Shown here: positions 1 through 64,000 of the stretch, one piece after another | Numbering within the stretch: the first letter of the stretch is position 1 | How the letters are laid out: every line of letters starts with the position of its first letter | Source: an uncultured Oscillospiraceae bacterium | Lineage (GTDB): Bacteria > Bacillota > Clostridia > Monoglobales > Monoglobaceae | NCBI GenBank assembly: GCA_964617455.1 | Contig: CAZTYF010000007.1 | Span: forward strand, 24,980 to 88,979 | Length of the DNA stretch: 64,000 bases | Reading direction: 5' to 3' | The notes under the pieces: model-generated | What the model was told of the DNA's origin: nothing | Seen by the model: the letters and a program-made list of their open reading frames with translations, nothing else | The model's database searches: none | Program-made: the position numbers and the translations under genes

Positions 1-351
1 GAAATCGTCCCCTGTCCCATTGTTCGGGAGGCGGATGGATTGGCCATGAGCAGCCGTAACACCTATCTTTCGCCGAAGGAGCGGAAGGAGGCCCTATGTC
101 TGAGCAGGGCCCTGAAAGAGGCGGAGAAGGAAATCGAAAAGGGTGAGAGGAATATTGAAAAAATCAAATCGGAGATCCGCTCCGAAATTTCCCAATCCCC
201 CATCGCCCAAATCGACTATGTGGAAAGCTATGCCTATCCGAGCCTTGAGCCCTGCGGGAAAATCCTTGAGGGACACACCTTGATTGCCGCAGCCGTTCGA
301 TTCGGAAAGACCCGATTGATTGACAATATCACGGTAACTCCCCGAGAGTAG
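1..351 (+). CDS. panC: pantoate--beta-alanine ligase, C-terminal part (5' end lies outside the window)
   Basis: Frame 1 is open from nt 1. The translation [24 protein letters not shown]...[15 protein letters not shown] carries the conserved PanC DGLA-SSRN region. panD follows directly. Confidence 0.85.
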
Positions 352-404
352 CCGTATGTTCCCGAAATTGCAGACAACAAATCGAAACTCCATGGAGGTG
401 CAAA

Positions 405-743
405 ATGAACATTGAAGTTATGAACTCAAAAATTCACAGGGCCACCGTCACCGATGCAAACTTGAACTATGTGGGCTCCGTCACGATTGACGAGGACTGG
501 ATGGACGAGGTGGGAATCCTCACAAACCAGCAGGTCCATGTGGTGAACATCACAAACGGCGAGCGGCTCATAACCTATGCCATACCCGGAGAGCGAGGCA
601 GCGGAATGATTTGCATGAACGGTGCCGCCGCCCGCAAAGCTGCGGTAGGCGACAAAGTGATAATCATCGCATATGCCTCGATGGACTATGAAGAGGCCAA
701 AACCCACAAACCCAAGATAAAATTCATAGAGGGCAGTATGTAG
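405..743 (+). CDS. panD: aspartate 1-decarboxylase
   Basis: [28 protein letters not shown]... is the canonical PanD N-terminus, including the GS self-processing site. At 112 aa it is the right size, and it follows panC. Confidence 0.95.
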
Positions 744-838
744 CCGCCCGTTGTCTGCGGATTGGGCGGAACGAATGTGGTTTTTGGGATTAAATTCCCG
801 GCCGAACATAAAAAATCCGGTTTTTGCCGGTTTTTGTA

Positions 839-867
839 TTGACAATGTGCATTATTTGTGATACAAT
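839..867 (+). promoter_or_regulatory. sigma-A type promoter for the toxin-antitoxin pair
   Basis: TTGACA (839-844), 17-nt spacer, TACAAT (862-867), with a TG at the extended -10 position. Confidence 0.5.
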
Positions 868-898
868 AGGTATATCAATTCAAATGGGAGATGATTTT

Positions 899-1165
899 AT
901 GGCAACTGCTACATTGAGTATTCGGATAGATTCCGACCTTAAAAAGCGGGCGGAGGATATGTTTGCCGACATGGGGCTCAATACCTCAACCGCAGTCAAT
1001 ATGTTCATTCATCAGGTGGTGCGATTGGGGAAAATTCCCTTTGAGGTAGCTGCGGATGTTTCGAACAAAGAAACTCTTGAGGCGATTGATGACGTGAACA
1101 ATAACAAAAACCTGAGCAAAGCATATGACGATATGGATGAATTGATGAGGGATCTGAATGCTTAG
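899..1165 (+). CDS. relB: type II antitoxin, RelB/DinJ family
   Basis: MATATLSIRIDSDLKKRAEDMFADMGLNTSTAVNMFIHQVV is a typical DinJ ribbon-helix-helix N-terminus. GGGAG lies 7 nt upstream of ATG 899. The 3' end overlaps the toxin gene by 8 nt. Confidence 0.8.
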   Translation: MATATLSIRIDSDLKKRAEDMFADMGLNTSTAVNMFIHQVVRLGKIPFEVAADVSNKETLEAIDDVNNNKNLSKAYDDMDELMRDLNA

Positions 1166-1430
1166 AGTCAGATATACATCAAAATTCAAAAAAGACTTTA
1201 AGACAGTCGTCAAAAGAGGTTATGATATTTCTCTTTTTGAAAAAGTTCGCGATATTTTAAGAGCTCAAAAGGAATTGCCGGAGGAATACCGTGACCATCA
1301 GCTTAAGGGAGATTTTGACGGATTTAGAGAATGCCATATTACTCCGGATTGGTTATTGATCTATAAAATTGAAGAGGATATTCTGACTTTGACATTAACC
1401 CGCACCGGAACACACAGTGACCTGTTTTAA
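1158..1430 (+). CDS. yafQ: type II toxin, YafQ/RelE-family mRNA interferase
   Basis: 90 aa with the motif HQLKGDFDGFRECHITPDWLLIY typical of YafQ. Translationally coupled to the upstream antitoxin. Confidence 0.8.
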   Translation: MLRVRYTSKFKKDFKTVVKRGYDISLFEKVRDILRAQKELPEEYRDHQLKGDFDGFRECHITPDWLLIYKIEEDILTLTLTRTGTHSDLF

Positions 1431-1465
1431 TAACCCGTCACTCCGAACTCAAATTTATAAAGCCA

Positions 1466-1494
1466 CAAGAACCCGCGTTTGACGCGGGTTCTTG
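1466..1494. terminator. bidirectional intrinsic terminator between the convergent yafQ and GH3 genes
   Basis: Perfect 12-bp stem CAAGAACCCGCG/CGCGGGTTCTTG with a 5-nt loop, followed by TTTGGATTTTT. Confidence 0.7.
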
Positions 1495-1546
1495 TTTGGA
1501 TTTTTGGGAAGAATTAACCGTTTATTGATCTTTGTTTGATATTTTT

Positions 1547-4500
1547 TTACTTGATTTTTGTATAGGAGCCTATGTTATATACATTGGTATAGCCCATGGC
1601 TTTTGCGATTTCCACCGCTTTTGCCGCTCTTCCGCCGCTTGCGCAGCAGAAAATCAAAGTGTCCTCTTCGGCGTATCGGGAAAGGCCTTCCTCAAGTTCA
1701 TCAAGCGGGATATTCACCGAGCCTTCGGCAAAATCCTCGGCATACTCCTCCGCTGTGCGCACATCGATAAGCACCGCTCCGGAAGAGAGAAGCACGCTCG
1801 CCTCGTCGGCCTCGATTGAATTTCCTCCAAGGTCGGACATGGGGATTTCCGTCTCGGTTTTTCCGTTACTTGCAATCATCGTATCCCCGTCTATGGTTAT
1901 GGATTTTATATCAAAATCCGCCGCCTTTTTCAGTTGGTAGCATTTGACGCAGTCGGTGAACATAATGACCAATCCGCCGTCGCAGGCGGCATACAGTCTG
2001 CCGTTATATACGGCAAGGTCATTGATGTTATACCGGTCGCCGTAGCCGTAGGGCACATCCGAGGCGAAAAAGTAGTCGGTGGAAAGGCGGGTTTTTTCTC
2101 CGCCCGTTCCCACAATCCATACTTTGCTCTCTCCGGTGGAGTCGTTCTTGGTGAGGACAACATCTCTGCCGTTCCACTCAATGCTGCGCAACGGCCTGTC
2201 GTAACCCTCAAGTTCGCCGCCCAAATCGGCATCCCCCTCATCTTGGGAAACATCCGCCGATTTCGCCGTGCCGTAATACTCGACTATGATTGCAAACAGG
2301 TCTTTGTTTTTGCTTCCGCCGTATACATATACGGGAGCCTGCTCGGTGATTTCAAGGGTTGCCGCCGTTGTTCCGCTTCCGCCGGGGGTTTCGGTTTGAC
2401 GGGAGTCGCTTTGGTATATGTGCATACTGCGGCTTTCCTCGCTGCCGGTGAATACCGCCGAAACCTTGCAGGGAACCTTTTTGGGTGTGAAGCAGAAGTT
2501 CCTGTTGGTTGTACTTCCCGCACCGGCTCTCCAGGCCTTTGTGAACTCATAGTTATACTCATTTTCGTTTATATCTTTGTAGGTATAGTTTGTCTTTGAT
2601 TCGGCGATTGCCCAGGAACCGTATCCGGAGACACCGTTGACTTCCGTGCCGAAGGGGGTATTATCGGCGATTGTAACCGGGAGCTTTGAATAGTCATTGC
2701 CGTTCGTATATTTTGAGTCAAGAGAGATGACTTCGATTTCGCTGGGTATCGGCTCCGAATAGGTGTATTCAACCGTGTTGGACAAAACCTTCTTTTCTGT
2801 GTCATTGTTTATGACACAGAGCTTTACAGTGTCGCCCTCCGCCGCACCGAGGCCGACAACATCGTATTCGCCGCTGCCTTTGATTTTGTTGTCCGTGACA
2901 AATCTGCCTGCAACTTCAGCTCCGAGGATAACTTCGACGGGAGCGGAGCTGCCCCGATAGCTAACGTCGACTTTCAGATTTCCCCCCGCTCTGCTTAGGA
3001 CTTTGTCTATTGTGTAGGGTTGGTCATCGTTGGGGATATAGTGGTCGATTTTGAAGTAGTCCAAGTTTACACCGTTGGTTTGAACATAGATGTCAACACA
3101 GCCATAGTCATCAAGTTTGCCGGAGGTCCTTGCATCCTCAAGGACGTTTGCGTTCACATCCAGCTCAATTTCCGTCCAGGCATTCCAAGCGCCGGTGGGA
3201 TCCGCCTGTTTGGATGCAATCAGGTTTTCCGCCTTGGCGTCCGGTGCCAGGCTTACATTTATCATTCCCGCATTTCTGCCTGCAACTCGGGCGGTGAATT
3301 TATTTATGAATTCCACATTCACCGATTTGTAGAGCATCCATGCATTGCCGGTGCTGCCTGCATCATAGCCGCCGCTGGCGCCGGATTGATTGTCTCTCAA
3401 ATTGGCGTTGCCGCCGTCGTCGCCGGTTTCCGCCTCGATTTGGGTATCGATTTTTATAACCTGTCTTGCGCAGGTGCCTGCTTCGATGTTCGCGGCGGTG
3501 ACCCTTATAACTCCGTTGCCGTATACGGTAAGCTCGCCCGTTTCGGAATTTATCTCGGCTGTTTTGCGGCCGGAGGAGTCAAGCTTTGTCACCTGCCATG
3601 TGAGTTTTGAAGCATCGACGGCATTTCCGCTCTCGTCAACCGCCCGCAGTTTGCCCGTATAGGGTGTGGATTCCGTAACCGTGCCGGTGGCTCCGCTGTA
3701 CATGGGAATGCCTCCGTCCCGATAATCTATAACTCCGTCCCGCAGGAACTCGGTGTCTCCGGAATCGATGGTGTAACTTTCTTTGAGGGCGTCCATGGGC
3801 ACGGATTTGAGCTCCTTTGTGATTGACTCAATCAAAGCCTCAAGGTCCGCCTTGGTCACTGCGCCGTCTATTTTCTTCAGGCCTTCGTCATAGACGCTCT
3901 TAAGCGTGCCTTGGCTCTCTTCCGTGTATGCGGACTTGGGCAGAGCGTCATATACGCTCTTGATTTGCTCTTTCGCCGCCGCTTTGTCGCTGTCGCCCGC
4001 TTTCGGCATGAGCTTGTTTACGACCGGGAAAGTGGTGCTCAGGGACTCGCCGTCGTAACTTACCGTTGCCGTAATGACCGCAACACCTTCGGTGGCACCC
4101 GATGAAACCTTGCCCTTTGAATCCACCGCAGCCACATTGCTGTTTGAACTCTCATAGCTTACCTGTGCGTTGTTCAAATCAAGGATTGCTTCGTCGCTCA
4201 TAACCGCCGAAAGGTTTGCCTCTACGGGTTCCACCGTTTCAAGGCCGGTTCCGTCATCTGCGATAAGACCGTTTACGGATATGCCGCTCGGAATCGCTTT
4301 GACGGTCTTTAATTTCGAATCAAGGGTTCCGGTAACTCGGAACTGCGCCGAATTTGCCGTATCCTCCGCATTTGATGCCATATAGGCCGTGTATGTGCCG
4401 TTTGGAACCATATCCTTTTGGGCCGCCTCGTCAAAGAGATACATATCCCTTATATTGAGATTTACGGAAACGGTCTTTGTCTCGCCGGGCTGCAACTCCA

Positions 4501-7500
4501 CCTTTTCAAAACCTTTGAGCTGCTTTGCGGGGGTTGTGCCCTTTCCCGCATCGGGGTGAGCCACATAGAGCTGGACCACCTCTTTGCCCGCAACGGTGCC
4601 GGTATTCTTTACATCCACCGAGAATGTGAGGGTGCCGTTAGCATCGATTTCGGAGGCGGGAGCACCGCTTGCTTCATTGCCGACTGTCTTGGCATAACTC
4701 AAAGGCTGCGCCGAATTTTCGTCCTTCCAGATATAAACCTTGGTTTTTCCGCCCGTAGGCTCGGTGATGTCGATATTTTGATTTCCGCTGCCATCGGTTT
4801 TCACGCTCTTGGTCTCAAGGAGGGTTTGCTCCGAGGCATCCCCGTAGGTTGCGGCGATGATTGTGCCGTCGGGAGCGCCCTCTGCCTTTGTGTATTTGAC
4901 ATTCAGTTTGCCGTTTGCATAGGCGGCATCGGTTATTTTGTAGGGACTTGTGTCTTCTATGGGTGCGCCGCCCGATACCTTCATATTCGAGTACTCAAAA
5001 TTCGCATAGCTCAAACCGTATCCGAAGGGATATACGGGCTCGCCGCTGTAGTATTGGTATGTGTGGCCGGGGTTTGTGTCATCGGCTTGGATGTTATAGT
5101 TTGTATATCTGCCGTTTATGCCGCCAACCGTTTTGGTGCCGCCGGCCAGTTCCATCTTTTTGACATCCTCGTTTTTATACCAGGTGGTGGTGAGTCTGCC
5201 GGAGGGATTGACTTCTCCGGTCAGGACTTTGCCCAAAGCCGTGCCCTGGGTTTGGCCGTTGTAGGATGTCCACAGGATGGCTTTGCATTTGTCTTTGAAG
5301 GGCTCCGTATTTATCTGGCCCACGGTTGACATAACCACAACGGTCTTGTCGGGATAGGCATCGCAGAGAGCCCGCACGTGGGACTGAGAAGCGGGAAGGT
5401 CTATGCTCGTTCTGTCATGGGACTCCGAGGAATCCGCCTCGCCCAACCCGGTGGAGTTTTTGGGAACGGTGGCTCCATAGGCTATGATAACATCCGCCTC
5501 GTCAAGCTGAGTTTTGTAGTTGTCCACCGAGAAATCGGCGACGGTTCCCGTGGCGGTTATAATAAGGTCCGAAACGCCGTCATATCCACCCGTGTCGGTT
5601 ATATCCTCCGGGAGTTTGCAAACCGCATAATCGTCAAGACTGTTGGTGGGTGAAGAGTTTACCGTGGCGAAAGAGCCGACGCTGCCGTAGGCGATGTTGA
5701 AGGATCCGCCGATACGGCTGCCGGTCGATATTTCGACTTCCACGTTGACCACGCCTTTGAAATCCACATCTTTGATAACGGCCCGAGCCGCAGGTGTCAC
5801 ATCCAAGAGACGGCCGTCGCTTGTCAAAGTCATGCCCTGCACCTCAGTCACCTTTGTCAGGTCAAGGGCCTTCTTTTTGCCGTCTTTATAGACAAAGTTG
5901 ACGCTTTTTACGTTATAGAGCAATGTATTGTCGGTGAGAACTCCCAAATGGTTTACCTCCGCATTGGGATTGAGGGTTTTGACTTCCTCGGTTATACCTT
6001 GGATGGGAGTTACGGTTTTTGTGGGCTCGCCGGTGTAGTCGCCCAAAACAAGCTTGTCGGCCAAGTTGCCCACAACGGCGATTTTGGACACGGTGCTTTT
6101 GAGAGGCAGGATATTGCCCTCGTTTTTCAGAAGAACCCAGGACTCCTCCGCCACATCCTCGGCGGCCTTGACATTTTCGTCGGTTTCTATATCGTTTGCG
6201 GTGTAATTTCTATAGGGTGTTTCCGCATCGAATTCTCCCGTTTTGAATCTTTGAAGGAAGAGCTCATACACGGCCCGCTCCAACTCCTGTTCGGAGAGAT
6301 AGCCGTTTTCCACCGCCGCAACTCCGAGATTTTGGGACTTGTTTCCGCCGCTTAGGTTGCACTCCACATTGAGTCCGTTTTTGAAAATCTCGGCTATGTA
6401 GGCCTCGTCGGGAAGGTCGGCTTGGCCCGTCATTCCCTGTTTGAACTGAGAGCTGCCCAAAAGATAATCCCCTGCGCCGCAGTCGGAGGTAACATATCCC
6501 GAAAAGCCCCAATTCCGCCTCAGCAAATCCTGCAAGAGGTAGCTGTTGCCCAAAGAGGGAATGAAGTTATATACCAGATCGTCGCCTCTGTGAATTGTGG
6601 TCGCATTGTAAGAGGACATTACGGAGGCGGGCATTGCAATCTCCGTGATGTTTTGGAATACCCTTGTGTAGTAGTTCCTGAAATTGAATTCGGTCATTTC
6701 GGAGGAACCGCTGCTCCTTGCCGTTTCGTTGTTATTCGCCGCAAAATGCTTCAGTGTGGCAATGGTTTTGAGATATTTTTCATCATCCCCCTGCATTCCC
6801 CGAACAAAAGCGGCTCCCAATTGGGCTGTGAGGTAGGGGTCCTCGCCGTAGGTCTCCTCATTTCTGCCCCAGCGAGGGTCACGGGCCATATTGATGGTTG
6901 GGCTCCAATAGGAAAGGTTCAATCTGCTGTTTTTCGCCCTTGCCTCGGTTGAGGTGACATCCGCCATTTTGAGAATCAAATCTCTGTTCCAGGTGTTCGA
7001 CATGGAAAGAGCGGTGGGGAAGGACGTTGCTTTTCCCTGGCGGGCCACGCCGTGTAAGGCCTCCTTCCAATAGTCATAGGCCGAAACACCCAAACGCTCG
7101 ATTGCCGGAGCTTGATATCCGATTTGGCTCACCTTTTCTTCAAGAGTCATTCTCGACACCAAATCCGCGGCTCTCTCCTCGAAAGAGAGGCTCTCGTCTT
7201 GGTAGGGAAGAAGGGCGGGTTTGACGTCGGGATTATAGAATTTTACGTAGACATAGTTGCCGCAATAGGCTTTGGCTGTGCCCGTGATATTGACGGTCAC
7301 CGCACCCTTGGCATCGGCGGATTTCAGATCCGCCGTGTTTGTGGCATACGAATCCCAGGAGTTGTTGTTCACATTGTCAAAACTTGCAACTTCCGTGTCG
7401 CCCACTTTGATGACAACCGCCGCATCGTTTTTGTCCGCAACGCTTAAATCGACTTTGGTGTAACCCTTGCCTCCAAGGTCAACTTCGGGGAGAGTGAGTT

Positions 7501-7771
7501 GGGCCGTGCCGTTATCGTCGGTCTTTAAATTTTCGGTTCTCGGTCCGCCCACAGCCGCATCGTTTGAAAGAACGGAGCCGTCTCCGCTTACGGTGATGGA
7601 ATCGTTGCCGAACTTGAGAGTGATTCCGCCCGTGCCGTCTTCGGTGACGGTGCCGAAATCCCCTGCCGCGGCAGTGGCCGAATCGTCGATTTCCGCAAAG
7701 GTCGGTATCGATAAGCAGGTCAGGGCCATCAAAAACGAAAGCACAAGAGCCGTAATTCTGCCTGTTTTCAT
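1547..7771 (-). CDS. secreted multidomain glycoside hydrolase family 3 protein (GH3 core, two Big_2 domains, CBM6-like module, C-terminal rhodanese domain)
   Basis: Signal peptide MKTGRITALVLSFLMALTCLSIPTFA. GH3 N-domain motifs (LTLEEKVSQ, WSPTINMARDPRWGRNEETYGEDPYL, GYVTSDCGA nucleophile region). Fn3-like segment (VVQLYV...LKGFEKVELQPGETKTV). Two Big_2-like repeats, a CBM6-like module (...NLDYFKI), and a terminal rhodanese fold (VLIDVRTAEEY...IFCCASGGRAAKA). Confidence 0.85.
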   Translation of the reverse strand: MKTGRITALVLSFLMALTCLSIPTFAEIDDSATAAAGDFGTVTEDGTGGITLKFGNDSITVSGDGSVLSNDAAVGGPRTENLKTDDNGTAQLTLPEVDLGGKGYTKVDLSVADKNDAAVVIKVGDTEVASFDNVNNNSWDSYATNTADLKSADAKGAVTVNITGTAKAYCGNYVYVKFYNPDVKPALLPYQDESLSFEERAADLVSRMTLEEKVSQIGYQAPAIERLGVSAYDYWKEALHGVARQGKATSFPTALSMSNTWNRDLILKMADVTSTEARAKNSRLNLSYWSPTINMARDPRWGRNEETYGEDPYLTAQLGAAFVRGMQGDDEKYLKTIATLKHFAANNNETARSSGSSEMTEFNFRNYYTRVFQNITEIAMPASVMSSYNATTIHRGDDLVYNFIPSLGNSYLLQDLLRRNWGFSGYVTSDCGAGDYLLGSSQFKQGMTGQADLPDEAYIAEIFKNGLNVECNLSGGNKSQNLGVAAVENGYLSEQELERAVYELFLQRFKTGEFDAETPYRNYTANDIETDENVKAAEDVAEESWVLLKNEGNILPLKSTVSKIAVVGNLADKLVLGDYTGEPTKTVTPIQGITEEVKTLNPNAEVNHLGVLTDNTLLYNVKSVNFVYKDGKKKALDLTKVTEVQGMTLTSDGRLLDVTPAARAVIKDVDFKGVVNVEVEISTGSRIGGSFNIAYGSVGSFATVNSSPTNSLDDYAVCKLPEDITDTGGYDGVSDLIITATGTVADFSVDNYKTQLDEADVIIAYGATVPKNSTGLGEADSSESHDRTSIDLPASQSHVRALCDAYPDKTVVVMSTVGQINTEPFKDKCKAILWTSYNGQTQGTALGKVLTGEVNPSGRLTTTWYKNEDVKKMELAGGTKTVGGINGRYTNYNIQADDTNPGHTYQYYSGEPVYPFGYGLSYANFEYSNMKVSGGAPIEDTSPYKITDAAYANGKLNVKYTKAEGAPDGTIIAATYGDASEQTLLETKSVKTDGSGNQNIDITEPTGGKTKVYIWKDENSAQPLSYAKTVGNEASGAPASEIDANGTLTFSVDVKNTGTVAGKEVVQLYVAHPDAGKGTTPAKQLKGFEKVELQPGETKTVSVNLNIRDMYLFDEAAQKDMVPNGTYTAYMASNAEDTANSAQFRVTGTLDSKLKTVKAIPSGISVNGLIADDGTGLETVEPVEANLSAVMSDEAILDLNNAQVSYESSNSNVAAVDSKGKVSSGATEGVAVITATVSYDGESLSTTFPVVNKLMPKAGDSDKAAAKEQIKSVYDALPKSAYTEESQGTLKSVYDEGLKKIDGAVTKADLEALIESITKELKSVPMDALKESYTIDSGDTEFLRDGVIDYRDGGIPMYSGATGTVTESTPYTGKLRAVDESGNAVDASKLTWQVTKLDSSGRKTAEINSETGELTVYGNGVIRVTAANIEAGTCARQVIKIDTQIEAETGDDGGNANLRDNQSGASGGYDAGSTGNAWMLYKSVNVEFINKFTARVAGRNAGMINVSLAPDAKAENLIASKQADPTGAWNAWTEIELDVNANVLEDARTSGKLDDYGCVDIYVQTNGVNLDYFKIDHYIPNDDQPYTIDKVLSRAGGNLKVDVSYRGSSAPVEVILGAEVAGRFVTDNKIKGSGEYDVVGLGAAEGDTVKLCVINNDTEKKVLSNTVEYTYSEPIPSEIEVISLDSKYTNGNDYSKLPVTIADNTPFGTEVNGVSGYGSWAIAESKTNYTYKDINENEYNYEFTKAWRAGAGSTTNRNFCFTPKKVPCKVSAVFTGSEESRSMHIYQSDSRQTETPGGSGTTAATLEITEQAPVYVYGGSKNKDLFAIIVEYYGTAKSADVSQDEGDADLGGELEGYDRPLRSIEWNGRDVVLTKNDSTGESKVWIVGTGGEKTRLSTDYFFASDVPYGYGDRYNINDLAVYNGRLYAACDGGLVIMFTDCVKCYQLKKAADFDIKSITIDGDTMIASNGKTETEIPMSDLGGNSIEADEASVLLSSGAVLIDVRTAEEYAEDFAEGSVNIPLDELEEGLSRYAEEDTLIFCCASGGRAAKAVEIAKAMGYTNVYNIGSYTKIK

Positions 7772-7992
7772 AGTATTGTTTCCTCCTTGATAAATTTATA
7801 TAAGCATTAATGTACTTTTCCGTTTTTTCACTTTGATTTTATCACCTTTTTCGAAATCATAAAAGACAAAAAAATCACAAAACAAGCCAAAAGTTGCTAT
7901 GGCTTTCCTCGGAGGACCCGGCGGGTATTTTTGCCGGGCTGGCTTCCCTGTCGGGTTTCGGCCGGGTTTGGGGAACAGCCCCAAAAAATTCC

Positions 7993-8021
7993 TTGACAAG
8001 GAGGGCTTGATGGGTTATAAT
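7993..8021 (+). promoter_or_regulatory. trp operon promoter
   Basis: Consensus TTGACA (7993-7998), 17-nt spacer, consensus TATAAT (8016-8021). Confidence 0.7.
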
Positions 8022-8039
8022 TAGAAAACAGTTCCGGAT

Positions 8040-8089
8040 TAGACGAGATTAGGTATTTGAGATTAGACGAGATGAGTGGGCTGAAATAG
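8040..8089 (+). promoter_or_regulatory. (G/U)AG triplet array in the trp leader (candidate TRAP-type RNA-binding site)
   Basis: TAG 8040, GAG 8045, TAG 8050, GAG 8059, TAG 8064, GAG 8069 and GAG 8074 have 2-nt spacers, with one 6-nt gap. A further TAG lies at 8087. The 13-mer GATTAGACGAGAT occurs twice (8038, 8062). Confidence 0.5.
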
Positions 8090-8103
8090 TGCCCGAACAA
8101 TTT

Positions 8104-8131
8104 GGGAGGCGGCACTGCCGTGTCCCCTTTT
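8104..8131 (+). terminator. trp leader attenuator (intrinsic terminator upstream of trpE)
   Basis: GGGAGGCGGC-ACT-GCCGTGTCCC hairpin followed by TTTT. Upstream AGTGCC (8088-8093) is complementary to GGCACT (8111-8116) inside the terminator, giving a possible antiterminator. Confidence 0.65.
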
Positions 8132-8188
8132 GACGGATACCGAATACTTGGCATGGTCTACTCTGATATCTTTGAGGAGGCTTTTTTA

Positions 8189-9661
8189 ATGTTTTATCCA
8201 ACTTTTGAACAGGTTGAGGAGTATGCCCGAGAAGGGTATAATCTGATTCCCGTTACTCTGTCGGTCTTTGCGGATATGGACACACCCATATCGGCCTTTC
8301 GAAAACTTGAAACCGACAAATACTGCTTTTTGCTTGAATCGGTGGAGGGCAACGAGCTCACCAACCGATATTCCTTCATCGGCAGAAATCCTTTTCTCAT
8401 ATTCAAGAGTCGGGGCGATATTGCGGAAATCACCGATTTCAACGGAGTAACCGAACGCCGAGAAGGGAACCCCATTGACATATTGAACGAATATGCGGAC
8501 AAGTTTCGTTCCCCCATCATCGACGGCCTGCCCTCTTTCAGCGGCGGAGCGGTGGGATGTTTTGCCTATGACTTGGTGCGGTTGACCGAAAGGCTCCCGG
8601 AGCCTCCGGAGGACGACCTTGACCAGCCCGATATGCATTTTATGTTTACCGATGAGATTGTGGCTTTTGACAACAAAGCCAAGAAGATTGTCATTATGGT
8701 CAATATCCATCCCGGGGAAAATTTGCGGTTCAGATATGACCGAGCGGTGGAGCGGCTGATTGAAATCAAAAACGAGCTTTCCGCCCCCCTGATTCTCCCC
8801 TCAAAACCGGGCAGCGGATTTCGGGGCTCCGCCAAAGCAAAGAGCAACATCTCCAAAGAGCGGTTTTGCGAAAATGTGGAAAAGGCAAAGGAATATATCA
8901 AAAACGGGGACATATTCCAGGTGGTGCTGTCACAGCGGTTTGAGATTGAAAACTACAGCGACCCCCTGGGCGCCTATCGGGCCATAAGAGTCATAAACCC
9001 CTCCCCTTATATGTATTTTCTGAAGTTTGACGACTATCAAATCGCAGGAGCCTCTCCCGAACTTTTGGTGCGGGTGGAGGACGGCATTGTGTACAACAGC
9101 CCCATTGCGGGCAGCAGGCCGAGAGGCAAAACCCCGGAGGAGGACAAGCAAAACGAGATTGACCTTTTGGCGGACCCCAAGGAAAATGCCGAGCATATTA
9201 TGCTTGTCGACTTGGGACGGAACGATGTGGGCAAAGTTTGCGAGTTCGGCACCGTGGAGGTGACTCGGCTCAAATATATACAGCGGTTTTCTCACATTAT
9301 GCATATGACCTCGGATATTCGGGGAAAACTCCGAAAGGACAAAACCCCCTTTGATGCCCTTCGGGCGGTGCTTCCCGCGGGAACCTTGTCCGGGGCGCCC
9401 AAAATTCGGGCCATGGAAATTATCGACGAGTTGGAAACGAGGAAGCGGGGCTTCTATGGCGGGGCCATCGGATATATCGGCTTCGGCGGCAGTCTTGACT
9501 CTTGCATAACCATCAGAACCGCCCTCTTTAAGGACAACAAGGCCTATGTTCAAGCGGGAGCGGGAATCGTGTATGATTCCGTGCCCGAGACGGAATACAG
9601 CGAAACCGTCAACAAGGCCATGGCGATGATTCAGGCCATAGAAAGGGCAGGTGACCTTTGA
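8189..9661 (+). CDS. trpE: anthranilate synthase component I
   Basis: GAGGAGG lies 8 nt upstream of ATG 8189. The translation carries TrpE signatures (LLESVEG, GAVGCFAYD, PSPYMYF, GTLSGAPKIRAMEII, YGGAIGY). Confidence 0.95.
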   Translation: MFYPTFEQVEEYAREGYNLIPVTLSVFADMDTPISAFRKLETDKYCFLLESVEGNELTNRYSFIGRNPFLIFKSRGDIAEITDFNGVTERREGNPIDILNEYADKFRSPIIDGLPSFSGGAVGCFAYDLVRLTERLPEPPEDDLDQPDMHFMFTDEIVAFDNKAKKIVIMVNIHPGENLRFRYDRAVERLIEIKNELSAPLILPSKPGSGFRGSAKAKSNISKERFCENVEKAKEYIKNGDIFQVVLSQRFEIENYSDPLGAYRAIRVINPSPYMYFLKFDDYQIAGASPELLVRVEDGIVYNSPIAGSRPRGKTPEEDKQNEIDLLADPKENAEHIMLVDLGRNDVGKVCEFGTVEVTRLKYIQRFSHIMHMTSDIRGKLRKDKTPFDALRAVLPAGTLSGAPKIRAMEIIDELETRKRGFYGGAIGYIGFGGSLDSCITIRTALFKDNKAYVQAGAGIVYDSVPETEYSETVNKAMAMIQAIERAGDL

Positions 9662-10239
9662 TGAATATCATTATCGACAACTATGACTCCTTCACCTATA
9701 ACCTTTATCAATACATAGGCGAGATAGACCCCGACGTGGCCGTTTGGCGCAACGATGAAATCACCGTCGACGAAATCGAGGAAATGAATCCCGAACATAT
9801 TATCATCTCTCCCGGTCCCAAATATCCCAAGGATGCGGGAATTTGCATTGAGCTGATAGGCAGGCTCTTCAAAAAAATCCCCATTTTGGGTGTGTGTTTG
9901 GGCCACCAGTCCATCGGGGAGGCCATGGGCGGAAAAACGGTCCATGCACCAAGGCTTATGCACGGGAAAGACGATACGGCAAAAATCCTAAGCAAGGAGT
10001 CGGTTTTATTTGAGGGCATAGAGGGAGACGAAATCAGAGTGGGGAGATACCATTCTTTGGTCACAGATGAGGGCAGCCTGCCCCAATCCATAAAAGTCAC
10101 CGCCAAAACCGACGACGGCTCGGTTATGGCCATGGAGCATCGGGAGTATCCCCTGTTCGGCCTTCAATTTCACCCCGAATCGGTGCTTACGCCGGAGGGC
10201 AAAAAAATTCTGCGTAACTTTTTGAATATAAAAAAATAA
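9658..10239 (+). CDS. trpG: anthranilate synthase component II (glutamine amidotransferase)
   Basis: ATGA overlap with the trpE stop. Class-I GATase motifs are present: IIDNYDSFTYNL, GVCLGHQ (catalytic Cys) and FHPES. Confidence 0.93.
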   Translation: MMNIIIDNYDSFTYNLYQYIGEIDPDVAVWRNDEITVDEIEEMNPEHIIISPGPKYPKDAGICIELIGRLFKKIPILGVCLGHQSIGEAMGGKTVHAPRLMHGKDDTAKILSKESVLFEGIEGDEIRVGRYHSLVTDEGSLPQSIKVTAKTDDGSVMAMEHREYPLFGLQFHPESVLTPEGKKILRNFLNIKK

Positions 10240-10258
10240 AATATAAGGAGAGAAAATT

Positions 10259-11275
10259 ATGCTTACGAAGTACATACGAAAGATTACGGATGGAGAGGAT
10301 TTGACTTTTGAGGAGGCAAAAACCGCCATGGATGCGGTGTTGGACGGAGGAGCGACTCCCGTTCAAATCAGCGCTTACCTGACCGCCCTTCGCATGAAAG
10401 GGGAAACCATCGATGAGATAAGCGGCAGCGCCGCCATGATGAACAGCAAGGCCTCTCTCATTGCGCCCAATGTTCCCGACTATGTTGACTGTGTGGGAAC
10501 GGGCGGAGACGGCACAAACACTTTCAATATCTCAACCACGGCGGCATTCGCCATCGCAGGTTCGGGAGCCAAAACCGCCAAGCACGGCAATCGGGCCGTG
10601 TCCAGCAAATGCGGCAGCGCCGATGTTCTTGAGGCTTTGGGAGTGAATATTATGATAACCCCGGAGCAGGTTAAGGAATGCGTCGAAAAAATCGGCATCG
10701 GTTTTATGTTTGCTCGGACCATGCATCCCTGTATGAAAACCGTATCGGGCGTTCGGAGCGAGATAAAAATTCGGACCCTGTTCAATATTTTGGGCCCCCT
10801 GTCCAACCCGTCCAATGCGAAGCACCAAGTTATCGGTGTCTTTGACGAAAATCTGACCCACCCCTTGGCGGAGGCCATGATGAAATTGGGTATCACGGCG
10901 GGAATGACGGTGTGCGGAGTTGACGACGGCATGGATGAATTGTCAACCATAGGCAAGACCAAAATCTCCGAAATCAAAGACGGCAAGGTTATCGACTACT
11001 TTATCGAGCCGGAGGATATGGGCCTCAAAAGAGCAAAGGCAGAGGATATAAAGGGCGGCGACGTTACCGAAAACGTTGCCATCACTCTCGGTGTCCTCAA
11101 CGGTGAAAAAGGTCCCCGTCGGGATATTGTGGTTCTCAATGCAGGAGCCGCCATTTATACCACCGGTTTGGCAAAATCCATCCGGGAGGGTGTCCGCATG
11201 GCGGAAAAGGCCATAGACAGCGGCGCCGCAAAGGAAAAACTGAATCAATTGAAAGAAATGACGAATTCTTTTTAA
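10259..11275 (+). CDS. trpD: anthranilate phosphoribosyltransferase
   Basis: AAGGAG ribosome-binding site. Motifs VGTGGDGTNTFNISTTAAF and KHGNRAVSSKCGSADVLEALG are diagnostic for TrpD. Confidence 0.95.
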   Translation: MLTKYIRKITDGEDLTFEEAKTAMDAVLDGGATPVQISAYLTALRMKGETIDEISGSAAMMNSKASLIAPNVPDYVDCVGTGGDGTNTFNISTTAAFAIAGSGAKTAKHGNRAVSSKCGSADVLEALGVNIMITPEQVKECVEKIGIGFMFARTMHPCMKTVSGVRSEIKIRTLFNILGPLSNPSNAKHQVIGVFDENLTHPLAEAMMKLGITAGMTVCGVDDGMDELSTIGKTKISEIKDGKVIDYFIEPEDMGLKRAKAEDIKGGDVTENVAITLGVLNGEKGPRRDIVVLNAGAAIYTTGLAKSIREGVRMAEKAIDSGAAKEKLNQLKEMTNSF

Positions 11276-11353
11276 AATCGGCATTGTTTCCCTGCGGGAA
11301 GGGCAGTCTTGAGAAAAGGCGGCCCCGAAAGGGAAGATCGGAAATCGAAAAAT

Positions 11354-12157
11354 ATGGATATACTTGAAAAAATCGTAGCAAAAAAGAGAATATATTTGGA
11401 AAGCCAAAAGGAAAAAACCGATTACAAAACCCTGCGGGAGCAGGCAGAGGCGGCTTTTGGAGAGAGGGAGCGTCCGAGTTTTTTCGATGCTCTGAAAAAT
11501 TACGAAAAGATTTCAATCATTGCCGAAGTCAAAAAGGCCTCTCCTTCCAAAGGTCTTATTCGGCCCGATCTTGACCATATGGATGTGGCAAGGGAATATC
11601 TGAAATCCGATGTTCAGGCCATGTCTGTGCTGACGGAGACGGATTTCTTTTTGGGAAAGCCCGAGTTTTTGTCGGATATTGCGGAGATTTCGGATAAACC
11701 TCTTTTGCGCAAGGATTTCGTGATTGACGACTATCAAATCTATGAGGCAAGTCTTCTCGGTGCCTCGGCAATATTGCTCATCGCGGCGATTCTTGACGAC
11801 AAAACCATGGCCCGGTATATGGAAATCGCCCATGGGCTCAATCTCGACTGTTTGGCGGAGGTGCACAATTCCGAGGAGCTCCGCCGGGTAAACGCCCTGG
11901 GCGCGAGGATCGTGGGAGTCAACAACCGAAACCTGAAAACCTTTGAAGAGGATTTGACCGTCTCGGAGCGGCTTTTGGGGCTTTTGGAAGAGAGGAACAA
12001 AAAGGTTTTGATTTCGGAAAGCGGAATCCGAAGCAGCCGAGACCTCCGATACATAGAGTCAATCGGCGCCGACGGGGCCCTTATCGGGGAGCTTTTTATG
12101 AGGCGGGACAACATCTCCGCTGCGGTTTCGGATTTGAGAAGCGGAAGGCTTGGTTGA
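11354..12157 (+). CDS. trpC: indole-3-glycerol phosphate synthase
   Basis: MDILEKIVAKKR..., IAEVKKASPSKG, LRKDFVIDDYQIYEA and VGVNNRNLKTF are typical TrpC motifs. The start is placed at ATG 11354 inside the longer ORF that opens at 11309. Confidence 0.9.
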   Translation: MDILEKIVAKKRIYLESQKEKTDYKTLREQAEAAFGERERPSFFDALKNYEKISIIAEVKKASPSKGLIRPDLDHMDVAREYLKSDVQAMSVLTETDFFLGKPEFLSDIAEISDKPLLRKDFVIDDYQIYEASLLGASAILLIAAILDDKTMARYMEIAHGLNLDCLAEVHNSEELRRVNALGARIVGVNNRNLKTFEEDLTVSERLLGLLEERNKKVLISESGIRSSRDLRYIESIGADGALIGELFMRRDNISAAVSDLRSGRLG

Positions 12158-12158
12158 T

Positions 12159-12788
12159 ATGAGTGTTAAAATAAAAATCTGCGGCCTTATGCGAGAGGCG
12201 GACGCCGACGGAGTGAACGCCGCAATGCCGGACTACGCCGGATTTGTGTTCTATGAAAAAAGCCGCCGCCGACTTTCCGGCGAAGAGGCCGCCGCCATAA
12301 GGCAGAGGCTTTCACCGAATATAAAGGCGGTGGGAGTGTTTGTGAATATGCCCACAGACGGCATAGTCTCCCTGGCAAAGAAGGTATCTCTCGATGTTTT
12401 GCAGCTCCACGGCGACGAGGACGAAGACTTCATAGAGGAGTTGAGGGCTCTGCTCCCGAACAGTGAAATTTGGAAGGCGGTGAGAGTGGGGGACGATTTC
12501 GAGCCGAAATATATTGACAAGTTCAAAAACGCCCACCGTCTGCTCTTGGATGCCTATGTTGACGGCTACGGAGGTAAAGGCAAAAGAATCGAAAACGAAA
12601 AAATAAGGGATTTGGATATGAGCCGAAACATCCTTGCGGGAGGGCTCAATCTTCAAAACATTGAGGATGCAATCAAAACTTTCAAACCCTATGGAGTGGA
12701 TGTCAGCAGCGGCGTTGAAACAGAGGGCCTGAAAGATGCGAAAAAAATAGCGGAAATCGTGGACAAAGTGAGAAGCATATCAATTTAG
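12159..12788 (+). CDS. trpF: phosphoribosylanthranilate isomerase
   Basis: VKIKICGL..., LQLHGDE and GGLNLQNI...YGVDVSSGVE match TrpF. ATG 12159 lies just after the trpC stop (12155-12157). Confidence 0.9.
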   Translation: MSVKIKICGLMREADADGVNAAMPDYAGFVFYEKSRRRLSGEEAAAIRQRLSPNIKAVGVFVNMPTDGIVSLAKKVSLDVLQLHGDEDEDFIEELRALLPNSEIWKAVRVGDDFEPKYIDKFKNAHRLLLDAYVDGYGGKGKRIENEKIRDLDMSRNILAGGLNLQNIEDAIKTFKPYGVDVSSGVETEGLKDAKKIAEIVDKVRSISI

Positions 12789-12845
12789 ACATATATTTAC
12801 TCAGTCGGCAGATTAACAAAACCAATCAAAACGAGGTATGAAATT

Positions 12846-14042
12846 ATGGCAAACAAACGAAAAGGCAGATTCGGACTCTATGGGGGACAGTATGCACCCG
12901 AAACTCTGATGCAAGCCTTAAACGAGCTTGAGGCCGCCTACACCGATGCAAAGGCGGACCCCGAATTTCAAAAGGAGCTCGGATTTTATTTGAGAGAATA
13001 TGCGGGCCGCCCCTCTCTGCTCTATTATGCGGAGAATATGACCAAAGATTTGGGAGGCGCCAAGGTATACATCAAGCGGGAGGACCTAAACCACACCGGT
13101 GCCCACAAAATCAACAACGTCTTGGGGCAGGCGCTGTTGGCAAAGCGGATGGGCAAAAAGAAGGTAATCGCAGAAACCGGTGCGGGGCAGCACGGCGTGG
13201 CAGCGGCGACGGCGGCAGCGCTGTTCGGCATGGAATGCGAGGTCTTTATGGGTGAGGAGGACACCCGACGCCAGGAGCTCAATGTGTTTCGCATGAACTT
13301 ATTGGGGGCGAAAGTCACTCCGGTGACCTCCGGCACGGCAACTCTTAAAGACGCCTGCAACGAAGCCCTCAGAGCCTGGGCGGCCAGGGCCAACGACACC
13401 CTGTATCTTTTGGGCTCCACCATGGGCCCCCATCCCTATCCCACAATAGTTCGGGACTTTCAAAGCGTTATCGGAAAAGAGATAAAAGCTCAGCTTCTTG
13501 AAAAAGAGGGACGCCTGCCCGATGCGGTCATCGCCTGCGTGGGCGGGGGCAGCAATGCCATGGGCGCTTTTTATGACTTTATAGAGGACGAGAATGTTCG
13601 CCTTATCGGGGCGGAAGCGGCAGGAGACGGAGTGGACACCGAGCGGCATGCCGCCACCATGACAAAGGGCACGGTTGGTGTGCTCCACGGTATGAAATCC
13701 ATATTCCTCCAGGACAAATCCGGGGGAATAATGCCGGTATATTCCATATCCGCAGGTTTGGACTATCCCGGAGTGGGCCCGGAACATGCGGCTCTGCGGG
13801 ACAGAGGCAGAGCGGAATACTACCCCATAACCGACAAAGAGGCGGTGGATGCCTTTTGCTATCTGACAAGGACGGAGGGCATAATCCCCGCCATAGAAAG
13901 CGCCCACGCCGTGGCACAGGCTATGAAAATCGTGCCCGAAATAGACAAGGACAAAATCGTGGTCATTAATCTTTCGGGCAGGGGCGATAAAGACGTATAC
14001 TCCGTCGCAAGATATTTGGGGGTGGAAATCAATGAAAAATAA
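12846..14042 (+). CDS. trpB: tryptophan synthase beta chain
   Basis: [13 protein letters not shown], the PLP-lysine region [11 protein letters not shown], and GGGSNAMG. Confidence 0.97.
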
Positions 14043-14844
14043 TCCAAATCAAAATCGCATAGATTCCATGTTTGAAACCCTGAGAGAGAAAGGCCAAAAG
14101 GCGCTGGTAACGTTTTTGACTTTCGGCGACCCGAATTTAGAAACCTCCGAGGAACTGGTCCTTGCCATGGAAGAGGCGGGGGCGGATTTGATTGAATTGG
14201 GAGTTCCCTTCTCCGACCCGATGGCGGAGGGGCCCGTTATTCAAGCGGCCAATGTGAGAGCTTTGAAGCACAAGATAAACCTTGACATTATTTTCGGGGG
14301 TGTGGCGGATTTGCGCAAAAAAACACAAATCCCCTTGGTTTTCCTGATGTATTTCAATTCCATACTCAGCTACGGACCGGAGAGGTTTTTCGAAAATTGC
14401 AAACTCCATGGCATTGACGGGGTTATTATTCCCGACCTGCCTTTTGAGGAGAGCGACGAGGTCTATGATTTGACGCAAAAATACGGGGTATGGCAGATTT
14501 CGATGATAGCGCCCACCTCCTCCGAGGAGCGCTCAAAAGCCATATGCCAAAGAGCCAAGGGATTTCTCTACTGCGTGTCCTCCATGGGAGTGACCGGTAC
14601 CCGAGAGGATTTCACCACCGATTTTGACAAGATGTTTGCCATGCTCAACAAATACTCCGATATTCCCAAATGCATTGGTTTCGGAATTTCAAAGCCCGAG
14701 CACATCGAAAACCTGAAAAAATACTGCGACGGCTTGATTGTGGGCAGTGCTCTTGTGAAAACAATAGCCGCCGGCGACACCGACGAAGAAAAAATAAAGG
14801 GAGTAAAACAGCTGACCGCCGCATTGAAGGCGCCGCTGAAATAG
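14032..14844 (+). CDS. trpA: tryptophan synthase alpha chain
   Basis: Overlaps the trpB 3' end. [19 protein letters not shown] and [12 protein letters not shown] are TrpA signatures. Confidence 0.95.
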
Positions 14845-14863
14845 GAAAAATATGTAACTCCGG

Positions 14864-14893
14864 GGGCGGCAGAGACAGCCGCCCTATGTTTTT
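14864..14893 (+). terminator. trp operon terminator
   Basis: GGGCGGC-agagaca-GCCGCCC stem-loop followed by TATGTTTTT. Confidence 0.7.
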
Positions 14894-14984
14894 GCCATAG
14901 GCTCAATGTATGTCGAAACGGGTCTGTTGTGCCGAGAAAATCGGGCTTTCGAAGCAATTTTTCGGAAAAAACGACTCAAAACCC

Positions 14985-15013
14985 TTGACAGAACCGACAA
15001 TTTGTGATAATAT
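14985..15013 (+). promoter_or_regulatory. promoter of the rimP-nusA-infB operon
   Basis: TTGACA (14985-14990), 17-nt spacer, TAATAT (15008-15013), with an upstream TG. Confidence 0.5.
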
Positions 15014-15042
15014 GAATACGATATGAGTAGAATAGCGGCAGA

Positions 15043-15073
15043 AGAGTGAGGGAAACCTCACTCTTTAGTATTT
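15043..15073 (+). promoter_or_regulatory. leader hairpin (candidate attenuator) upstream of rimP/nusA
   Basis: Perfect 9-bp stem AGAGTGAGG-GAAA-CCTCACTCT followed by the interrupted U-tract TTAGTATTT. It lies about 30 nt downstream of the -10 and about 40 nt upstream of the rimP ATG. Confidence 0.35.
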
Positions 15074-15111
15074 GATGTGCGACGGCGGTGCCGAAAAACG
15101 AGGTTGATGAA

Positions 15112-15576
15112 ATGAAGTTGGGAAAGACCGAAAAAATCGTATATGATCTTGCCTTAAAACCTGCAGAGGAAAAGGGCTTTGAAATCTATGACATTGAATT
15201 TGTCAAGGAGGGGGGAACCTTCTTCCTCAGGATTTTCATTGACAAGCCGGGCGGGATCAACATCGACGAATGCGAAAGCTTTTCGAGGACCATAAGCGAC
15301 ATTCTCGATAGGCACGACCCCATATCCCAAGCTTACTGTTTGGAGGTTTCATCTCCGGGGATAGAGAGGCGGCTGCGGCACAGGGAGCATTTTGAAAAAG
15401 CCGTGGGAGAGACGGTGGATGTGCATCTGTACAAACCCGTAAAAGGCAGCAAGGAGCTCACCGGAGTGCTCTTGTCCGTTGACGAGGAAAACAATATGAC
15501 CCTTGATGCGGGCGGGGAGAATATAATCATCCCCCAATCGGATGCGGCAAGAGTGAATATTCACTTTGATTTTTAA
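15112..15576 (+). CDS. rimP: ribosome maturation factor RimP
   Basis: FEIYDIEFVKEGGTFFLRIFIDKPGGINIDECE...LEVSSPGIERRL matches RimP. GAGG lies 8 nt upstream of ATG 15112. Confidence 0.9.
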   Translation: MKLGKTEKIVYDLALKPAEEKGFEIYDIEFVKEGGTFFLRIFIDKPGGINIDECESFSRTISDILDRHDPISQAYCLEVSSPGIERRLRHREHFEKAVGETVDVHLYKPVKGSKELTGVLLSVDEENNMTLDAGGENIIIPQSDAARVNIHFDF

Positions 15577-15607
15577 ATACAAATAAAGAGAGGATGTATC
15601 AGGAAAA

Positions 15608-16786
15608 ATGAGTTCGGAGATTTTTAATTTATTGGATGAAATTGAGGAAGAAAAGGGCATAAGCAGAGATGTGGTCCTTGACGCACTCAAAGGCGCCCTT
15701 ATTTCCGCCTACAAAAAGAACTTCGGGGCCGCATCCGATATTGATGTGATATTCTCGGAAGAGGGCGAAATCAAGATTTGCGCCATAAAGAAAATCGTTG
15801 AAGAAGTGGAAGACAGAGAAGCCGAAATATCCTTGGAAGATGCCCTCAAACTGCCCGAAAAGGACAGACCCATTGTGATAGTTCGAGACGGTGTCGAGAC
15901 AGATGTGAGAGATCCGAAAATTTGGGAAAAAACCGGCTGCCAAGTAGACGACATTCTCAAATTTGAGTTCACGCCCAAAGCCTTCGGCCGAATTGCGGCT
16001 CAGACGGCACGGCAGGTTGTTTTCCAGAGAATACGGGAAGCAGAGCGGGAAAAGATGGTGGACGAATACAGCAGCCGAGAGAACAACATCGTCGATGCGG
16101 TTGTGAGAAAGATAGACCGCCGCAATGTTATGTTGGAAATAGACGGCAACGAGTCGGTGCTTATGTCCAACGAACAGGTGAAACACGACAACTACAGAGT
16201 GGGCGAACACTATAAGGTTTTCGTGGTGGAGATTGCCGACAGCATAAAAGGTGCGAGACTGGTTGTCTCCCGTTCCCATCCGGGCTTGGTGAGATGTCTG
16301 TTTGAGCTTGAGGTTCCTGAAATCTCTCAGGGAATCATAGAGTTCAAGGGAATTTCCCGAGAAGCCGGGTCAAGGTCAAAGATCGCGGTGGCATCCACGG
16401 AGAAAAATGTGGACCCGGTGGGAACCTGCATAGGTCCCGGAGGAACGAGAGTCCAAAATGTGATAAATGAACTGCGGGGCGAGAAAATCGACATTATCAG
16501 ATACAGCGATGACCCGGCGGAGTTTGTTTCCAATGCCCTAAGCCCCGCAAAGGTTTTGTCCATAAACGTTTTCCCCGGCGAGAAAATGTGCAAGGTTGTG
16601 GTTCCGGAGAGTCAGCTCTCCCTTGCCATTGGCCGAGAGGGCCAGAATGTGCGGCTTGCGGCCCGCCTCACCGGCTGGAAAATTGATTTGAGCGCCTCTT
16701 CCGAAAACCGCAGTAAACGCCCCGAGGAAACCTCCGAGGCGGATATGGAAAACGAGGTTGCGGAAATTTTGGAAAAGACGGATTAG
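15608..16786 (+). CDS. nusA: transcription termination/antitermination factor NusA
   Basis: NusA N-domain, S1 and two KH regions (DPVGTCIGPGGTRVQNV, LAIGREGQNVRLAARLTGWKIDL). Confidence 0.97.
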   Translation: MSSEIFNLLDEIEEEKGISRDVVLDALKGALISAYKKNFGAASDIDVIFSEEGEIKICAIKKIVEEVEDREAEISLEDALKLPEKDRPIVIVRDGVETDVRDPKIWEKTGCQVDDILKFEFTPKAFGRIAAQTARQVVFQRIREAEREKMVDEYSSRENNIVDAVVRKIDRRNVMLEIDGNESVLMSNEQVKHDNYRVGEHYKVFVVEIADSIKGARLVVSRSHPGLVRCLFELEVPEISQGIIEFKGISREAGSRSKIAVASTEKNVDPVGTCIGPGGTRVQNVINELRGEKIDIIRYSDDPAEFVSNALSPAKVLSINVFPGEKMCKVVVPESQLSLAIGREGQNVRLAARLTGWKIDLSASSENRSKRPEETSEADMENEVAEILEKTD

Positions 16787-16788
16787 TT

Positions 16789-17031
16789 ATGCCGATTAGA
16801 ATGTGCACGGTATGTCGGGGCCGCTTTGAAAAAAGGGAGCTTTTTCGGGTGGTTGAAACCGAAGAAGGGGAAATCCGCATCGACAAAGGGCAAAAGGCCC
16901 AATGCCGAGGGATGTATATTTGCAAGGACTGTATGCCCGATGCCCGAAAGAAAAAGGTATTGGAGCGAAACTTCCGCCGCAGGATTGAACCCGAAATCTA
17001 TGACAGAATACGGGCGGAATCGGAGGAATAG
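16789..17031 (+). CDS. ylxR: YlxR/RnpM family (DUF448) RNA-binding protein
   Basis: The PIRMCTVCR...ELFRVV motif, plus the conserved position between nusA and infB. Confidence 0.85.
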   Translation: MPIRMCTVCRGRFEKRELFRVVETEEGEIRIDKGQKAQCRGMYICKDCMPDARKKKVLERNFRRRIEPEIYDRIRAESEE

Positions 17032-17058
17032 ACGGAAACGGAGGCGGCAAGAGATTCT

Positions 17059-17415
17059 ATGAGCCGAGAAACACTGCCGGAGACGAGAAATTTGATGGGC
17101 TTTGTGGGTCTTTGTCAAAGAGCCGGAAAGCTGGTCTCGGGAGACGGCAAAACCGAGGAAGCCGTGAGACGAAATCGGGCATATTTGGTGTTGATGAGCA
17201 ACGACGCCTCCGAGAACACCGTTAAAAAATACGGGAATATGTGCAAAAGCCGCGGAGTTCCCATTGTCACCCTGACGGGGCGGAAAGAATTGGGCGCCGC
17301 CATAGGAAAAGAATATGCGGTCACCGCCGCAGTCACCGATAGGGGATTTGCAAAGCGCATAACAGAGTTAGCAGAAAGGGCTGATGTAAATAATGGAAAA
17401 AATACGAGCTTATGA
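17059..17415 (+). CDS. ylxQ: L7Ae/YlxQ-family ribosomal-protein-like RNA-binding protein
   Basis: [37 protein letters not shown] is typical of YlxQ. The start is uncertain (ATG 17059 or ATG 17095). Confidence 0.8.
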
Positions 17416-19660
17416 GTTATCCAAGATTTTCGGATACCCCAGCAAGGATATAGTGAAAATTCTTCACGATTACGGTGTGTCCACCAAAAATCATATGAGC
17501 GTCCTGAACGAATATGAGCTCGATGTGATTTTTGAGTATCTCACCCAAAAGAACAGTGCAAAAAACTTCTCGATAATCGAAAAGAAGCCCAAAAAGGAGC
17601 CCCATCTTCGCAAAAAACAGGACAAAGGAACGGTTCAGGAGGTTGAGCGGGACTTTTCCGAAGAGAGCGAAATCGACATGGGCAAAAAAACCCGAACGGT
17701 TGACACTCGGGTGAATAATGTTGACCTTGACAGAATAGATGACGAAAAGATTGAGGAGCTCATCCCCGAAAATGTCAAGCAGGGGGACAAGAAGCAGAAA
17801 ATCAATCAAAAGAAGAAACAGCAGCAGCGTCAGCAGCACAGCACAAAGCAGAGGCGCAAGCCCGAAAATACCTTCAAAAAGGTCGAGAAGAAAAAGAAAA
17901 AACAGGAGCCGATACATGTGCTCATTCCCGGAGAAATCACCGTGGGCGAACTGGCAAGCAGAATGAAAAAATCCCCTGCCGAGATTGTCAAAAGGCTTAT
18001 GATTTTGGGAATTATGGCAACGGTGAACGAGGTTATCGACTTTGATACCGCATCCCTGATAGTTGAGGAAATGGGAGGCACCTATGAAAAAGAGATAATC
18101 CTCTCGGAAGAGGAAAAGCTTTTCGACGATTTTGAAGACACCCCGGAGCAGCTCAAACCTCGGTCTCCCGTTGTGGTTGTTATGGGTCATGTTGACCACG
18201 GAAAGACCTCTCTCCTTGACGCCATCAGACATACAAATGTGACCGAAGGGGAATACGGAGGAATCACTCAGCACATAGGTGCGTACCGAGTTCGGGTGGG
18301 GGACAAGAAGATAACCTTCCTTGACACCCCGGGCCATGAGGCCTTCACCGCCATGCGGGCCCGCGGCGCCTTGGTAACCGATATTGCGATTTTGGTGGTT
18401 GCGGCAGACGACGGAATTATGCCTCAGACGGTGGAAGCCATAAACCACGCCAAGGCCGCCAACGTCTCCATAATCGTGGCCATAAACAAAATCGACAAAG
18501 AAGGAGCCAATCCCGAACGGGTTAAGCAGGAGCTCATGGAGCACAATCTTGTGCCCGAGGAGTGGGGCGGGGATACCATATGCGTTGAAATATCCGCCAA
18601 GCAACATCAAAACATCAAGCAACTCCTTGAGATGGTTCTCTTGGTTGCGGAAATGAAGGAGCTTAAAGCCAATCCGGACAGAAAAGCCAAGGGTACCGTT
18701 ATCGAATCCCAATTGGACAAGGGCAGAGGCCCGGTGGCAACGGTGCTGGTTCAAAACGGAACCCTTCGGGTGGGAGACTTGGTTGTGGCCGGAACGGCAA
18801 TGGGCAGAGTCCGCGCCATGAACAACGACAAGGGCAAATCGGTCAAAAAAGCAGGACCCTCCATACCCGTTGAGATTTTGGGGCTTTCGGAAGTTCCGGA
18901 GGGCGGCGATGAATTCTATGTGGTAAACGACGAAAGATTGGCCCGCTCCGTTGTGGAAAACAGAAAATTCAAGGAAAGACAGGAGCGTCAAAAGACCCCC
19001 GGCACCATTTCTCTCGACAATCTGTTTGAACAGATTGAGGCGGGCAAGACCAAGGAGCTCAACATAATCGTCAAAGCGGATGTCCAAGGCAGCGTTGAGG
19101 CGGTTAAGCAGTCTTTGGAAAGAATTTCCAACGATGAAGTCAAGGTCTCGGTTATTCACGGTGCGGTAGGTGCCATAACCGAATCCGACGTTATGCTTGC
19201 CAGCGCATCCAATGCCATCATCGTGGGCTTCAATGTTCGTCCCACGGCGGGAGCGGGAGCGGCGGCGGAAGATGCCGATGTGGACCTGCGCATGTACCGA
19301 GTAATCTATGACGCAATAGAAGATATAGAAAAGGCCATGAAAGGCCTGCTGGAACCCACCTTCCGAGAGGAAATCACCGGACATGCGGAAATCAGAACCA
19401 CCTTCAAGGTATCCGGTGTGGGCACTATCGGCGGTGCCTATGTTACCGACGGAAAAATCCGCAGGGACAGCCTTGTGCGAGTTGTCAGAGACGGCATAGT
19501 TATCCATGAAGGCGAGCTTGCTTCTCTCAGAAGATTCAAAGACGATGTTCGGGAAGTGAATGCAGGCTATGAATGCGGCCTCAGTATCAGCAATTACAAC
19601 GATATCAAAGACGGCGACACCATTGAGGCATACATAATGGCCCAAGTGGAACCGGAATAA
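17393..19660 (+). CDS. infB: translation initiation factor IF-2
   Basis: Lys/Gln-rich N-terminal region followed by the GTPase motifs [20 protein letters not shown] and NKID, then the IF-2 C-terminal domains. Confidence 0.98.
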
Positions 19661-19715
19661 ACTCATGAGCCGAACAATCAGAAAAGCCGGACAGCCCGGC
19701 TCGGAGGAGATACTT

Positions 19716-20054
19716 ATGGCAAGTTACAGCAGAATCGACAGGGTAGCCGAGGAGATTAAGAGGGAGCTTTCGGCGATAATTCGGGAACTTAAAGACCCTC
19801 GAATCCCGGATATGCTTTCGGTTGTATCGGTGCGGGTAACCAAAGATTTGAAATACGCAAAGGCCGGAATCAGTGTTATGGGCGATGAAAAGGTCAAAAA
19901 GGATGCTTTCGATGCTCTCAAAAGTGCCGGCGGCTTTATCAGAAAGGAAATAAGCCGACGGGTGAAACTCAGACAAACTCCCGAGTTCACTTTTGTGGAA
20001 GACAACAGCATAGCCTATGGTGCCCATATCAGCGAGCTGCTGAAAAATCTGTAA
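19716..20054 (+). CDS. rbfA: ribosome-binding factor A
   Basis: GGAGGAG lies 6 nt upstream of ATG 19716. RIDRVAEEIKRELSAII...VRVTKDLKYAK...LRQTPEFTFVED is the RbfA pattern. Confidence 0.9.
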   Translation: MASYSRIDRVAEEIKRELSAIIRELKDPRIPDMLSVVSVRVTKDLKYAKAGISVMGDEKVKKDAFDALKSAGGFIRKEISRRVKLRQTPEFTFVEDNSIAYGAHISELLKNL

Positions 20055-20075
20055 TCCGATGCGAGGTACAATCCA

Positions 20076-21032
20076 ATGTTTGAACAAATTATACGGATTT
20101 TAAGAAGTTCAGCCCGGGTCGGGCTGTTTGTCCACACTCACCCCGACGGCGATGCAATGGGCAGCGCATATGCCCTAAGCCTTGCCCTTAGCAATATGGG
20201 GAAAAGGAGCCGTGTGTTTTTGCCTCCCTCGCCGGACGTGCAGGCAAGGTCCCTGGTTGTGACCTGCGACGATGACGGTTTGGAAATCTCGGACTGTGAC
20301 CTTTTGGTGGCATTGGACTGCGCCGATTCCCAACGATTGGGCAGTTTCGGAAAAGCTTTTTTGGCCCATCCCAACACCATAGCCATTGACCACCACGTCA
20401 CCCACAAACCCTTTGCCCGAAGCGCCACGGTGTTTACGGAAATATCCTCAACCTGCGAACTGATATACATGCTTCTGCGGGATATGAGCGAGGAAGTCAC
20501 AAGGGATATCGCGTCAAACCTCTACATAGGCCTTGCCACCGATACGGGGCACTTCAAATATGCCAGTGTAACCGGTGATACTCTCAGAGTTGTGGCAGAC
20601 CTTATCGACACGGGCATAGATTTTTCCCATATGGCAAGAGTGCTGTTCACCACCAAATCCGTGAATTACTACAGCCTTTTGAGAACGGTTATCGACAAAA
20701 TACAAATACTCTGCGACGGACGGGTCGCGGTGGTTTATATCACCGATGAAGATCTGAAAAAGGCAGGAATAACCGAGGCGGAGACCAACGCCATCGTCAC
20801 CATCCCCGGCAGCATTGAGGGCGTCGAGGTGGGCGTATACATCAGACGGCGGGAGGACGGAGAATACAAGATCAGCCTCCGCTCCAACGATTATGTGGAT
20901 GTGGCGGCATTGGCATCCCTCTTCGGAGGCGGCGGTCATATCCGCGCCAGCGGCTACAGCGTGTACAACAAAAGCGCGGATAAGATTATAGAGGAACTCT
21001 CAAAGGAGCTTGACAAAATATGGCCCGACTGA
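20076..21032 (+). CDS. nrnA: DHH/DHHA1 family phosphoesterase (NrnA-like oligoribonuclease/pAp phosphatase)
   Basis: HTHPDGDAMGS, the DHH motif (IAIDHH), and DHHA1 GGGGH near the C-terminus. Sits in the conserved position after rbfA. Confidence 0.85.
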   Translation: MFEQIIRILRSSARVGLFVHTHPDGDAMGSAYALSLALSNMGKRSRVFLPPSPDVQARSLVVTCDDDGLEISDCDLLVALDCADSQRLGSFGKAFLAHPNTIAIDHHVTHKPFARSATVFTEISSTCELIYMLLRDMSEEVTRDIASNLYIGLATDTGHFKYASVTGDTLRVVADLIDTGIDFSHMARVLFTTKSVNYYSLLRTVIDKIQILCDGRVAVVYITDEDLKKAGITEAETNAIVTIPGSIEGVEVGVYIRRREDGEYKISLRSNDYVDVAALASLFGGGGHIRASGYSVYNKSADKIIEELSKELDKIWPD

Positions 21033-21982
21033 GCGGAATTGTAAATGTCTACAAGCCTGCGGGAATGACCTCCCACGATGTTGTGAACATCCTCAGAAAA
21101 ATCCTGGATATGAAAAAAATCGGCCACACGGGCACCTTGGACCCGGATGCGGAGGGAGTTTTGCCCATATGTGTGGGCAGCGCCACCAAGGCGGCGGATA
21201 TGCTCACGGCATCCCAAAAGGAATATTTGGCAAGGGTCATTTTGGGCAGTGCCACCGACACCCAGGACTCATCGGGCAAAGTCATAAAAACCGCCGATAT
21301 GAGCAAATTTATTTTAAGCGAGGATGACATAAAGGCGGCGGCGGAAGCTTTTGTGGGCAAGTCGGAACAGATTCCGCCCATGTATTCGGCCGTGAAGGTG
21401 GGAGGAAAAAAACTCTATGAGTTGGCCCGACGGGGAGTGGAAATCGAAAGAAAGCCCCGCCCCATTTGGATTTACGGCATCGAAATCTCGGATTGCGAAC
21501 CCAAAGAGGGGGGAGTTAAAGAATTTTCCATGGCCGTTAAATGCTCAAAGGGCACCTATATCAGAACTCTTTGCAACGACCTTGGGGAAAAACTCGGCTG
21601 CTACGGACATATGTCCTGCCTTGTGCGAACCCGCAGCGGCAGATTTACATCGGAGCAAAGCCACACCCCGGAGGAAATTGCCCGAATGGCAAGCCGGGGA
21701 GATATGTCATTTTTGACTCCCACGGACAAAATTTTCGAAGAATACGAGCCTCTCGTCTTAGATGAAAGAGAGGCGGAGATGGTGAGAAACGGAGTCCGTA
21801 TCCGAGCCCCCCGAAATGCCAAAGAGGGCGAAATATATCGAATATATGACAGCAGCCAAAACTTTCTGACCCTGTCCAAAGCCGAAGGCCAAAGGCTCAC
21901 AATCTTAAAGACCTTTTTTGAGCAGAGGGCGGAGGACAACCGAAAACACGTCGGACAGAATTTGAACGGAGAAACTTTTTAA
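21020..21982 (+). CDS. truB: tRNA pseudouridine(55) synthase
   Basis: GIVNVYKPAGMTSHDVV, GHTGTLDPDAEGVLPI (catalytic Asp) and QIPPMYSAVKVGGKKLYE. Confidence 0.95.
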   Translation: MARLSGIVNVYKPAGMTSHDVVNILRKILDMKKIGHTGTLDPDAEGVLPICVGSATKAADMLTASQKEYLARVILGSATDTQDSSGKVIKTADMSKFILSEDDIKAAAEAFVGKSEQIPPMYSAVKVGGKKLYELARRGVEIERKPRPIWIYGIEISDCEPKEGGVKEFSMAVKCSKGTYIRTLCNDLGEKLGCYGHMSCLVRTRSGRFTSEQSHTPEEIARMASRGDMSFLTPTDKIFEEYEPLVLDEREAEMVRNGVRIRAPRNAKEGEIYRIYDSSQNFLTLSKAEGQRLTILKTFFEQRAEDNRKHVGQNLNGETF

Positions 21983-22923
21983 TGGAATATTATGCTCAGG
22001 ACGAATGGTTCAACCGCCATGACTTGGACAATTTAAAATTAAAAAACACCGCAGTGGCTCTTGGGGTGTTTGATGCCATGCATTTGGGGCATTTGGAAAT
22101 CGTGGATACCGTGGTTCGTTATGCCAAAGAGCACAATTTGAAATCGGCGGTCTATATGTTTCGCAACATTCCGAAAGGTGTGATAACCGATACGGATATT
22201 AAAAATGTGAACCTGTTCAAAAAGCGGCTCAGAATTCTCTATGACAGAGGTGTGGATATCGCCATTGCGGAACGGTTTACCAAAGAATATATGAAGATAC
22301 CCTACACCGAGTTTGTGGAGAAATATCTTGTGGAAAAATTCGACGCCAAATTTGTGTGCGCCGGGTTTAACTATCACTATGGATACAAAGGAAAAGGAAA
22401 TACCGAAAACCTAAAGGAGCTCTGCGAAAAGCACGGCATCAAAGTTCATATAGCGGAATGCAAAAGCCTTGATTGCCCCGTGTCCAGCACCCTGATTCGC
22501 CAATTGATTGCATCCGGAGAAATGGAAGAAGTTGCAACCTATTTGGGAAGGTATTTTTCGGTCACCCGACGGGTGGAGCGCGGAGTGGGCTTGGGACACC
22601 GCATCGGTTTTCCGACGGCGAATATTCGGCTGCCTGATTTTCATGTTGTGCCCAAATTCGGAGTCTACATCACCTGTGCCAAGGTTGACGGAAAGTGGCA
22701 CCGGGCCGTGACCAACATAGGCGGAAAACCCACGGTGGGAAATGAGGAGCCCGGCATCGAAACCTATATTTTCGACCACCAGGGGGAACTCTACGGCAAA
22801 GAGATAGAAATCGAATTCCGCAAATATCTGAGGCCCATTATCAAATTTGACAGTGTGGAAGACCTGAAAGCCCAGCTTGAGCGGGACAAAGAGGCGGCCC
22901 TTGAATATTTCGAAGCCGAATAA
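21982..22923 (+). CDS. ribF: bifunctional riboflavin kinase / FMN adenylyltransferase
   Basis: ALGVFDAMHLGH, SSTLIR and GFPTANI...GVY...RPIIKFDSVEDLKAQL. Confidence 0.95.
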   Translation: MEYYAQDEWFNRHDLDNLKLKNTAVALGVFDAMHLGHLEIVDTVVRYAKEHNLKSAVYMFRNIPKGVITDTDIKNVNLFKKRLRILYDRGVDIAIAERFTKEYMKIPYTEFVEKYLVEKFDAKFVCAGFNYHYGYKGKGNTENLKELCEKHGIKVHIAECKSLDCPVSSTLIRQLIASGEMEEVATYLGRYFSVTRRVERGVGLGHRIGFPTANIRLPDFHVVPKFGVYITCAKVDGKWHRAVTNIGGKPTVGNEEPGIETYIFDHQGELYGKEIEIEFRKYLRPIIKFDSVEDLKAQLERDKEAALEYFEAE

Positions 22924-22946
22924 ATCGACAATCAAGAACGGATATA

Positions 22947-22967
22947 GGCGGCAATTTGCCGCTTTTT
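22947..22967 (+). terminator. terminator after ribF
   Basis: GGCGGC-AATTT-GCCGC hairpin followed by TTTTTCTTTTT. Confidence 0.6.
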
Positions 22968-23048
22968 CTTTTTAGTCAAAGATACAGACTTCGGCTCAAA
23001 CCGAATTGTAATCAATACCCGCCAATGGCCGAAAAAAGGTGAAAGTTT

Positions 23049-24815
23049 TTATATGGCATATTTTTGTTTGTATATTTCATAATCCCTGCGGTAGTCCTCG
23101 GGCATTTCCCGATGCAGGCGGCGGAGATATTCGTGCCTGTCTATGGATTTGTCGCCGTTGGCCTGGAGTATGGCAATTCCTATGTTGGAGCATTGATCGG
23201 AGATTCTCTCGGCATTGCCGGTGATTTCCAAAAGCATAACCCCCGCTTCCACCGAGCACTCCCGTGCCTTGAGGCGGGCCATATGGGCATCTTCAAGCTG
23301 CTCCCGTATTTCATCGACCACTTCCTCAAGAGGCTCGATTTTGATTGCCAAATTTTTGTCGTTTTCGGAAAAAGCCTCATAAGTCAAGGCAACAATGTCA
23401 TCTATAGCAGTGAACAAAACGCCCAAACCATGGAGGGCTTCCTCGGAAAAACCCAAGTTCCTCTCTCTCAAATCCTCGCAAATTTCCCGAATGTTGTCGC
23501 AATAGTCTCCTATGCGCTCTATGTTTGACACCAGGTGATAGTATATGGTTGACCGCTCGTTGTCAGCCTCGGACAGGTTTTCGTCGGAAATCTTGGTAAG
23601 ATAAGAACTTATTCTGATCTCATACTCATCCAAGAGATTTTCGTTTTCCGTCATAACTTTTGAAGTTTTTTCGGCATCCTCTCCCTCTATCATTTTGGCG
23701 GCAAGCTCCACATTGGTTTTGGCCACTTTGAACATTTTGGAAAGGACAATGTGCACCCGGCCTACGGCAACATAGGGGGTTTTCAGGAAACGCTCATCAA
23801 GCTGTGAGAACGGGTTTTCTCCGGTCTTTTCCTTGCTGTCCCGAATGGTCTTTTCCGCAAGCCATACCAAACCCTTTGAAAAGGGAATCAGGATAATCGT
23901 GGATACCACATTGAACACGGAGTGGAACAGGGATATATCGGAGGCGGATACCGGAGCGTCCCAGAAGGGGAGACCGATTGTGAACTGTATGAGATATATG
24001 GCAGATAGGAATATGATTGTTCCGATGATATTGAAATATAAATGAATCATAGCAGCCCGCTTTGCGTTTTTGCCGGCACCTACGGAAGAGAGGAGTGCCG
24101 TGACACAGGTTCCTATGTTTTGACCCATAATGATAGGGAACGCCGAGGCAAACACCACCGTTGTTCCGCTCGCCACCGCCTGGAGCATACCGACGGAGGC
24201 AGCGCTGGACTGGATGATCCCGGTGATTCCGGCTCCCATCAAAAGACCCACAAAGGGATTGGTTTGGGTGGCAAATATGTTTTTGAGAGTGGGGACTTGG
24301 TCAAACACCACTTCCATAGAGTCGGTCATAAACTCCATTCCGATGAATATCAGGCCGAGGCCCACAAAAATTTCGCCTATGTTTTTTATGTTCTTCTTTG
24401 TGAAAAACAACAATGTGACGGCTCCGAAAATAATAAACAACGGAGCCAAAGTTGAGGGCTTGAGCATTGCAAGATACCATACATCTCCGGGTAAATCATT
24501 TAGGCTCAAAATCCATGCGGTGATGGTGGTTCCGATATTGGCGCCCATTATAATTCCCACGGCCTGGGTGAGGGTCAGAACCCCCGCATTCACAAATCCA
24601 ACCACCATAACCGTGGTGGCGGAGGATGACTGGGTGAGGGCGGCAACAATCGCTCCCAAAGCGACGGACTTGAAAATGTTGCCGGTGACTTTTTCCATTA
24701 TCCTGCGAAGCTTTGAACCTGCGGCCCTTTCCAAAGATGAACTCATGGAATTCATACCGACCAGGAACATACCAAGGCCGCCAAACAGTGAAATAATCTG
24801 CAATGCGATATCCAT
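23049..24815 (-). CDS. Na/Pi cotransporter family protein with C-terminal PhoU-like domain
   Basis: Multi-pass membrane N-half with duplicated Na_Pi_cotrans motifs (QSSSATT / IQSSAAS), plus a PhoU-like helical C-half (ERIGDYCDNI, ERISDQCSNI). GGAGGA lies upstream of the ATG at 24815. Confidence 0.9.
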   Translation of the reverse strand: MDIALQIISLFGGLGMFLVGMNSMSSSLERAAGSKLRRIMEKVTGNIFKSVALGAIVAALTQSSSATTVMVVGFVNAGVLTLTQAVGIIMGANIGTTITAWILSLNDLPGDVWYLAMLKPSTLAPLFIIFGAVTLLFFTKKNIKNIGEIFVGLGLIFIGMEFMTDSMEVVFDQVPTLKNIFATQTNPFVGLLMGAGITGIIQSSAASVGMLQAVASGTTVVFASAFPIIMGQNIGTCVTALLSSVGAGKNAKRAAMIHLYFNIIGTIIFLSAIYLIQFTIGLPFWDAPVSASDISLFHSVFNVVSTIILIPFSKGLVWLAEKTIRDSKEKTGENPFSQLDERFLKTPYVAVGRVHIVLSKMFKVAKTNVELAAKMIEGEDAEKTSKVMTENENLLDEYEIRISSYLTKISDENLSEADNERSTIYYHLVSNIERIGDYCDNIREICEDLRERNLGFSEEALHGLGVLFTAIDDIVALTYEAFSENDKNLAIKIEPLEEVVDEIREQLEDAHMARLKARECSVEAGVMLLEITGNAERISDQCSNIGIAILQANGDKSIDRHEYLRRLHREMPEDYRRDYEIYKQKYAI

Positions 24816-24990
24816 AAGGATTCCTCCATGATGATTTTTTCCCAACTTTCACCAAATACAATATAACATGAAAATTTGTAAAATACAATAGATAATATCA
24901 CAAAACAAGCAGTCTTTAATCTCTTAAATTTTGTGAAATTTTCACAAAGTCGGGACGGGCCTTGTTATGGCACACTTAAAATGTGCATTT

Positions 24991-25026
24991 AAAAAAGCGA
25001 GGGCTCAATCTCTTTGAGCTCCTCGC
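24991..25026 (-). terminator. terminator of the SLH-protein gene
   Basis: On the minus strand, GCGAGGAGCTCA...TGAGCCCTCGC followed by TTTTTT. Confidence 0.65.
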
Positions 25027-25059
25027 TTCGGCGGTGATTTACATTACGATTTATATAAT

Positions 25060-26466
25060 TCATATATAGAGGATTTCCATGGTGACACCCAACATATCTC
25101 CCGGGACCTCTCCGACTCTCCAGCCAAGCTCCGTGGTCTCGATGTAGTAATAATTCGCTCCGCCATAGGTCAGGTTTCCTCTTCCGGAAGTCTTGAGGCC
25201 CACCGCCATATGGTCATCGCTCACCAAAAGCACCGTCTCATATCCCAAAAGCTTCAGGAGCTTTCCGAGCAGGGCGGCTTTATCTTCGCAGTCACCGGTA
25301 TGGTCGAACAGTGTTTCGATGGGGTATTTGGGGTATTCGGAAACCTTCTTTTCGTCAATATCGTTAACATATGGTATGGACTGGACAAAAGCGGACACAA
25401 AGGCGGCCAAGTCATAGTCGGAAGTGTATCCGTAGCTCTCGCCCAAGCTTTTCAGAGAATCGGCAAGGGCAGTGAGTCCGGTCACATCCGCATCGTCGGT
25501 GGCGTATGCCGCATAGTCATATACCCGAGGCTTTCTGTTGAAGTAGTTATAGTCATAATGGGAAATTTGAATATCCATGGAATATTCAAAGTCGCTGCCC
25601 GGGCATTTCCAGGTATAGTGCAAAAATTTCACCGGTATATTGGGATTGAGGGAAAACCGAACTCTAAGGTCGGTATTTATGATTCTTGAAACCATTGCCG
25701 CAACCTCGCTCCGTGCTATGGGAGAATAGGGATAGAATGTGCCGTATTCATCGTTGCCCGTCACAACCCCCGACTCAAAGAGAGCCAAAATTTCCCTATA
25801 ATAGGGTCCGTCGGCGCTCACATCGGGTATGGGACCGATGTCGTTTATTTTGTTATAACAGTCGGGAAGGGCTCTATACAACAAAAACGCCGATTCCTCC
25901 CGGGTGACGGTTTCGAAATATCTTCCTCCGAAGGTATTTTCCGAAATTATTCCCTGGCCGACTGCATAGGCCAGGTAGGGCAAAAACCAACCCGATTCCT
26001 CATCTCCCGCCATTTGGGCTTCCGTGCTCTCCCTGCGGAAAAACCTCTTTGTTTTGGCCCCGGATTTAACCTTTTCGTCCAATACAAATTCTCCGTCGCC
26101 GTTGACGGGATAGGAATAAATTCCCTCTGCCGCAGACAACCCCGAAATGCCGGAGACGTCACCTATGGTATTTCCGTAGTGGGCGGCATTGAGGCGGGCG
26201 GCAACGGTGATTGCCTCCGCCACCGTCAGATTTCCGTTGGGAGAAAAGACGCCCCGGGAAGTGCCCGTCATGATACCGTACTCATAAGCAAAGGCCACAT
26301 AGTTCCCGTACCAGTCTTCGGAGTTGACATCGGAGTACACACTGTTGTCATAGATATTTGTTTGACCGAATCCTCCCAAGATTTCGGCGTAGACCCCGCC
26401 CCATGTTGCGGCAAGGAGTGCCGCCGCCAAAAGGGCAGAGATGATTTTGATTGTTTTGTTTTTCAT
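25060..26466 (-). CDS. secreted SLH-domain surface protein with C-terminal transglutaminase-like (Cys-His-acid) module
   Basis: Signal peptide MKNKTIKIISALLAAALLAATWGGVYA. SLH repeats (YSDVNSEDWYGNYVAFAYEYGIMTGTSRGVFSPNGNLTVAEA; a second around YREILALFESGVVTGN). C-terminal GDCEDKAALLGKLLKLLGYETVLLVSDDHMAVG...YYIETT. Confidence 0.8.
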   Translation of the reverse strand: MKNKTIKIISALLAAALLAATWGGVYAEILGGFGQTNIYDNSVYSDVNSEDWYGNYVAFAYEYGIMTGTSRGVFSPNGNLTVAEAITVAARLNAAHYGNTIGDVSGISGLSAAEGIYSYPVNGDGEFVLDEKVKSGAKTKRFFRRESTEAQMAGDEESGWFLPYLAYAVGQGIISENTFGGRYFETVTREESAFLLYRALPDCYNKINDIGPIPDVSADGPYYREILALFESGVVTGNDEYGTFYPYSPIARSEVAAMVSRIINTDLRVRFSLNPNIPVKFLHYTWKCPGSDFEYSMDIQISHYDYNYFNRKPRVYDYAAYATDDADVTGLTALADSLKSLGESYGYTSDYDLAAFVSAFVQSIPYVNDIDEKKVSEYPKYPIETLFDHTGDCEDKAALLGKLLKLLGYETVLLVSDDHMAVGLKTSGRGNLTYGGANYYYIETTELGWRVGEVPGDMLGVTMEILYI

Positions 26467-26497
26467 ATTTCGTCACCCAAATATTGTACCGCTGTTT

Positions 26498-27856
26498 TCA
26501 TTCTTGCTTATTGCTCTTTTCGTTTTCGCCGTCCTCGTCGTCTTCAATCGTAACAATGGCCTCTTCTATTCTGTGCTCCTCAATGCGGGTAACTTTGATT
26601 TTCATTTTTCCGAAGGAAAGCTCCGGTGTTTCGCCGTCGGCGGGGATTTTGCCCAATACGCCCAAAATCAGGCCCGCAAAGGTATTATAGTCGTCATCGT
26701 CCGGGATTTTTATTCCCAATGCTTCTTCCACATCTTCAATGTCGGCGCCGCAGTCAATGAGCCAGGAATTTTTTTCGCTGGGGATTTTATATATCTCAAG
26801 TTCCTTTTCGGGCTCATCATATTCGCTGTACAGCTCGCCGACTATTTCCTCAATCAAATCCTCCTGAGTGACTATGCCGCAAAATCCTCCGTATTCGTCA
26901 AGGACAATTGCAAAATGAGCGTTTTTGTCCTGCATCCTTTGAAACATTTCGTCCGCCTTGATGGAATCGGGCACGAAATAGGGCTCTCTCAGTATGGTTT
27001 TCAAATCGGTGTTTTTATCATGGAGCATCACCCGATAGAAGTCTCGGCTGTTCAGGATGCCCACAACATCGTCAATTCCTTCCCCGCACACGGGATAGCG
27101 GGTGTGATTTGTCTCGTTTATGATTTTCTCCCACTCTTCCGCTCCGTCCTCAAGCCAGAGAATCACAGCATCGGTTCGATGAGTCATAATTTCCTCAACG
27201 GGTTTGTCGTCCATTTCGAAGATATTGTGAATCATCTCTTTTTCGTCATCGTCGATAGCTCCGCTCTCCGAGCCGATGTCAACCATCATACGGATTTCCT
27301 CTTCGGTGACATCGTCGTTTTTGTCTCCCAAGTTTATTCCGAAAATTTTGAGAATCATTTTCGCTATAAAGCCCGGCAGAGAAACGAGAGGCATACCTGC
27401 GTATGTTATTATTTTCAGCAACGGCAGAAGGCTTTTCGCCATAGCCTCCGGATTCCGCTCTGCAATACCCTCCGGGATAAACACACCCAAAACCATATAG
27501 AGAAATGCGCCGAGCACCACGGGTATGATACAGGCAAGGATTCGGGGCATGGAAATCAAAGCGGTGATATAGGGTTCAAATCCAAGCGAGGCGGCACCGA
27601 TTGCCAGCACCGATATAAGGGAGAAAAATCCCGCCGATGCTGCCATAAAACGGGAATGTCCGTTCAGAAATTCAACCAGAGCCTTGGCTTTATTGTCGCC
27701 CTCTTCCGCCATAGTCCTGAGCTTGGTGTCTCCGGCGGCCACGGCAGAGTGTTCGGCCATGGTAATAAAAAAACTCAATCCGTAAAAAACCAAAAGTGTC
27801 ACCCATAAATGCCATAAAGGGGGCAGTGCATCCAAAAATATCATCCTTTCCGGCAC
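26498..27856 (-). CDS. hemolysin-family/CNNM (DUF21)-CBS-CorC_HlyC transporter-associated protein
   Basis: N-terminal DUF21 membrane domain, a CBS pair (MTHRTDAV...; VLDEYGGFCGIVTQEDLIEEIVGE), and a CorC/HlyC C-domain. The exact start is uncertain. Confidence 0.88.
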   Translation of the reverse strand: MPERMIFLDALPPLWHLWVTLLVFYGLSFFITMAEHSAVAAGDTKLRTMAEEGDNKAKALVEFLNGHSRFMAASAGFFSLISVLAIGAASLGFEPYITALISMPRILACIIPVVLGAFLYMVLGVFIPEGIAERNPEAMAKSLLPLLKIITYAGMPLVSLPGFIAKMILKIFGINLGDKNDDVTEEEIRMMVDIGSESGAIDDDEKEMIHNIFEMDDKPVEEIMTHRTDAVILWLEDGAEEWEKIINETNHTRYPVCGEGIDDVVGILNSRDFYRVMLHDKNTDLKTILREPYFVPDSIKADEMFQRMQDKNAHFAIVLDEYGGFCGIVTQEDLIEEIVGELYSEYDEPEKELEIYKIPSEKNSWLIDCGADIEDVEEALGIKIPDDDDYNTFAGLILGVLGKIPADGETPELSFGKMKIKVTRIEEHRIEEAIVTIEDDEDGENEKSNKQE

Positions 27857-27972
27857 AGCCGCTTAAAATAATAAGGTCATTATAGCACGTCTCCTTTTTG
27901 TTGTCAATAGATATAAGATTCCCGACCGGAGACGGAGCTTTGGGAAATTTTAACAAATTTCATCCGTTGTTC

Positions 27973-28002
27973 TTGACAGAAAACCGCCCTTTGTGATAGA
28001 AT
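27973..28002 (+). promoter_or_regulatory. promoter of the riboswitch leader
   Basis: TTGACA (27973-27978), 18-nt spacer, TAGAAT (27997-28002), with an extended -10 TG at 27994-27995. Confidence 0.6.
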
Positions 28003-28109
28003 AAAAATGCGGGGGTTTACATGCCCCGCTGGGAGGTGTGTTTTCATAGTTCACACTTCCTGCGTTTAAGACTTTTTATGTTTAAAACATTAAACGTCAA
28101 TGAACGATT

Positions 28110-28202
28110 GTAGCAAACCCGATGAAAATCGGGGACGCAAAGCTATGGGGTCTAAAACAAGTTCCGCGGACGCGGGGAATTTGCAATGACAGCCCGGCTG
28201 CC
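28110..28202 (+). promoter_or_regulatory. c-di-GMP-I (GEMM-I) riboswitch aptamer, copy 1
   Basis: GCAAACCCGAT-GAAA-ATCGGGGACGCAAAGCTATGGGGTCTAAA...ATGACAGCCCGGCTGCC matches the GEMM-I hallmark (GCAAACC, GNRA-capped helix, GACGCAAAGC, GGGUC, ACAGCCGGGC). Confidence 0.85.
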
Positions 28203-28286
28203 TGCTCCGGTATATCGGCAGCGCGACGGCGGAGCGGTTTTCCGCAAGGCCTCCCAAATGGTATACCGAACTACAATTTAATAATT

Positions 28287-28381
28287 GAGGCAAACCCGGT
28301 GAAAGCCGGTGACGCAAAGCTATGGGGTCTAAAACGGTTTCCGGCGGACGCGCGGGATTCGGTCATGACAGCCCGGCCGCC
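28287..28381 (+). promoter_or_regulatory. c-di-GMP-I (GEMM-I) riboswitch aptamer, copy 2
   Basis: GGCAAACCCGGTGAAAGCCGGTGACGCAAAGCTATGGGGTCTAAA...ATGACAGCCCGGCCGCC. Stem differences relative to copy 1 are compensatory. Confidence 0.85.
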
Positions 28382-28470
28382 TGCTCCGGTGTGCAAGCAG
28401 TGAGTGCGGGATGCACTTAAGTCACACCACAGGAAAGTTTGATCGTTTTAATCCATAAAAACCTGAACAA

Positions 28471-28550
28471 ACGGCAAACCCGACGAAAATCGGGGACGCA
28501 AAGCTATGGGGTCTAAAGCAAGTCACCTTGCTATGACAGCCCGGCCACCT
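28471..28550 (+). promoter_or_regulatory. c-di-GMP-I (GEMM-I) riboswitch aptamer, copy 3
   Basis: GGCAAACCCGAC-GAAA-ATCGGGGACGCAAAGCTATGGGGTCTAAAGCAAGTCACCTTGCTATGACAGCCCGGCCACC. The distal helix is shorter than in copies 1 and 2. Confidence 0.85.
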
Positions 28551-28631
28551 GCTTGGTTTCAAGCCGAGTCACCAATCGGTGATGAGTGGCATTGCCTTTG
28601 GCAATGGTTTGTGAAAGATTGGAGGATTATC

Positions 28632-29372
28632 ATGACAAAGACTTTGAAAAGCATTTTCGTTCTGTTGATTGCAGTGGTTGCTGTTTGCAGCATATCTGCT
28701 TATGCCGCAGAAGAAAACACGGCTCTCGACGCAACTTTTGCCGAAGCCGTTGCAAGCTATGAAACGACAGTAGACGTATCCCGATTCAATATGACCGCCG
28801 ACGATGTTATGAATGCGTTCCTTTCATATTTGGACAGGACACCGAGGAACTTTTATGTTTCCAAAACCGTTAATTGCTCTTATTCAACAGCAACAAACAA
28901 GGCCGCCCTGTTGACAATATCCTATACGGACAGTGAGGATGTTATCAACGGAAAGCTTGCGGCGTTCGATGCGGAAGTTGCAAACATCACGGCCCTTGTT
29001 AATGACTCGATGACAGCAGAAGAAAAGGCAAAAATCATCCACAATTACTTTATCGAGAACTGCTCCTACGATTTCACCGATACGGCGAAAACCGCCTATG
29101 ATGCAATCGTAAATAAAGTCGGTGTATGCCAGGCGTATTCTTCCGCATATCAGTATGTTATGAATGCAGTCGGCGTGCCCTGCACAACGGTGGCAAGTGT
29201 TGCTATGAATCACAGTTGGAATCTCATTGAAGTAAACGGTGTGCTGTACCATGTTGATGTAACCTGGGACGACCCGGTCATAGACGGAGTCAATACAAAT
29301 ACAATTCCCTTCTATGATAACTTCATGAAGAGCGACGCAGAGATTTCCGTTGACCACTATGCATGGAGCTAA
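28632..29372 (+). CDS. secreted transglutaminase-like (Cys-His-Asp) domain protein
   Basis: GGAGG (28621-28625) lies upstream of ATG 28632. Signal peptide MTKTLKSIFVLLIAVVAVCSISAYA. Core VGVCQAYSSAYQYVMNAVGVPC...NHSWNLIEV...HVDVTWDD fits the transglutaminase-core C/H/D pattern. Confidence 0.8.
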   Translation: MTKTLKSIFVLLIAVVAVCSISAYAAEENTALDATFAEAVASYETTVDVSRFNMTADDVMNAFLSYLDRTPRNFYVSKTVNCSYSTATNKAALLTISYTDSEDVINGKLAAFDAEVANITALVNDSMTAEEKAKIIHNYFIENCSYDFTDTAKTAYDAIVNKVGVCQAYSSAYQYVMNAVGVPCTTVASVAMNHSWNLIEVNGVLYHVDVTWDDPVIDGVNTNTIPFYDNFMKSDAEISVDHYAWS

Positions 29373-29386
29373 TCCGAAAAGTAACA

Positions 29387-29414
29387 GACCCCGGCTCACC
29401 GCCGGGGTCCTTTT
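29387..29414 (+). terminator. terminator after the transglutaminase-like gene (overlaps the rsmG 3' end)
   Basis: 8-bp stem GACCCCGG/CCGGGGTC followed by CTTTTAT. Confidence 0.6.
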
Positions 29415-30142
29415 ATGTCTTCCGAATATGCCCTCTGTCTGTCTTTGGAGGTTCGTTTTATCCTTTTTTCGCTTCGGGGAAATTGTTTCGGAGTGGGTTT
29501 TGTTTTTTCCGTTATGACAATGGTCCGAATTATATCGCTTTCGGGAAGGGGAGCGGTGATTATATCGGTTATTTTGCCGCCCAAAGTGCCGATAATGGGC
29601 TTTGCCCTTTCGATTTCCTCCTCCGAGTCCCGCCCTTTCAGGGCAATGAACCTGCCTCCCACTTTGAGATAGGGGAGACAGTATTCGGACAGGACCGTCA
29701 TATTTGCCACTGCCCGAGACAGAACACAGTCAAAGGCCTCTCGGCAGCCGTTTTTTTTCGGTTCCTCCGCTCTTCCGTGAATGCAATTTGCATCAATTCC
29801 CAATTCTTTTGACAGGGTTTCCAAAAACCGAACTTTTTTGCCTACGGAATCTATCAGGGTCAAATCGATATCCGGAATCATCAGTTTTATGGGTATGCCG
29901 GGGAATCCCGCTCCGGTGCCTATGTCGGCAACCGAACCCTCTATTTCCGTATATTTGAGAGGGAGCAGGGAGTCCAAAAAATGCTTAACCGTTATTTCAT
30001 CCTCATCGGTGATGGCGGTCAGGTTGAATTTTTTGTTCCACTCCAAAAGCAGCTCCGAATATTTCTCAAATTGATTCACCGTGTCCCCGTCGGCAGAAAG
30101 GCCCATGGCGGCGAGGCCTTTTTCAAAAAGCTCTTTATTCAT
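29396..30142 (-). CDS. rsmG: 16S rRNA (guanine527-N7)-methyltransferase
   Basis: LLEWNKKFNLTAI...HFLDSL...DIGTGAGFPGIPIK...SRAVA are RsmG/GidB motifs. The start is placed at MNKELFEKG. Confidence 0.9.
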   Translation of the reverse strand: MNKELFEKGLAAMGLSADGDTVNQFEKYSELLLEWNKKFNLTAITDEDEITVKHFLDSLLPLKYTEIEGSVADIGTGAGFPGIPIKLMIPDIDLTLIDSVGKKVRFLETLSKELGIDANCIHGRAEEPKKNGCREAFDCVLSRAVANMTVLSEYCLPYLKVGGRFIALKGRDSEEEIERAKPIIGTLGGKITDIITAPLPESDIIRTIVITEKTKPTPKQFPRSEKRIKRTSKDRQRAYSEDIKGPRR

Positions 30143-31544
30143 TGGCAGTTTTCCTGTTTTCTCTGTCTTTTTCTGTGAGGGCATATCCCAAATCACAGAT
30201 GTTTCCTGCGCCCATGGTGATTATCAAATCCTCCGCCTCGGCATTTTCCGAAAGATATCGGCCTATTGCCCCCAAATCGTTCATATATATTGCTCCCTTT
30301 ATCTTCCTTGCCAAATCGCAGGAGTGAACAGTGCCGTCGTATTTCTCCCGTGCGGGATATATATCGGCTATCATAACTTTGTCCGCCTCTCCGAGAGCCG
30401 AGGCAAACTCATCCAAAAATGCCGCCGTCCTTGTGTAGGTGTGGGGCTGGAATACCACCCAGATGTTTTTGTACCCCATTTTTTGGGCGGCTCTCAGGGT
30501 GGCCCTTATCTCTGTGGGATGGTGGGCATAGTCATCAATCACATCGCTGCCGCAAGATGCCTTGCCGAGTTTTTCAAAGCGTCTATGGGTTCCGGTAAAT
30601 TCCTCAAGGCCCTTTTTGATGTATTTCGCCTCGATTCGGAGAAAGTCGCAGGCGGCGGCAACGCCCACCGCATTGCATATGTTGTGCTCCCCCACCACGT
30701 TTAAGTCAACATGGCACAGTTTCTTTCCCCTGCCTAAAATATCAAAACTCGGATAGGCCCCGGACCGATAGGATATATTTTGGGCGGTATAGTCTGCATT
30801 CGGGTTTTTTATGCCATATGTCACAAGAGGTTTTTTGACATTTTGCACAATATTTTGGGTAGTGTTTTCGTCAATACAAACAATATTACATCCATTATCA
30901 TCAGTAAGTCTTGTAAATTTTGTAAAAGATGTTATAATGTGATTAAGGTCTTTAAAATAATCAAGGTGATCCTCTTCGATGTTCGTGACTATCGATACAT
31001 AAGGATTAAAATGAAGAAAGCTTTCCACATATTCACATGCCTCAAAAGGCAGATATTCGGAGCTGCCGATACGGTAGTTTCCGCCTATTTGGCGCAATTC
31101 TCCGCCTATCAGAACCGTGGGATCCTTTCCGGCCTCAAGGAGCACCAGCGACAGCATTGACGAGGTTGTGGTTTTCCCGTGCGTACCCGCCACAGCTATC
31201 GGATACTTATAGAGATCAAGGAGTGCGCCGAGCATTTCTGCCCGCTCCACCACCGGAACGGAAAGGCGGCGGGCGGCAAGGAGTTCGGGATTGTCGTCGC
31301 TTATGGCGGCGGTATAACACACCGCATCCGGGTCCTTGATGTTGGCGGCGCTCTGACCCACAAAAATCTCAGCACCATTACGTTTCAGCCTGTCCGTGAG
31401 TTCGGAGTCTTTTGTATCACTGCCGGACACCTTGTATCCAAAGCCGAGCAGCATTTCCGCAATGCCGCTCATGCTGATTCCGCCGATGCCGATCATGTGT
31501 ATGTGTGCGCCCTTCGGTATTTCGGCAAACGAAAACTTATTCAT
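30135..31544 (-). CDS. murC: UDP-N-acetylmuramate--L-alanine ligase
   Basis: HMIGIGGISMSGIAEML, AVAGTHGKTTTSSM and DDYAHHPTEI are MurC signatures. Confidence 0.95.
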   Translation of the reverse strand: MNKFSFAEIPKGAHIHMIGIGGISMSGIAEMLLGFGYKVSGSDTKDSELTDRLKRNGAEIFVGQSAANIKDPDAVCYTAAISDDNPELLAARRLSVPVVERAEMLGALLDLYKYPIAVAGTHGKTTTSSMLSLVLLEAGKDPTVLIGGELRQIGGNYRIGSSEYLPFEACEYVESFLHFNPYVSIVTNIEEDHLDYFKDLNHIITSFTKFTRLTDDNGCNIVCIDENTTQNIVQNVKKPLVTYGIKNPNADYTAQNISYRSGAYPSFDILGRGKKLCHVDLNVVGEHNICNAVGVAAACDFLRIEAKYIKKGLEEFTGTHRRFEKLGKASCGSDVIDDYAHHPTEIRATLRAAQKMGYKNIWVVFQPHTYTRTAAFLDEFASALGEADKVMIADIYPAREKYDGTVHSCDLARKIKGAIYMNDLGAIGRYLSENAEAEDLIITMGAGNICDLGYALTEKDRENRKTANE

Positions 31545-31722
31545 ACAAACGCTACCCTCTTTCAATCGGAATTCATAGGTGTAGTATACTACATATTTGA
31601 GTGCAATTCAAGGGTTATGCTCACAAAGTTCAATTTTTTGAAAGAGCCGGGAAGGAATGTGTTTACACAAAGGTTAGAGCGGTTAAAAATATTCGGAGGA
31701 ATCCGGGAAAGGATGAAAGAGT

Positions 31723-32010
31723 ATGCTGATTACAGACATCAGAGTCAGAAGGATTAACGCTGACGGAAGAATGAAGGCAGTTGTTTCAGTAACTTTTGAT
31801 GACGCATTCGTGGTTCATGACATAAAAATCATCGAAGGCCAAGAAGGAAAACTGTTTACGGCTATGCCCAGCAGAAAGACACCGGACGGAGAATACAAGG
31901 ACATAGCACATCCGATTAATTCTACTACAAGAACAATGCTTAACGAGCAGATACTTGCAAAGTATCAGGAAGTGTTGGAAGAAGAGGCATCCGAGGAAGA
32001 GGAATTATAG
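31723..32010 (+). CDS. spoVG: septation protein SpoVG
   Basis: [39 protein letters not shown]...[21 protein letters not shown] is canonical SpoVG. Confidence 0.95.
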
Positions 32011-32017
32011 GAATTTC

Positions 32018-32044
32018 GGGTCGCACGAAAGTGCGGCCCTTTTT
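32018..32044 (+). terminator. spoVG terminator
   Basis: GGGTCGCAC-GAAA-GTGCGGCCC followed by TTTTT. Confidence 0.75.
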
Positions 32045-32090
32045 GAACGCTCCGATGTTTCACCCGTAAAATTCCCGATAAATTTCCTGT

Positions 32091-34616
32091 TTACTTATAT
32101 CCTATTCTCACGGGGCCAATCAGTCCGGAGGGAGACAGCGCAATATAGCGGGAATATTTGTCCCGAAATTTGTAGGCAGGATTGTTTGTTACGATTATTT
32201 CAAGGCGGTTTATACCCGTCTCCAAATCAACATCATACCTATAAGGCGGGCAAATTTCGATGCCTGCTTTTTTGCCGTTTACGATAAGCTCCGCAATTTC
32301 TCCCACCTCTCCCAAATCAATCAGGGCGCTGCCCCCCGGTGACAAAAATTCCGTCCGATATCGAATTTTGCCGCAGAATCTGTCAAGACTCTCTTCTCCG
32401 GTGATGTTTATGAGAGGGCTCGATTTTTTGCAGGGCACAAAATCTTTCCCGTTTTCGGATATATCAATGTCAAATTTGAGTTCCTCTTTTATAAGATCGG
32501 GCAAATCGGGCCGATATTTCGGCAAATTCTTCGGCTTGCCGCCAAAGATGACCGCAAGAGGACGATAGGGCTCAACCACCAGACGGAGTTCTCCGTCCCC
32601 GTCGGCCTCAAACAAAGTGTTCTCCGTTCCGTCATATATGACACAGGCGCCTTTTTCGGAGGGAAATTTTACAACTCCGTCAAAAGTTTGGCTTACGCTC
32701 TCATTGTTTAAAAAATAGATGTCAATCCCCTCTCGCTCATACTTGAGCACCCGTAAATCCAGAAAAGGTTCCTTGAGGGCAATTTCCCCGTATTTTGCCC
32801 CATAGGCGCAAATATCCTCAAGAGGGACAACACCGATATGGAAGGGGTTTTGGTAATTTTTGGGAATGCCGTCAATAAACACCACATCGCACCCCGATTT
32901 TTTCAATTTTTCCAATATTCCAAGACAGGATTTTGGCAAAATTTCCCCATAGGGAACAATAATCAGCGGGTATTCCATGCCGTTTATTGTGAACTTGCCA
33001 TCTTTGGCTTGCCCCTCATTTAGGGCATCAAAGGGGATAATGTCACAATCGATTTGTGCTTCCAAAAGTTTCTTCAGCGGCTTCTGCTCAAGCATATATT
33101 TTCCGCCGCACCACTCCGCCTCGGCATGGTATACCACGGCGGCGGAGGGATTTGCCATGCCTCCGCTCAATATGTGGCACATCCGATTTATGTAACCGCT
33201 AAGATACTTCAGGTATTCATATTGGGGATTTTTGCCGCTTCCGTAGAGATGGGGAGGGCAATCGGGATCGTCTTCTTTCGGAGAAAAAGCGTGGGGCACA
33301 AAACGGTTAATTCCCGCCGCCAAAAAGTGGTCAATTTGCCACTTCATCAAAGGCAAGCCCTCCGCCCAGCCATAACCGCCAAAACATTCACAGAGGGCCC
33401 GGCCCTTTTTTCCCGATTGAATATGTGCCAGGGATGCGCCCAATTTTCCCAAGGCAAAATCATAGAAGTCCGGGTCGTTGTTTCGTGTGGACGCATAGAC
33501 TGCGTGACACATATTCCCAAAGCCCGGCAGGAGTTGGTGATACACGGCATCGATTCCCGACATATCCTGGCCCCTCAGAGCACGAAAATAGTGGCCCGCT
33601 CCGGGTCCCAAACGGGAGCTGACATTCATATCCTCAAGAATGTGCCCGATATACAGAACTCCCCGCTCCCGACACCAATCTCCCAGCATTTGGCAAAAGT
33701 TTTTTGCGTACATTTCGGATATGGCATTCATGTACTCATATCTCACCGAGGCCGTGATATCACCGCAATCGTACCAAAGGGCGGGAGCGGCACATACCCC
33801 GGGCAGCCCGGATGCCCTTTTGATTACATCCCATAGGGAATCGGTCCAGGGCAGGGCTGCACTCACCGTTCCCACGGAGGTTTCATAGCCTTTCGGCAGG
33901 GTTCTGAAACCCGGTTCATCGCTGAAAAATCCGGCTATGGTTTTGCCGAACTCCTCTCTGTATCGCCTGTAGTGAGGTTCATAGACCTCGTCAATCATCA
34001 TTTTGCAGGACTCGGGATTTAAAGGGTCCGCCATATAGGCGGAACGGCCTTCCGAGCCTCCTTGGGTATTGATAAAAAAGAAAACCCGCCACACTCCCTC
34101 CGGCACATCAAACCGAAGCAAGCCGTTATGAATTTTATCGGAGAGGTCTATTGCCTTCCCCGTCAAATCTTCTCCCGCTCCGCTCCGCTTCACCGCCGCG
34201 GCGCCCACCAACCGCTCGTCAAACTCGGGCCTGAGTTCGGGAAGCAAAATCGACATCTCGTTTTTGGGACCCGTCACATCCATATTCTTTTCAATCAAAA
34301 AACGCTTGCGCAAGTCGGGACGTCTTTTTTCAAACACACCGTTGGCATATCCGCTGGGGAAATGCTTGTCGTCAAAAATCCAGACCTTCATGTGGAGCTT
34401 TTTGGCTTCGGCTATTATATTGTCAAGATTTTCCCACCACTTCTCACCGCAAAAATCCTCAAAGGGGCGGGACTCCACACAAAAGGCCCCGATTCCCGCC
34501 TCGTGAATTTTGTTTATCTCCCGACATATTGTTTCCGCATCCTCCCCATGCTGCCAAAACAGGGGCATTATATAGTTGTCATACTTCTCGTTTACGGCCT
34601 CAATTACCCGTTTCAT
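32091..34616 (-). CDS. putative glycoside hydrolase (TIM-barrel-like N-part, C-terminal galactose-binding/jelly-roll-like domain)
   Basis: No signal peptide. N-terminal PLFWQHGED...AFCVESRPFEDF...MKVWIFDDKHFPSGYANG. C-terminal LGEVGEIAELIVNGKKAGIEICPPYRYDVDL..GINRLEIIVTNN resembles the sugar-binding domain of GH2/GH106-type enzymes. The family is not assigned. Confidence 0.6.
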   Translation of the reverse strand: MKRVIEAVNEKYDNYIMPLFWQHGEDAETICREINKIHEAGIGAFCVESRPFEDFCGEKWWENLDNIIAEAKKLHMKVWIFDDKHFPSGYANGVFEKRRPDLRKRFLIEKNMDVTGPKNEMSILLPELRPEFDERLVGAAAVKRSGAGEDLTGKAIDLSDKIHNGLLRFDVPEGVWRVFFFINTQGGSEGRSAYMADPLNPESCKMMIDEVYEPHYRRYREEFGKTIAGFFSDEPGFRTLPKGYETSVGTVSAALPWTDSLWDVIKRASGLPGVCAAPALWYDCGDITASVRYEYMNAISEMYAKNFCQMLGDWCRERGVLYIGHILEDMNVSSRLGPGAGHYFRALRGQDMSGIDAVYHQLLPGFGNMCHAVYASTRNNDPDFYDFALGKLGASLAHIQSGKKGRALCECFGGYGWAEGLPLMKWQIDHFLAAGINRFVPHAFSPKEDDPDCPPHLYGSGKNPQYEYLKYLSGYINRMCHILSGGMANPSAAVVYHAEAEWCGGKYMLEQKPLKKLLEAQIDCDIIPFDALNEGQAKDGKFTINGMEYPLIIVPYGEILPKSCLGILEKLKKSGCDVVFIDGIPKNYQNPFHIGVVPLEDICAYGAKYGEIALKEPFLDLRVLKYEREGIDIYFLNNESVSQTFDGVVKFPSEKGACVIYDGTENTLFEADGDGELRLVVEPYRPLAVIFGGKPKNLPKYRPDLPDLIKEELKFDIDISENGKDFVPCKKSSPLINITGEESLDRFCGKIRYRTEFLSPGGSALIDLGEVGEIAELIVNGKKAGIEICPPYRYDVDLETGINRLEIIVTNNPAYKFRDKYSRYIALSPSGLIGPVRIGYK

Positions 34617-34837
34617 ATGTTCCCGCACCTCCGATTTTCTCTGAAAATATAATCCCATTGTATCACAATCCCGGCATTTTGTGAAGATATAACCCGTCCG
34701 ATAAACCCTATTTTGGGAAAAACCCGTTTCCGAGCCGATAATTTCCGCAGATACCGCTTTTTAAATCTTCCATGTACAACATCCGCCTCTCCGTGTGCAA
34801 GGCAGCGGTTCCCCGGCCGAGAGACGGAGTGAAAGTT

Positions 34838-35071
34838 ATGATAGGCTTCCCCGAGCCTTACGGTCCGGACGACGCGGGCGTCAAGTTCACCGCCTATCAC
34901 CACACCCAAAACGAGCACGGAAACACGGTGGAGGCGGAGGAGATTCCCTGTGAAGTTACTCCCTATGGTTTGGCTATCCCCTACAAGAGCTTCAGCCCTG
35001 CCGGCTTTCCGAAAGGGCCAAAAATTTTTCAAAAAACTATTGACAATTCGGACACCTGTGTGCTATTATAA
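34838..35071 (+). CDS. hypothetical 77-aa ORF, possibly the remnant of a surface-protein C-terminus
   Basis: GGAG lies 8 nt upstream of ATG 34838. The motif ...EEIPCEVTPYGLAIPYKSFSPAGF resembles the terminal beta-sandwich seen at the ends of Firmicutes surface proteins. The 3' end overlaps the tRNA promoter. Confidence 0.25.
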   Translation: MIGFPEPYGPDDAGVKFTAYHHTQNEHGNTVEAEEIPCEVTPYGLAIPYKSFSPAGFPKGPKIFQKTIDNSDTCVLL

Positions 35072-35085
35072 TAAAGCTGTTTTAC

Positions 35086-35163
35086 GGTCCGGTAGTTCAG
35101 TAGGTTTAGAATGCCAGCCTGTCACGCTGGAGGTCGTGGGTTCGAACCCCATCCGGATCGCCA
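35086..35163 (+). tRNA. tRNA-Asp (anticodon GUC), CCA encoded
   Basis: GGTCCGG acceptor pairs with CCGGATC. Anticodon loop CCTGTCACG, T-arm GGTTCGAACCC, 3' GCCA. Confidence 0.95.
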
Positions 35164-35165
35164 TT

Positions 35166-35241
35166 GCTGCCTTAGCTCAGTAGGCAGAGCACTTCCTTGG
35201 TAAGGAAGAGGTCGGCAGTTCGAATCTGCTAGGCAGCTCCA
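35166..35241 (+). tRNA. tRNA-Thr (anticodon GGU), CCA encoded
   Basis: GCTGCCT acceptor pairs with AGGCAGC. Anticodon loop CTTGGTAAG, T-arm AGTTCGAATCT, 3' TCCA. Confidence 0.95.
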
Positions 35242-35266
35242 AGCGCCGCACGGTTGTGCGGCGCTT
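35242..35266 (+). terminator. strong hairpin after the tRNA pair (weak U-tract)
   Basis: 10-bp stem AGCGCCGCAC-GGTT-GTGCGGCGCT followed by only TT. Confidence 0.5.
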
Positions 35267-35294
35267 AATAGTTACTTGTTATGGAGGAAGAGCC

Positions 35295-37286
35295 ATGCAA
35301 CTGTTTCACAACTCTCACGACACAGCCTATCGCTTCCCTTTCGGAGCGGCACCTACCGACAGTTTTATCCGACTGGGAATTAAAATCAACTCGGACACAA
35401 AGCCCGACAGGGTTCGGGTACGGTTATGGGTGGATGACAATGAAGTCTTTTTTGAAATGAATCCCTCAAAACCTCAAACCGAGGAGCCCTTATATTTTCC
35501 GGATTTGACCATCTCTTCTGCGGATGACAACAGCATTATGTATACGGCAAATATTCCCACTCCGGAGACGGGGCAGCTCATGTGGTACTACTTTGTGATT
35601 GATGTGGGCGATGAGACCATATACTACACCAACAATCGGGAAAAATTGGGCGGTGTGGGACAGGTTGACACGGAGCCTCGGGACAACAGTTACCAGATAA
35701 CCGTATATGACAAAAACTACAAAACACCCGATTGGTTCAAGGGCAAAATTATGTACCAAATTTTCACCGACCGTTTTTTCGGTGACCACAGCGACACGGG
35801 AGGCACCATACCCAAAAAACGAAATGAGTACGTTATTCACAAGGATTGGTACGAACAGATTTCTTTCAATGCCCATCCCTATGAAATGGGGCCCGCCTGC
35901 AATGACTTCTACGGAGGAAACCTGAAAGGCATAATCGACAAGCTTGACTATTTGAAAAGCTTGGGCGTGGGGGTTATATATTTAAATCCCATATTTGACG
36001 CCTATTCGAATCATAAATACGACACTGCGGATTATATGAATGTTGACCCTATGTTCGGCACCAACGAGACCTTTTCCTATCTGTGCGAGGAGGCCGAAAA
36101 GCGGGGCATACGGATTATATTGGACGGTGTGTTCAGCCACACGGGTTCCGACAGCGTATATTTCAACAAGTACGGCAACTACGGTAGTGATACGGGAGCC
36201 TACAGAAACCCCAACAGCCCCTACAGGGAGTGGTACAGCTTCACAAACTTTCCCAACTATGAAAGCTGGTGGGGCTGCAGCAATTTGCCCAATGTGAAAG
36301 AAATGACTCCCTCCTATCTTGACTATATCATCAGAGGCGACGATTCGGTTGCCAAAACCTGGCTGAAACGGGGAGCGTCCGGATGGCGCCTTGATGTGGC
36401 CGATGAGCTGCCCGACGAATTCATAAAAATCTTTCGCCGGGAAACAAAAAAACAAAACAAGGACGCCGTAATCATCGGCGAGGTTTGGGAGGATGCATCA
36501 AATAAAATCTCCTATGACAAAAAACGGGAATATCTGTTTGGAGACGAATTGGATTCTGTGATGAACTATCCCTTCAAGGACAATATGCTCGCCTTTGTTA
36601 TGGGCAACATCGATGCGGAAGTCCTGAATGCAAGGATGATGTCCATATTCGAAAACTATCCCAAAGAAACCGTCCACGCCCTGATGAACATTGTGGGCAC
36701 CCATGACACCATGAGGGTGAAAACCCTCTTGGGAGGTCTGTCCCATGACTGCGGAACCCGCAAACTCAGCTCCTCCGATGAGGAACTCGCAACCCGCCGT
36801 TTGAAAATTCTGTCATTTATCCAAATGACCTATGTGGGAGTTCCCTGCATATACTACGGCGACGAAGTGGGCATGCAGGGGGGAGGGGACCCCTTTAACC
36901 GAGGCACCTATCCCTGGAGAGCCGTTGACCCGGAACTTCGGGAATGGTACTCCGATTTGGGAACATTGAGAAACAGTTTGGACTGTTTGAAAACGGGCAG
37001 ATACAAGGCTCTGTACGCCTCGGGAGATGTTTATATCTATGCAAGATATATCTCGGACGGCAAGGACTCCTTCGGGAAAAAAGCCAAAGAGAGTGTTGCG
37101 ATATGCGGCGTGAACAGAAGTTTCGGCCGCAAGCGGGTTGACTTGGACCTGTCCGTCATCGGCGACTTTACCTACTTTGCCGGAGGAATCAAGGACCCCG
37201 ACATAGTCCCTTGCCGGAACAACACTTTGGAGGTGAATTTGGAACCCCTGAGCTGCGAAATTTATATAAACTCCGACGAGGTATAA
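35295..37286 (+). CDS. GH13 alpha-amylase family enzyme (neopullulanase/cyclomaltodextrinase-like, cytoplasmic)
   Basis: All four GH13 regions are present: DGVFSHT, GWRLDVADEL, IIGEVWE and NIVGTHD. There is an N-terminal extra domain and no signal peptide. GGAGGA lies upstream of ATG 35295. Confidence 0.9.
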   Translation: MQLFHNSHDTAYRFPFGAAPTDSFIRLGIKINSDTKPDRVRVRLWVDDNEVFFEMNPSKPQTEEPLYFPDLTISSADDNSIMYTANIPTPETGQLMWYYFVIDVGDETIYYTNNREKLGGVGQVDTEPRDNSYQITVYDKNYKTPDWFKGKIMYQIFTDRFFGDHSDTGGTIPKKRNEYVIHKDWYEQISFNAHPYEMGPACNDFYGGNLKGIIDKLDYLKSLGVGVIYLNPIFDAYSNHKYDTADYMNVDPMFGTNETFSYLCEEAEKRGIRIILDGVFSHTGSDSVYFNKYGNYGSDTGAYRNPNSPYREWYSFTNFPNYESWWGCSNLPNVKEMTPSYLDYIIRGDDSVAKTWLKRGASGWRLDVADELPDEFIKIFRRETKKQNKDAVIIGEVWEDASNKISYDKKREYLFGDELDSVMNYPFKDNMLAFVMGNIDAEVLNARMMSIFENYPKETVHALMNIVGTHDTMRVKTLLGGLSHDCGTRKLSSSDEELATRRLKILSFIQMTYVGVPCIYYGDEVGMQGGGDPFNRGTYPWRAVDPELREWYSDLGTLRNSLDCLKTGRYKALYASGDVYIYARYISDGKDSFGKKAKESVAICGVNRSFGRKRVDLDLSVIGDFTYFAGGIKDPDIVPCRNNTLEVNLEPLSCEIYINSDEV

Positions 37287-37292
37287 AAATAT

Positions 37293-37328
37293 AAGGGATT
37301 TTGGATACGACCCAAAATCCCTTTTCCT
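37293..37328. terminator. bidirectional terminator between the convergent amylase and carboxypeptidase genes
   Basis: 12-bp stem AAGGGATTTTGG/CCAAAATCCCTT followed by TTCCTTT. Confidence 0.7.
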
Positions 37329-37350
37329 TTGTGGTTTAATTTCAAGAATT

Positions 37351-38718
37351 TCAATTCCTTGTGACAACAACCGTCAAGTTGTATTTTTCGTTCCATACAA
37401 CCGAACCCATATGCCAGAGCTCATCTATGGATATTGCGCCTCTGCCGTTTATATCAAAGGTGCTTTGCGCATAGACACCCGGATCGTCGGGTCCGTTCTT
37501 TAGGAGAACTTTTGCCGCCTCCCAATCGCTGAGCTCCAACTTCTCGTTTTCTCCGTAAGTATATTGTTCTCCGTAGTTGGGGCCTGCGGTCAAATCCTTA
37601 TCTACATTGTTGACAAGGGTGGCGGTGTCCGTGGCCAAATCATAGGACACATCAAAACCGTAATCCTTCAAATCATCAAGCATAACCACGGCGCAGTCCT
37701 TATATCCGTTTTGAGCGTTTCCGTAGTGGATGAAAACGGGAATTTCCCAATCGTTTATAAAGCATCTCAAATCGGTGGCAACTATATAATCTTTGGGTTT
37801 GTTTTCTGGTGCGGGCTCCCGATATTGTCCTGCACCTCTTTGGGCCAAAACATCCCAGGAATAGTCCATCATTTTTATGGTGTCAACATATCTCATATTG
37901 GTGGAGTTCGAACCCATAACAACGGAAATGAGCCTCTTTCCGTCCCTTGAGGCGGTTCCCGTAAAACAGCAGCCTGCCGCAGAGGTCGTTCCGGTCTTGA
38001 GTCCGTCGGTGCCATAGTACTCATAGGCTCCTCCGGGCAGCATCTTGTTTGTGGGATAGTAGTTTGTGCCTCTGAAATTGACGGATTTTAGGGAGGTGTA
38101 GTTGAGTATATCCGGATAGTCCGTTATGAGACGATTGGCCACTGTGGCCATGCCTCGCGGAGAAATCCTGTTACTGTTTGAAATTCCCGTACAATCCACA
38201 AAATATCCGTTGACTCCCCAGCTTGAAATCAAGCTGTTCATCTCATTTACAAACCCTGCCTCGCTGCCGCATATGTAATCTCCCACCGCCATAATCGCCG
38301 CATTGGCGGAAACCACACAGATGGCCCCCAACAGCTCATTAAGGGTGTAGCTCTCGCCGGCGGTCAAATACACATTGGAATACCCCGGGTCTCTCGAAAA
38401 TGCCGCAAGGGCACTGCCCACAGGAATCAAAGTGTCCTTGCTCAAAGTGCCGTTTGCAATATGATTGTATATAACATAAAGGGCGACGATCTTCGTCATG
38501 CTGGCAGGCACAACCGCCGTGTCGGCGTTATATTCAAAAAGCGCCTCTCCCGTGGACTGGTCCAGAACAATGCCGCCCTTGGCGGAAATGCTCACGGCAT
38601 ATGCGGACATGGAGCCTAATAATATGGCCGCCGAGACGACAATCGCCGCTACTGACCCAAACAGACGTCTTTTCGGTGTCTTTCGGGACGTTGTTTTATA
38701 ATCCAATGTTACAAACAC
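37351..38718 (-). CDS. dacB: D-alanyl-D-alanine carboxypeptidase (peptidase S11, PBP5-like) with extra C-terminal domain
   Basis: N-terminal membrane/signal segment. SxxK (ASMTK), SxN (SANAA) and KTG (LKTGTT) motifs are present. The start codon is uncertain. Confidence 0.85.
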   Translation of the reverse strand: MFVTLDYKTTSRKTPKRRLFGSVAAIVVSAAILLGSMSAYAVSISAKGGIVLDQSTGEALFEYNADTAVVPASMTKIVALYVIYNHIANGTLSKDTLIPVGSALAAFSRDPGYSNVYLTAGESYTLNELLGAICVVSANAAIMAVGDYICGSEAGFVNEMNSLISSWGVNGYFVDCTGISNSNRISPRGMATVANRLITDYPDILNYTSLKSVNFRGTNYYPTNKMLPGGAYEYYGTDGLKTGTTSAAGCCFTGTASRDGKRLISVVMGSNSTNMRYVDTIKMMDYSWDVLAQRGAGQYREPAPENKPKDYIVATDLRCFINDWEIPVFIHYGNAQNGYKDCAVVMLDDLKDYGFDVSYDLATDTATLVNNVDKDLTAGPNYGEQYTYGENEKLELSDWEAAKVLLKNGPDDPGVYAQSTFDINGRGAISIDELWHMGSVVWNEKYNLTVVVTRN

Positions 38719-38892
38719 TCCTTAGATTTGTAATATTTATGTAACACAATTGTAACATAACGGTGTTTATTATACAACGGATTTTTGTTTTTGTCAAGGG
38801 GCGGGAAAAAGCTTTGCGGCCTTCCTTGGAGGCAAAGGGGCGAAAAAACTCTCATAATGCACAAATTTTTATATAAATCCGACAGAAACCGG

Positions 38893-38921
38893 TTGATTTT
38901 GCGGAAAAATAATGTTATAAT
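38893..38921 (+). promoter_or_regulatory. promoter upstream of the TerB-like ORF/rpiB
   Basis: TTGATT (38893-38898), 17-nt spacer, TATAAT (38916-38921). Confidence 0.55.
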
Positions 38922-38979
38922 TGCCTGTAGGATGATATGAATCTCAGAGCGGAAAATTTTTGGAAAGGCGGGGATTTTT

Positions 38980-39387
38980 GTGTATTTAAACAAACTTGAC
39001 AAAAAGCAGCAAGACCTGTTTTTGGACTTGTGTATACACGCTGCAATGACAAATGAAGAATTCGACAGGGAGGAGCGGGAAATCATCAACCGCTATTGCA
39101 GCGAGATGAATATTACCGAGCCCAGGTATGTGCCCAAAAAGGGATTTGACGAGGTGTGCGGAGAGCTTTGCGAGTGTTGCTCCCCGACGGAGATTAAAAT
39201 CGTTGTGTTTGAGACTGCGGCCCTTATGTTGTCGGACAATATCTATGACGAAAGCGAAAAACGTTTTATGCGCACGGTGGCCCGAAAACTCAGATTGGGT
39301 CGGGAGGACTATGACACAATAATCGAATATGTGGAGGAAGCGGCGGATATCTATGCAAAAGTCGGTAAATTCATCTTCGGCAGATAA
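38980..39387 (+). CDS. hypothetical protein, TerB/DjlA-N-like helical domain
   Basis: 135-aa acidic helical protein (QQDLFLDLCIHAAMTNEEFDREEREIINRY...EKRFMRTVARKL). GTG start. The family assignment is tentative. Confidence 0.5.
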   Translation: MYLNKLDKKQQDLFLDLCIHAAMTNEEFDREEREIINRYCSEMNITEPRYVPKKGFDEVCGELCECCSPTEIKIVVFETAALMLSDNIYDESEKRFMRTVARKLRLGREDYDTIIEYVEEAADIYAKVGKFIFGR

Positions 39388-39444
39388 ATTTCACCGATTT
39401 CGCAGACCAAATGTCAGACAATCCTATTTCGGGAGGTATTATCT

Positions 39445-39885
39445 ATGATTGCTATTGGAAGTGACCACGGCGGAGTGGTTCTTAAGGAATCCATAAAAGA
39501 GTTTTTGAGACAGAACAAATACGAATTTAAAGACTTCGGCACAAAACCCGGAGAGCCCATGGATTATCCGGACATTGCCGAAACGGTGGCGAACAGCGTT
39601 GTTTCCGGAGAGTGCGACAAAGGAATTTTGGTTTGCGGCACCGGAATCGGAGTTTCCATTGCGGCGAACAAGGTCAAGGGCATCCGTGCCGCCCATGTGA
39701 CCGATGTGTTTTCGGCAAAAATGGCAAAAGAACATAACGATGCACAAATCATTTGTCTGGGTGAGAGAATAACCGGACCGGGCCTTGCCCTTGAAATTGT
39801 GAAAGCCTATCTTGAATCCGAACATTTGGGAGGTAGGCACAGCCGCAGAGTTGAAAAGATAATGGCAATAGAAAACCGGCAGTAA
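39445..39885 (+). CDS. rpiB: ribose-5-phosphate isomerase B
   Basis: MIAIGSDHGG...GILVCGTGIGVSIAANK...HNDAQIICLGER...GGRHSRRV is canonical RpiB/LacAB. Confidence 0.95.
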   Translation: MIAIGSDHGGVVLKESIKEFLRQNKYEFKDFGTKPGEPMDYPDIAETVANSVVSGECDKGILVCGTGIGVSIAANKVKGIRAAHVTDVFSAKMAKEHNDAQIICLGERITGPGLALEIVKAYLESEHLGGRHSRRVEKIMAIENRQ

Positions 39886-39888
39886 ACC

Positions 39889-39923
39889 CGTTAGGACGGA
39901 ATTTCCGCCCTAACGTTCTTTTT
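39889..39923. terminator. bidirectional terminator between rpiB and guaB
   Basis: CGTTAGGACGGAATTTCCGCCCTAACG hairpin followed by TTCTTTTT. Confidence 0.7.
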
Positions 39924-39925
39924 AT

Positions 39926-41431
39926 TTATTCATGGTTCACATTATCCTTTAACACCACATCGTGGGCGCCGCCCTCTATTATGGAAACGCTGCTGACAAG
40001 GGTCAGTTTGGCTTTTTTCTGAAATTCGGGAATGCTGAGAGCGCCGCAGTTGCACATGGTGGAGCGGATTTTGCTCAATGTGGTTATCATATTGTCATGG
40101 AGAGAGCCGGCGTAGGGAACGTAGCAGTCGACTCCTTCAACGAAGGACAATTTTTTGTCGCCTCCTAGGTCATACCGCTGCCAATTTCTTGCACGGGCAC
40201 TGCCCTCTCCCCAATATTCCTTCATATAGTTGCCGTTGACCATAACCTTGTTGGTGGGACTTTCGTCAAATCTTGCGAAATATCTGCCCAACATACAAAA
40301 ATCGCAACCCATGGCAAGAGCCAATGTGATATGGTGATCCAAAACAATCCCGCCGTCGGAACAAATCGGAACATAAATTCCCGTCTCTTTGAAATATTCG
40401 TCTCTTGCGGCGGCGACTTCGATAACCGCGGTGGCCTGGCCTCTTCCGATGCCTTTGGTCTCTCGGGTGATACAGATGCTGCCTCCGCCGATTCCCACTT
40501 TCACAAAATCAGCTCCCGCATCTGCCAAAAATCTGAACCCGTCTCTGTCCACCACATTGCCGGCACCTACTTTTACACTGTCCCCGTAGGTTTTTCTTAT
40601 GTAATCAAGAGTGATTTTCTGCCACTCGGTGAACCCCTCGCTGGAATCTATGCACAACACATCCGCTCCCGCCTCCACAAGGGCGGGAACCCGTTCCTCA
40701 TAATCCCGAGTGTTTATGCCTGCGCCCACAATGTATCTCTTGTGGTTGTCCAGCAATTCCAAAGGATTTTCCTTGTGCTGCTCGTAATCCTTTCTGAAAA
40801 CAAAGGCCACCAGTCTGCCGCTGTCGTTGAGCACGGGCAGAGAGTTAAGCTTATGCTCCCACAGGATGTCGTTGGCCTGTTTTAGGGTAATGCCCTCACG
40901 GGCCGTAATCAATTTGTCAAGGGGAGTCATAAAATTTTTGACTTTTTCGTCCGGAGACATACGAGTCACTCTGTAGTCCCTGCCCGTTACGATTCCCACA
41001 AGCCGTCCGTTTTTGGTCCCGTCTTCCGTGACGGCAATGGTATCATGGCCCCTCTCTTCTTTTAGGGCCACCACATCCGCCATGGTTTTTTCGGGCGAGA
41101 TGTTTGAATCGGACTCCACAAATCCTGCCTTGTATGCCTTGACCTTGCGAATCATGTTCGCCTGTTTTTCTATGGGCTGAGAGCCGAAAATAAAGGATAT
41201 TCCTCCCTCTTTGGCAAGACCGATTGCCATATCGACTCCGGACACCGATTGCATAATTGCCGATACAAGAGGCGTGTTCATGAACAGAGCCGGCTCTTCC
41301 TTCCCTTTTCGATATTTCACCAAAGGAGTTTTGAGAGACACATTGGCAGGTATGCAATTCGTATCGGAATACCCCGGAACAAGCAGATACTCACTGAAAG
41401 TGTGGGATGGTTCTTCATAGTAGTATGCCAT
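39926..41431 (-). CDS. guaB: IMP dehydrogenase family protein (with CBS pair)
   Basis: [38 protein letters not shown] (catalytic Cys loop) and [12 protein letters not shown]. The start is placed at MAYYYEEP. Confidence 0.88.
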
Positions 41432-41807
41432 AAAATTCCTCCTTGCGGTTTTATACATTTTGTCTTAATTTATTGTTTAAAATTTTAACACAGATTAACT
41501 TAAATGTCAAAGATTTCTTGGATATATTTTTTTCGGGGATAATTCATAAAAATATATAGTTTCAGTAGGAAAAAATCACAAATTTTGTATATTTTTACAA
41601 ATTTTCAAAAATGGTAAAATAATTGTGGAATTTTTTTGGGAGATGTAGTAAAATGTTAGGGCAAGGTGGAGGATGGGGCCCAATCCTCCGAAGAACGGAA
41701 CTTTAGGCTTTTGAAAGGTCGATTTTTTTCGGTGTGTTGTATTGATTTCGAAAAAGAAAATAAAATAAATAATCTAACATAATAATCTAATGATAGGAGG
41801 AGAAACC

Positions 41808-42086
41808 ATGAATAAGCAAGAGTTACTTTCGGCTATTTCCGAAAAATCGGGATTGACAAAAAAAGATTCCGAAGCAGCATTGACAGCTTTTATTGAGACA
41901 GTTCAGGAATCTTTGAAAAAGGGCGATAAGGTTCAGCTTATCGGCTTTGGCAGCTTCGAAGTCAGAGAAAGAGCCGCAAGGTCGGGCAAGAACCCTCTCA
42001 CGGGAGAGCCCATGGACATTCCTGCGGCAAAAGTTCCCGCATTCAAGGCAGGCCGTGCCCTCAAAGATTTAGTAAATAATAAATAA
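41808..42086 (+). CDS. hup: DNA-binding protein HU
   Basis: AGGAGG ribosome-binding site. [32 protein letters not shown]...[35 protein letters not shown]. Confidence 0.95.
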
Positions 42087-42100
42087 GCATTTTTATGCGG

Positions 42101-42128
42101 CGCAGCTCCTCGGAGCTGCGATTTTTTT
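42101..42128 (+). terminator. hup terminator
   Basis: CGCAGCTC-CTCG-GAGCTGCG followed by ATTTTTTT. Confidence 0.75.
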
Positions 42129-42149
42129 GTAACAACTTTCCGTAACATC

Positions 42150-42178
42150 TTTACAAAAAGGGAAAATCAAAGTATAAT
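42150..42178 (+). promoter_or_regulatory. promoter upstream of HAD hydrolase/addB
   Basis: TTTACA (42150-42155), 17-nt spacer, TATAAT (42173-42178). Confidence 0.6.
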
Positions 42179-42214
42179 ATAAGAAAGAATTAAATCAATC
42201 TCGGGGTTTCTGAA

Positions 42215-42859
42215 ATGAACTATGTTATTTTTGATATGGACGGAGTTATAGCAGACTCGGAACCCGTCATTATGAAAGCAGCTTTGACTTCCCTAAGAAG
42301 CGGCGGTATTTCGGCAACTTATGAGGATTTTAAGGAATTCATCGGCGCCGGGGAAGAAAATTTTATCATCTCTCCCTGCAAGCGGGCGGGACGGGAGGAT
42401 ATGATTGAGCCTTTGACGGAGAGGATGCTCTCCGAGTTTGAAAAATCCGCGGCAGACATAAAGGTTTTTCCCTCCGCAAAACCCCTTATTGAGGAATTGA
42501 AAAAACTCGGCAAAACTCTCGCCTTGGTGAGCAGCTCCGTGAGGAGAAAACTCAACGCCTCTCTGAAATCGGCCAAAATCGATCCCGATGTCTTTGATGT
42601 AATTCTCTCCGGCTCGGATGTGACGGAGAAAAAACCCTCTCCCCGTCCCTATTTGGCGGCAGCGGAAAGATTGGGCGCCAAACCAAAGGACTGCCTTGTG
42701 ATTGAGGATGCCATAAACGGTATCTTGTCCGCCAAATCGGCAGGGATGAAATGCGTGGCCGTGACGACATCTTTTAAAAAAGAGGATCTCATTGCCGCGA
42801 ATCCCGATTTTATAACGGATGATTTAATAGACGTCATTGATATAATCCAAAAAATTTAA
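42215..42859 (+). CDS. HAD-superfamily hydrolase (beta-phosphoglucomutase/phosphatase-like)
   Basis: Motif I VIFDMDGVIADSE, motif II VSSS, and K...EDAINGILSAKSAGM (motifs III/IV). Confidence 0.85.
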   Translation: MNYVIFDMDGVIADSEPVIMKAALTSLRSGGISATYEDFKEFIGAGEENFIISPCKRAGREDMIEPLTERMLSEFEKSAADIKVFPSAKPLIEELKKLGKTLALVSSSVRRKLNASLKSAKIDPDVFDVILSGSDVTEKKPSPRPYLAAAERLGAKPKDCLVIEDAINGILSAKSAGMKCVAVTTSFKKEDLIAANPDFITDDLIDVIDIIQKI

Positions 42860-42892
42860 CCATTAAAGTTATATATTGTTTAGGAGAAGACT

Positions 42893-45800
42893 ATGTTTTG
42901 TGCTGTTTACGGAACCGCAGAATTCGACAGTGAGAAATACCTGCTTGGTGCGCTGGAAGAGAACATAAATAACAATATCAAATCCTACATATTGGTGCCC
43001 GAGCAGATTTCGGTGTATACCGAGAGGAAAATCATCGGCACCCTGGGTGTTTCCGCTCAAAAGAATGCGGAAGTTTTGACTTTCTCCCGCTTATCGAACA
43101 GAGTGATGGGAGAGCGGGGACCTTTGAGGATGAACTACATAGACGGTGCCTGCAAGGAAATATTGGCGGTAAAAGCTCTCCGTCAAATCGAAAAAAACCT
43201 TGACTATTTTCGCCCCAATGTGCACCAGCCGGGATTTTCGAAGCTGATGGCGGGACTTGTATCGGAATTCAAAAGATACGGTCACACCCCCGACTCCCTT
43301 TTGGCTGCCGCAAAAGAAATCGAAGGCAAAGAGGGAGGGGAAGAACTTTCCCGAAAACTCAAAGATTTGGCCTTATTTTATGAAGAATTCGACAAACTTA
43401 TTAATCAAAGCGGCTCGGACGCGGAAGACAATTCGTCCATAATTTTGCCCAAAATCAAAGACTGCGCTTTTCCGAAAAACGCCCATATGTTTGTTATGAA
43501 TTTTCGCAGTTTTACTCCCTTGGAAAGGGATATACTGACGGAGCTTCTCAAAAAAACAGCGGAATTCAGACTGATTCTCTGTTGTGACAATCCGGAGAGG
43601 CCGTCGGGTTTATTCAAAAACACCGGGGAGGCTTACCAAAGTCTGAAAAAAGCTGCGGAAGATTCGGGTACTCCCGTGGGAGAGCCGATTCCCATAAAAA
43701 TAAAAAGAGATCTCTCCCCGGACATTGAACATATAATAAAAAACTACTTCCTCCCCCGACCCCAAAAATATCAAAGAACTCCCGGCCACATTCATTTTGT
43801 TCGTCCGGACAATACCTTTGAGGAAATGGTAACCGCTGCAGAGACAATCCACAGACTCTGCCGAGAAAAAGGCTACAGGCAGAAGGACTTTTTGATTTTG
43901 GCAAGGAATCCGGAAGAATACACCAGAATGATGCCCCATATTTTTGAAAAGTGGGGAATAAACGTCTTCCTTGACAACCGGCGGAGTTTGACTCAAAACC
44001 CGTTTTTGCTCTATCTGTCATCGGTTTTGGATATACTTGTATCGGGATTTTCCTACGAGCGTGTAATGGGAATGGTAAAAAGCGGCTTTTGTCCCGACCT
44101 TACCGCAGAGGAGAGAGACATTTTCGAAAACTATCTCTTGGCGGCCTGTCCCGGAAAATCCGTATGGAACTCGGAGGATGACTGGACCTATAACCCGAAC
44201 GAAACGGAATATGACATGGAAGTCATAAACAGAGTTAAAACCAAGGTGCTGCATCCGGTTATCGATATCAAAAAATCCATAACCGGCAGAAAAACCGCAG
44301 GGGAAATTGCGGAGGCTCTGTTCAGATTTATGGAAGAACAAAACAATGCCGAAACAATGCAAAACAAATGTATGGAATTTTCCCAAAATGGGATGGTTTA
44401 TCTTTCGGAGGAATATCGAAGGGCTTGGAACTGTGTTGTGTCTGTTTTGGCGGAAATACGAGATGTAATGGGGGACACTCCCATAACCTATGAAAAGTTT
44501 CAGGATCTCTTCATATCTGCGGCAAAAGTAATCAAAATCGGCGTCTCCCCCCAAACCGTGGACGGTACCATGTTGAGCAGAATCGATATGTTTAGAAGTT
44601 CCGACGTAAAAATAGCTATCGTTCTGGGTATGACGGATGGTGTTTTCCCAAAAAGCCACAGCACGGAGGGCTTGATTTCGGACGGAGAAAGGCTCCTTCT
44701 GAGGCAAGTGGGCCTGCCCTTGGCAATGACTGCATCGGAGCGCTCAATAGATGAAAATATGCTGATATACAATGTATTGTCTGCGGCCTCGGACGAGATT
44801 TTCTTCTTCTCACCTTTGTCTTCCGGCAGTGAACCTTTGACTCCCTCGCCCATAGTGACAAAACTTAAAAAATATATTTTAAACACGAAAGATGAGCCTC
44901 CCCGCAGAAAAATCCCGGAAACGAAAGATGAGGCACTGAGCCTTTTGAAATCAAAGCTCGCCGCAAACGAACGGGACAGAGACTTGAAAACGTTGAACAA
45001 AATTTTCGAAAACGACAAAAGTCTCGAAAAGTTTCAAATTCGTCTGAAAAATGCCGAACGGGGATATGACATTCTTTCGAAAGAGTCCGTGGACAAACTA
45101 TACGGACGGGAACTTTTGCTGAGTGCCTCAAGGCTTGAAAGATTCAATGAATGTGCTTTTAAATATTTTATGCGCTACGGCTTGGTGGCCTTGCCAAGAG
45201 ATGTGGCCCAATTCGATCCCTTAAGCATGGGTAATATTCTTCATGGCACTCTCGAAAAATATTTTTCCAAAAAGAGGGATTTCGGTGCCGTGACAAAAGA
45301 AGAGTGCCAAAACGAAATTAATGAAATCGTGAATACCCTTGCATCGGACACGAAAGATATTATGTATAAAAGTTCGGCATATTATAAATATTTAATATCC
45401 CGTATGAGCGGCATTGCCTCCGTCACGGCCTGGGAAACCATAAAATTCTTTAAGGAATCGGAGTTCCGTCCCATAGGTTTTGAGGTAAAAATCGGGTCGG
45501 GCGGTGATGTGCCCCCAATCAAACTTCGAACAAAAAAGGGAAAAATAACGGTGGAGGGTTTTATTGACCGAGTGGACGGAGCAATAATAGACGATAAGAA
45601 ATACATAAGTATTGTCGATTACAAATCCTCGGAAACAAATCTCCTAAAACCCCTTGCGGATGCGGGAGTAAAATTCCAGCCCTTGGTGTATGCGAGGGCA
45701 ATTTGCAAAAGCGGGGAATTTGAGCCGGCGGCAATGTTTTATCAACAAATGAATGACCCGGTGGTTGACGGATCGGAAAATATTTCAAGCAGTGACTATG

Positions 45801-46087
45801 ACAAAAAAGTCCACGGCAAGGTCGCTCCTAAAGGCTGGATAATCGATGACCCGAAAGCTATGGAGGCCTTTGACAGGGCCCATACTTTTTTGGGCCCGAG
45901 GAGTTCTATTTCTCCCAATGAGATGAAAACAAGAATCGAAAACTCCGAGAGAAAAATTGCGGAAACGGCTGATAAAATATTTGACGGGGAGATATCCGTA
46001 AACCCCTACACAGAATATAAATACGACCCTTGCATGTTTTGCGACTACAGCGGAATTTGCAGGCAGGAACAGATAAGGGAGGAGTAG
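42893..46087 (+). CDS. addB: helicase-exonuclease AddAB subunit B-like protein (RexB-type, degenerate Walker A; PD-(D/E)XK nuclease with Fe-S cysteines)
   Basis: 1064 aa. C-terminal nuclease motif IVDYKSS. Cys at CAFKYF plus CMFCDYSGIC form the AddB-type 4Fe-4S ligand set. The N-terminus reads VYGTAEFDSEKY where GxxGxGKT is expected. Confidence 0.8.
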   Translation: MFCAVYGTAEFDSEKYLLGALEENINNNIKSYILVPEQISVYTERKIIGTLGVSAQKNAEVLTFSRLSNRVMGERGPLRMNYIDGACKEILAVKALRQIEKNLDYFRPNVHQPGFSKLMAGLVSEFKRYGHTPDSLLAAAKEIEGKEGGEELSRKLKDLALFYEEFDKLINQSGSDAEDNSSIILPKIKDCAFPKNAHMFVMNFRSFTPLERDILTELLKKTAEFRLILCCDNPERPSGLFKNTGEAYQSLKKAAEDSGTPVGEPIPIKIKRDLSPDIEHIIKNYFLPRPQKYQRTPGHIHFVRPDNTFEEMVTAAETIHRLCREKGYRQKDFLILARNPEEYTRMMPHIFEKWGINVFLDNRRSLTQNPFLLYLSSVLDILVSGFSYERVMGMVKSGFCPDLTAEERDIFENYLLAACPGKSVWNSEDDWTYNPNETEYDMEVINRVKTKVLHPVIDIKKSITGRKTAGEIAEALFRFMEEQNNAETMQNKCMEFSQNGMVYLSEEYRRAWNCVVSVLAEIRDVMGDTPITYEKFQDLFISAAKVIKIGVSPQTVDGTMLSRIDMFRSSDVKIAIVLGMTDGVFPKSHSTEGLISDGERLLLRQVGLPLAMTASERSIDENMLIYNVLSAASDEIFFFSPLSSGSEPLTPSPIVTKLKKYILNTKDEPPRRKIPETKDEALSLLKSKLAANERDRDLKTLNKIFENDKSLEKFQIRLKNAERGYDILSKESVDKLYGRELLLSASRLERFNECAFKYFMRYGLVALPRDVAQFDPLSMGNILHGTLEKYFSKKRDFGAVTKEECQNEINEIVNTLASDTKDIMYKSSAYYKYLISRMSGIASVTAWETIKFFKESEFRPIGFEVKIGSGGDVPPIKLRTKKGKITVEGFIDRVDGAIIDDKKYISIVDYKSSETNLLKPLADAGVKFQPLVYARAICKSGEFEPAAMFYQQMNDPVVDGSENISSSDYDKKVHGKVAPKGWIIDDPKAMEAFDRAHTFLGPRSSISPNEMKTRIENSERKIAETADKIFDGEISVNPYTEYKYDPCMFCDYSGICRQEQIREE

Positions 46088-46091
46088 ATCA

Positions 46092-46625
46092 ATGAAAGTT
46101 TTGATAGTTATCGACATGCAAAATGACTTTATAGACGGCCCTTTGGGGACGGCGGAGGCCGAGAAAATTGTGCCGAAAGTTACGGAAAAAATACAAAACT
46201 TTGATGGAATCGTTTTGGCCACAAGGGACACCCATGGGGAAAATTACTCGGAGACTCAAGAAGGAAAAAATTTGCCCGTTGTCCATTGCATAGAGGGAAC
46301 CGAAGGACACAAAATAAGACCGGAAATCGAGCGGTTGATAAAAACCGAGCCTATAGACAAACCTACCTTCGGCAGCACAAAGCTCGCAGAAAGACTCAAA
46401 GAATTAAACTCCGAGGATACAATCGACAGCATAACTCTAATCGGAGTCTGCACCGATATCTGCGTTATTTCAAATGCTCTGCTGTTAAAAGCTTTCTTCC
46501 CGGAGATTCCCATATCGGTGGATGCGGCCTGTTGCGCCGGGGTCAGTCCCGAAAGCCACAAACAGGCCCTAAATGCCATGAAGGTCTGCCAAATAAAAAT
46601 CGAAAACGAATACGAAAACGAATAG
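46092..46625 (+). CDS. isochorismatase-family cysteine hydrolase (nicotinamidase-like)
   Basis: LIVIDMQNDF (Asp), a conserved Lys region, and GVCTDICV (catalytic Cys). Confidence 0.85.
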   Translation: MKVLIVIDMQNDFIDGPLGTAEAEKIVPKVTEKIQNFDGIVLATRDTHGENYSETQEGKNLPVVHCIEGTEGHKIRPEIERLIKTEPIDKPTFGSTKLAERLKELNSEDTIDSITLIGVCTDICVISNALLLKAFFPEIPISVDAACCAGVSPESHKQALNAMKVCQIKIENEYENE

Positions 46626-46680
46626 ATAGTTTATTGTGTTTTTAACCAATTTTTTCTCGGAAAATTTTATGAAAAATTTA

Positions 46681-46709
46681 TTGAAATTTTCTCGGTTTTT
46701 TGGTATAAT
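46681..46709 (+). promoter_or_regulatory. pfk promoter
   Basis: TTGAAA (46681-46686), 17-nt spacer, TATAAT (46704-46709). Confidence 0.6.
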
Positions 46710-46778
46710 CTTTGTATAAAATTAATAATATTACAGAAAAACAAACTGTTCATCTCATCTTCGAAAGGAGCGATTAAT

Positions 46779-48005
46779 TTGATTAAAGGAAATGTTGTAG
46801 TCGGCCAGTCCGGAGGACCTACTTCGGTTATCAACTCAAGCCTTGTGGGGGTTTTCAAAGCCGCCAAGGATGCCGGTGTTGAAAAAATTTACGGTATGCG
46901 CAACGGTATTGAGGGCTTTATGAATAAAAAGGTGATAGATCTGTCCGATTATGTTAAAAACGAGTTGGATATTGAGCTGCTCAAAAGAACCCCTTCCTCG
47001 TTTCTCGGTACCTGCCGCTTTAAGCTGCCCAGTGTTGAGGAGAGCGAGTCCACTTACAGCCTTCTGTTTAACAATATGAACGAGCTCAATATCAAATACT
47101 TCTTCTACATCGGCGGAAACGACTCTATGGATACCATTAAAAAGCTCTCGAGTTATGCAAAGGAAATAGGCAGCGATATCAGATTTATGGGCGTTCCCAA
47201 AACCATAGATAATGACTTGGCGGTGACGGACCACACGCCGGGCTATGGCAGTGCGGCAAAATACATAGGCTCTGCCATGAAGGAAATTATTCGGGACGTT
47301 AACACCTATCCCACGGAGTCCGTAACAATCGTTGAAATTATGGGCAGAAATGCCGGTTGGCTCACTGCCGCAGCCGCTCTTTCAAAAGCGGAGGATTGCT
47401 GCGGACCGGATCTTATCTATCTGCCGGAGGTTGTTTTTGACTATGACAAATTCATCTCGAAAATAAAAGAGGTGAAAGAAAATAAAACGGCGGTTGTTGT
47501 GGCCGTTTCCGAGGGAATCAAATTGGCCAACGGGAAATATGTATGCGAGGACAATAAGCAGGCTACTTTTGAGGATTCCTTCGGCCACAAATCTCTTGGC
47601 GGCACGGCTCTATATTTGGCAGACTTGGTGGGAGCAAGGCTCGGAATCAAATCAAGAGGTATAGTTTTCAGCACCCTTCAGCGCTGCGCCTCTCACATTG
47701 TTTCCAGACGAGACATCACCGAGGCCTTTATGGCAGGCAGCGAGGCTGCCCAGGCTGCTTTTAACGGTGAGACGGGCAAGATGATAATCTTCACCAGAAC
47801 CTCCAATGAACCCTACAATATAACCACCTCCACCTATGATGTTGACAAAATTGCAAATGTGGAAAAATTGGTTCCGGATGAATGGATAATAAACGACGGT
47901 ACCTATGTATCCGACGAATTTATCGCTTATTGCCGTCCCCTTATCATCGGAGAACTTATTCCCTTTATGGTCGACGGCCTTCCGAGACATCTCTATCTTG
48001 ATTAA
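46779..48005 (+). CDS. pfk: 6-phosphofructokinase (long, likely PPi-dependent type)
   Basis: TTG start 9 nt after AAAGGAG. VVGQSGGPTSVINSS, IGGNDSMDT, VPKTIDND, TPGYGSAA and IMGRNAGWL. The phosphoryl-donor specificity cannot be decided from the sequence alone. Confidence 0.88.
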   Translation: MIKGNVVVGQSGGPTSVINSSLVGVFKAAKDAGVEKIYGMRNGIEGFMNKKVIDLSDYVKNELDIELLKRTPSSFLGTCRFKLPSVEESESTYSLLFNNMNELNIKYFFYIGGNDSMDTIKKLSSYAKEIGSDIRFMGVPKTIDNDLAVTDHTPGYGSAAKYIGSAMKEIIRDVNTYPTESVTIVEIMGRNAGWLTAAAALSKAEDCCGPDLIYLPEVVFDYDKFISKIKEVKENKTAVVVAVSEGIKLANGKYVCEDNKQATFEDSFGHKSLGGTALYLADLVGARLGIKSRGIVFSTLQRCASHIVSRRDITEAFMAGSEAAQAAFNGETGKMIIFTRTSNEPYNITTSTYDVDKIANVEKLVPDEWIINDGTYVSDEFIAYCRPLIIGELIPFMVDGLPRHLYLD

Positions 48006-48028
48006 AATTTATTTCGACAGATCGAAAA

Positions 48029-48059
48029 ACAGAGCCTCCCAGGAGAGGCTCTGTTTTGT
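48029..48059. terminator. bidirectional terminator between pfk and tRNA-Arg
   Basis: ACAGAGCCTC-CCAGGA-GAGGCTCTGT followed by TTTGT, preceded by AAAAA. Confidence 0.7.
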
Positions 48060-48061
48060 AT

Positions 48062-48138
48062 TGGCGCGCCCGGAGGGATTCGAACCCCCGACCTAACGGT
48101 TCGTAGCCGTCCACTCTATCCAGCTGGGCTACGGGCGC
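48062..48138 (-). tRNA. tRNA-Arg (anticodon ACG), CCA encoded
   Basis: The reverse complement reads GCGCCCGTAGCCCAGCTGGATAGAG...GGCTACGAACC...GGTTCGAATCCCTCCGGGCGCGCCA. Confidence 0.95.
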
Positions 48139-48268
48139 ATTTTTACGCAGCTTTGTTATTATATCATTATTTTCGAATTAAATCAAGCGGAATTTATTAC
48201 AATTCCTTTTTATAAAATTCACAATTTTTTATCTAATATTAATCTTTTGTTCATTGATTTTTAACAAT

Positions 48269-48284
48269 GATATGATATCATATC
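48269..48284. promoter_or_regulatory. perfect 16-bp palindrome (candidate operator) upstream of the 48355 ORF/queH
   Basis: GATATGATATCATATC equals its own reverse complement. It sits immediately upstream of a TATAAAAT -10-like element. Confidence 0.4.
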
Positions 48285-48354
48285 GGTATAAAATAAAAGT
48301 AAATCTTTTTACTTTAAAAGGTGACAGAAAAATACGAAAAAGAGGTGAAATTTT

Positions 48355-48630
48355 ATGGTTTATGATGTTGAAAGCGGCAATATTACAAAACTCTTGTCTG
48401 TCCTCACGGGACAGCGGGAGGAGGATGTGGAAAAATTGCTTCTGAACGGAATGACTCCGGCCCGGGTCGCCGACCGGTTTGGAAAACTCGATGAGTTTAA
48501 AACATTTTTCAAAGTCAATATTATGTCAAAACTTAAGGCTTTGATTGACCGAAAAGAAATTACCGTTGATGAAGCGTATGAATTTTATAAAAGATTATCG
48601 GATGAAAAATTTTCCCTTGTAAATAAATAA
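48355..48630 (+). CDS. hypothetical 91-aa helical protein
   Basis: AGAGGTG ribosome-binding site 8 nt upstream of the ATG. Only 11 nt separate it from queH, so the two are likely co-transcribed. No family recognised. Confidence 0.6.
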   Translation: MVYDVESGNITKLLSVLTGQREEDVEKLLLNGMTPARVADRFGKLDEFKTFFKVNIMSKLKALIDRKEITVDEAYEFYKRLSDEKFSLVNK

Positions 48631-48641
48631 GAGGTATAGAA

Positions 48642-49244
48642 TTGAACAAAATCAACTATCAAAAAGAACTTGAAAAAATACTCAGAGAAAACAAAAGCGG
48701 AGATTCCCTTCTGCTTCATAGCTGCTGCGCTCCCTGCAGCAGCTATGTTTTGAGTTATCTCTGCAACTTCTTTAAAATTACCGTATTTTATTATAATCCA
48801 AACATCGGTGATAATAAAGAATATCAAAAGCGTAAATCTGAACAAATAAGACTCCTCCCACTCCTTTCTTCAAAATATCCCATCGATTTTCTGGATTGTG
48901 AATATAATCCGGAGGAATTTTATATGGCAACCAAAGGCTATGAAACATGTCCCGAGGGGGGAGAGAGGTGTTTTATTTGCTACAAATTACGTCTTGAAAA
49001 AACCGCCAAAATTGCAAAAGAGAAAAATTTCGACCTTTTTTGCACCACTTTATCCGTAAGTCCATATAAAAACTCCCAAAAAATAAATGAAATCGGTTTG
49101 GAGCTTTCCAAAAAATACGGAGTTCCCTTTCTTCCCTCGGATTTTAAGAAAAAAGAGGGTTACAAGCAATCTATTTTACTCTCGAAAAAATTCAATCTTT
49201 ACAGGCAAAACTATTGCGGCTGTGAATATTCAAAAAGAGAATAA
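48642..49244 (+). CDS. queH: epoxyqueuosine reductase QueH (DUF208)
   Basis: LLLHSCCAPCSSYV, FYYNPNI, CFICYKLRLEKTA, TLSVSPYKN and YRQNYCGCEYS are the conserved QueH Cys pattern. TTG start. Confidence 0.85.
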   Translation: MNKINYQKELEKILRENKSGDSLLLHSCCAPCSSYVLSYLCNFFKITVFYYNPNIGDNKEYQKRKSEQIRLLPLLSSKYPIDFLDCEYNPEEFYMATKGYETCPEGGERCFICYKLRLEKTAKIAKEKNFDLFCTTLSVSPYKNSQKINEIGLELSKKYGVPFLPSDFKKKEGYKQSILLSKKFNLYRQNYCGCEYSKRE

Positions 49245-49273
49245 AGGCAAACACCGATATTCTCTTTTTTGTT

Positions 49274-50545
49274 TTATTTTATTACCGTTTCTCCACCCAT
49301 ATAAGGAATCAAAACTTCGGGTATGGTGACGCTTCCGTCTTCATTTTGATAATTTTCCAAAATCGCCGCCGTTGTTCTGCCTATAGCAACTCCGCTGCCG
49401 TTTAATGTGTGGACAAATTGAGCTTTTTCCTTTGGTGAATTTTTATATTTTATATTGGCTCTTCGAGCTTGGAAATCCAAACAATTTGAGCAGGAGGAAA
49501 TTTCCACATATCTTCCGTAGCTGGGCATCCATACTTCTATATCATATGTCTTAGCCGAAGAAAATCCCATATCTCCCGTTGAAAGACATACAACCCTGTA
49601 GGGAAGTTTCAAACCCTGCAGCACCTTTTCAGCCTCTTTTGTCATTTCTTCCAATTCGTCAAAGGACGTTTCCGGCTTTGAAAACTTCACCAATTCCACT
49701 TTATTGAATTGATGTTGACGGATAAGTCCTCTCGTATCCCTTCCGGCACTGCCTGCCTCGGCTCTGAAACATGCGGTATATGCGCAATACTTAAGGGGCA
49801 GCTTTTCTCCGTCGATTATCTCATCCCTATACATATTGGTCACCGGTACTTCTGCCGTGGGAACCAAAAAATAATCACTGTTTAGGACTTTAAATGCGTC
49901 TTCCTCAAACTTGGGCAACTGACCCGTGCCTATCATACTGTTTCTGTGAACCATAAACGGTGTAAAAACTTCTTCATATCCGTTTTTTCCGTGAGTATCA
50001 AGATAGTAGTTAATAATAGCCCTTTCAAGTTTGGCACCCATTCCCTTATACACGTGAAATCTTGCCCCGGTTATTTTGGCTGCCGTTTCCGGGTCAAGAA
50101 TTCCGAGGGCTTTTCCCAATTCCCAATGGGCTTTGGGCTCAAATTCAAACTTTCGCGGCAATGAATATTTTCTCACTTCTTCGTTTTGTTCATCACTCTC
50201 TCCGATGGGAACACTTTCATCCGGAATATTCGGTATAGTGAGCATAACCTTTTTTATTTTCTCATCAATTTCTCTGACTTTTTCATCATCTTTTTTTATC
50301 GTATCGGATAATTCTCTCATTCTTTTAAATATTTCGGTTGTGTCTTTTCCCTCTTTTTTATAAACGGGAATTTTTTTGGACACAGAATTTTGTTCCGCTT
50401 TTTTTTGTTCCACATTATATAACAAAGCTCTTCTTTCGCTGTCAAGAGCAAGCAGTCCGTCTATATCAATATCGGTTGAATTCCTGTTTTTTAAGGCTTC
50501 CTTTACTTTTTCGGTCTCATTCCTTATTATTTTTATATCAATCAT
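49274..50545 (-). CDS. serS: serine--tRNA ligase
   Basis: [10 protein letters not shown]..., a coiled-coil N-arm, and class-II motifs ([30 protein letters not shown]). Confidence 0.97.
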
Positions 50546-50578
50546 TTCATTCTCCTTATATTATTTTTAGAATTTCTA

Positions 50579-51016
50579 TTAATCTATATTTAATATTTCG
50601 CATAAAGCCGAATAATATGCATTTGCAGTTTCATCAAAATTGCTTTTATCCATATTTTTTAATTTGGATATTGCTTCTTCATCTTTTCCCTCTTCCATCA
50701 AATTCCATACTTCTGTCATTTGTTTATAATTATTTATAACGGCCTCATTTGCCGATATTTTTGCTTCATCTTCCTCTATTTTTTTATTCAAATTGTAATT
50801 TTCATCTTTTAGATTTACTACCTCGTTTTGAATCGTTTCATTTGCTCTTTGAGTTTCATTTATTTTAGTGTCCAATTCGTTTTCCCTGTTATCGGCCATG
50901 GCGGCGAATAAAATGATTATAATGACACTTATTATCATTATTACCCCATAAGTTAATATATTTTTATTTTTATCTCCTTTTTTCTTCTCATTTTTTTCTT
51001 TTTGATCTTCGCTCAT
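50579..51016 (-). CDS. hypothetical membrane-anchored coiled-coil protein
   Basis: Lys-rich N-terminus, one transmembrane segment (ILTYGVIMIISVIIIILFAAM), then a coiled-coil. Sits between parB and serS. Confidence 0.6.
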   Translation of the reverse strand: MSEDQKEKNEKKKGDKNKNILTYGVIMIISVIIIILFAAMADNRENELDTKINETQRANETIQNEVVNLKDENYNLNKKIEEDEAKISANEAVINNYKQMTEVWNLMEEGKDEEAISKLKNMDKSNFDETANAYYSALCEILNID

Positions 51017-51060
51017 TTTTCATCATCTCATTTCCCTGTAGACTATATACATTCGCGGTC

Positions 51061-51963
51061 TTATACTTTTAATTCAAATAATATTCTCTCAAAATCTTCT
51101 TTTGAATAATATTCTATCTCTATTCTTCCTTTGCCGGCGCTCTCTTTTATTTTTACTTTAGTTCCGAATTTGGATCCCAAAGATGATTCCACATCTTCAT
51201 AATATTTTTTCATCACTCCGCCGGGTTTATTTTCCTTTTTCTTGGGTTTATTTTTTTTGAGTTCGGACACCAATTTTTCAACCTGTCTCACATTCAACTT
51301 TTTTTCGATAACAATATCCGCAATTTCTTTTTGTTTTAAAGGATCCTCTATCGCAAGGAGTGCTCTTCCGTGGCCCTGACTCAATTTTTCTTCTATCAAA
51401 TATTTTTTTACTTCATCACACAGATTATTAAGTCTCAGAGAATTTGCGACGGCGCTTCGACTCTTTCCGACTTTTTCCGCAACTTCCTCTTGGGTCAAAT
51501 CAAATGTATCCATAAGATTTTTATATCCTTCCGCCTCTTCTATGGGATTGAGATTTTCCCTTTGCAGATTCTCAATCAATGCAACTTCCATCGCTGCGGA
51601 ATTTTCAAGATTTTTAATAATACATGGGATTTCTTTAAGTCCCGCCATTTTTGCAGCTCTCCATCTTCTCTCTCCGGCCACAATCATATAGGTGGAATTT
51701 TCTGTCTTTTTGACTATGATAGGCTGAACAATTCCGTAATTTTTTATGGAATCGCTCAATACCTCTAACTTTTCCTTGTCAAAATTTTTTCGGGGTTGAT
51801 TTTTGTTGGGTTCTATATCCCTGATTTTTATATTTATAATACTGTTTTCATCAATTTCTTCATTTAAACTTTTGAATATATCTATATTTTCTTCATTTTC
51901 ATCAAGACTCATATCCGAAAACAGTGCACCTATACCCTTTCCCATTACTTTTCTTGAAGGCAT
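51061..51963 (-). CDS. parB: chromosome partitioning protein ParB/Spo0J
   Basis: NPNQPRKNFD, GIVQPIIV, VAGERRWRAAK and the HTH LTQEEVAEKVGKSRSAVANSLRLL-like segment. Confidence 0.93.
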   Translation of the reverse strand: MPSRKVMGKGIGALFSDMSLDENEENIDIFKSLNEEIDENSIINIKIRDIEPNKNQPRKNFDKEKLEVLSDSIKNYGIVQPIIVKKTENSTYMIVAGERRWRAAKMAGLKEIPCIIKNLENSAAMEVALIENLQRENLNPIEEAEGYKNLMDTFDLTQEEVAEKVGKSRSAVANSLRLNNLCDEVKKYLIEEKLSQGHGRALLAIEDPLKQKEIADIVIEKKLNVRQVEKLVSELKKNKPKKKENKPGGVMKKYYEDVESSLGSKFGTKVKIKESAGKGRIEIEYYSKEDFERILFELKV

Positions 51964-52015
51964 TTTGTCACTCCTTATTCTATTTTCTGTTTATTAAATT
52001 GTTTCACGTAAAACA

Positions 52016-52780
52016 TTATCTGTTATTTTTTATTATTTCATTTGCCAAATCCATATAACTTTTTGCGCCGGTGGAATTTTTTTCATATTTAATCACAGGC
52101 ATCCCAAAGCTGGGTGCTTCCGAAAGTCTCACATTTCGAGGTATAACCGTCTTAAAAACAGTTGATGAAAAATACTTTCTCACTTCATCAACCACTTGGA
52201 TTGCAAGATTTGTTCTCTTGTCAAACATAGTCAGGAGAACTCCTTCTATTTTCAATTGTTTATTGATGGTTCTTTTTACGGTTTTTATGGTTTTTGTCAG
52301 TTGGGAGAGACCTTCCAAAGCATAATATTCGCACTGTATCGGCATAATAACACTGTCGCAGGCCGCAAAAGCATTTAATGTAATAAGGCCCAAGGAGGGG
52401 GGGCAGTCAAGAATTATAAAATCGAAATCTTCTTTGACATCCCCTATCTTATCCTTCAATCTGAATTCTCTTCTTTCCCTGTTTGCAAGCTCTATATCCG
52501 CCCCGGCTAAGTTCTTGTCTCCGGGAATCAGAAAAAGATTTTTATATTCGGTTTTTATTATCGTTTTCTTTATATCTTCATCATTCACAATAAAATCATA
52601 ACTTGAATACTCATAATCCTTGCTTTCTATTCCAAGTCCGCTTGTGGCATTGTATTGAGGATCCAAATCAACCAGCAGAACCTTTTTATTTTTTTCTCCC
52701 AAACATGCACATAAATTGATTGCCGTGGTGGTTTTTCCCACTCCGCCTTTTTGATTTGCTATTGCTATAATTTTGCCCAT
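52016..52780 (-). CDS. parA: chromosome partitioning ATPase ParA/Soj
   Basis: Deviant Walker A IAIANQKGGVGKTTT, plus VDLDPQ and ILDCPPSLG. Confidence 0.95.
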   Translation of the reverse strand: MGKIIAIANQKGGVGKTTTAINLCACLGEKNKKVLLVDLDPQYNATSGLGIESKDYEYSSYDFIVNDEDIKKTIIKTEYKNLFLIPGDKNLAGADIELANRERREFRLKDKIGDVKEDFDFIILDCPPSLGLITLNAFAACDSVIMPIQCEYYALEGLSQLTKTIKTVKRTINKQLKIEGVLLTMFDKRTNLAIQVVDEVRKYFSSTVFKTVIPRNVRLSEAPSFGMPVIKYEKNSTGAKSYMDLANEIIKNNR

Positions 52781-52865
52781 ACCGGTGTTTCACCTCTTTT
52801 ATAAAGACATTATATCATATTGATTATATATTTCAATAGTTTTTTTATTTGTTTCATATGAAACA

Positions 52866-53456
52866 TTAATTTTCTAAATAATTCGAGAACTTTTCCAATG
52901 CCTTATATCTGTGGCTGATGCTGTTTTTCAATTCCTCTCCCATTTCCGCAAGAGTCATATCAAATTTTTCATAATAAAATACCGGGTCATATCCGAATCC
53001 GGATTTTCCTTTTTGGGACTCTGTTATATATCCCTCACATTCTCCCCTAAAAAATTTCACATCTTTCGGTGAATTTTCCACCATAGCAATTACACATACG
53101 AATTTTGCTTTTCTCTTCTCAAAAGAAACATCTTTCAGTTCATTCAGTAACTTATTTATATTTTCCTCATTTGTGGCATTTTCTCCGGCAAATCTCGCGG
53201 TATGAACTCCGGGCATCCCATTAAGATAATCCACACATAATCCGCTGTCGTCGGCAATAACGGGTATATTTAATTTTTCAAACACAGCTATGGCTTTTTT
53301 TGCGGCATTTTCCTTAAAAGTATTTCCGTCCTCGATAATTTCAAAATCATTAAGGCCCATCTCATCCATTGTTTTTATATCATATTCATTTCCGAGGATT
53401 TTTTTTATTTCCATAGCTTTATGTTTATTTTTGCTTGCCAAAACAAAGGTTTTCAT
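52866..53456 (-). CDS. rdgB: XTP/dITP diphosphatase (RdgB/HAM1 family)
   Basis: LASKNKHKAMEI, EDGNTFKENA, DDSGLCVDYLNGMPGVH.AR and FGYDPVF. Confidence 0.92.
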   Translation of the reverse strand: MKTFVLASKNKHKAMEIKKILGNEYDIKTMDEMGLNDFEIIEDGNTFKENAAKKAIAVFEKLNIPVIADDSGLCVDYLNGMPGVHTARFAGENATNEENINKLLNELKDVSFEKRKAKFVCVIAMVENSPKDVKFFRGECEGYITESQKGKSGFGYDPVFYYEKFDMTLAEMGEELKNSISHRYKALEKFSNYLEN

Positions 53457-53473
53457 TTTTTCTCCTTTCTGAT

Positions 53474-54337
53474 TTAATCAAACAAATAGTTTGACAGTTC
53501 CGCCATTTGACTTACGGTCAGCTTTTCTCCTCTTATTTTTTTATCAAGTCCCATTTTTTTCAAAATTTCCTCCGTTTCCGTTTTGGATAATTTTATAAAA
53601 GGACTGCCCGACAGAGAATTTGCCAATGTTTTCCTTCTTTGGGAAAAAATCGATTTCACGGTTTTATTAAAATTGTTCATATCTTTTATGGGATATTTCT
53701 TTTTTTCCGAAATATCAATTTTAAGAACCTCGGAACTCACTTTCGGCCGAGGGACAAAGCAGTCGGGAGGCACGGTGCATATAGGTGTTACATCTGCTCT
53801 CACATTCACCGCTACGGTTAGAGCGCCGTAATTTTTGGTTCCGGGTGATGCCATAATCCTGTCTGCCACTTCCTTTTGAACGGTGATTATCATAGATCTG
53901 AGCCTTAAGTCACTTTCAAGGAATTTCATTATTATAGGTGTGGTTATATAATAGGGAAGATTTGCAACCATAATGAATTCCTCATCACCGAAGTAATCAA
54001 CGGTCATTTCTCCCAAATTTATTTTCAATATATCGTTATTTATAATATAAAAATTTTTAAATTCATTTAAATTATATTTAATAATATCTATAAGGTTTTT
54101 ATCTATTTCCACTGAGACAACTTTTTTAGAGATTTTACATAGCTCATAACTAAGGGTTCCTGCGCCGGGACCTATTTCCAAGACATTTGTATCACTTCTT
54201 ATATTTGAATTATCGATTATTTTATTCAAAATATTCTTATCCGTTAAAAAGTTCTGACCCAAACTTTTTGAAAAATTAAAATCGAATTTTTCAAGGACCT
54301 CCATAAGCTCCGATTTGTTATAAAGTTTTTTATCCAT
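53474..54337 (-). CDS. rsmA: 16S rRNA (adenine1518/1519-N6)-dimethyltransferase
   Basis: SKSLGQNFL, VLEIGPGAGTLS, VANLPYYITTPI and FVPRPKVSS. Confidence 0.95.
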   Translation of the reverse strand: MDKKLYNKSELMEVLEKFDFNFSKSLGQNFLTDKNILNKIIDNSNIRSDTNVLEIGPGAGTLSYELCKISKKVVSVEIDKNLIDIIKYNLNEFKNFYIINNDILKINLGEMTVDYFGDEEFIMVANLPYYITTPIIMKFLESDLRLRSMIITVQKEVADRIMASPGTKNYGALTVAVNVRADVTPICTVPPDCFVPRPKVSSEVLKIDISEKKKYPIKDMNNFNKTVKSIFSQRRKTLANSLSGSPFIKLSKTETEEILKKMGLDKKIRGEKLTVSQMAELSNYLFD

Positions 54338-54840
54338 AATTATACCTCATAGTATTTATTATCGGGATTATATCACATAACAGATTCCTATTCAAGCCCC
54401 CAAAAAATATAACATTACATCCTCGCCTTCTATTGCAATCACATAGTCCATAACAATAACAATATCAACAGCATCGGAAGAAAAGTATTAAAAATATAAA
54501 AGAGTATGGCAGTGTAAAAGAAAAAATTATATATAATATATTATATATATTAATATTATGAGTTGTTGATGCAGTTGAAGAGGCGGTGGAAAATGTATAA
54601 AAGATAATTGACATAAGAAAATAACCTATTTTTAGGAGGTTTATAAAATGTTTGTTAAGTATTTTTAATATTCCCATTTTAAATAGTTAAGATAGGAAAA
54701 TCCGGTTTTCCACAAAATACAAACGGTTTATAAACATCAACAATGTGAATATTAAAAAACCTTGGATGCGAATCCATATATCTTTTATAAGGAAGAGATT
54801 GGGAATTATCAACAAAAAATTAAAAACTTTGTCAAAATGC

Positions 54841-54869
54841 TTGCTTTTTACCGTTATATGTGATATAAT
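54841..54869 (+). promoter_or_regulatory. tRNA-Leu promoter
   Basis: TTGCTT (54841-54846), 17-nt spacer, TATAAT (54864-54869). Confidence 0.6.
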
Positions 54870-54892
54870 CCGATTGTTGTTAAAAAGAAAAT

Positions 54893-54979
54893 GCCGGTGT
54901 GGTGGAATTGGCAGACGCGCTGGACTCAAAATCCTGTGGTAGAAATACCGTATCGGTTCGACCCCGATCACCGGCACCA
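54893..54979 (+). tRNA. tRNA-Leu (anticodon CAA), long variable arm, CCA encoded
   Basis: GCCGGTGTGGTGGAATTGGCAGACGCGCTGGACTCAAAATCC...variable arm...GGTTCGACCCCGATCACCGGCACCA. Confidence 0.95.
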
Positions 54980-54990
54980 TATTTTTTTCG

Positions 54991-55026
54991 AAAAAGAAGG
55001 CCCGAATATGTGTGGCCTTCTTTTTC
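54991..55026. terminator. bidirectional terminator (tRNA-Leu / zinc-ribbon gene)
   Basis: AAAAAGAAGGCC...GGCCTTCTTTTT: a 7-bp GC core flanked by an A-run and a T-run. Confidence 0.7.
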
Positions 55027-55060
55027 ACCGGTACTTTGTTTATTTTCTTTAAATTTCGCC

Positions 55061-55435
55061 CTACCACTCGTTTCTGCATTTCGGACAAACCCTCTTTGCA
55101 GTATATCCCTGTGAGGTGTTTTTGGGGACACGAAATTTGGTCTTGCAAACCGGACAGGTGTAGTAATTGTAATTTTTTCGGTCCCGATTGAAAAATTCTT
55201 TTATATTTTCGGACATATTGATAAAAAACCGATTCTCTTTGGAACGGGCATATTCTTTCTTTGAGAGAAATCTCAATATAAAAAAAAGATAAAATACAAA
55301 GGAGAGGCGAATGAGCCAAACCATCCAAAAAATATTTCCCAAAATCGAAAGAACCGTGCCTATAATAAGCAGAGCTATGCCTAACTTGTCAAACCCGTAG
55401 CGTCCTTCCATAAAGTTTTTGAACTTTTCAAACAT
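55061..55435 (-). CDS. hypothetical membrane protein with C-terminal zinc ribbon
   Basis: Two transmembrane segments followed by CPVC...(x15)...CPKC. Confidence 0.6.
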   Translation of the reverse strand: MFEKFKNFMEGRYGFDKLGIALLIIGTVLSILGNIFWMVWLIRLSFVFYLFFILRFLSKKEYARSKENRFFINMSENIKEFFNRDRKNYNYYTCPVCKTKFRVPKNTSQGYTAKRVCPKCRNEW

Positions 55436-55570
55436 ACAATCACTTCCCTTATAATCTTTAATTTTTTGAGTGAATTTTAGTGTTATTTAAAGATTAAACC
55501 CCACCTTCATCAAAAAAAGCGGGGTTTATATAAAATGCCTCATGGCCGAAAATAATAAATCGGCCCAATT

Positions 55571-55645
55571 TGGTGATCCGTAGGGGACTCGAACCCCTGT
55601 TACCGCCGTGAAAGGGCGATGTCTTAGCCTCTTGACCAACGGACC
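55571..55645 (-). tRNA. tRNA-Glu (anticodon UUC), CCA encoded
   Basis: The reverse complement reads GGTCCGTTGGTCAAGAGGCTAAGACATCGCCCTTTCACGGCG...GGTTCGAGTCCCCTACGGATCACCA. Confidence 0.93.
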
Positions 55646-55798
55646 GGATTCATAACTTGTCATATTATAACATAACCGTATTTATGTGTCAAGGAAAAAT
55701 TTCGCTAAATTTTCGGAAGCTTAAAATTTCGGAATTTTGGCGGATTTTATAAAATATTATGAAAAAAGCCCAAATGAAAATCTTTTCCATTCGGGCTT

Positions 55799-55875
55799 TG
55801 GTCGGGGTTACAGGATTTGAACCTGCGGCCCCTTGGTCCCAAACCAAGTGCGCTACCAAACTGCGCCAAACCCCG
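55799..55875 (-). tRNA. tRNA-Pro (anticodon UGG), CCA encoded
   Basis: The reverse complement reads CGGGGTTTGGCGCAGTTTGGTAGCGCACTTGGTTTGGGACCAAGGGG.CGCAGGTTCAAATCCTGTAACCCCGACCA. Confidence 0.93.
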
Positions 55876-55887
55876 AAATTCCCAACC

Positions 55888-55916
55888 ATTATAAACCCAT
55901 TTTTTTATTTTGTCAA
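55888..55916 (-). promoter_or_regulatory. promoter of the tRNA-Pro/tRNA-Glu unit
   Basis: On the minus strand, consensus TTGACA (55916-55911), 17-nt spacer, consensus TATAAT (55893-55888). It lies 12 nt upstream of the tRNA-Pro 5' end. Confidence 0.65.
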
Positions 55917-56005
55917 GGAATTTTGAAAATTCCCTTGTCAAAGGTTTTTTATTATGATAGTATGGTGATGATGTTATTTTTTGAATTTACTTTCGGAGGT
56001 ATTTT

Positions 56006-56443
56006 ATGGATAATCAAATGGATATAAAAAAAATAATGGAGATAATTCCCCATCGGCCGCCTTTTTTGCTTATCGATAAAATTATCGAATTTGAAGAGGG
56101 AAAAAGGGCAGTGGGAATAAAAAACGTTACCATGAATGAGCCATTCTTTGCGGGACATTTTCCGGGCAATCCCATAATGCCGGGAGTGCTCATATGCGAA
56201 GCATTGGCCCAGGTGGGTGCGGTTGTTGTTTTAAGTAAGCCTGAATTTAAAGATAAACTTGCGGTCTTTACCGGAATAAGTAATTTTAAATTCAAACACC
56301 AAGTGGTGCCCGGGGATACCCTGAGGCTTGAAGCGGAGCTAATAAAATTCCGCTCCGTTATGGGAAAGGCAAATGTATGTGCCTATGTGGGAGAAGATAT
56401 AGCTGCCAAGGGTGAAATATCCTTTGCCCTGATTGATAAATAA
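56006..56443 (+). CDS. fabZ: 3-hydroxyacyl-ACP dehydratase FabZ
   Basis: [36 protein letters not shown]. The start is ATG 56006 or ATG 56018. Confidence 0.93.
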
Positions 56444-56461
56444 AAAGTTAATAATATAAAA

Positions 56462-56497
56462 ACCGGCCGGAAAAATCCGACCGGTAAGTTTTTTTTG
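56462..56497. terminator. bidirectional terminator between fabZ and the ABC ATPase
   Basis: ACCGGCCGG-AAAAAT-CCGACCGGT followed by AAGTTTTTTTT, preceded by an A-run. Confidence 0.7.
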
Positions 56498-56499
56498 GA

Positions 56500-57609
56500 T
56501 TAGTGGCAAATGATGTTTTCCGTGTCCTTGTCGAAAATGTGAATCTTGTTGGGATCCAACGCAACGGGAATATGATCTCCGTGACGGGTTGTCGAACGAG
56601 GATTAACTCTTGCCGTGAAGTCTGTGTCTCCTACTTTGAAATACAGGAAAGTCTCGGCGCCCATCATTTCAACCAAATCGATGTTTACATCAATGCTGCA
56701 GCCCGGATAGTTCTGAATAGCAGCCTGGTCATCATAGAAATCTTCGGGTCTGATACCCATAACAACTTCTTTGCCGTTGTATTTCTTAAGGTCAGCAGTA
56801 ACTTTTCCGTCCGGAATCTTGATCTTGAACTGACCGTTCTTCAGATATGTGCCGTTGCTCGAGCTGTCAACGGTTACATTCAAGAAGTTCATCTGAGGAG
56901 ATCCGATGAAGCCCGCAACAAACATATTGCACGGATAATTGTAAAGGTTTGTGGGGGAATCAACCTGTTGAATGATACCATCTTTCATAACAACGATTCT
57001 CGTACCCATCGTCATGGCCTCTGTCTGGTCATGGGTTACATAAATGAACGTTGTCATAAGTTTCTTGTGGAGCTTACCTATCTCGGTTCTCATCTGAACT
57101 CTCAATTTTGCATCCAAGTTGGAGAGAGGCTCATCCATGAGGAATACCTTAGGCGTACGAACAATGGCACGTCCTAATGCAACACGCTGTCTCTGACCGC
57201 CCGACAAAGCCTTGGGCTTTCTGTCAAGAAGATGCTCAATGCCCAAAATCTGAGAAGCCTCGATAACCTTTTTCTTGATTTCATCTTTCGGAACTTTTCT
57301 CAGTTTTAGACCAAATGCCATGTTCTCAAATACGGACATATGAGGATAAAGAGCATAGTTCTGGAAAACCATTGCGATATCTCTGTCCTTGGGAACTACA
57401 TCGTTCATCAGTTTGTCGCCAATGTAGAGCTCGCCTTCGGTGATTTCTTCGAGACCGGCAATCATTCTCAAAGTCGTCGACTTACCGCATCCGGAAGGAC
57501 CAACGAAAATGACGAATTCTTTGTCTTCGATTTCAAGGTTGAAATCCTTAACAGCGGTGAAGCCGCCTTGGTATGTTTTGTAGATACCCCTTAAACTTAA
57601 ACTTGCCAT
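56500..57609 (-). CDS. msmX: sugar ABC transporter ATP-binding protein (MsmX/MalK/UgpC type), orphan
   Basis: Walker A GPSGCGKST, signature LSGGQRQR, Walker B FLMDEPLS, and a MalK-type regulatory C-domain. No permease gene is adjacent. Confidence 0.93.
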   Translation of the reverse strand: MASLSLRGIYKTYQGGFTAVKDFNLEIEDKEFVIFVGPSGCGKSTTLRMIAGLEEITEGELYIGDKLMNDVVPKDRDIAMVFQNYALYPHMSVFENMAFGLKLRKVPKDEIKKKVIEASQILGIEHLLDRKPKALSGGQRQRVALGRAIVRTPKVFLMDEPLSNLDAKLRVQMRTEIGKLHKKLMTTFIYVTHDQTEAMTMGTRIVVMKDGIIQQVDSPTNLYNYPCNMFVAGFIGSPQMNFLNVTVDSSSNGTYLKNGQFKIKIPDGKVTADLKKYNGKEVVMGIRPEDFYDDQAAIQNYPGCSIDVNIDLVEMMGAETFLYFKVGDTDFTARVNPRSTTRHGDHIPVALDPNKIHIFDKDTENIICH

Positions 57610-57807
57610 AATTAAATGACCTCCTGTTTATATAAATTTTAACTATATATTTATCTAATTCTTTACAATGTATATTTTAGCATACTTGAAACAAGAAAAA
57701 AAGTGATTTATTCCACAAAATTAAAAAAAATATTTTAGGCAATTTGCATAGCAAAAATTTTAAGCAATAAAATTTCGGGTAATTATGCACAAATTTTATG
57801 ACCGGTA

Positions 57808-57836
57808 TTGATATATTTTGTCTTTGATAGTATAAT
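57808..57836 (+). promoter_or_regulatory. argCB promoter
   Basis: TTGATA (57808-57813), 17-nt spacer, TATAAT (57831-57836). Confidence 0.6.
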
Positions 57837-57890
57837 GTCTGTATAAAGCCGTAAAAAATCGGTATGAAAAAAATTTGGAGTTGATAGTTT

Positions 57891-58931
57891 ATGATAAAGG
57901 TCGGAGTTTTGGGTGCCACGGGATATGCGGGGGCAGAGACGGTCCGTCTCTTGATGTCCCACCCGAAAGTTAAACTTGAAAGGATAATATCCCACAGTTT
58001 TGAAGGAAAAAAATTTTCGGATGTTTACCCGGGTCTTAAAAATATCTGTGATAAGGAACTTACGACCCTTGATACGGATGATATAGCGGAAAACTGTGAT
58101 TTGGTATTCACCGCCTTGCCTCACGGTGCATCGAAGAAAATAATACCCGAGCTTTTTCAAAAAGGACTTAAGATAATAGATTTAAGCGGGGATTTCAGAT
58201 ATAACGATTCGAAGGTTTATGAAAAATGGTACGGTGAACCGCATTCCGCTCCCGAACTGCTCAAGGAGTCGGTCTACGGTCTTTGTGAATTGCATCGGGA
58301 AGAGATAAAAAATCACCGGCTCATCGGAAATCCGGGATGTTATACCACCTGCTCCATTTTGGCCCTGGCACCATTGATTGACAGGAAAATTTTAAACTTG
58401 AACAGTTTGATTGTTGACGCAAAATCCGGAGTTACCGGGGCGGGAAGGGATGCGTCTCTCCCAAATATTTACTGTGAGGTCAACGAATCTCTCAAAGCCT
58501 ATAAAGTGGCCACCCATCGCCACACCTCCGAAATCGAACAGGAACTTTCCGAAATCGCCGGAGAAAAAATAGAACTGTCTTTCACACCTCATTTGGTGCC
58601 TATGCAGAGAGGAATATTTTCCACCTGTTACGGGGATCTTATAAAACCCGTAACCACGGATGAGGCTGTCCGGATTTATAAGGAATACTATAAAGACGAA
58701 GAATTTGTCAAAATATATGATTCGGGAACGCTGCCGGAAATCAAACATGTGAGAGGCTCAAACTATGCGGCCATAGGAGTTGTCATAGATGAACGCCTAA
58801 ACAGAGCGATTGTAATATCCTGTATCGATAATTTGATAAAAGGAGCCGCCGGACAGGCCATACAAAATATGAATATAATGTGCGGCTTTGATGAGGGAGA
58901 AGGTCTCAGAAACCTTGGAATGTTTCTGTAA
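57891..58931 (+). CDS. argC: N-acetyl-gamma-glutamyl-phosphate reductase
   Basis: IKVGVLGATGYAG.E..RLL..HP, the catalytic GNPGCYTT, and DAKSGVTGAGR. Confidence 0.95.
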   Translation: MIKVGVLGATGYAGAETVRLLMSHPKVKLERIISHSFEGKKFSDVYPGLKNICDKELTTLDTDDIAENCDLVFTALPHGASKKIIPELFQKGLKIIDLSGDFRYNDSKVYEKWYGEPHSAPELLKESVYGLCELHREEIKNHRLIGNPGCYTTCSILALAPLIDRKILNLNSLIVDAKSGVTGAGRDASLPNIYCEVNESLKAYKVATHRHTSEIEQELSEIAGEKIELSFTPHLVPMQRGIFSTCYGDLIKPVTTDEAVRIYKEYYKDEEFVKIYDSGTLPEIKHVRGSNYAAIGVVIDERLNRAIVISCIDNLIKGAAGQAIQNMNIMCGFDEGEGLRNLGMFL

Positions 58932-58982
58932 TTGAAAATTTTAAAAAGTTTATGAAAAAAGCTCTTTGAAAGGAAAAATAAA

Positions 58983-59864
58983 ATGCGAAAAATGGAAGAT
59001 CTGATAAGCAGAGCCGAAATTCTCATAGAAGCCCTGCCGTATATGCAAAAGTTTGAGGGAGCAAAAATCGTGATCAAATACGGCGGAAATGCCATGGTAA
59101 ACGAGGATTTGAAAAACTCCGTTATGGATGATATAATTTTGCTCAAGTATATAGGATTGAAACCCATAGTCGTTCACGGGGGAGGACCCGATATCTCTGC
59201 GGCATTGGACAAATCTGGAAAAGAGAGCAAATTCATAAATGGTTTGAGATATACCGACAAAGAGACCATGGATATCGCCCAACAGGTTTTAATCGGAAAA
59301 ACCAATAAAGAGATTGTGTCTCTCCTCAATATAAAAGGAGGCAGAGCGGTGGGCATCAGCGGCATTGATGCAAGTTTCATCGAGTGCAAAAGGCAGACAA
59401 CGGTGGAAAACGGAGAGGTTAAAGAGCTGGGATATGTGGGGGATATTGTTCACGTGAAAAATTGCATTCTGGACCTCCTATCCTCCGACCAATATATTCC
59501 GGTAATAGCTCCCATAGGTACCGATGAGCAGGGCAACAGTTATAATATAAATGCGGATACGGTGGCATCTGCCGTGGCAAAGGCGGTTCAGGCGGAAAAA
59601 TTGGTGCTCCTTACCGATGTGGAAGGTATCAAAGACGACAACGGTGATATAATTTACGAAGCCCATACCAAAGAAATTGACCAGATGATTGGCACGGGCG
59701 TCATCAGCGGAGGAATGATACCCAAAGTTCTCGGTTGCTGCGATGCCATAGAGGCGGGAGTCAGCGGCGTCCATATAATAGACGGCAGGATTCCCCACTG
59801 TTTGCTCCTTGAAATATTCACGAAATCCGGAATAGGAACTCTGATTAAGGGAGATAAATACTGA
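58983..59864 (+). CDS. argB: acetylglutamate kinase
   Basis: [34 protein letters not shown] and LTDV.GI. Confidence 0.95.
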
Positions 59865-59931
59865 TATTTTTAAATTGGGAAAATCAAAGAATTTTCAAAG
59901 AAGAATGTGATTTAAAATTAAAAGTTTGCAA

Positions 59932-59960
59932 TTGACAAGTCGGTAAAAATTTAATATAAT
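59932..59960 (+). promoter_or_regulatory. hydrogenase gene promoter
   Basis: Consensus TTGACA (59932-59937), 17-nt spacer, consensus TATAAT (59955-59960). Confidence 0.6.
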
Positions 59961-60068
59961 CAGGTATATGAAGCGGGCCGGAATTTTACTGTGGTTGTGA
60001 TTGTTTGAAAAAATATTCGAAAAATTTTGTCTCGGTCCAAAGATTGTCAAAGGGAAGGTTAAAAGGAA

Positions 60069-61532
60069 ATGAATAAAGATTTAAACGGAAAGAAAAAGTT
60101 CGATACAAAAGTACAATATCTCAAATATAAAGTTTTGAGAGAAGTGGCTCGCCATGCCTACAATGATACCTTGCAGGGCAGTTTTAATGATATAGCCAAG
60201 CAAATTGTCAAAGACAAAGCCACAATGCGCTGCTGTATCTATAAAGAAAGGGCAATAGTCAATGAGCGTATAGGTCTTGCAAGTGGCGGACATAAGGATA
60301 TTGACAACATAATCGAAGTTTTGGATATTGCCTGTGACGAGTGCCCCATGGACGGCTATGAAGTTACCCATATGTGCAGAGGATGTTTGGCTCACCGATG
60401 CGAAGATGTGTGCAAAAGGGATGCCATCACCTTTGACGAAAACCAAAAGGCCCATATAGACAAGGAAAAATGCGTCAATTGCGGAATGTGCGCAAAGGTA
60501 TGCCCCTACAGTGCCATTATGAATTTCGAACGGCCCTGCGTCAAGGCGTGCAAAGTAAAAGCCATCAGTATGAACAGCGACCATGCGGCTCAAATCGATA
60601 TAAGCAAATGTATAAACTGCGGAGCCTGTGTGTATCAATGTCCCTGGGGCGCCATCACCGACAAATCCTATATAATCGAAGTTGTGAATATGATAAAAGA
60701 GAGAGGTACCGAAAAAAGAGACGAGGAGAAACTCTATGCGGTAATCGCTCCCTCCATATCCGGACAGTTTACCTATACGAATATAACTTTGGGACAGGTG
60801 GTATCCGGAATCAAAGAATTGGGATTTGACGAAGTGGTGGAAGCGGCTCTGGGAGCCGATGTGGTGGCCTATTATGAGGCAAAGGAATTGGCGGAAACGG
60901 GATTTTTGACAAGTTCCTGCTGTCCGGCTTTCGTGGATTTTGTGAAAAAGAACTTCCCGAAACTCAAGGACAATATTTCCCATAACCCGTCACCTATGGT
61001 GGCAATTTCAATGCTCATAAAAGAAAAAGACCCAAAGGGCAAAGTGGTATTCATAGGTCCCTGCACCGCAAAGAAAGCGGAAATAAGACTGAAAGAAAAC
61101 AAGGAGTATGTGGACAGCGCCCTCACTTTTGAAGAACTCCAGGCTTTCTTCGATGCACGGAAAGTGGATTTGGAAAGCCTTCCGGAATCGAAGTTTGATT
61201 CCGACTCCCTCGGCTCCCCGTCCCCCTTCGGCAGAATATTCGCCCGCTGCGGCGGATTGGCGGAAGCGGTGGCAGAGGCCCTCAAAGAGCAGGGAGAGGA
61301 AGATTTTGAACTCAATGCCGTATCCTGCGACGGTATCGAAGAATGCAGAACCGCACTCCTCAAAGCGTCTCGGGGAATCGGAAACGTAAACTTTATCGAG
61401 GGTATGGCCTGCGTCGGAGGCTGTATCGGAGGTGCGGGATGTTTGACCCACGGTCCGAGAAATAAAATCGAAGTTGACAAATTCAGCAAACAATCCGATA
61501 TATCCATCGAGGATGCCATCAATAAATTGTAA
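60069..61532 (+). CDS. hydA: [FeFe]-hydrogenase catalytic subunit-like protein with N-terminal Cys-rich and 2x[4Fe-4S] modules
   Basis: All three H-cluster motifs are present: L1 TSSCCPAF, L2 GPCTAKKAE, L3 EGMACVGGCIGG. Two ferredoxin-type CxxCxxCxxxCP motifs (CVNCGMCAKVCP, CINCGACVYQCP), plus an additional N-terminal Cys cluster (CDECP...CRGCLAHRCEDVC). Confidence 0.85.
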   Translation: MNKDLNGKKKFDTKVQYLKYKVLREVARHAYNDTLQGSFNDIAKQIVKDKATMRCCIYKERAIVNERIGLASGGHKDIDNIIEVLDIACDECPMDGYEVTHMCRGCLAHRCEDVCKRDAITFDENQKAHIDKEKCVNCGMCAKVCPYSAIMNFERPCVKACKVKAISMNSDHAAQIDISKCINCGACVYQCPWGAITDKSYIIEVVNMIKERGTEKRDEEKLYAVIAPSISGQFTYTNITLGQVVSGIKELGFDEVVEAALGADVVAYYEAKELAETGFLTSSCCPAFVDFVKKNFPKLKDNISHNPSPMVAISMLIKEKDPKGKVVFIGPCTAKKAEIRLKENKEYVDSALTFEELQAFFDARKVDLESLPESKFDSDSLGSPSPFGRIFARCGGLAEAVAEALKEQGEEDFELNAVSCDGIEECRTALLKASRGIGNVNFIEGMACVGGCIGGAGCLTHGPRNKIEVDKFSKQSDISIEDAINKL

Positions 61533-61569
61533 AAGGTCTCAAAATAACGGTAAAATCGAGAAAATGAAC

Positions 61570-61598
61570 TTGACAAAAGGGACCGAATGCTTTATAAT
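61570..61598 (+). promoter_or_regulatory. ferredoxin gene promoter
   Basis: Consensus TTGACA (61570-61575), 17-nt spacer, consensus TATAAT (61593-61598). Confidence 0.6.
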
Positions 61599-61648
61599 GA
61601 AACTGTCGTTTTGATTGAACTTTATTAAAATTAAGAGAGGTGAAAACA

Positions 61649-61816
61649 ATGGCTTATCAGATCAGTGATGATTGCATCAAGTGCGGTGTTTGCGCCAGCG
61701 AATGTCCGGTATCCTGCATTTCGGAAGGAGATACAAAGTATCAAATAAACGCCGATGAGTGCATCGAATGCGGAAATTGTGCAAATGTGTGTCCTGTTGA
61801 TGCTCCGTCTGCATAG
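61649..61816 (+). CDS. fdx: clostridial-type 2x[4Fe-4S] ferredoxin (55 aa; below the ORF-track size cutoff)
   Basis: My own translation from ATG 61649 (AGAGAGG ribosome-binding site) gives MAYQISDDCIKCGVCASECPVSCISEGDTKYQINADECIECGNCANVCPVDAPSA, ending at TAG 61814-61816. It has two CxxCxxCxxxCP motifs. Confidence 0.88.
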   Translation: MAYQISDDCIKCGVCASECPVSCISEGDTKYQINADECIECGNCANVCPVDAPSA

Positions 61817-61835
61817 TTTTAATTTAAAAAATCTC

Positions 61836-61866
61836 AAAGAACCGCTTCGGCGGTCCTTTGATTTTT
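61836..61866 (+). terminator. ferredoxin terminator
   Basis: AAAGAACCGC-TTCG-GCGGTCCTTT followed by GATTTTT. Confidence 0.7.
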
Positions 61867-61898
61867 CGGTAAAAGAAAATCAATCGAGCGAAGAACTT

Positions 61899-62942
61899 AT
61901 GGAAAGAAAATCCCGTATCAAAAGAACGTTTATAACCGCGTTAAAGATTTCCGTGGGCAGCTGTATGGCTATGTATATTGCGGAACTGATGAATTTGGAT
62001 TTTGCGGTATCTGCCGGTTCCGTCACTCTGCTTACCATTTTGACCACCAAGTGGGAAACGTTGAAACTTTCCTTGGTGAGAATAGTCAGCTTTGTTGTCA
62101 CCGTGGCATTGTCTTATATTTTGTTTGAACATATACCGAGCAGCTGGGTAGCCTATGGCCTGTTTCTGTTTATAATGACGGTGCTCCTTGAAGGTTTCGG
62201 GTGGAGAGCCGCCCTGTCGGTCAATGCCCTTATCTGTACTCATTTTTTGGCTACCGACAACTTCAGCCCCGAATTTATATTGAACGAGTTTCTTTTGGTT
62301 GTCTTGGGAGTTTCCATTGCGGTCCTTTTGAACCTTTTCAACAACAACACCGCCCGAAAGAAGAAAATCCTCGAGTATGTAGCCTCTGTTGAAATTTCCC
62401 TCGGCACAATTTTGGGGAAGCTTGCCGAATATCTTTTGAGCGATGATACGGGAGCCACCGTGTGGGAAGATATAAAATCCTTGGAGAGGGATATAGAAAA
62501 TTATATAAACCTTGCCCATGAATATCAAAACAATACCTTCAGCACCCAACCCGGATATTATATAGACTATTTTGAGATGCGCAGCAAGCAGTGCGGCGTC
62601 CTGCACAGTCTCCACTACGAAATGGAAAGAATGCGGGGAATTCCCAAACAGGCGGAAATAGTCGCCGATTATATAATGTATATGAAAAACTATATTACCG
62701 AGCCGAATGACCCCAAAGAGCAACTTGAAAGGCTTGAACAGCTTGTTGATGCCATGAAAAAGGAAGAACTGCCCAAAAGCCGAAAAGAGTTTGAGGACAG
62801 GGCGCTCCTGTATCACATACTTATGGACCTTGAGGAATTTTTGAAATATAAACAAAGATTCATCGTTTCCGCCCGAAAAGGGGAACTTAAAAACACCAAA
62901 AGCTATATAAAGCGCTACAGAGAAAAAATCAAAACCCGATAG
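61899..62942 (+). CDS. aromatic acid exporter (ArAE/FUSC-like) family membrane protein
   Basis: Start at MERKSRIKRTFITALKISVGSCMAMYIAE. Four to five transmembrane helices followed by a helical cytoplasmic C-domain, as in the YqjA/YgaE-type ArAE family. The 5' part of the track ORF (61755-) overlaps the ferredoxin gene and its terminator. Confidence 0.75.
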   Translation: MERKSRIKRTFITALKISVGSCMAMYIAELMNLDFAVSAGSVTLLTILTTKWETLKLSLVRIVSFVVTVALSYILFEHIPSSWVAYGLFLFIMTVLLEGFGWRAALSVNALICTHFLATDNFSPEFILNEFLLVVLGVSIAVLLNLFNNNTARKKKILEYVASVEISLGTILGKLAEYLLSDDTGATVWEDIKSLERDIENYINLAHEYQNNTFSTQPGYYIDYFEMRSKQCGVLHSLHYEMERMRGIPKQAEIVADYIMYMKNYITEPNDPKEQLERLEQLVDAMKKEELPKSRKEFEDRALLYHILMDLEEFLKYKQRFIVSARKGELKNTKSYIKRYREKIKTR

Positions 62943-62989
62943 AGAAAAGTAAATGAGACATAAAAAATAACCGAGAAAAGGAGAGAAAA

Positions 62990-63466
62990 ATGGATTTTAA
63001 GGCAGAATCATTTAAAATTTTCGATGAGAATTGGGCCCTGCTCACTGCGGGAAACAAGGAAAACTTCAATGCAATGACCATAAGTTGGGGAGGATTGGGA
63101 ACCCTGTGGAACAAGCCCGTGGCAACCGTCTATGTGAAACCGGCCCGGTATACCCACAAATTTATGGAAGAGAGCGAATATTTCACCGTAAGTTTCTATG
63201 GGGAAGAATACCGCTCCGCCTTGGGAATAATGGGCTCGTTATCCGGCAGAGACTGCGACAAAGTTGCAAAGGCAAAACTATCCCCGAAAGCCTTGGGGAA
63301 TGCGGTAACATTCGGAGAGGCGGAAAAAACCCTCCTGTGCAAAAAGATATACCACGGGGATTTGACAAAAGAGAATATGCCCGAGGATGTAAAAGAGACG
63401 TATTATTCGAATGATGCTCCCCACACCATGTATATAGGCGAGGTTATAAAGATAATCGAAAAATAG
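62990..63466 (+). CDS. flavin reductase-like (FMN-binding split-barrel) protein
   Basis: WALLTAG....FNAMTISWGGLGTLWNKPV.TVYV.P.RYT is typical of the flavin_reduct-like family. Confidence 0.8.
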   Translation: MDFKAESFKIFDENWALLTAGNKENFNAMTISWGGLGTLWNKPVATVYVKPARYTHKFMEESEYFTVSFYGEEYRSALGIMGSLSGRDCDKVAKAKLSPKALGNAVTFGEAEKTLLCKKIYHGDLTKENMPEDVKETYYSNDAPHTMYIGEVIKIIEK

Positions 63467-63480
63467 GCGCCAAAAAGAAA

Positions 63481-63516
63481 AAAACAGCCTCCGCTGCCAT
63501 GAGGGGGCTGTTTTTT
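63481..63516. terminator. bidirectional terminator between the flavin reductase gene and mreB
   Basis: AAAAACAGCCTC...GAGGGGGCTGTTTTTT. Confidence 0.7.
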
Positions 63517-63527
63517 GCGTAGATAAA

Positions 63528-64000
63528 TTACTTTTTCAAAAGTTTCGGATTGTTCATTGCTTTTCCTATACCCGTGACCACACAGGTCTCCGGCGCATCC
63601 GCCACACGGGATCTCATATCCAATTCCCGCCGTATCAGTTGTGTCATACCGTAAATTTTTGAGCAGCCGCCGGTCAGTATAATCCCGTTCCTGCAGATTT
63701 CTTCGATATACTCCGAGGGTGTCTTTTCAAGGAGCGTACGAATCGCGGTTATTACGGAAGAGGCCGGCTCTTTCAGAGCCTCAAGAACTTCATCGCCGGA
63801 AATTTGTATCGTTTTGGGAAGACCCGTAACCAAACTGCGGCCTCTCGCCTCCATGGCCAAAAGCCTGTCTCTCCTATAAACACAGCCGATTTTGATTTTA
63901 AGCTGTTCTGCGGAACGCTCGCCGATTAAGACATTGTATTTTTTTCGAATATAGCGAATTATGGCTTCGTCAAAGCTGTCCCCCGCAATTTTGACTGAGT
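63528..64000 (-). CDS. mreB: rod shape-determining protein MreB, C-terminal part (5' end outside the window)
   Basis: The frame stays open to the window edge. It reads ...IAGDSFDEAIIRYIRKKYNVLIGERSAEQLKIKIG...GLPKTIQISGDEV...GIILTGGCSKIYGMTQLIRRE. Confidence 0.9.
   Translation of the reverse strand, partial: SVKIAGDSFDEAIIRYIRKKYNVLIGERSAEQLKIKIGCVYRRDRLLAMEARGRSLVTGLPKTIQISGDEVLEALKEPASSVITAIRTLLEKTPSEYIEEICRNGIILTGGCSKIYGMTQLIRRELDMRSRVADAPETCVVTGIGKAMNNPKLLKK

Follow-up and report, generated by a model that had tools for sequence, protein, structure and literature searches.

A conserved leader with three c-di-GMP-I aptamers and a predicted translational output upstream of a transglutaminase-like gene in gut Clostridia

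The locus and its three aptamers

In the 64-kb stretch of DNA analyzed here (the window), probably part of a Monoglobus-type Clostridia genome, a plus-strand gene at 28632-29372 encodes a 246-aa, apparently secreted transglutaminase-like protein (Pfam PF01841, E = 1.2e-10). The protein begins with a signal-like hydrophobic segment; Cys166, His194, and Asp209 are invariant columns of the homologue alignment, and the closest solved structures, 9crn and 3isr, are both transglutaminase-like. The gene is monocistronic, because rsmG (29396-30196) lies downstream in convergent orientation. A leader of about 620 nt precedes it, extending from a sigma-A-type promoter on the plus strand (27973-28002) to the Shine-Dalgarno (SD) sequence GGAGG (28621-28625) and the ATG at 28632. 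The promoter (TTGACA-18 nt-TG-n-TAGAAT) matches 11 of 12 consensus positions and carries the upstream TG, as good a promoter as the initial annotation had described; its -35 element and extended -10 are conserved across all orthologous leaders, and we infer that transcription starts near 28009. The same annotation had placed all aptamer copies in a single leader. This view holds, as a plus-strand scan of 27500-28900 found no internal promoter between 28003 and 28631; the one further match in the scanned region is weak (9/12) and lies within coding sequence.

The Rfam covariance model for c-di-GMP-I (RF01051) matches the leader three times, always on the plus strand and always across model positions 1-87: aptamer 1 at 28102-28205 (61.6 bits), aptamer 2 at 28279-28384 (53.6 bits), and aptamer 3 at 28463-28552 (67.6 bits). 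With a curated gathering score of 35 bits, these are the three above-threshold matches that had been anticipated. The 23-mer GACGCAAAGCTATGGGGTCTAAA was recovered exactly where it had been reported, at 28134, 28311, and 28495 with spacings of 177 and 184 nt, and did not recur in 100 shuffles. In the cmscan alignments, every copy contains a P2 hairpin ending in a GNRA tetraloop, a P3 hairpin with a CUAA...AUGAC receptor-like internal loop, and the ACGCAAA junction linking the two; copy 2 has GGUGACGC in place of GGGGACGC. P2 and distal P3 covary across copies and across species, and the helix differences that had been read as compensatory changes are indeed of this kind, P2 varying in this way both between copies and between species. 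The motif GGCAAACC, claimed for every copy, is absent from copy 1, which reads uAGCAAACC. Three complete aptamers of one class thus occupy a single 5' UTR, and their identification as three independent GEMM-I aptamers is supported by covariation. A 93-aa ORF within the leader (28122-28403) was dismissed as a mechanical reading frame spanning aptamers 1 and 2.

In each of the seven Monoglobus MAG species recovered, the orthologous gene has the triple leader, as does a homologue with 50% amino acid identity (L007); genomic contexts differ among the orthologue-linked leaders. A scan of metagenome contigs returned no close orthologues, the best match having 39% identity. As the triple arrangement is conserved with compensatory changes in more than 10 independent assemblies, a duplication artefact can be rejected, as first argued, and an assembly artefact likewise.

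The base that decides between c-di-GMP and cGAMP lies directly 5' of GC-AAA, at Rfam model position 11; the intercalating A follows 27 nt downstream, the same spacing as in Vc2 (G20/A47) and Gs1761 (A14/A41). This G20-equivalent is A in aptamer 1 (28112; A47-equivalent 28139, C92-equivalent 28201), G in aptamer 2 (28289; C92-equivalent 28380), and G in aptamer 3 (28473; A47-equivalent 28500, C92-equivalent 28548), all on the plus strand; every copy has the A47 and C92 equivalents. The earlier statement that a G is kept before CAAACC throughout is therefore wrong for copy 1, and the argument for c-di-GMP over cGAMP selectivity drawn from it fails, since this copy, alone among the three, carries the A that, along with a shown preference for cGAMP and a host cGAMP synthase, would define a GEMM-Ib (3'3'-cGAMP) riboswitch. 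Position 11 of aptamer 1 is A in all 10 Monoglobus leaders, while aptamer 2 has G in six and A in four; in L007 the three aptamers have G, A, and A, respectively. The Vc2 G20A mutant binds c-di-GMP at 53 nM and cGAMP at 120 nM, as against picomolar-range c-di-GMP binding by wild-type Vc2; a Clostridium beijerinckii A-variant is bispecific, and A-variants remain c-di-GMP binders, though weaker, that also bind cGAMP (PMC6140456). Improved binding of c-AMP-GMP has been described for an A-variant from D. acetoxidans (PMC9481103).

This distribution of A-type aptamers, together with the published binding data, would fit a mixed-affinity or mixed-ligand device, in which aptamer 1 (and in some species aptamer 2) binds c-di-GMP more weakly or accepts 3'3'-cGAMP, and the leader integrates two thresholds or two signals. 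Such a device would be compatible with either direction of control. However, A at position 11 is insufficient on its own for cGAMP selectivity (PMC6140456), the shifting of G and A among aptamers across lineages suggests weak constraint, and no cGAMP synthase or diguanylate cyclase gene is visible within the 64-kb window; we consider this reading unlikely. The only GGDEF string in the window, at 18902, sits in IF-2 and was discarded as a cyclase candidate.

Structured spacers without terminators

The sequences between and around the aptamers are themselves predicted to be structured. Compensatory changes occur at 22 of the 202 base pairs predicted by alifold, including pairs of both aptamer and spacer helices. 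Two 5'-terminal hairpins (GCGGGGG...CCCCGC and GGGAGGUGUG...CACACUUCC; 28009-28061, plus strand) are predicted from the alignment, with compensatory changes at columns 7/20, 9/18, and 32/53. Spacer 1 (28206-28288, plus strand) would form a long-range helix (28208-28214/28262-28268) around inner hairpins, with compensatory columns at 208/267, 212/263, 222/255, and 227/250. Spacer 2 (28380-28433, plus strand) would be closed by CCUG (28380-28383) and CAGG (28430-28433) around an inner hairpin, with GGUGUG (28388-28393) pairing to CACACC (28423-28428); column pair 391/439 is UA in five sequences and CG in five, 392/438 is likewise compensatory, and the single-sequence MFE agrees with the alignment-based fold. 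Neither spacer contains a terminator.

Aptamer 3 is separated from the 3' strand of its closing helix by three further hairpins, X, Y, and T (28551-28606, plus strand). Hairpin X covaries, GCUUG/CAAGC alternating with ACUUA/UAAGU at columns 564/579 and 568/575; hairpin Y (UCACC-loop-GGUGA) has the loop AAUC in the window and a GNRA loop in relatives; and hairpin T (CAUUGCC/GGCAAUG) is followed, depending on the leader, by GUUUGUG, CGUUUAUG, or GAUUAUG. Hairpins Y and T recur, with differing sequences, in L007, L015, L168, and L170. Two other candidate pairings were set aside: that of hairpin T with the aptamer GGCAA is not kept in L007, and the GCCAC/GUGGC helix of the window MFE is not conserved, other species having GUGUC.

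A canonical local P1, in which the 5' flank pairs with nucleotides directly 3' of the C92-equivalent, was sought in each aptamer and found in none of the three; the 5' flanks instead have partner strands 60-70 nt downstream, past inserted hairpin domains. The paralogue leader L034, its sequence read by eye, has a local P1, which does not appear in its truncated-transcript folds. For unit 1, a P1-like closure would pair UACAAUU (28272-28278) with 28106-28112 and AUUGA (28284-28288) with 28097-28101; this duplex (dG -7.8) was equalled in 24 of 500 shuffles, and its AUUGU/ACAAU pairing also occurs in L169 and L170. A candidate closing helix for aptamer 2, formed by its 5' flank and spacer 2, reached -3.1 kcal/mol and was rejected, 314 of 500 shuffles matching it.

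Three complete aptamers sharing a 5' UTR would also be expected of three independent serial transcription attenuators, each with its own terminator and jointly giving a pseudo-cooperative digital response, as in Bc3-5 of Bacillus thuringiensis; a related two-aptamer lineage does have a hairpin followed by U7 after its first aptamer. In the leader studied here, however, no copy is followed by an intrinsic terminator of its own. A pattern scan of 27500-28900 found no terminator-like site, as compared with 1.9 expected in shuffles; U-tracts are absent after the spacer 1 and spacer 2 hairpins in all 10 Monoglobus leaders (alignment read by eye); no conserved U-tract follows hairpin T; and only 24 nt separate aptamers 2 and 3 in L007. 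Serial attenuation is accordingly a very improbable account of this leader, and the "very steep" response initially expected of the stack presumes three expression platforms where none of the copies has a terminator. In the two-aptamer lineage, a CACAA/UUGUG antiterminator was modeled as well, and the terminator formed in every constrained fold, a result uninformative about the antiterminator.

A predicted clamp on the translation start

The 5' flank of aptamer 3 (28434-28472, plus strand) is predicted to act as an anti-SD strand. It includes UAAUCC (28449-28454) and ACAAAC (28467-28472), the latter adjoining the G20-equivalent at 28473, and would form a duplex with 28607-28645. The facing SD/AUG strand (28607-28634, plus strand) comprises GUUUGU (28607-28612), AAAG, GGAGG (28621-28625), GGAUUA (28624-28629), and the AUG (28632-28634). 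In Monoglobus, duplex energies run from -19 to -22 kcal/mol (z -2.5 to -4.1); in L007, L015, and L170-L172 they run from -12 to -18 kcal/mol, and each of these duplexes has a z-score between about -2 and -4 against shuffles. The clamp is predicted by single-sequence MFE as well as by alifold; L007, L015, and L169-L172 retain the anti-SD sequence UUUUAAUCC, and in L007 a C-G pair of the ACAAAC/GUUUGU helix is replaced in compensatory fashion by U-A (AUAAAC/GUUUAU). In ensemble calculations the probability of being unpaired is near 0 at 28624-28629 and at the AUG, rising to 0.4-0.9 once 28434-28472 is made unavailable.

A candidate anti-anti-SD strand, Omega 5' (CUUUUUAUG-U-UUAAAAC-AUUAAAC; 28072-28096, plus strand), could compete for the same sequence by pairing with 28436-28461 (dG -16.7 to -18.4 kcal/mol, with a shuffle-based z of about -3), and could alternatively fold into a local hairpin. 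Analogous pairing with other sequence is found in L169, L170, and L171 (z -2.1 to -4.4); L007 and L015 have only a weak form of the helix. Clamp and competing helix are both invariant in the alifold alignment of Monoglobus, and so gain no covariation support within that genus; what supports them is a cross-lineage comparison of AU-rich segments, in which the z-scores are modest. Constraint folding with a proxy for the ligand gave no ligand-dependent switch, the SD being sequestered with or without it.

As a whole, these features are best explained by a shared translational clamp that is fed by three aptamers and through which c-di-GMP represses, a model to which we assign about an even chance of being correct. 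In this model, three functional class I aptamers would lie in one continuously structured RNA lacking internal terminators. Pairing of 28434-28472 with 28607-28645, a stretch that starts just past hairpin T and takes in the AUG and the 3' half of the SD, would create the closing helix of aptamer 3, whose extension would constitute the SD/AUG clamp; pairing of the anti-SD strand instead with 28072-28096, upstream of aptamer 1, would free the SD. Bound c-di-GMP would stabilize the clamp and lower translation, and aptamers 1 and 2, enclosed by the competing helix, may tune the balance between the two pairings. Within this model, control is most likely exerted at translation initiation, with repression (OFF) as its most likely direction. 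Rho-dependent termination or RNase-mediated decay might conceivably provide control instead.

The argument for the OFF direction is that clamp and folded aptamer can coexist and are not mutually exclusive. In the OFF switch Cd1, aptamer and terminator coexist, while in the ON switch pilM they are mutually exclusive (PMC9262584); all class I riboswitches of Clostridioides difficile are OFF switches, among them that of the protease gene zmpI (PMC6200980). The single-aptamer paralogue leaders L034, L058, and L017 have canonical terminators; when truncated transcripts are folded, the 5' strand of the terminator pairs with segments of the aptamer core, a Cd1-type OFF layout; L173 also has a canonical terminator, but this pairing is absent from its truncated fold. 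The OFF reading leaves the signal path from aptamers 1 and 2 to the SD unexplained.

The same architecture could also operate as an ON switch, a possibility that we regard as real though doubtful. Here, the anti-SD strand would clamp the SD in the ligand-free RNA, and c-di-GMP bound to aptamers 1 and 2 would stabilize the 28072-28096/28436-28461 helix, which closes their domain, sequestering the anti-SD strand and leaving SD and AUG free; the ACAAAC/GUUUGU helix of aptamer 3 would be compatible with this freed state, and 28467-28472 does not overlap the strands of the competing helix. Consistent with such a switch, SD sequestration is the equilibrium default, the competing helix (-16.7 to -18.4) nearly matches the clamp (-19.3) and directly adjoins the P1-like helix of unit 1, and the natural triple Bc3-5 of B. 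thuringiensis is ON (PMC4759541). However, an OFF type is suggested by the paralogue leaders and also by the riboswitch that comes first in the two-aptamer lineage, and the class I switches of another member of the Clostridia are uniformly OFF (PMC6200980); aptamer 3 would be left without a clear role, and the weakness of the competing helix in L007 and L015 also speaks against this direction.

The leader could tentatively be viewed as one integrated sensor and not as three switches; its long-range closing helices with inserted domains, nested or mutually exclusive, would let all three binding events feed a single anti-anti-SD/anti-SD/SD toggle. To our knowledge, an integrated multi-aptamer toggle of this kind has not been described for cyclic-dinucleotide riboswitches. 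Combined with the A-variant aptamer 1, it could, if true, allow c-di-GMP, alone or together with cGAMP, to control translation in a cooperative, staged, or non-monotonic fashion.

Known systems and significance

Triple c-di-GMP-I arrangements, and their link to COG1305/transglutaminase-like genes, are already published. Surveys count 347 c-di-GMP-I doublets and 12 triplets (Sherlock et al. 2022, PMC9481103), and the c-di-GMP-I tandems of COG1305 transglutaminase-like genes in Bacillota are 94% doublets and 6% triplets (PMC12452182); the initial view that triples occur only in the Bacillus cereus group is thus outdated. The leader described here shares with the COG1305 (yebA) tandems and the 12 triplets its riboswitch class, its tandem or triple arrangement, the PF01841/COG1305 family of its gene, and its phylum; those reports are survey counts, with the anatomy of the expression platforms unpublished (PMC12452182, PMC9481103).

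A close parallel is the triple of B. thuringiensis CT-43, whose members Bc3, Bc4, and Bc5 are ON switches, each described with a terminator of its own (Zhou et al. 2016, PMC4759541). In both systems, which come from Firmicutes, the 5' UTR of a gene encoding a secreted or surface protein contains three complete class I aptamers that resemble one another. Unlike Bc3-5, however, the Monoglobus-type leader has covarying structured spacers in place of terminators, and its predicted output is sequestration of the SD and AUG. Cd1 of C. difficile is also of class I and from the Clostridia, and its aptamer can likewise coexist with the repressing structure (PMC9262584); a secreted protease gene is among the targets repressed by class I switches in that species (PMC6200980). 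Cd1 differs in being a single aptamer acting by intrinsic termination, as compared with three aptamers and a predicted translational clamp here. The tandem glycine riboswitch offers a further analogy, having two aptamers for the same ligand on one expression platform (PMC9481103). Its inter-aptamer contacts and cooperativity are experimental, whereas platform sharing in the present leader is deduced from the missing terminators and the nested long-range helices.

Triple c-di-GMP-I leaders, a class whose experimental record is limited to B. thuringiensis, gain here a well-conserved member from a Monoglobus-type lineage of gut Clostridia that has no terminators. Because several assemblies break within the triple-aptamer repeat, such tandems are probably undercounted in surveys based on metagenomes. 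A shared translational platform, if real, would provide a compact natural model of multiple identical aptamers wired to one output, and would show how thresholds can be set through G/A variation at the ligand-contact base. The secreted transglutaminase-like enzyme is, in turn, a candidate c-di-GMP-controlled factor in a pectin-degrading gut lineage.

Three aptamers and their putative ligand contacts

An Rfam scan of the whole window returned three plus-strand matches to the c-di-GMP-I (GEMM-I) model RF01051, at 28102-28205 (aptamer 1, 61.6 bits), 28279-28384 (aptamer 2, 53.6 bits), and 28463-28552 (aptamer 3, 67.6 bits). Each covers model positions 1-87 and exceeds the gathering score of 35, bearing out the three copies proposed in the initial annotation; no other riboswitch family was matched in the window. 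The 23-mer noted there recurs exactly at 28134, 28311, and 28495 (spacings of 177 and 184 nt) and is absent from shuffled sequences. Likewise recovered as proposed were the promoter (TTGACA-18-TAGAAT with an upstream TG, 27973-28002), the GGAGG at 28621, and the ATG at 28632. Between 27500 and 28900, the one other plus-strand promoter-like match is weaker and lies within the coding region, and no terminator-like site was found; nor was an intrinsic terminator found after aptamer 1, 2, or 3. The predicted transcript begins with two covarying hairpins (28009-28061), ahead of aptamer 1, which may act as a 5′ stabilizer.

The initial annotation had read GGCAAACC in every copy; copy 1 instead carries uAGCAAACC. 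In the c-di-GMP-I riboswitch Vc2, G20 pairs with one ligand guanine and C92 with the other, and A47 intercalates; the equivalents in the cGAMP riboswitch Gs1761 are A14, A41, and C75. In both RNAs, 27 nt separate the intercalating A from the first contact on its 5′ side. Applying this offset to the intercalating-A equivalents of copies 1, 2, and 3 (28139, 28316, and 28500) places the G20 equivalents at 28112, 28289, and 28473 (Rfam model position 11), which are A, G, and G, respectively. The A of copy 1 is shared by all ten Monoglobus-type leaders, copy 2 has A in four of the ten, and a distant homolog (L007) has G, A, and A. Because A-variants are reported to accept both c-di-GMP and cGAMP, the earlier argument for c-di-GMP selectivity fails for copy 1. 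Vc2 G20A binds c-di-GMP at 53 nM and cGAMP at 120 nM, and wild-type Vc2 binds c-di-GMP at pM levels; c-di-GMP is still the most probable ligand.

Conservation of the tandem arrangement

The nearest orthologs of the regulated gene (79-83% amino acid identity) occur in seven "uncultured Monoglobus sp." MAGs from rabbit gut, and in all seven the gene is preceded by three RF01051 matches in unchanged order, an arrangement also seen on independent contigs from Logan, ENA, and NCBI. The cassette sits in differing neighborhoods (pheS/HicAB; tRNA/large LRR protein; CNNM/rsmG in the window; loci L002, L005/L012, and L009-L014 vs. the window). Across these Monoglobus neighborhoods, DNA identity of the leader stays at ~90%, against just 79-83% amino acid identity of the protein. 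Despite the ~90% identity of Monoglobus leaders, 22 of 202 predicted pairs in aptamer and spacer helices show compensatory change; the triple is therefore old, under selection, and no artifact.

Among more distant homologs, L007 (50% identity) retains three aptamers with spacers of just 53 and 24 nt, those at 41-45% identity (L015, L169-L171) have two, several at 30-37% have one, and aptamers are absent from most of the 160 related loci. In L172, which belongs with the two-aptamer homologs but is cut at its 5′ end, the second aptamer alone is visible. At five loci (L001, L004, L006, L168, L172), metagenome and Logan contigs with the orthologous gene stop within the tandem-aptamer leader, and many homologs lie on contigs just 1-2 kb long. 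Short-read assembly probably fails at the repeated aptamers, and metagenome surveys are therefore likely to undercount tandem riboswitches.

Long-range helices and the direction of control

No local P1 was found for any of the three aptamers. The 5′ flank of aptamer 1 (28097-28112) is predicted to pair with 28272-28288, past the spacer-1 domain, and the AUUGU/ACAAU pairing of this flank is also present in the two-aptamer lineage. Both spacers are structured domains with covarying long-range helices (28208-28214/28262-28268 in spacer 1; 28388-28393/28423-28428 in spacer 2). The 5′ flank of aptamer 3, ACAAAC (28467-28472), abuts the G20 equivalent; its predicted partner, GUUUGU (28607-28612), is separated from the aptamer by three inserted hairpins, of which X covaries within Monoglobus, Y has a GNRA loop in relatives and AAUC in the window, and T differs in sequence in L007, L015, and L170.

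The ACAAAC/GUUUGU helix is predicted to extend with small internal loops via UAAUCC/GGAUUA (28449-28454 with 28624-28629) through the 3′ half of the SD and on over the AUG. This clamp would thus directly extend the helix abutting the aptamer 3 binding pocket, and the output would be translation initiation. The predicted energy of the clamp duplex is −19 to −22 kcal/mol for Monoglobus leaders and −12 to −18 kcal/mol for L007, L015, and L170-L172; compared with shuffled sequences, every leader has z between −2 and −4. In L007, a C-G pair is replaced by U-A (AUAAAC/GUUUAU), a compensatory change. Ensemble P(unpaired) for the SD 3′ half and AUG is near 0 and rises to 0.4-0.9 if 28434-28472 is blocked from pairing.

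The strand at 28434-28472, the putative anti-SD, can alternatively pair with 28072-28096, ahead of aptamer 1 (−16.7 to −18.4 kcal/mol, z ~ −3). An equally complementary pair of other sequence, UUGG(U)AUUAAAAUUUC with GAAAUUUUAAUCCAA, occurs in L169-L171 (z −2.1 to −4.4); the equivalent is weak in L007 and L015. With two partners for one strand, the leader has the makings of an anti-anti-SD/anti-SD/SD toggle, with aptamers 1 and 2 inside the first helix and aptamer 3 inside the second. In aptamers 1 and 2, the conserved P3 segment GGUCUAAAAC (28147-28156, 28324-28333) could also pair along most of its length with the anti-SD strand CGUUUUAAUCC (28445-28454), at −15.5 kcal/mol for aptamer 2, a possible further alternative in this AU-rich leader.

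We give roughly even weight to repression by c-di-GMP (OFF), which is favored because a folded aptamer 3 is compatible with the clamp that extends the helix beside its pocket. Cd1, an OFF switch, is described as having this layout, and in pilM, an ON switch, the aptamer and repressing folds are mutually exclusive (PMC9262584). Repression is also favored because single-aptamer leaders of paralogous genes (L034, L058, L017) show the Cd1 layout, with canonical terminators whose 5′ strands pair with the aptamer core (CAGCC or ACGCAAA) in truncated-transcript folds, and because class I switches of C. difficile, including one preceding the protease gene zmpI, are uniformly OFF. L173 has a canonical terminator, yet its truncated fold lacks aptamer-core pairing. 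An ON switch, in which aptamers 1 and 2 would stabilize the upstream helix, is a less probable alternative; the triple Bc3-5 is itself an ON switch and the equilibrium default is already sequestered, both of which speak against OFF. The remaining, smaller share falls to other outputs.

In L015 (1987-2500) and L169-L171, the first aptamer is followed by a terminator-like hairpin and U7, and the second aptamer by X/Y/T hairpins and an SD clamp as in the window, which looks like a "bi-mechanism" tandem, transcriptional then translational. By eye, the 5′ strand of the first terminator in this lineage could pair with GACGCA; folds did not reproduce the pairing.

The regulated gene and precedents

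The regulated gene (28632-29372, plus strand) encodes a 246-aa protein with a transglutaminase-core domain (PF01841), a hydrophobic, signal-like N-terminal segment, and Cys166, His194, and Asp209 invariant among homologs; its closest solved structures are annotated merely as transglutaminase-like. It is monocistronic, since convergent rsmG, then murC and spoVG, come next. Upstream, a divergent CNNM/CorC-family gene (26498-27856, minus strand) is presumably driven by a perfect consensus promoter pointing away from the leader (TTGACA-17-TATAAT with TG, 12/12; 27879-27907, minus strand), ~65 nt from the leader promoter. The sole GGDEF string of the window (~18902) lies inside translation initiation factor IF-2 (17393-19660, plus strand), a chance motif; thus no diguanylate cyclase is encoded in the 64 kb. 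Neighboring genes for an SLH-domain protein (25060-26466, minus), a GH106 alpha-L-rhamnosidase-like protein (32091-34658, minus), and an alpha-amylase-family protein (35256-37286, plus) are in keeping with a Clostridia genome, such as Monoglobus, that degrades plant polysaccharides. The window has tRNA genes at 35086-35238, 48065-48138, 54893-54976, 55574-55645, and 55802-55875.

A triple c-di-GMP-I riboswitch has been characterized in B. thuringiensis (PMC4759541), a systematic search listed 12 triplets and 347 doublets (PMC9481103), and a 2025 survey reported significant enrichment of Bacillota COG1305 transglutaminase-like genes downstream of c-di-GMP-I doublets (94%) and triplets (6%) (PMC12452182); neither the triple kind nor its association with transglutaminase-like genes is therefore new. 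The wiring may be: it would combine closing helices that are long-range and carry inserted domains with a single translational platform common to the three aptamers, and it lacks per-aptamer terminators. Tentatively, the leader could be an integrated three-aptamer sensor.
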